This document shows, piece by piece, positions 1 to 17,448 of a DNA stretch of 17,448 nucleotides. This DNA is from a bacterium (GTDB taxonomy: Bacteria; Zhuqueibacterota; Zhuqueibacteria; Oceanimicrobiales; Oceanimicrobiaceae). Location: the NCBI GenBank assembly GCA_046757165.1, contig JBHHXT010000098.1, positions 1 through 17,448 on the forward strand, in the 5' to 3' direction. How positions within the stretch are numbered: the first letter of the stretch is position 1; each line of letters begins with the position of its first letter. A model generated the notes under the pieces. That model was not told the origin of the DNA. It searched no databases and was given only the letters and a program-made list of their open reading frames with translations. The position numbers and the translations under genes are program-made.

Positions 1-160
1 ACGGATTGGCCTGCATCATGATTTCACCTCATGTGTCGAAGTCAGTAGAATGGGGATCGTGTGGCTCATGAATTTTTGGTTTTCACCCAAAATCCGATCC
101 GTGTAAATCCGTTCTATCCGTTAAATCCGCGTTCCATTCATTTGCGGCTTTGTTGCATTA
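1..160 (+). repeat. MITE/REP-like element, copy 1 (cut off by window start)
   Basis: Near-identical to ~6744-6902: ATGTGTCGAAGTCAGT..TGTGGCTCATGAATTTTTGGTTTTCACCCAAAATC.GATCCGTGTAAATCCGTTCTATCCGTTAAATCCGCGTTCCAT plus tail CATTTGCGGCTTTGTTGCATTA, which overlaps the 3' end of the hydrolase gene. Confidence 0.9.
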
Positions 161-1400
161 TGGTCTTGTCGATAAATGTTGCCAGCGACTGATGCTCTAC
201 CGCCGAATTGACCCGCAGCACATTGGACATGAGCGCGACCATGTAAACCTTGCCTTCCGGCTTCTCCACGATGGCCACGGAATTCATATAATTCTGCCGA
301 TTGCCCCGGTACTTGCCACACTTGTACCCCTGCTCTTTTTTGCAGCTATACAAACTGCCAGATTTGAAGTAGACGGCTGACCTGTTCAATCTCGGCGCTG
401 AGGCGTAGCGGATGCGTTTTTCCGTCATGTACAGCAAGCGCTTGAGCTCCAGGCTGGTCCAATCATCCACGACCCGGCCCTGTTCCAGACGCATCAGAAA
501 CATCAGCAAGCCGCGGGGACTGGCATGGCTGCCGCCGCGGGGTACGATTTGTTTGCCGACGCGCGTGAAAAAACTTCCCAAACGCCAATCGCGATCTGCG
601 ATGCCCAGAGCGCGCAGCGGATCGCTCACGACCGAAAGGGCAATCTCCTGCAGTTTTGCCTTCGGCGTCTGATCAAAAAAGGCGCCCTCCGCGGCTCGGG
701 ATGGCGGATAGGCGCGGCCGAATTTGCGCATCAACATGGCCTCTTTCCACACGATGCTGGCCGCCGCGTTGGAGCTGGGAGAGAGCATGTGGTCCAACCA
801 TTCGTACAGCGTAAACCGGTCGCCTGCACGGATAGCCCGGAATTCGACTTTCCGGCTCACAGGGTCAAAGATGGGGACCTTGTGGTGGTCGGTTTGGATC
901 CACCGGTCCGCTTCCACGACACGACTGCGCAGAAGGTAGGTGCGATATTTCACGGAGTCCGGGAACAGCTTCTCGAGCTCGGCGAACATCCCGACCGCAA
1001 TCGCGATTTTGCCGACGCTGCCGGGCTGGTATTGCAACTCAGGGCGCAGCTCAGCATAGCGCATCGGCTGGCCTGGGGTGATCTCCATCAGCGCCAGCGA
1101 GTAGCTCTTGTGCCGCCTGGCGAACAGAGTTTCGATTTGATTTTGCAGCGTGGAATCGATTTGTGGCAACGTGTTCAGCGTTTCCGCTGCGGTCTGGTGC
1201 AAATGCAGTTTGATCTCATCCCAGCGTTTGCGCGCCCCGGCAACCGGAACCCGGCCCTTCAGCTCACCGGCCAGACGCAAACGAAGTCGTTCCAGACGTC
1301 GGATACCGGTGTGCCGATAGCCGTCGACCGGGTAGTAGCCGGATGGCAAAGCCAGGACAAAAAAAAGTGGCAATGTTGTCAGGAATGTTGTTTTGGGCAT
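138..1400 (-). CDS. Exported serine hydrolase, class A beta-lactamase/PBP-like fold
   Basis: 420 aa with a hydrophobic N-terminal signal. The three active-site motifs occur in order: SxxK (PGSVGK, Ser128), SxN (SPSSNAAA) and KS/TG (YFKSGS). Starts 6 nt after the upstream gene's stop. Confidence 0.85.
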   Translation of the reverse strand: MPKTTFLTTLPLFFVLALPSGYYPVDGYRHTGIRRLERLRLRLAGELKGRVPVAGARKRWDEIKLHLHQTAAETLNTLPQIDSTLQNQIETLFARRHKSYSLALMEITPGQPMRYAELRPELQYQPGSVGKIAIAVGMFAELEKLFPDSVKYRTYLLRSRVVEADRWIQTDHHKVPIFDPVSRKVEFRAIRAGDRFTLYEWLDHMLSPSSNAAASIVWKEAMLMRKFGRAYPPSRAAEGAFFDQTPKAKLQEIALSVVSDPLRALGIADRDWRLGSFFTRVGKQIVPRGGSHASPRGLLMFLMRLEQGRVVDDWTSLELKRLLYMTEKRIRYASAPRLNRSAVYFKSGSLYSCKKEQGYKCGKYRGNRQNYMNSVAIVEKPEGKVYMVALMSNVLRVNSAVEHQSLATFIDKTIMQQSRK

Positions 1401-1406
1401 TTGTGT

Positions 1407-4370
1407 TCAATTCAACACTTCATCCAGCGCAATCAGCCGGGTCAAGTCGAGCTCACGGTCGAGGGCATTGAGATAGGCGGAGGAGCGGGCCAGCTTGTTT
1501 TCAACGAAGGGCCGCACCTGGAACAGATAGATTTCCTCGCCCCTGAAGCCCAGCTCGATGTCGAAGGGGCCGTCGGTTTCGATGCCCGGCGTGCCCGGTA
1601 AAACGCGCCGGACTTCCCGGGCAAAGGCGCGCAGTTGTTGCCGCTCCGTTTGGCTCAATATGGGGAGGTCGAACTGCACCGGTTTTTTGGCCACCCCTCC
1701 CTCTTCGGGCAGGTAGTTGCACCAGGGCTCACGCGCCGGGAAAAGCAGGAGATCCTCGCCACTGGCCTTCAACAGGTACGTTTCGGCGGCCTGGCCCTCG
1801 ACCGCGCCGCCGCCGCACCAATTCATCGCCACCAGAATGTCGTCCGGGCTGGAGGTCACCACCCCGCTCGTGATCATGACGCCGGATTTGTCGACGTTGA
1901 CGCTCGGCAACAGCAACAACGACGGGTAGACATTTTCCGGATTGAGCAGGTATCGCTGCCGCCATCTGAAACTCCGCTCGGTAAACGGCGAAGCCCAGAC
2001 TTGCCGGATAGACTGCAAGATGGTTTGCTCGTCTCGTATGTTGAAGGTCGTCAGGTTGAGACCGGCGCCGGTAAACTCGCTGAGATCTTCCATGTTGGTA
2101 TCGCTGCGGATAAAAATGGCGAGCGCGCCCATTTCAACCTCGAACTCGTGCCTGAACCTCGCTCGCAAGGTGTCCACGAAACCGGGCAAAAAACCGATGT
2201 GATGGATCGCATTCCTCAGTTTTTCAAGGCGACCGACGATGTGGGCTCTCACTTCCCGCTCAGGTGCGCCGTTCTTGCGCTCGATTTCTGCTTTGCGGAA
2301 GGTCTGCTGCAAAAACTGCCAGTAAGAGTTGCGCGTCCCGGGAACCATCTGTTCCATGTGCTGCCGAAAGATACCGAACGGAATGACGAGTCCCGGCACG
2401 ACTTTTCCGGGAAACATGGCGCTGAGTTGGCCGAGATTAGCGGCTTTCGGGCCGCAGACGCTGCCGGAATCCTTGGCGCGCAATTCGCTCAGGCTTAGAA
2501 TGTCCGTCTGCTTCAGATCAAGCCGGTCTGTTGGTACCGCTACTCTTTCTGCTGTTCGCTTGCCGTCGGCAACCAGGGCGCGTTCCTGCGCGCTCATCGC
2601 CGAGTCCAGTTTCATGATGACACTACCACGGTGGGAGACGGCAAAAAAAACGGTCTTGCCATCATATTTGCTCAGCTCCCGCAACGTCTGGACGGAAATC
2701 GCTGCGTTCGGAATGCCCAGGTTGCGTGCCAGCAATTGCACGTGCGAGACGGCATTGCCCTCTGAAACGGTCAAGATGCCTGCGACCGGCTTCAGATCCG
2801 AGGGCGGGCTTTGCAGCGCGTAAATCTTGTCCTGCGAAAACTCCATCGCACCAACCGACCCCCTGACCACCCTTAGCACGCCTCTGGCAAATCCGGGATT
2901 CAGACCGCGCACCTGGCCACGTTTCAACACATCGAAAAGGGTGACGCTCAACCCGGAGCGCTGGTCCGAAAGCCGCGACAGTTCGTTCGCCACTCTGCCG
3001 TACGCCAGCAGAATCGAGCTGCGGACGCGGTCGTCAAAAAAGCCGTGTGCCAGGCGCTCGAATCCGGTAAACCGGTCCACCTCACGACCATATACAGCTC
3101 GAATCATGCGCGTGCCCCATTCAACAGAACGGTTGATGGTGGCCACAAGGTCGAGAAACGTCTCTACTGAAACCGAATCGGCCGTTGCGTGTGATTCCAG
3201 CGTCGATTCCAATTCTTGCCATTCCCAGATTTCAAAGAAGCCACACCCGGTAAGCGCTTCTGCCAGCACCCGGGTCTTTTGCACAAGCGCGTGCGGCGTT
3301 CGGGGGCGCCATTCTTCGATATGCCTGAACAACACGGTCTCCGCGTTGTTCAATAAATCCATCAGCAGCAGGCGGCGCTTTGGCGCTTTTTCTGACAGCA
3401 TATGGCTCCGAATGGTCCACAACAGCTCAGCGAGAAGGGTGGCTTCCCTTTTAAAGCTGGAGCCATCTGTGGCATCGTGTGTGGCTCCGTTTCTGGAGGT
3501 GTCGGGTATCGTCAGCAGCCTGGCGAGTGGCCGCCCGACTGGCGTCTCTTCAGGGAAAGGTTCCAGATAGGCGGACAGGCTTTCGATGGTCGCGCCGGTG
3601 TACGCCAAAGCCAGGTCCTGCGCCAGTTGGTCCATTTTTGTGGCGATGGTTGGAGGCATTCGTTGGCGATACTGGCGCCGAAATCTCACCACACGGTCCA
3701 GGTCGGTTTCGTCGGGGCTGCCATGGATTTTGACGCGGATGTCGGTGAACCGGGGCAGGGAGTCAGCGATGGTTTTGGCCAGGGCACGAATTTGTGTCGC
3801 CCTGTCGTCGGTTCCGTCGCGCGGCAGATCTTTTGTAATTTGACGCGCCAGGAAGAAATGCGAGCGAATGACGGCATCCTGTGCCAGCAAGTGGTGCAGA
3901 AACCGCTCCGACCAGGCTGCCTCGTCCTCTGCCTGGTAAGCGCCGCGGTAGTACCTGGCTCGGCGCATGATCCAGCCGTCGGCTGCGGCGTGCAAGAATT
4001 TTTCCACCTGGTATTGTTTCAAACGGGAGTAGTTGTGCTCGACATCCTGGAAGTCTGCCAGCGGTGTGCCGGCCAGAATTTGCCCAAGAAAAAGATGGTG
4101 CTCCGTAGCGAGGGTTTGCACGACATCTTTATGCAACGCGTGCTGAATCCCGCCTGGCTGCGGGCAGCGCTCTTTGGGCGGGAGGACCGAACCGTCCGGG
4201 CAGAACCAGTGGATGCCCTTGAACGGGCCTCTGCGATCCTGCTTGAATGCCTGCACGAATCCGCGCAGTTCTTCAAGGTCGAGCTGCAGTGCGTGTGCTG
4301 CTGGCCATCGGAGAAAAAGCAAGGTGACCAGGATTGTCACGACGGCGCAGGCTCTATGTCGAAGGAGCAT
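1407..4370 (-). CDS. Exported PEP-utilising/dikinase-family protein (phospho-His swivel domain plus C-terminal PPDK-type nucleotide-binding domain)
   Basis: 987 aa; signal-like N-terminus ending AAHA; GAGG RBS; phospho-His motif GILTVSEGNAVSHVQLLARNLGIP (His543); ATP-grasp motifs GPKAANLGQL, IRSDTNMEDLSEFTGAGLN, VWASPF, FDIELG and LFQVRP. Confidence 0.85.
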   Translation of the reverse strand: MLLRHRACAVVTILVTLLFLRWPAAHALQLDLEELRGFVQAFKQDRRGPFKGIHWFCPDGSVLPPKERCPQPGGIQHALHKDVVQTLATEHHLFLGQILAGTPLADFQDVEHNYSRLKQYQVEKFLHAAADGWIMRRARYYRGAYQAEDEAAWSERFLHHLLAQDAVIRSHFFLARQITKDLPRDGTDDRATQIRALAKTIADSLPRFTDIRVKIHGSPDETDLDRVVRFRRQYRQRMPPTIATKMDQLAQDLALAYTGATIESLSAYLEPFPEETPVGRPLARLLTIPDTSRNGATHDATDGSSFKREATLLAELLWTIRSHMLSEKAPKRRLLLMDLLNNAETVLFRHIEEWRPRTPHALVQKTRVLAEALTGCGFFEIWEWQELESTLESHATADSVSVETFLDLVATINRSVEWGTRMIRAVYGREVDRFTGFERLAHGFFDDRVRSSILLAYGRVANELSRLSDQRSGLSVTLFDVLKRGQVRGLNPGFARGVLRVVRGSVGAMEFSQDKIYALQSPPSDLKPVAGILTVSEGNAVSHVQLLARNLGIPNAAISVQTLRELSKYDGKTVFFAVSHRGSVIMKLDSAMSAQERALVADGKRTAERVAVPTDRLDLKQTDILSLSELRAKDSGSVCGPKAANLGQLSAMFPGKVVPGLVIPFGIFRQHMEQMVPGTRNSYWQFLQQTFRKAEIERKNGAPEREVRAHIVGRLEKLRNAIHHIGFLPGFVDTLRARFRHEFEVEMGALAIFIRSDTNMEDLSEFTGAGLNLTTFNIRDEQTILQSIRQVWASPFTERSFRWRQRYLLNPENVYPSLLLLPSVNVDKSGVMITSGVVTSSPDDILVAMNWCGGGAVEGQAAETYLLKASGEDLLLFPAREPWCNYLPEEGGVAKKPVQFDLPILSQTERQQLRAFAREVRRVLPGTPGIETDGPFDIELGFRGEEIYLFQVRPFVENKLARSSAYLNALDRELDLTRLIALDEVLN

Positions 4371-4424
4371 CTACCTCACTTGAAATGGGATGATTCACTG
4401 TGCTGCCCGGTTAGGTGTTTTGCT

Positions 4425-4452
4425 ACTTTACAATAATTTAGCAAAAAAGCAA
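4425..4452 (-). promoter_or_regulatory. Possible sigma70 promoter for the dikinase-hydrolase operon
   Basis: Minus strand TTGCTT-16 nt-TAAAGT about 55 nt upstream of the ATG, overlapped by the inverted repeat TTTTGCTA-N13-TAGCAAAA. Confidence 0.4.
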
Positions 4453-4461
4453 CGAAAACAT

Positions 4462-4490
4462 TTGACTTTGTGGAATGAACAGAATAAATT
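4462..4490 (+). promoter_or_regulatory. Sigma70-like promoter of the ncRNA candidate
   Basis: TTGACT (4462-4467), 17-nt spacer, TAAATT (4485-4490). Confidence 0.6.
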
Positions 4491-4496
4491 AGCACC

Positions 4497-4722
4497 AAAT
4501 CCTAGAGCGTTTGAAATCCAACCAGGGGGATTTTGAACGGAAGGTGAGTTCCCTGAAACGAAGGAGGTGATCCTATATCTAGCATAGACATAGGAACCTC
4601 CGGAAAAGCACGCTAAGCCAGTTAGGTCACACAATCACTGTCAGCTAACTAGGATAGCAAGACCTTTTCGGAGTTCCAAAGGACGTAGCCCCGCTTCAAA
4701 CAGGAGCGGGGCTTTCTTTTTT
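4497..4722 (+). ncRNA. Structured small RNA candidate (or short-peptide mRNA) with a perfect 16S-complementary SD
   Basis: Bounded by a promoter and an intrinsic terminator, with no convincing canonical ORF. Hairpins at 4508-4539, 4563-4601 and 4593-4677; AAGGAGGTGATCC at 4561-4573. Family not recognised. Confidence 0.6.
4687..4722 (+). terminator. Rho-independent terminator
   Basis: AGCCCCGCTT-CAAACAG-GAGCGGGGCT stem-loop followed by TTCTTTTTT. Confidence 0.9.
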
Positions 4723-4747
4723 GTATTTCCAGGCGAACGATTTTTTC

Positions 4748-4776
4748 TTGACAAAATAATTTCATATATCTATATT
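4748..4776 (+). promoter_or_regulatory. Near-consensus sigma70 promoter
   Basis: TTGACA (4748-4753), 17 nt, TATATT (4771-4776). Confidence 0.8.
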
Positions 4777-4916
4777 CGCGAAGCTTAGCAAACGTCACAA
4801 GTCTCGGTCAGGCCATTCTTTCTCGAGCCCTGTTCTTGGCGCTCTTTGTGCAAACTTTGCGAAATAAGCTTTTGGTTCCGGCCTGTCCGGGTTGAGGAGT
4901 TGACTTCGGAATTGAA

Positions 4917-5141
4917 GTGAGTCGCAAGAATACCTCCTTTTCCGGGGAAAAAGACAGGCAGACGCCTGCCGGTGCAGAAGAAACCACCGAGCGCAGCAGG
5001 AACCGCGTCGACTCAGACGAGAGGCTTTCTGATGAGCTGAGATACTGGCAGGAGCTGTATGAAGACGATGAGCCGGAGATCAAATTCCGCGAACGGCGTT
5101 TCCGGGGAAAAGGAAAATTCAAAGACACAGAGTTCGAATAA
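4917..5141 (+). CDS. Small highly charged hypothetical protein (74 aa)
   Basis: Only sizeable plus-strand ORF between the 4748 promoter and the 5177 terminator. GTG start is uncertain because GAGGAG at 4894-4899 is distant. Confidence 0.55.
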   Translation: MSRKNTSFSGEKDRQTPAGAEETTERSRNRVDSDERLSDELRYWQELYEDDEPEIKFRERRFRGKGKFKDTEFE

Positions 5142-5176
5142 TCGGTAGTCGACCGAATCAAACAGAATGAACGACG

Positions 5177-5202
5177 AAACCCCTACTGTGATAGGGGTTT
5201 TT
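5177..5202 (+). terminator. Rho-independent terminator after the small ORF, 32 nt before proS
   Basis: AAACCCCTA-CTGTGA-TAGGGGTTT followed by TT. Confidence 0.75.
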
Positions 5203-5234
5203 AATTATCTCATCATAGGCGACAAGGGCGAGAG

Positions 5235-6665
5235 ATGGCAAAAGGGATCACCAAACGGTCAGAAGATTATTCCAGATGGTACTTAGATGTGATCGCGGCG
5301 GCAAAGCTGGCCGACTATGCACCGGTGAAAGGATGCATGGTGATCCGGCCCAATGGCTACGCCATCTGGGAAAGAATGCAGGCGGAGCTCGATCGCATGT
5401 TCAAAGAGACAGGACATGTCAACGCCTACTTCCCGCTGTTGATTCCCGAAAGCTATCTCAAAAAGGAAGCAGAGCATGTCGAGGGATTTGCGCCCGAATG
5501 TGCCATGGTGACGCATGGCGGCGGCAAGAAACTGGAGGAGCCGTTGGTCATTCGGCCGACTTCCGAGACCGTGATCTGGGCGATGTACCGGGATTGGATT
5601 CAATCCTACCGCGACCTGCCGCTGCTCATCAACCAGTGGGCAAATGTGGTTCGCTGGGAGATGCGCACACGTCTGTTCTTGCGCACCATGGAATTCCTCT
5701 GGCAGGAAGGTCACACCGCGCATGCAACTTATGATGAGGCCCAGGAAGAGACGTTGCTCATCCTGGACATCTATAAGCGCTTTGCACAAGAGGTGATGGC
5801 GATGCCTGTGCTCACCGGCGTCAAGACCGAAAAAGAGCGATTCGCCGGCGCCCTGCAAACCTACGCCATCGAGGCCATGATGCAGGACCGGCGTGCGCTG
5901 CAGGCCGGCACCTCGCACAACCTTGGCCAAAACTTTGCCAAAGCTTTCGATGTGACTTTTCAGACCGAAAGCGGAACGCGCGACCACGTCTGGGCCACAA
6001 GCTGGGGCGTCTCGACCCGTCTGATCGGAGGGTTGATCATGACCCACAGCGACGATGCCGGCCTGGTCGTGCCGCCAAAACTCGCCCCGCTGCAGGTCGT
6101 CATCGTGCCCATCTGGAAAAGCGACGACGAGAAAGCAGCCATTCTGCAAACGCTGCACCGCCTCACCGCGGACTGGAAAAACGAATTTCGATTCAAACTG
6201 GATGACCGCGACAACTACCGTCCGGGATGGAAATTCAACGAGTGGGAGAAGCAGGGAGTGCCCATCCGGGTCGAGATAGGGCCAAAGGACCTGGAAAGCG
6301 GCGAGCTGGTGCTCGTCCGCCGCGACACAGGCGAAAAGGAGCATGTGCCGCTGGAACGGGTCACGCCGGAAATCTCGCAGCGACTCGAGACCATTCAAAA
6401 GGAGTTGTTCACGCGCGCTCTGGACTATCGCGAGCAGCATTCACATGTCATCGATGATTACGATGCGCTCAAAGAAAGGCTCGAACAAGAAGGCGGCTTC
6501 TTCCGGGTGCACTGGAACGGCAAGCGTGACAGCGAAGACCGGTTGCAGGAAGAAACCAAAGCCACCATCCGCGTGATTCAACTCGATCAGCCTGAAGAAA
6601 ACGGCAAATGCATTTTGACCGGGGAGCCGTCGAAGCGCAGGGTGGTGGTGGCCAAGGCTTATTAG
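5235..6665 (+). CDS. proS: Proline--tRNA ligase (archaeal/eukaryote-like type, no INS editing domain)
   Basis: 476 aa; motifs [73 protein letters not shown] and C-terminal AKAY. Confidence 0.98.
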
Positions 6666-6689
6666 CCATAGCTATTACAGCCCATCTTC

Positions 6690-6902
6690 TGCAAAAAAGT
6701 GCCAAAAATGGAACACGGATAAGACGGATTTAACGGATCGGAACGGATTAGACCTAATTATGATTCACGTAATGTGTCGAAGTCAGTGGAATCGGGATCA
6801 TGTGGCTCATGAATTTTTTGGTTTTCACCCAAAATCAGATCCGTGTAAATCCGTTCTATCCGTTAAATCCGCGTTCCATCCATTTGCAGCTTTGCTGCAT
6901 TA
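6690..6902 (+). repeat. MITE/REP-like element, copy 2 (complete)
   Basis: Core 6708-6879 has inverted ends ATGGAAC(A/G)CGGAT and four (A/G)CGGAT units per arm at 9-10 nt spacing. Flanks are shared with the other copies; small hairpin TGCAGC-TTT-GCTGCA near the right end. Confidence 0.9.
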
Positions 6903-6938
6903 GTGTGAAATATTTTACCTTTTCCTGCCAGCAGGCCA

Positions 6939-7847
6939 ATGAGCTCATCCGAGACAGAACAACCTGTTTTCAAATCCGGCTATGTCGCCATCGTGGGCCG
7001 GCCCAATGTCGGCAAATCCACCTTGCTCAACAATTTGCTCAATTTCAAAGTCGCCTCGGTGACACGCAGGGCACAAACCACGCGCCACCAAATCCGCGGC
7101 ATCCTGAACGGCGACAGCTATCAGGTCGTGTTCCTGGACACGCCCGGTTTGCTCGCCCCTCGCTACAAGCTGCAGGAGGCCATGCTGCAGGCGGCGCTGC
7201 GCTCCGTCCGGCAGGCCGACCTGACGCTCTTTTTGGTGGAAGCCACCCCGAAACCTGAGGAAGAGGACATCCGGGAGCTCGACGCAGTGGCCCGCCTCAA
7301 TCCAAAACTGATGCTGGTGATCAATAAGATCGACCGGATAGCGAAGCATTCTCTGCTGCCGCTGATGGATTCCTACAGCAAAGAAAAAAGATTTCAAACG
7401 TTGGTGCCCATCTCTGCGCTGCACCTGGACGGACTGGAGCGTCTCAAGCAGGAAATTGTCCAGGCGCTGCCGCAAGGCAAGCCCTTCTATGCTCAGGACC
7501 AGATCCTGGACCACCCCGAGCGTTTCCTGGTGGCGGAGATGATCCGCGAAAAAATTTTCCTGCGCTATGGTGACGAAATCCCGTACTCCACAACCGTAGA
7601 CATTGAGGAATTCAAAGAACGGAAAAAACGCAAGGACTACATCCGCGCCGTCATCTACGTCGAACGGCAAAGCCAGAAAGGCATCCTGATCGGCAAGAAA
7701 GGCGCAGCGTTGCGGGACATCGGCGCCAGAGCACGCCGGGAGGTGAAAGAAATACTCGGCCGGCCGGTCTACCTGGAGCTGTGGGTGAAAGTGAAAGAAA
7801 AGTGGCGGCAGAGCGAAATCATCTTGAAAGAACTCGGGTACCATTGA
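6939..7847 (+). CDS. era: GTPase Era
   Basis: 302 aa; G1 GRPNVGKST, QTTR, DTPG, NKID, EIPYS and KH-domain motif QKGILIGKKG. Confidence 0.98.
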   Translation: MSSSETEQPVFKSGYVAIVGRPNVGKSTLLNNLLNFKVASVTRRAQTTRHQIRGILNGDSYQVVFLDTPGLLAPRYKLQEAMLQAALRSVRQADLTLFLVEATPKPEEEDIRELDAVARLNPKLMLVINKIDRIAKHSLLPLMDSYSKEKRFQTLVPISALHLDGLERLKQEIVQALPQGKPFYAQDQILDHPERFLVAEMIREKIFLRYGDEIPYSTTVDIEEFKERKKRKDYIRAVIYVERQSQKGILIGKKGAALRDIGARARREVKEILGRPVYLELWVKVKEKWRQSEIILKELGYH

Positions 7848-7897
7848 TGGCGGTTTACCCCCGCCGGGTTTTCACCCCCAAGAAAGGAATTTTTGCC

Positions 7898-8794
7898 ATG
7901 ACTCAGACCCCTTGCCAGGCTCCCGGTTGTTTCTTTGGAGCCATCGTTGAATCGAGCTTTTGTTGGCAGCACGTCGATGACAAACCGGCCTACCGCGACA
8001 AGATCGCTGAACTGGTCAGGAAAGGCACGCACTTCACCGAGGCCAGTTTTGTCAAAGTACGTTTTGGCGCGGTTGATTTGAGCGGTGGCAAGTTTTCGAA
8101 ATGCAATTTCACCGCCACTTACTTGAAATCGGCAAATCTGGCCGGCTGTGCTTTCAGAGCGTGCGACTTTCGCCGTGCGAATCTGGAGCGAGCAGATTTG
8201 TCGCACGCCACCCTTGCCTCCTGTACGCTGGAAGGCGCGTTGCTCGACCATGCCAATCTGCAGAAAACTGTTCTGACGGAATCCAATCTCGACCACGCCA
8301 ATCTTAGTTTTGCCACGCTGATACAGGCGGACTTCTCCAATATGAGCGCGCAACACGCCTGCTTCATCGGCGCGAATCTCGAGGAGGCGAGGGTCGAGCA
8401 CGGGAACTTTGCGTTCGCCAATCTCAAAGGGGCTTCGGCGGCCAAAGTACAGGGGGCGTTTTCCATCTGGGGGGGCGCCTGCCTGTATGATGCGGACTTC
8501 GAGGGCGCGGACCTCAATCGTGCCAATCTCGTCGGCACCGACGCCCGCAGAGCCAATTTCAAGCGCTGCAACCTCTATTTCATACGCCCGGGGAGCGCCA
8601 ACTTCAGTCACGCCGATTTCGGAGGCGCCAACCTGAAACGGGCGATTCTGCGCGAGGCAGACCTGACCGATGCCGACCTGAGCGGTGCAGATTTGACGGG
8701 AGCTGTGCTCGAAAGGGCGCGTCTCGCCGGTATCAAACCGGGCGACCTCGATCTATCCGGCAACAATACAAAAGGCGCGGAGTTCGACGATTAG
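7898..8794 (+). CDS. Pentapeptide repeat protein with an N-terminal Cys/His cluster
   Basis: Long run of A(D/N)(L/F)xx repeats. Start placed at ATG 7898 behind AAGGA; ATG 7847 overlapping the era stop is an alternative. N-terminal C-x4-C-x10-C-x2-H. Confidence 0.9.
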   Translation: MTQTPCQAPGCFFGAIVESSFCWQHVDDKPAYRDKIAELVRKGTHFTEASFVKVRFGAVDLSGGKFSKCNFTATYLKSANLAGCAFRACDFRRANLERADLSHATLASCTLEGALLDHANLQKTVLTESNLDHANLSFATLIQADFSNMSAQHACFIGANLEEARVEHGNFAFANLKGASAAKVQGAFSIWGGACLYDADFEGADLNRANLVGTDARRANFKRCNLYFIRPGSANFSHADFGGANLKRAILREADLTDADLSGADLTGAVLERARLAGIKPGDLDLSGNNTKGAEFDD

Positions 8795-8950
8795 CACAGC
8801 GCGACAAATGATTGGAACGCGGATTTAGCGGATACAACGGATTGATACGGATCTGATTTTGGGTGAACGACGGGAATTATGATTAAGTCCAATCCGTTCC
8901 GATCCGTCAAATCTGTTTCATCCGTGTTCCATTTTTTTCTCTTTTTCGCA
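8792..8950 (-). repeat. MITE/REP-like element, copy 3 (inverted, about 50 nt internal deletion)
   Basis: The reverse complement of 8813-8931 aligns with both arms of copy 2 but lacks the ATGTGTCGAAG..GGTT middle. Fills the whole intergenic space from stop to start. Confidence 0.85.
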
Positions 8951-10270
8951 ATGAACTCCTTCCAAACAGTCCTGGCACTGCTTTGCTTTGCGCCATTGAG
9001 CCTGTGCCTGGCGCAAGGCTCGTGGAAAGTTCTTGAAGACGCGCCGGTCGCATCTGGTCGCTTTGACGATGTCTATTTCGTCACCCCGGATTTGGGCTGG
9101 ATCGTTTCGGTGCAGGGAACGGTCTACCGGACTGATGATGGCGGCGAAACATGGGAAAGACAATTCTTCTCGCCGGGTGCTGGCTTTCGAAGTGTCGGCT
9201 TTGCGGATTCGCTCAGAGGGTGGATTGGCGCTTTGAGTGGCCCGGATTTTCTCTGGCAAACCACGGACGGTGGCACCACCTGGAGCGCTGTCCCTTCCAT
9301 TCAAGGGCCGGCGATTTCTGGAATTTGCGGGATGTGCGTGGTCAACGATTCCGTCGTCTACGGCGCCGGTCGCTTCAGCGGTCCGCCCAGGCTGATCAAA
9401 ACAACCGATGGCGGGCAGCGCTGGACGTCTCTCGATCTGAGTACCCACGCAGGGACGCTGGTCGATTGTCACTTCTTCACGCCCGACTCCGGTTTTGTCG
9501 TTGGGGGTTCACCCACTGGCCAGTTCCCCAATAGGATCAAAGCGGTGGTCCTGTTTACGGCTGACGGTGGCGCCACCTTCGAAACCATCAAAACCACCCC
9601 AAACCGGCCCACCGGCCCTCAAGGCGAATGGTGCTGGAAAATATCTTTCCCGACGCGACAGATGGGGTTTGTTTCGATCGAGCGGGTGCAGTTCAACGTC
9701 GGGGCGCAGCACATTCTGAAAACCACAGATGGCGGTCTCACCTGGGAGGAAATCGAGGTGGGTCGTGCGTTCCGGGTCCAGGCCATCGGCATGCTGACCG
9801 AATCACTCGGCTGGCTTGGCGGCGAGGAAGAAACGTTTGCAACCACCGATGGAGGCCTCACCTGGCAGCTCACGGATTTCGAGTGGGCAAACCTCAACCG
9901 GTTCCGCTTCTTCGGAGACACGCTGGGATATGCAGTGGGCCGGACGGTCTACAAATACGCCCGGGACACCCTGGCAACATCGGTAGATCCCGCGCGCCCC
10001 GTGCCTGATGGTTTTGCGCTGGAGCAAAACTATCCGAACCCCTTCAACCGGTCGACGAGTATCGGGTATCGCCTGCGGGTCGGCGGGCGAGTGGTGCTGC
10101 AGGTTTTCAATGTGTCCGGACAAGAAGTCGCCCGCCTGGTGGATACAGAGCAGACTCCTGGCCGTTACCACTTGACCTTTGAAAGCTCAGGATTGCCCAG
10201 CGGCGTTTATTACTACCGACTGAGGAGCCGTGGACGGGTCGAGACAAGGAAGCTTATCCTGCTGCGGTGA
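8951..10270 (+). CDS. YCF48-related BNR/Asp-box beta-propeller protein with a T9SS type A-like C-terminal sorting domain
   Basis: Repeated TxDGGxTW motifs; signal peptide MNSFQTVLALLCFAPLSLCLAQ; C-terminal FALEQNYPNPFN...LPSGVYYYRL...TRKLILLR. The track's start at 8879 lies inside the repeat. Confidence 0.9.
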   Translation: MNSFQTVLALLCFAPLSLCLAQGSWKVLEDAPVASGRFDDVYFVTPDLGWIVSVQGTVYRTDDGGETWERQFFSPGAGFRSVGFADSLRGWIGALSGPDFLWQTTDGGTTWSAVPSIQGPAISGICGMCVVNDSVVYGAGRFSGPPRLIKTTDGGQRWTSLDLSTHAGTLVDCHFFTPDSGFVVGGSPTGQFPNRIKAVVLFTADGGATFETIKTTPNRPTGPQGEWCWKISFPTRQMGFVSIERVQFNVGAQHILKTTDGGLTWEEIEVGRAFRVQAIGMLTESLGWLGGEEETFATTDGGLTWQLTDFEWANLNRFRFFGDTLGYAVGRTVYKYARDTLATSVDPARPVPDGFALEQNYPNPFNRSTSIGYRLRVGGRVVLQVFNVSGQEVARLVDTEQTPGRYHLTFESSGLPSGVYYYRLRSRGRVETRKLILLR

Positions 10271-10283
10271 GCGCTGTATCTCT

Positions 10284-10315
10284 TAGCCACGAATGAACAC
10301 GAATTGCCACGAATT
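10284..10315 (+). repeat. Short tandem repeat, CACGAAT x3 at 10-nt period
   Basis: CACGAAT at 10288, 10298 and 10308. Confidence 0.7.
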
Positions 10316-10558
10316 GTGTGAGTGCTTGTTCTTTCTTGTGTGACTCGGCGTCTTTACGATGAACAGGTCCAACACAGTCTCTGACTGTGTTTTGATGTCC
10401 TGGCAGGCACGCTGGCCCTCAAATACCTGCGTTGACAAAACATCCGCCGGTTTGTCGATGGCCGAACCCCGGCAACCGGATGGACCGCCGCAGGAATATC
10501 CTCCGCAGAATTGTTGTTCTAACGAGGAAGCAGGCAGACATATCCAGCAAGGAAGACC

Positions 10559-11302
10559 ATGAAACATCCCCTTTGTTTCGCTTTCTATTCCGCTTTGTTC
10601 GTCATTCTGTTGTCCTGCCAGGATTCCATCGAGCTGGTCGACCTCTCCAGTCCGGGCGAAGTCATCGAAGACCCGGAGGGAGATGACAGTGGCGATACTG
10701 GAAATGACGACCGGCGGATAATCATCACCGACCGCACCGGCAAAGAATGGGACATCACGCACGCGGTCGAGAAGTACGGCTTCGACCCTGGCGGTTTTCA
10801 GTTTGGTCTCGGGCCCGATGCCATCAAGCCGATAACAAATCCCCGCATGCTGTGCCCGGGTGACGACGGCTACCCGGAAAACGAGGATGGCTCGCTGATC
10901 ATGGGCGTGGAGCTAAATGGGTTGACGCGTGCCTACTCTCTGGCAATCATGAGCCGCCATGAGGTGGCACTGGAACAATTTGCCGGCACTGATGTCGCGG
11001 TGGCCTACTGACCGCTGGTGCGCCTGGCTGCCGTGTACAGCCGCGTCATCGACAAACAAACCCTTACCCTTGCCTCCAGTGGCTGGACTTATCGCAATAC
11101 CTTTGTGCTCTATGACCACGAAACCGAAAGCATGTGGTATCACCTGGCAGGCCAAAACGGCTTGACTTGCATCAGCGGGGCCTTTGCAGACAGAGAGTTG
11201 CGCGAATTTGAATCCACCGTTACCCGTTGGTCGAACTGGTACAGAGCGCATCCTGAGACAAAGTATCTCGACCCGCAGTCTACGGTTGCCTCTGAAAAAT
11301 GA
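10559..11302 (+). CDS. DUF3179-like lipoprotein, probable selenoprotein (UGA 11009-11011 read as Sec)
   Basis: ORFs 10559..11011 and 11018..11302 share a frame and join as DVAVAY-U-PLVRLAAVYSR. DUF3179-like motifs lie on both sides (GVELNGLTRAYSLAIMSRHEV; SGWTYRNTFVLYDHETESMW; WSNWYRAHPET). Lipobox LLSC; AGGAAG RBS. Confidence 0.8.
11017..11050 (+). promoter_or_regulatory. SECIS-like hairpin
   Basis: GGTG-CGC-CT-GGCTG-[CCGTGTA]-CAGCC-GCG-T-CATC; the G-containing apical loop begins about 20 nt after the UGA. Confidence 0.6.
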
Positions 11303-12200
11303 ACCCAATCGAATAGATCGTCCCGGCCACTGTATTCTTCCCGGCATAAATGTGCAGCACTTCGCCTTGAACCGCCCACTTGCTCGTCAATCGATAAATG
11401 AGCGAAGGGCTGATCTTGAAGATGTCCTGGTCGCCGACAATGATATTGGGTAAGGCACCGCCGCCACCCGGCAATGGCGAAACCACCGGCTGGCCCACCA
11501 GGTCCGGCGGGGCAATTGTGCTCATCAGCGCGTCCACCGTGACCTTGATGAGAAATCGCCCTGCGGTATACCCGGCCTCGGCAGTGGCCAGGAGCTGATC
11601 GTGCAATTCATTCGTGCGGTGGCGGTAGCCCACACTGCCTGTCAAGTAGGCGGGCAGAGGATACAGGCTCTTGCCCACAAGCAGGTGACCTTCAAAATCG
11701 ACAACGCCGGTGCCCAGTGGTGCGCCATCGTCCGATGGCTTCTCTTCATATCCCAATGGCAGTTTGAGTCCGCCTTGCAGGGAGAGGGCGAAAGAGCCAT
11801 TTAGCAAGGCAAACTTTCCGAGAAGACTCAAGTCCGACAGTCCAATTGTATAGAGGGTTGCAATCCTTGCCAGGGCGCCGCCACCGATAATCTCGGTGCG
11901 CCTGGAGCGGAGAACTTTGAACGGCAAGGTTCCGACGATGGTCAACCGGTCGGAGAGACCGTATTCAAAATAGGTCGAAACGCTGAAATCTCGAAATGAG
12001 GTCTCCTCATAGATGATTCTTTCCTGGAAGATATCGAGGCGGTCCCCGTTGTGGTCAAATTCCTGTGTCGAATGGAGATAAGCTGAGGATAGTTTGAAGT
12101 ACAGGCCATGTTTGTGTTGCGGCCAGGCGCCGGCGCCTGCCCGCTCTGCTAGCAGCAGGAGCGCGGCCGAAGAAATAAGCAGTGAGATTCGCCGATTCAT
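11280..12200 (-). CDS. Putative outer-membrane beta-barrel protein
   Basis: 306 aa; signal peptide ending AGA-GAW; alternating amphipathic strands (STYFEYGLSDRLTIVGTLPF, ALSLQGGLKLPLGY, AYLTGSVGYRHR, YSIGFIF). Its 3' end overlaps the DUF3179 gene by 23 nt. Confidence 0.75.
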   Translation of the reverse strand: MNRRISLLISSAALLLLAERAGAGAWPQHKHGLYFKLSSAYLHSTQEFDHNGDRLDIFQERIIYEETSFRDFSVSTYFEYGLSDRLTIVGTLPFKVLRSRRTEIIGGGALARIATLYTIGLSDLSLLGKFALLNGSFALSLQGGLKLPLGYEEKPSDDGAPLGTGVVDFEGHLLVGKSLYPLPAYLTGSVGYRHRTNELHDQLLATAEAGYTAGRFLIKVTVDALMSTIAPPDLVGQPVVSPLPGGGGALPNIIVGDQDIFKISPSLIYRLTSKWAVQGEVLHIYAGKNTVAGTIYSIGFIFQRQP

Positions 12201-12315
12201 TGTGACCGTTGGAGAGAAGCTTCAAGCGCAAGGGAATTAACCTAACGTAACCCTGGCGTTCCGAAAAATATTCCCGTGTGGCAGTCACTCAGGTGGGCCC
12301 GCTGCCAAAATTCAC

Positions 12316-12344
12316 TTGCATTTGGCAAGCGGCAGGAGTATCTT
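12316..12344 (+). promoter_or_regulatory. Possible sigma70 promoter of the deaminase gene
   Basis: TTGCAT-17 nt-TATCTT, ending 9 nt before ATG 12354. Confidence 0.45.
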
Positions 12345-12353
12345 CTCAGTTCG

Positions 12354-12956
12354 ATGGAACTCTCGATCACAATCAACCTGCCTGAATGGCTGGCACAAAC
12401 CGCCGCTCAGCAGGCGGAGACAATCTTTGCCTGTGCTGAAGACAAAATGCGCCTGGCTATCGCCCTTGCGAGACGCAACGTCCAGGAGAAAACAGGCGGA
12501 CCGTTCGGCGCCGCTATATTTGATGAGCGAAGCAACAGGCTGGTGTCGCTTGCAGTCAATGCGGTGGTGTCGGAAAATTTATCCGTCGCACATGCAGAAA
12601 CCCTGGCGACGATCCTGGCCCAGCGCAAGTTGGGCACCTACGACCTGGCACAAAACCCTGAGACACGGTATGCCCTCTATAGCAGCGGCCAGCCGTGCAT
12701 CATGTGCTTTGGGGTCACCTGGTGGAGCGGCATTACAAAACTCGTCTGTGCTGCCCGCAGCGAGGACATCGAAGAAATCGTTGGGTTCAAGGAAGGGCCC
12801 CTGCCAGAAGCGTGGGTAAGCCAACTACAAAACCGCCGGGGTCTGCCGGCCATCGAAGTCGTTCAAGACCTGCTGCGTGAGGAGGTGTGCGAGGTGCTGC
12901 GCCTGTATGCAGCTTCCGGACAGCCGGTTTATAATGCCGGTAAGAAAAGAAGGTAG
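12354..12956 (+). CDS. Nucleoside/guanine deaminase (cytidine/deoxycytidylate deaminase family)
   Basis: GGPFGAAI plus the Zn motifs HAE and PCIMC. Start taken at ATG 12354 rather than GTG 12276. Confidence 0.9.
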   Translation: MELSITINLPEWLAQTAAQQAETIFACAEDKMRLAIALARRNVQEKTGGPFGAAIFDERSNRLVSLAVNAVVSENLSVAHAETLATILAQRKLGTYDLAQNPETRYALYSSGQPCIMCFGVTWWSGITKLVCAARSEDIEEIVGFKEGPLPEAWVSQLQNRRGLPAIEVVQDLLREEVCEVLRLYAASGQPVYNAGKKRR

Positions 12957-13013
12957 TGCTTGACTAAAGTGCCTGGCACCTTGCACCTTGGGTTTTGGCG
13001 GTCAAAGATTTGG

Positions 13014-13042
13014 TTGATTTTTTTTTGCAAATTTCATACGAT
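13014..13042 (+). promoter_or_regulatory. Sigma70-like promoter of the fatty-acid cluster
   Basis: TTGATT-17 nt-TACGAT, about 45 nt upstream of ATG 13086. Confidence 0.55.
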
Positions 13043-13085
13043 TGGTTTCCGACCCCGGATACGGCCATGAAGAAGAGAAGAATGC

Positions 13086-14033
13086 ATGACGAGGTTTGAT
13101 TCGAAATACTGGGCCCTGATTTTGGGCGGCTCGAGTGGATTCGGGCTGGCAACGGCAAAGAAACTGAGCCGTCACGGCATGAATCTTTGCCTCGTTCATC
13201 GCGACCGCCGGGGCGCGATGAAACGCATCGAGCCTGAATTCGAGGAGCTGCGACAAACCGGCGTCCAGGTTCTGACGTACAACGTCAATGCTTTGACTCA
13301 TGAGGGCGTGGCGGAGGTTTTGGATGGCCTGCAGCAAACCATGGCAGACTCCGACTCGGTGCGCATGCTGCTTCATTCTATCGCCTATGGCAATCTGAAA
13401 CTGCTCTCGCCAACCCATCCGGCCGGCCTGGAGAGCCACCGACACCTGATCGGCAAACTGGGACAGGAGCTTGGCATTGCGCCAGATTCGCTGCAGGCGG
13501 CTTTTGATAAGCTGTTCGATGAAGGCAGCGAAGCGCTTGCGGGCATTGCCTCGCCGCCGCGCTACAACAGCGAAGACCTGCTGCAGGATGAAGATTTCGC
13601 GCTCACGATCTACAGCATGGGCAGCAGCCTGGCAACCTGGGTGCAGGAGGTTTTCAAACGGAACATGTTTGCCGAAGACGCGCGCGTCCTCGGTCTGACC
13701 AGTGAAGGCAATGAGGTGGCCTGGAGAGGATATGCCGCCGTGTCCGCCGCCAAGGTGGCGTTGGAGGCCATTGCCCGCGCCATTGCCGTCGAGTATGCGC
13801 CCTATGGCATCCGCGCCAACATCATTCAAGCGGGCGTCACCGACACGGCAGCGCTGCGCCTGATACCGGGCAACCAGCATCTCAAAGCTGCCGCGAAATT
13901 GCGCAACCCGTTCAATCGCATCACGACGCCAGAGGATGTTGCCAATTTTATCTATCTCATGTGTCTGGATGAAGCCGCCTGGGCCAACGGAAATATTATT
14001 CGCGTCGATGGCGGTGAGCATATTGGTGGGTAG
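13086..14033 (+). CDS. SDR oxidoreductase, probable enoyl-ACP reductase (FabL/FabI type)
   Basis: ALILGGSSGFG Rossmann motif, Y-x6-K (YAAVSAAK), YGIRANIIQAGVTDT and NGNIIRVDGG; at 315 aa it is long for the family. Confidence 0.85.
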   Translation: MTRFDSKYWALILGGSSGFGLATAKKLSRHGMNLCLVHRDRRGAMKRIEPEFEELRQTGVQVLTYNVNALTHEGVAEVLDGLQQTMADSDSVRMLLHSIAYGNLKLLSPTHPAGLESHRHLIGKLGQELGIAPDSLQAAFDKLFDEGSEALAGIASPPRYNSEDLLQDEDFALTIYSMGSSLATWVQEVFKRNMFAEDARVLGLTSEGNEVAWRGYAAVSAAKVALEAIARAIAVEYAPYGIRANIIQAGVTDTAALRLIPGNQHLKAAAKLRNPFNRITTPEDVANFIYLMCLDEAAWANGNIIRVDGGEHIGG

Positions 14034-14034
14034 T

Positions 14035-15030
14035 ATGATGTACATTCACGGCCTGGGTCACTTCCATCCCGACAATGTCCTGGACAACCAGTTCCTGGAA
14101 GATCTCGATATCGGCACCAACGACGAATGGATCCTGGAACGCGTCGGCATCCGCACGCGCCGTACCGTTCTGCCGCTTGATTATATCAAGGAGACCCGCA
14201 ACCAGGACACCCGGGCCGCCATCGAGGTTTCTGAATACAGCAACGCACGTACCGGCAAGGTCGCCGCCCAACGGGCGCTGGAGCATGCGGGCATTACGGC
14301 GAAGGACATCGGCATGGTCATCGCCGGCGGCTGCTCCCCTGACACGGTCACGCCGGCCGAAGCCTGTACTGTCGCCTGCGAGCTCGGTATCGAAGCTCAG
14401 GCCTTCGATTTGAATTCTGCTTGTTCAAGCTTTGGTACACAAATTCATTTTCTCTCGCAAATGAATCCGGACGCCTTGCCAGATTTTGTGCTGCTCGTTT
14501 CACCCGAAAACAACACCAGAACGGTCAATTACAACGACAGAAACACCGCCGTGCTCTGGGGCGACGGCACCAGCGCAGCCGTCGTCTCGACGCGTGTTCC
14601 GGCCAGGGCGAAGATCGGGTTCAGTACTTTGACTTCCAGCCCAAAAGGGTGGGACAAAGTGGTGATTCCACGCCTGGGGCACTTTTCTCAGGAAGGAAAG
14701 ACCGTGCAAACCTTTGCCATAAAACGCACCGTCAAGTGCTTTCGGGAGATTGAACAGAAGACCGCCGGCCAATGCGAGCGGTTGTTGTTTATCGGCCACC
14801 AGGCAAATTTGTGCATGCTCGAATCGGTTTGTGAAAGATGCCACATCCAACCGGAAAACCATTTTTACAACGTCGACACCTTTGGCAATACCGGCGCCGC
14901 CGGAGCGCCCACTGTCCTCAGTCAAAACTGGCAGACCTTTCGGCCGGGTGACGTCGTCGCCCTGATCGTTGTCGGGGCAGGACTCACCTGGTCGAGCATG
15001 ACGATCGAGTTTGGGAACCATGACCTATAA
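14035..15030 (+). CDS. fabH: Beta-ketoacyl-ACP synthase III-like protein
   Basis: WILERVGIRTRR, catalytic Cys in FDLNSACSSF, WGDG, HQAN, GNTGAA and GAGLTW. ATG 14035 lies 1 nt after the SDR stop. Confidence 0.88.
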   Translation: MMYIHGLGHFHPDNVLDNQFLEDLDIGTNDEWILERVGIRTRRTVLPLDYIKETRNQDTRAAIEVSEYSNARTGKVAAQRALEHAGITAKDIGMVIAGGCSPDTVTPAEACTVACELGIEAQAFDLNSACSSFGTQIHFLSQMNPDALPDFVLLVSPENNTRTVNYNDRNTAVLWGDGTSAAVVSTRVPARAKIGFSTLTSSPKGWDKVVIPRLGHFSQEGKTVQTFAIKRTVKCFREIEQKTAGQCERLLFIGHQANLCMLESVCERCHIQPENHFYNVDTFGNTGAAGAPTVLSQNWQTFRPGDVVALIVVGAGLTWSSMTIEFGNHDL

Positions 15031-15622
15031 AGAATTTCTTGCGCGCGACCATTTTTCCAAGCAGGAGCTGCTGGCGCTCGCCTACGGCACGCTGGTGAGC
15101 GATCCACCGGCTGAATTCAGCCGGCTGCCGACGCCGCCGATGCTCATGTTCGACCGGGTGCTCGAGCTTGAAAAATATGGCGCAAAGGGCACAAAAGGAA
15201 AAATGGTCGCGGAAAAAGATGTCCAGCTCGACGATTGGTTCTTTCAGTGCCACTTTGACGGCGATCCGGTGCAGCCCGGATGTCTCGGCGTCGACACCAT
15301 CTGGCAATTGCTCGGCTTGTACTGCATTTGCTGTGGCAGTGAAGGGCGTGGCCGGGCCTTGGGGTGCAAAGAAGTTTTTTTCGATGGGCAGATTCGACCG
15401 CACAATCGTCTGGTCCGGTATGAAATCGACGTCAGGAGATATACGGTTTTGCAGGGCGGCAAATCTTCAATCGTCATCGGATCGGGGAACGTCCTGGTGG
15501 ACGGCGAGCTGATCTACACCATCAAAGACGCGAAGGTGGGCATCTTTACCGGCATCGCTTATCCGGACTATCCATTGCCGTCAAAAAACTCAGTCGGCGG
15601 CATGATGAAAAGGGAAGGATGA
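15020..15622 (+). CDS. fabA: 3-hydroxyacyl-ACP dehydratase/isomerase, FabA type
   Basis: LPTPPMLMFDRV, WFFQCHFDGDPVQPGCLGVDTIWQLLG (His plus the FabA-type Asp), GRGRALG and DGELIY. Confidence 0.88.
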   Translation: MTYKEFLARDHFSKQELLALAYGTLVSDPPAEFSRLPTPPMLMFDRVLELEKYGAKGTKGKMVAEKDVQLDDWFFQCHFDGDPVQPGCLGVDTIWQLLGLYCICCGSEGRGRALGCKEVFFDGQIRPHNRLVRYEIDVRRYTVLQGGKSSIVIGSGNVLVDGELIYTIKDAKVGIFTGIAYPDYPLPSKNSVGGMMKREG

Positions 15623-16083
15623 AGCCACTCACAAAAGACCAAATCTTAGACCTGATCCCGCAGCAAAGCCCGTTTCGGTTTATCGATGAAATCCTCGAGG
15701 TCAACGAAGAGTCGATCGTGTCCACGTACACCTTCCGGGATGACGAAACATTTTATGCCGGTCATTTTCCCGGCAACCCGATCACACCGGGAGTGATCTT
15801 GCTCGAAACTCTGGCGCAAACGGGAGTCGTCGCTTTTGGCATCTACCTCGCCTCCCTGCAATTCACCCAGGATGAAATCAAACGTTTCCTGACCGTCTTT
15901 ACAGAAGCCAACGTCGAGTTTACCGGGTTCGTGCGGCCGGGGGATCGCGTCACGATTCGGGCAAAAAAAATCTATTTTCGCCGTATGAAACTCAAGTCCG
16001 AAGGCGAGCTCATGCTGGCCGACGGCAAGGTTGTCTGCAGCGGCACCATCGCAGGAATGGGAGTGAACGTCAATGAAAAATAG
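15619..16083 (+). CDS. fabZ: 3-hydroxyacyl-ACP dehydratase, FabZ family
   Basis: IPQQSPFRFIDEI and FYAGHFPGNPITPGVILLETLAQ (His/Glu); ATGA overlap with fabA. Confidence 0.85.
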   Translation: MKPLTKDQILDLIPQQSPFRFIDEILEVNEESIVSTYTFRDDETFYAGHFPGNPITPGVILLETLAQTGVVAFGIYLASLQFTQDEIKRFLTVFTEANVEFTGFVRPGDRVTIRAKKIYFRRMKLKSEGELMLADGKVVCSGTIAGMGVNVNEK

Positions 16084-17341
16084 AGTTGTCATCACCGGTC
16101 TGGGGATCATCGCGCCAAATGCCCACGGACTCGAAGCCTACGAAGCCGCCTTACGAGGCGGCAAGAGCGGCATTCGCTTCATCCCGGAGCTCGAGCGACT
16201 GAAGTTCGGCTGTCAGGTCGCCGGGGTGCCGCCAGACCTGGACGAAATCAGCGCCAGGTATTTCACGGAAGAGCAATTGCTGGCAATGAATTCGAGTATC
16301 AAATATGCTTGTATCGCCGCCATCGATGCCTGGCGGGACGGCGGCTTCGAAGTGCCGCACCAGGACTCCGACGTGAACTGGGAGACTGGAGCGATCGTTG
16401 GTACGGGCATCGGTGGTATGGATACCATTGCCGAACGCCTCGTGCCTCTGGTCAACGAAAAGAAAGTTCGTCGCCTTGGCAGCACCATCGTGGAGCAAGT
16501 CATGGCGAGCGGCGTGTCGGCAAAAATAGCCGGACTGCTGGCGCTCGGCAACCAGGTGACCACCAACAGCAGCGCGTGCAGCACCGGCACCGAGGCCATC
16601 CTCGACGCCATGTACCGGATCCGCAACGGCCTGGCACAACGCATGCTGGCAGGCGGCGCAGAAGGGGCCTCTGTTCACATCTGGGCCGGCTTTGATGGCA
16701 TGCGGGTTCTCAACCGCAAGCACAACGATGCGCCGGAAAGCGCGTCACGGCCGATGAGCGCCAGCGCGGCCGGGTTCATCCCGGGTGCCGGCGCCGGAAT
16801 CCTGATGCTGGAAAACCTCGAAGCTGCACAACAGCGCGGCGCCAGAATTTATGCCGAAGTCTTGGGAGGCGCGATCAACTGTGGCGGTCACCGTCTCGGA
16901 GGCTCCATGACCGCACCCAATCCGCAAGGCGTGCAGCAGTGCATCCGCACAGCCCTGGCAGACGCGGCCATCTCCGGCGACGAGGTCGACGCCATCAACG
17001 GCCACCTCACTGCCACGTTTGCCGATCCTCACGAAATCAAGAACTGGGCCCGGGCCCTGGGCGTCACGCCGGAGACCTTTCCCCTGACCAATGCCACAAA
17101 ATCCCTGGTCGGCCATTCCCTGGGCGCGGCCGGCGGGCTTGAATCTGTCGCATGCGTGCTGCAAATTTACAAAGGGTTTGTGCACGGCTCGGTCAACTGT
17201 GAAGACCTGCACGAAGAGCTCTTGCCATACGCGGAACGCATCGTGCAAAAGACCCGAGAAACGCCGGAATTGCGCGTCCAGGCCAAGGCCAGTTTTGGAT
17301 TCGGTGATGTCAATGCGTGTGTTTTGTTCAAAAAATGGTAA
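16073..17341 (+). CDS. fabF: Beta-ketoacyl-ACP synthase (FabF/FabB family)
   Basis: RVVITGLG, catalytic Cys in SSACSTG, NGHLTAT, TKSLVGHSLGAAG and SFGFG. FabF versus FabB cannot be resolved by eye. Confidence 0.85.
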   Translation: MKNRVVITGLGIIAPNAHGLEAYEAALRGGKSGIRFIPELERLKFGCQVAGVPPDLDEISARYFTEEQLLAMNSSIKYACIAAIDAWRDGGFEVPHQDSDVNWETGAIVGTGIGGMDTIAERLVPLVNEKKVRRLGSTIVEQVMASGVSAKIAGLLALGNQVTTNSSACSTGTEAILDAMYRIRNGLAQRMLAGGAEGASVHIWAGFDGMRVLNRKHNDAPESASRPMSASAAGFIPGAGAGILMLENLEAAQQRGARIYAEVLGGAINCGGHRLGGSMTAPNPQGVQQCIRTALADAAISGDEVDAINGHLTATFADPHEIKNWARALGVTPETFPLTNATKSLVGHSLGAAGGLESVACVLQIYKGFVHGSVNCEDLHEELLPYAERIVQKTRETPELRVQAKASFGFGDVNACVLFKKW

Positions 17342-17448
17342 TTTCCAACTTTTCCAACGGATTAAAGACCCCAACGGCTCTGAATTCTAAAGAATCTGTT
17401 AGCAGTAATAAAGTAAAGCACTCATAATAAAGAATAAGTGGGTAAACT

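Follow-up and report, generated by a model that had tools for sequence, protein, structure and literature searches.

In a 17,448-nt stretch of bacterial DNA (assembly GCA_046757165.1, contig JBHHXT010000098.1; here called the window), positions 4497..4722 hold a short RNA unit that combines a long complement of the 16S rRNA 3' end with two competing folds. The initial annotation, whose sequence features are all present at these positions, read it either as a start-less decoy for 30S subunits or as a tightly gated micropeptide mRNA like those of type I toxin-antitoxin systems; a start codon with its reading frame and a 5' hairpin and pseudoknot domain had escaped it. Comparison of homologs resolves the element into a single-copy gene with a 5' hairpin-pseudoknot, an extended Shine-Dalgarno sequence (SD), a weak start codon one nucleotide after GGAGGUGAUCC, and a frame of 13–15 codons.

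The Transcription Unit and Its Surroundings

Both signals of the proposed unit of about 225 nt were located by a promoter and terminator scan. A sigma-70-like promoter (TTGACT-17-TAAATT) lies at 4462..4490 on the plus strand, with a predicted transcription start near 4497, and the intrinsic terminator (4687..4723, plus strand) consists of a hairpin of 11 pairs (4687-4713) followed by a T run. A TTGAC is found at the same place in most homologs of the family, a loose promoter pattern occurs upstream of 81 of 126 homologs compared with 22 of 217 control windows, and a hairpin and T run stand behind all 18 of the 18 aligned homologs. The 226-nt strand has a minimum free energy of −80.4 kcal/mol (z −4.67), a value reached by none of 200 shuffled sequences. 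The Rfam search that the initial annotation had advised placed no known family over the element: a scan of the whole window returned four matches at E ≤ 5, none of them at this position. 6S RNA (RF00013) was considered and rejected, as the only 6S-like match of the genome is on another contig and fits better (C18:30233-30413, L031; a probable 6S RNA at 42.4 bits, just under the Rfam cut-off of 46.4).

The unit sits between a divergent gene for a PPDK_N-domain protein and a second unit, promoted separately, that leads to proS. On the minus strand (138-4370), the former specifies a protein of 987 aa whose start resembles a signal peptide, and it is followed by a gene for a 420-aa protein lacking a Pfam match; homologs of the 987-aa protein also flank the RNA at loci L002 and L015. 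On the other side (4748-5141, plus strand), a strong promoter-like site (TTGACA-17-TATATT) and a leader of about 135 nt precede a charged, 74-codon ORF with a GTG start, for which no Pfam match was found. This ORF contains ACCTCCTT (4932-4939), complementary to the SD core of the small RNA, and the sequence TTCCGGGGAAAA is repeated within it at 4940 and 5100. No extended DNA match to 4748-5141 was detected in 20 family genomes, and a piece of its leader of about 50 nt recurs at 8 other places in the same genome. Further along the plus strand, a DUF3179 gene (10559-11347) appears to be interrupted by a stop near 11011, its frame resuming at 11018-11302, possibly reflecting a readthrough codon or a broken gene. 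The region 13086-17341 (plus strand) carries a fatty-acid-synthesis-like cluster (SDR/enoyl reductase, FabH-like, two FabA-like dehydratases and a ketoacyl synthase).

Distribution of Homologs

Clear homologs were found within the family by BLAST against 61 related genomes. A first covariance model, built from 17 family homologs, matched 17 of the 21 family genomes, strongly and once each, and these include 13 of the 13 of good quality. With a broader model there were 36 strong matches (one of them in an unpublished genome, G132) and two weak ones in 133 genomes of the phylum, and matches were present in 57 of 74 Nitrospinota genomes, in 6 of 151 genomes of a phylum sample around a Chlorobiota-labelled carrier, and in 4 of 151 genomes of a gammaproteobacterial sample, one of the four being false (the centre genome is counted in both samples). 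A pattern scan of GTDB genomes returned at least 119 loci; among the 119 listed, 96 scored E ≤ 1e-4 with the first model (61/80 and 35/39), 4 more were accepted by eye, and 19 were chance matches. The record titles of members, from which the taxon labels are taken and in which single bins can be mislabelled, name KSB1, Caldithrix/Calditrichota, Nitrospinota, marine Gammaproteobacteria, Bacteroidetes, Chlorobiota, Fibrobacteres and Lentisphaerae. The best-scoring named matches include KSB1-labelled records, the gammaproteobacterial carriers are Pseudohongiella, OM182 and Azotimanducaceae, and a Nitrospina isolate record also holds a member (L097). The comparative data indicate that the element is a genuine, conserved RNA gene, and its distribution, to judge from the broader-model counts in Nitrospinota and in the Chlorobiota-centred and gammaproteobacterial samples, is broad but patchy.

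Several candidates were set aside. Four weak model matches (L049, L070, L071 and L333) look false. A loose SD pattern applied to 61 genomes of the phylum was too unspecific to define members: among 12 places that it returned, 11 had an SD match at ordinary start sites or by chance, and none was a member. A plasmid search with one Nitrospina-type homolog gave 9 records, all with terminator-sized chance pieces only, and one pattern run on viral contigs gave two matches, both ahead of long ORFs and neither of them a member. Degenerate members also exist: L389 is without the P1/pseudoknot domain described below, L119 is without the strand that pairs with the SD (anti-SD), and in L110 the anti-SD is weakened; all three retain the SD, the start and the short frame.

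An Extended Shine-Dalgarno Sequence with a Weak Start Codon

The extended SD (4560..4573, plus strand) has an invariant core, and its 13-mer AAGGAGGTGATCC (4561-4573) occurs only once in the 6.09-Mb genome. The initial annotation called this an exact complement of the 16S 3' end. Against the 16S rRNA of relatives it forms 13 Watson-Crick pairs, or 14 with one G-U; the comparison is confined to relatives because the organism's own 16S 3' end is absent from the assembly. Perfect runs of 13–15 nt were seen in five genomes that hold both RNAs. The duplex with a relative's 16S tail is calculated at −26.1 kcal/mol, compared with about −16 for either of the internal duplexes that the RNA can form.

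It was also claimed that no ATG follows at the normal spacing. Strictly, that holds, but the AUA at 4575, one base after GGAGGTGATCC, opens a conserved frame of 13 codons that runs to a TAA at 4616 (4575..4616, plus strand; ISSIDIGTSGKAR as read from the DNA, with Met as the first residue if initiated). Ordinary genes of the phylum show the same geometry of SD, one nucleotide and ATG. The frame was followed through 127 homologs (128 collected, less one from an unpublished genome), which share ancestry, so that the counts are not independent events. A start-type codon is present at the +1 offset in 125 of them and 1–2 nt later in the remaining two, while offsets −3 to 0 and +2 have one in only 0–3 of 127. 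The codons used are ATC (48), ATT (39), ATG (18), ATA (9), TTG (9) and GTG (4); the first base departs from A only if the third is G, and the third from G only if the first is A, which is the set of start codons. Among 36 further model-found homologs, 34 have ATG or TTG at this offset, one ATC and one CTC. The frame is 13–15 codons long in 125 of 127, ends in TAA (61), TAG (50) or TGA (16), and has the anti-SD strand in frame in 117 of 122 homologs despite insertions of 3 or 6 nt.

These counts bear directly on the idea of a purely non-coding RNA that captures or stores 30S subunits and in which the frame is incidental. The very strong SD duplex would suit such a role, as would start codons that are the weakest ones, and a start-less mutant of rreB, a mini-mRNA with a comparable SD, still pellets with ribosomes (PMC5711450, in its accessible part). 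However, a start-type codon at a fixed offset, an anti-SD kept in frame, and three different stops at codons 14–16 are together difficult to account for unless the frame is decoded in the P site and terminated. With start, frame and stop conserved in nearly all homologs, we consider this explanation improbable, and the start-less form of the decoy finds no support.

The gene infC appears, by eye and by SD spacing, to start with ATC in this genome (C52, L423) and with ATT in several relatives. A correspondence between the start codon of the RNA and that of infC was looked for in 10 genomes, several of them unclear, and no correlation was seen; Nitrospina infC appears to start with ATT, and the Nitrospina RNA uses ATG or TTG.

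Two Mutually Exclusive Folds

The hairpin that hides the SD was correctly recognized in the initial annotation, except that its coordinates were off by one base. This fold A (4563..4601, plus strand) pairs 4563-4581 with 4585-4601 and covers both the SD and the start codon, leaving the SD's first three nucleotides unpaired as a possible toehold. Fold B (4593..4677, plus strand) is as originally given: the anti-SD strand (4593-4608) pairs with an SD-mimic strand (4664-4677) and encloses two further stems (4612-4615/4655-4658 and 4620-4625/4645-4650). The anti-SD strand is common to both, and the two folds are mutually exclusive. Across 49 short-form homologs from different clades, 98.6% of the cells of fold A are paired and 3 of its 10 pairs have changed on both sides. 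For fold B, 14 family sequences give 94.5% paired cells and two-sided changes at 5 of 13 pairs; the 49 short forms give 88.7%, and among them one pair is C-G in 22 and U-A in 21. A change that weakens fold A to a G-U pair is matched on the 3' strand of fold B. In 62 of 108 homologs the duplex between the anti-SD arm and the 3' region is stronger than in all 40 shuffles (median z −3.1). Compensatory changes among the homologs thus support A and B alike.

Folding was computed for 113 of the 127 homologs (the others were 6 truncated or divergent sequences, 7 in which no terminator was called and 1 in which no anti-SD was), and the energies take no account of pseudoknots or the ribosome. Fold A is predicted in 113 of 113 shortened transcripts, and 73 of the full-length RNAs favor B and 36 favor A. 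The prediction for the window's own RNA is that fold A dominates (probability 0.97), B lying about 7 kcal/mol higher. The distance from the start to the codon at which stem B opens is 18–24 nt in 124 of 124 homologs.

The 5' Domain

Upstream of the SD is a hairpin, P1 (4508..4539, plus strand), of 12 bp with an 8-nt loop, in which two-sided changes are seen at 11 of the 12 pairs and 92.6% of cells are paired (17 sequences). Its loop sequence CAGGG (4523-4527) can pair with CCCTG (4551-4555) to give a pseudoknot, PK1 (4523..4555, plus strand), which ends 5 nt before the SD 13-mer. A PK1 duplex of at least 5 bp is available in 88 of 91 distinct model-found homologs, in registers chosen by script of which a few lie in P1. 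Its four core pairs are 100% paired in 49 sequences, and compensatory variants occur as CTGGG/CCCAG (1) and CCGGGG/CCCCGG (4). Members found by pattern cannot test PK1 because the search pattern fixed those bases. Taken together, covariation supports P1 and PK1 as well as folds A and B.

In the short-form homologs, the stop codon lies in a 7-nt loop that can pair with the 5' end of the RNA. Among 49 of them, GCUG faces UAGC in 20, and GUUG or GUUA faces UAAC in 14. The support for this contact is good in Nitrospina and moderate in the KSB1-type short form; in the gammaproteobacterial set there was none, with a mean of 2.65 Watson-Crick pairs compared with 2.47 in cross-clade swaps. In the window's family, where an insertion alters the region, the contact may be replaced by a pairing of the 5'-end CCTAG (4501..4505, plus strand) with CTAGG at 4649-4653. 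This is 88% paired by cells in 14 family sequences, without compensatory change, and four short-form homologs have neither CCTAG nor the 3' partner stem. Controls with a slid partner were far lower in all pairing counts.

Expression and Gene Neighborhood

Transcription is weakly hinted at for one marine homolog, L118, part of whose stretch occurs in at least 20 sequencing runs. In two runs from two metatranscriptome studies (X6 and X8), depth is present in only 3 of 30 bins within 2.6 kb, and identical contigs span 1975-2133 and 1988-2130, the predicted RNA lying at about 1974-2165. This evidence consists of unstranded contigs from runs chosen because they contain L118, with no DNA control, and uncovered stretches in these runs are no proof of silence. 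Contigs were confined to the RNA in 2 of 4 runs examined; the other two (X3 and X15) cover flanking genes too and are uninformative on the RNA ends.

The neighborhood raises the possibility of a cis-acting leader or attenuator, for instance of ferritin. At 13 of 17 family loci (L001-L016, L018) a ferritin gene is found no more than 1.5 kb from the RNA, mostly just downstream on the same strand, and it is often followed there by a gene that we take to resemble phosphoglycerate mutase. In this genome, however, ferritin is on another contig (C200), and a promoter-like site of its own precedes the downstream gene; no ferritin gene was near the RNA at any of 19 loci from the phylum's other families, which reduces the link to gene order within one family. 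At 49 other loci the neighbors are unrelated, and at 29 of 48 the longest of the downstream ORFs converges on the RNA. The RNA is best not taken as a leader since neither fold disrupts the terminator, and we regard such a role as very improbable.

Peptide or Act of Translation

The inferred peptides often begin M-S or N-S, retain a G-A/T-S core and in many cases end in Cys. That the 13–15 residue peptide is the functional product, with the folds, long SD and weak start serving only to keep its synthesis low and conditional, is a possibility that we rate as fairly unlikely. In its favor are the retention of frame and length across phyla, the recurrent termini and core, the survival of G-A-S through synonymous changes in L143 and L331, and 12 synonymous variants where 6 were expected in the gammaproteobacterial set; the RreB and RreR peptides are likewise reported, in the available part of PMC5711450, to be conserved within their own clades. 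The synonymous excess is, however, absent in Nitrospina (1 variant, 2.7 expected) and marginal in the family (5, 3.4 expected) and in other phylum sets (8, 6.1 expected), where it is no better than in other frames. The G-A-S core is moreover dictated by the anti-SD strand, and residues 4–7 and 11–14 vary freely between clades. Selection at the amino-acid level thus appears weak, and for this reason the act of translation probably matters more than the peptide.

A type I toxin mRNA with a hidden antisense antitoxin is extremely unlikely. Its SD would be sequestered and could be released by refolding dependent on the 3' end, and a 5' pseudoknot before the SD is loosely reminiscent of tisB (PMC7708055, accessible part). 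Against this, the 13 residues are mostly polar and hydrophilic and form no membrane helix, the gene is present in one chromosomal copy per genome, the plasmids and viral contigs searched yielded no member, and the promoter scan showed nothing promoter-like on the minus strand from the element as far as the next terminators of that strand, near 4953-4999. The toxin-antitoxin analogy of the initial reading is not supported. A tightly gated micropeptide mRNA, the other half of that phrase, comes near the mark; the two-fold RNA is upheld by covariation, and a 30S-binding character would follow by analogy with rreB.

A Proposed Mechanism

The reading we favor, with moderate confidence, is that of an rre-type mini-mRNA on which ribosomes dock, and whose main output would be ribosome engagement and not a folded protein; it may park ribosomes or sense their state. 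Fold A would form during transcription and cover the SD and the start. Once the 3' SD-mimic strand had been made, the RNA could switch to fold B, aided by a 30S subunit at the free GAA(A) toehold. About 40 nt (the SD, the start and the first 6–7 codons) would then be unpaired between PK1 and stem B, roughly one initiation footprint; the edge of an initiating ribosome is reported at +17, in a source accessible in part, and stem B, at 18–24 nt after the start, would be just beyond it. An SD helix of 13–15 bp together with a weak start (AUA/AUU/AUC, GUG or UUG) would slow the passage from 30S complex to elongation, and the RNA would be found mostly on 30S subunits, as is rreB. Now and then a ribosome would translate the frame, unwinding stem B and terminating at the stop inside it, after which the RNA would refold into A or decay. 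In this way the state and lifetime of the RNA would signal how far initiation-competent ribosomes are available, and might also buffer their supply. Several points speak against docking as the main output: fold A is the predicted preference of the window's own RNA, rreB overexpression had no growth effect (PMC5711450, accessible part), the start codon does not track infC, one member has CTC, and the distribution is patchy.

A more elaborate version, which we offer tentatively and think unlikely, is an RNA that cages the ribosome. PK1 and the 3' stem would bracket exactly one initiation site in fold B, the pair between 5' end and stop loop would close a ring around the mRNA channel of the 30S subunit, and only translation completed to that stop would open it. 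If true, such an RNA would be the equivalent of a hibernation factor, or an inbuilt check on how faithfully translation is initiated, by which 30S or 70S particles in slow-growing bacteria could be stored and released by the RNA's own translation.

Whether docking or caging applies, the RNA has separately mutable parts (the pseudoknot, the SD-mimic strand, the contact of 5' end and stop loop, and a natural series of six start codons), so that the roles of peptide, act of translation and ribosome binding could be told apart in it. It also offers a compact substrate for structures of the 30S initiation complex on a near-cognate start.

Comparison with Known Systems

The closest known RNAs are the rre mini-mRNAs, for which we found one study, on Alphaproteobacteria only (Hahn et al., RNA Biol 14:1353, PMC5711450; accessible part). 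There, rreB has a 17-nt complement, a GTG start and a hidden SD, co-sediments with 30S subunits, is weakly translated and is stabilized by removal of its start codon; 20-fold overexpression did not affect growth, and simple sequestration of ribosomes was judged unlikely. Like rreB and rreR, the present RNA is predicted to be a stand-alone transcript of 165–230 nt, and it shares with them (G)AAAGGAGGUGAUCC, one base and a weak start codon, often with Ser second, a frame of 13–18 codons, an SD in a hairpin with a few free 5' bases, and neighbors that are not conserved across clades. Set beside the defining features of rre, the short ORF immediately after the extended SD is present (13 codons at 4575-4616), as is the hairpin over SD and start with a few free 5' bases, whereas the perfect 16S complement is 13 nt (14 with G-U, against relatives' 16S) instead of at least 16, and the start is ATA instead of GTG (ATG in Azospirillum).

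Other differences set it apart. Its 5' domain of about 60 nt contains a hairpin and pseudoknot, and the upstream pseudoknot pattern was found in none of 149 alphaproteobacterial-type loci; it uses mainly AUC, AUU and AUA starts; a covarying SD-mimic strand gives it a second fold; some clades pair the 5' end with the stop loop; its 16S complement is 13–15 nt, in contrast to 16–17 nt in rreB/rreR (PMC5711450, accessible part); and its peptides are unrelated to RreB and RreR beyond M-S. In these comparisons, the 14- and 18-codon types were equated with rreB and rreR on the basis of length and start codon. The accessible text of PMC5711450 makes no mention of a pseudoknot, or of the words alternative or switch, and that of PMC10117765 and PMC13285730 no mention of rre. 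No paper on this RNA variant was found in a literature that included few subscription journals; the supplement of PMC5711450 was outside the search and may list further rre genes. By analogy, the RNA would be expected to work like an rre mRNA, and its sequence features suggest a new variant of these, neither rreB nor rreR. A relationship by descent is plausible because some alphaproteobacterial copies have a similar anti-SD, GGAGCAGCCTC.

Two Rfam families listed as non-coding share the design. In an Rfam scan of 20 homolog loci all matches were sub-threshold, with CC2171 (RF01867) in 7 at 20–41 bits; the window scored 14.7 bits (C98:4551-4713) and the best homolog 41.3, below the cut-off of 75. 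These matches led to alphaproteobacterial-type RNAs with SD, one nucleotide, start and Ser, and short frames, which fit the rre genes as described in PMC5711450. The CC2171 consensus opens with SD, one nucleotide and GUG UCU, and 113 of 119 metagenome loci with its motif (L197-L315) have frames of 13–29 codons; for these reasons CC2171, a Caulobacter sRNA validated by Northern blot in Methylorubrum (bioRxiv 10.1101/2022.01.24.477521, accessible part), appears to be an unrecognized rre mRNA. It differs from the window's RNA in its 3' structure, in a promoter directly before the SD and in having no pseudoknot. The actinobacterial Ms_IGR-5 (RF02471), merely listed in the accessible part of PMC8079986, has an extended SD and then, by eye, a 12-codon frame in two genomes (L431, L432); here the ATG is 5 nt after the SD and no 5' pseudoknot domain was seen. 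Its model (cut-off 45 bits) had no match at E ≤ 0.5 in this genome (G000) or in two other carriers (G138, G139). The sequences suggest that both families are rre-type mini-mRNAs. Separately, in a sample of 201 genomes from the class to which an Alphaproteobacteria-labelled record belongs, 29 have an extended SD, one nucleotide and ATG or GTG, and 28 of the 30 matches (L390-L419) open frames of 18–35 codons, usually M-S, directly behind a promoter-like site and a CAAC-rich leader.

Among protein genes, infC and the S. aureus cvfC1 and ccpN also join an extended SD to inefficient AUA/AUU initiation, and in S. aureus extended SDs support such starts at about 10% of AUG efficiency (PMC13009471, accessible part), but these are ordinary protein genes and not free-standing, switchable mini-mRNAs. 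The variant described here places the rre design in several unrelated phyla, including ocean nitrite oxidizers and marine Gammaproteobacteria.
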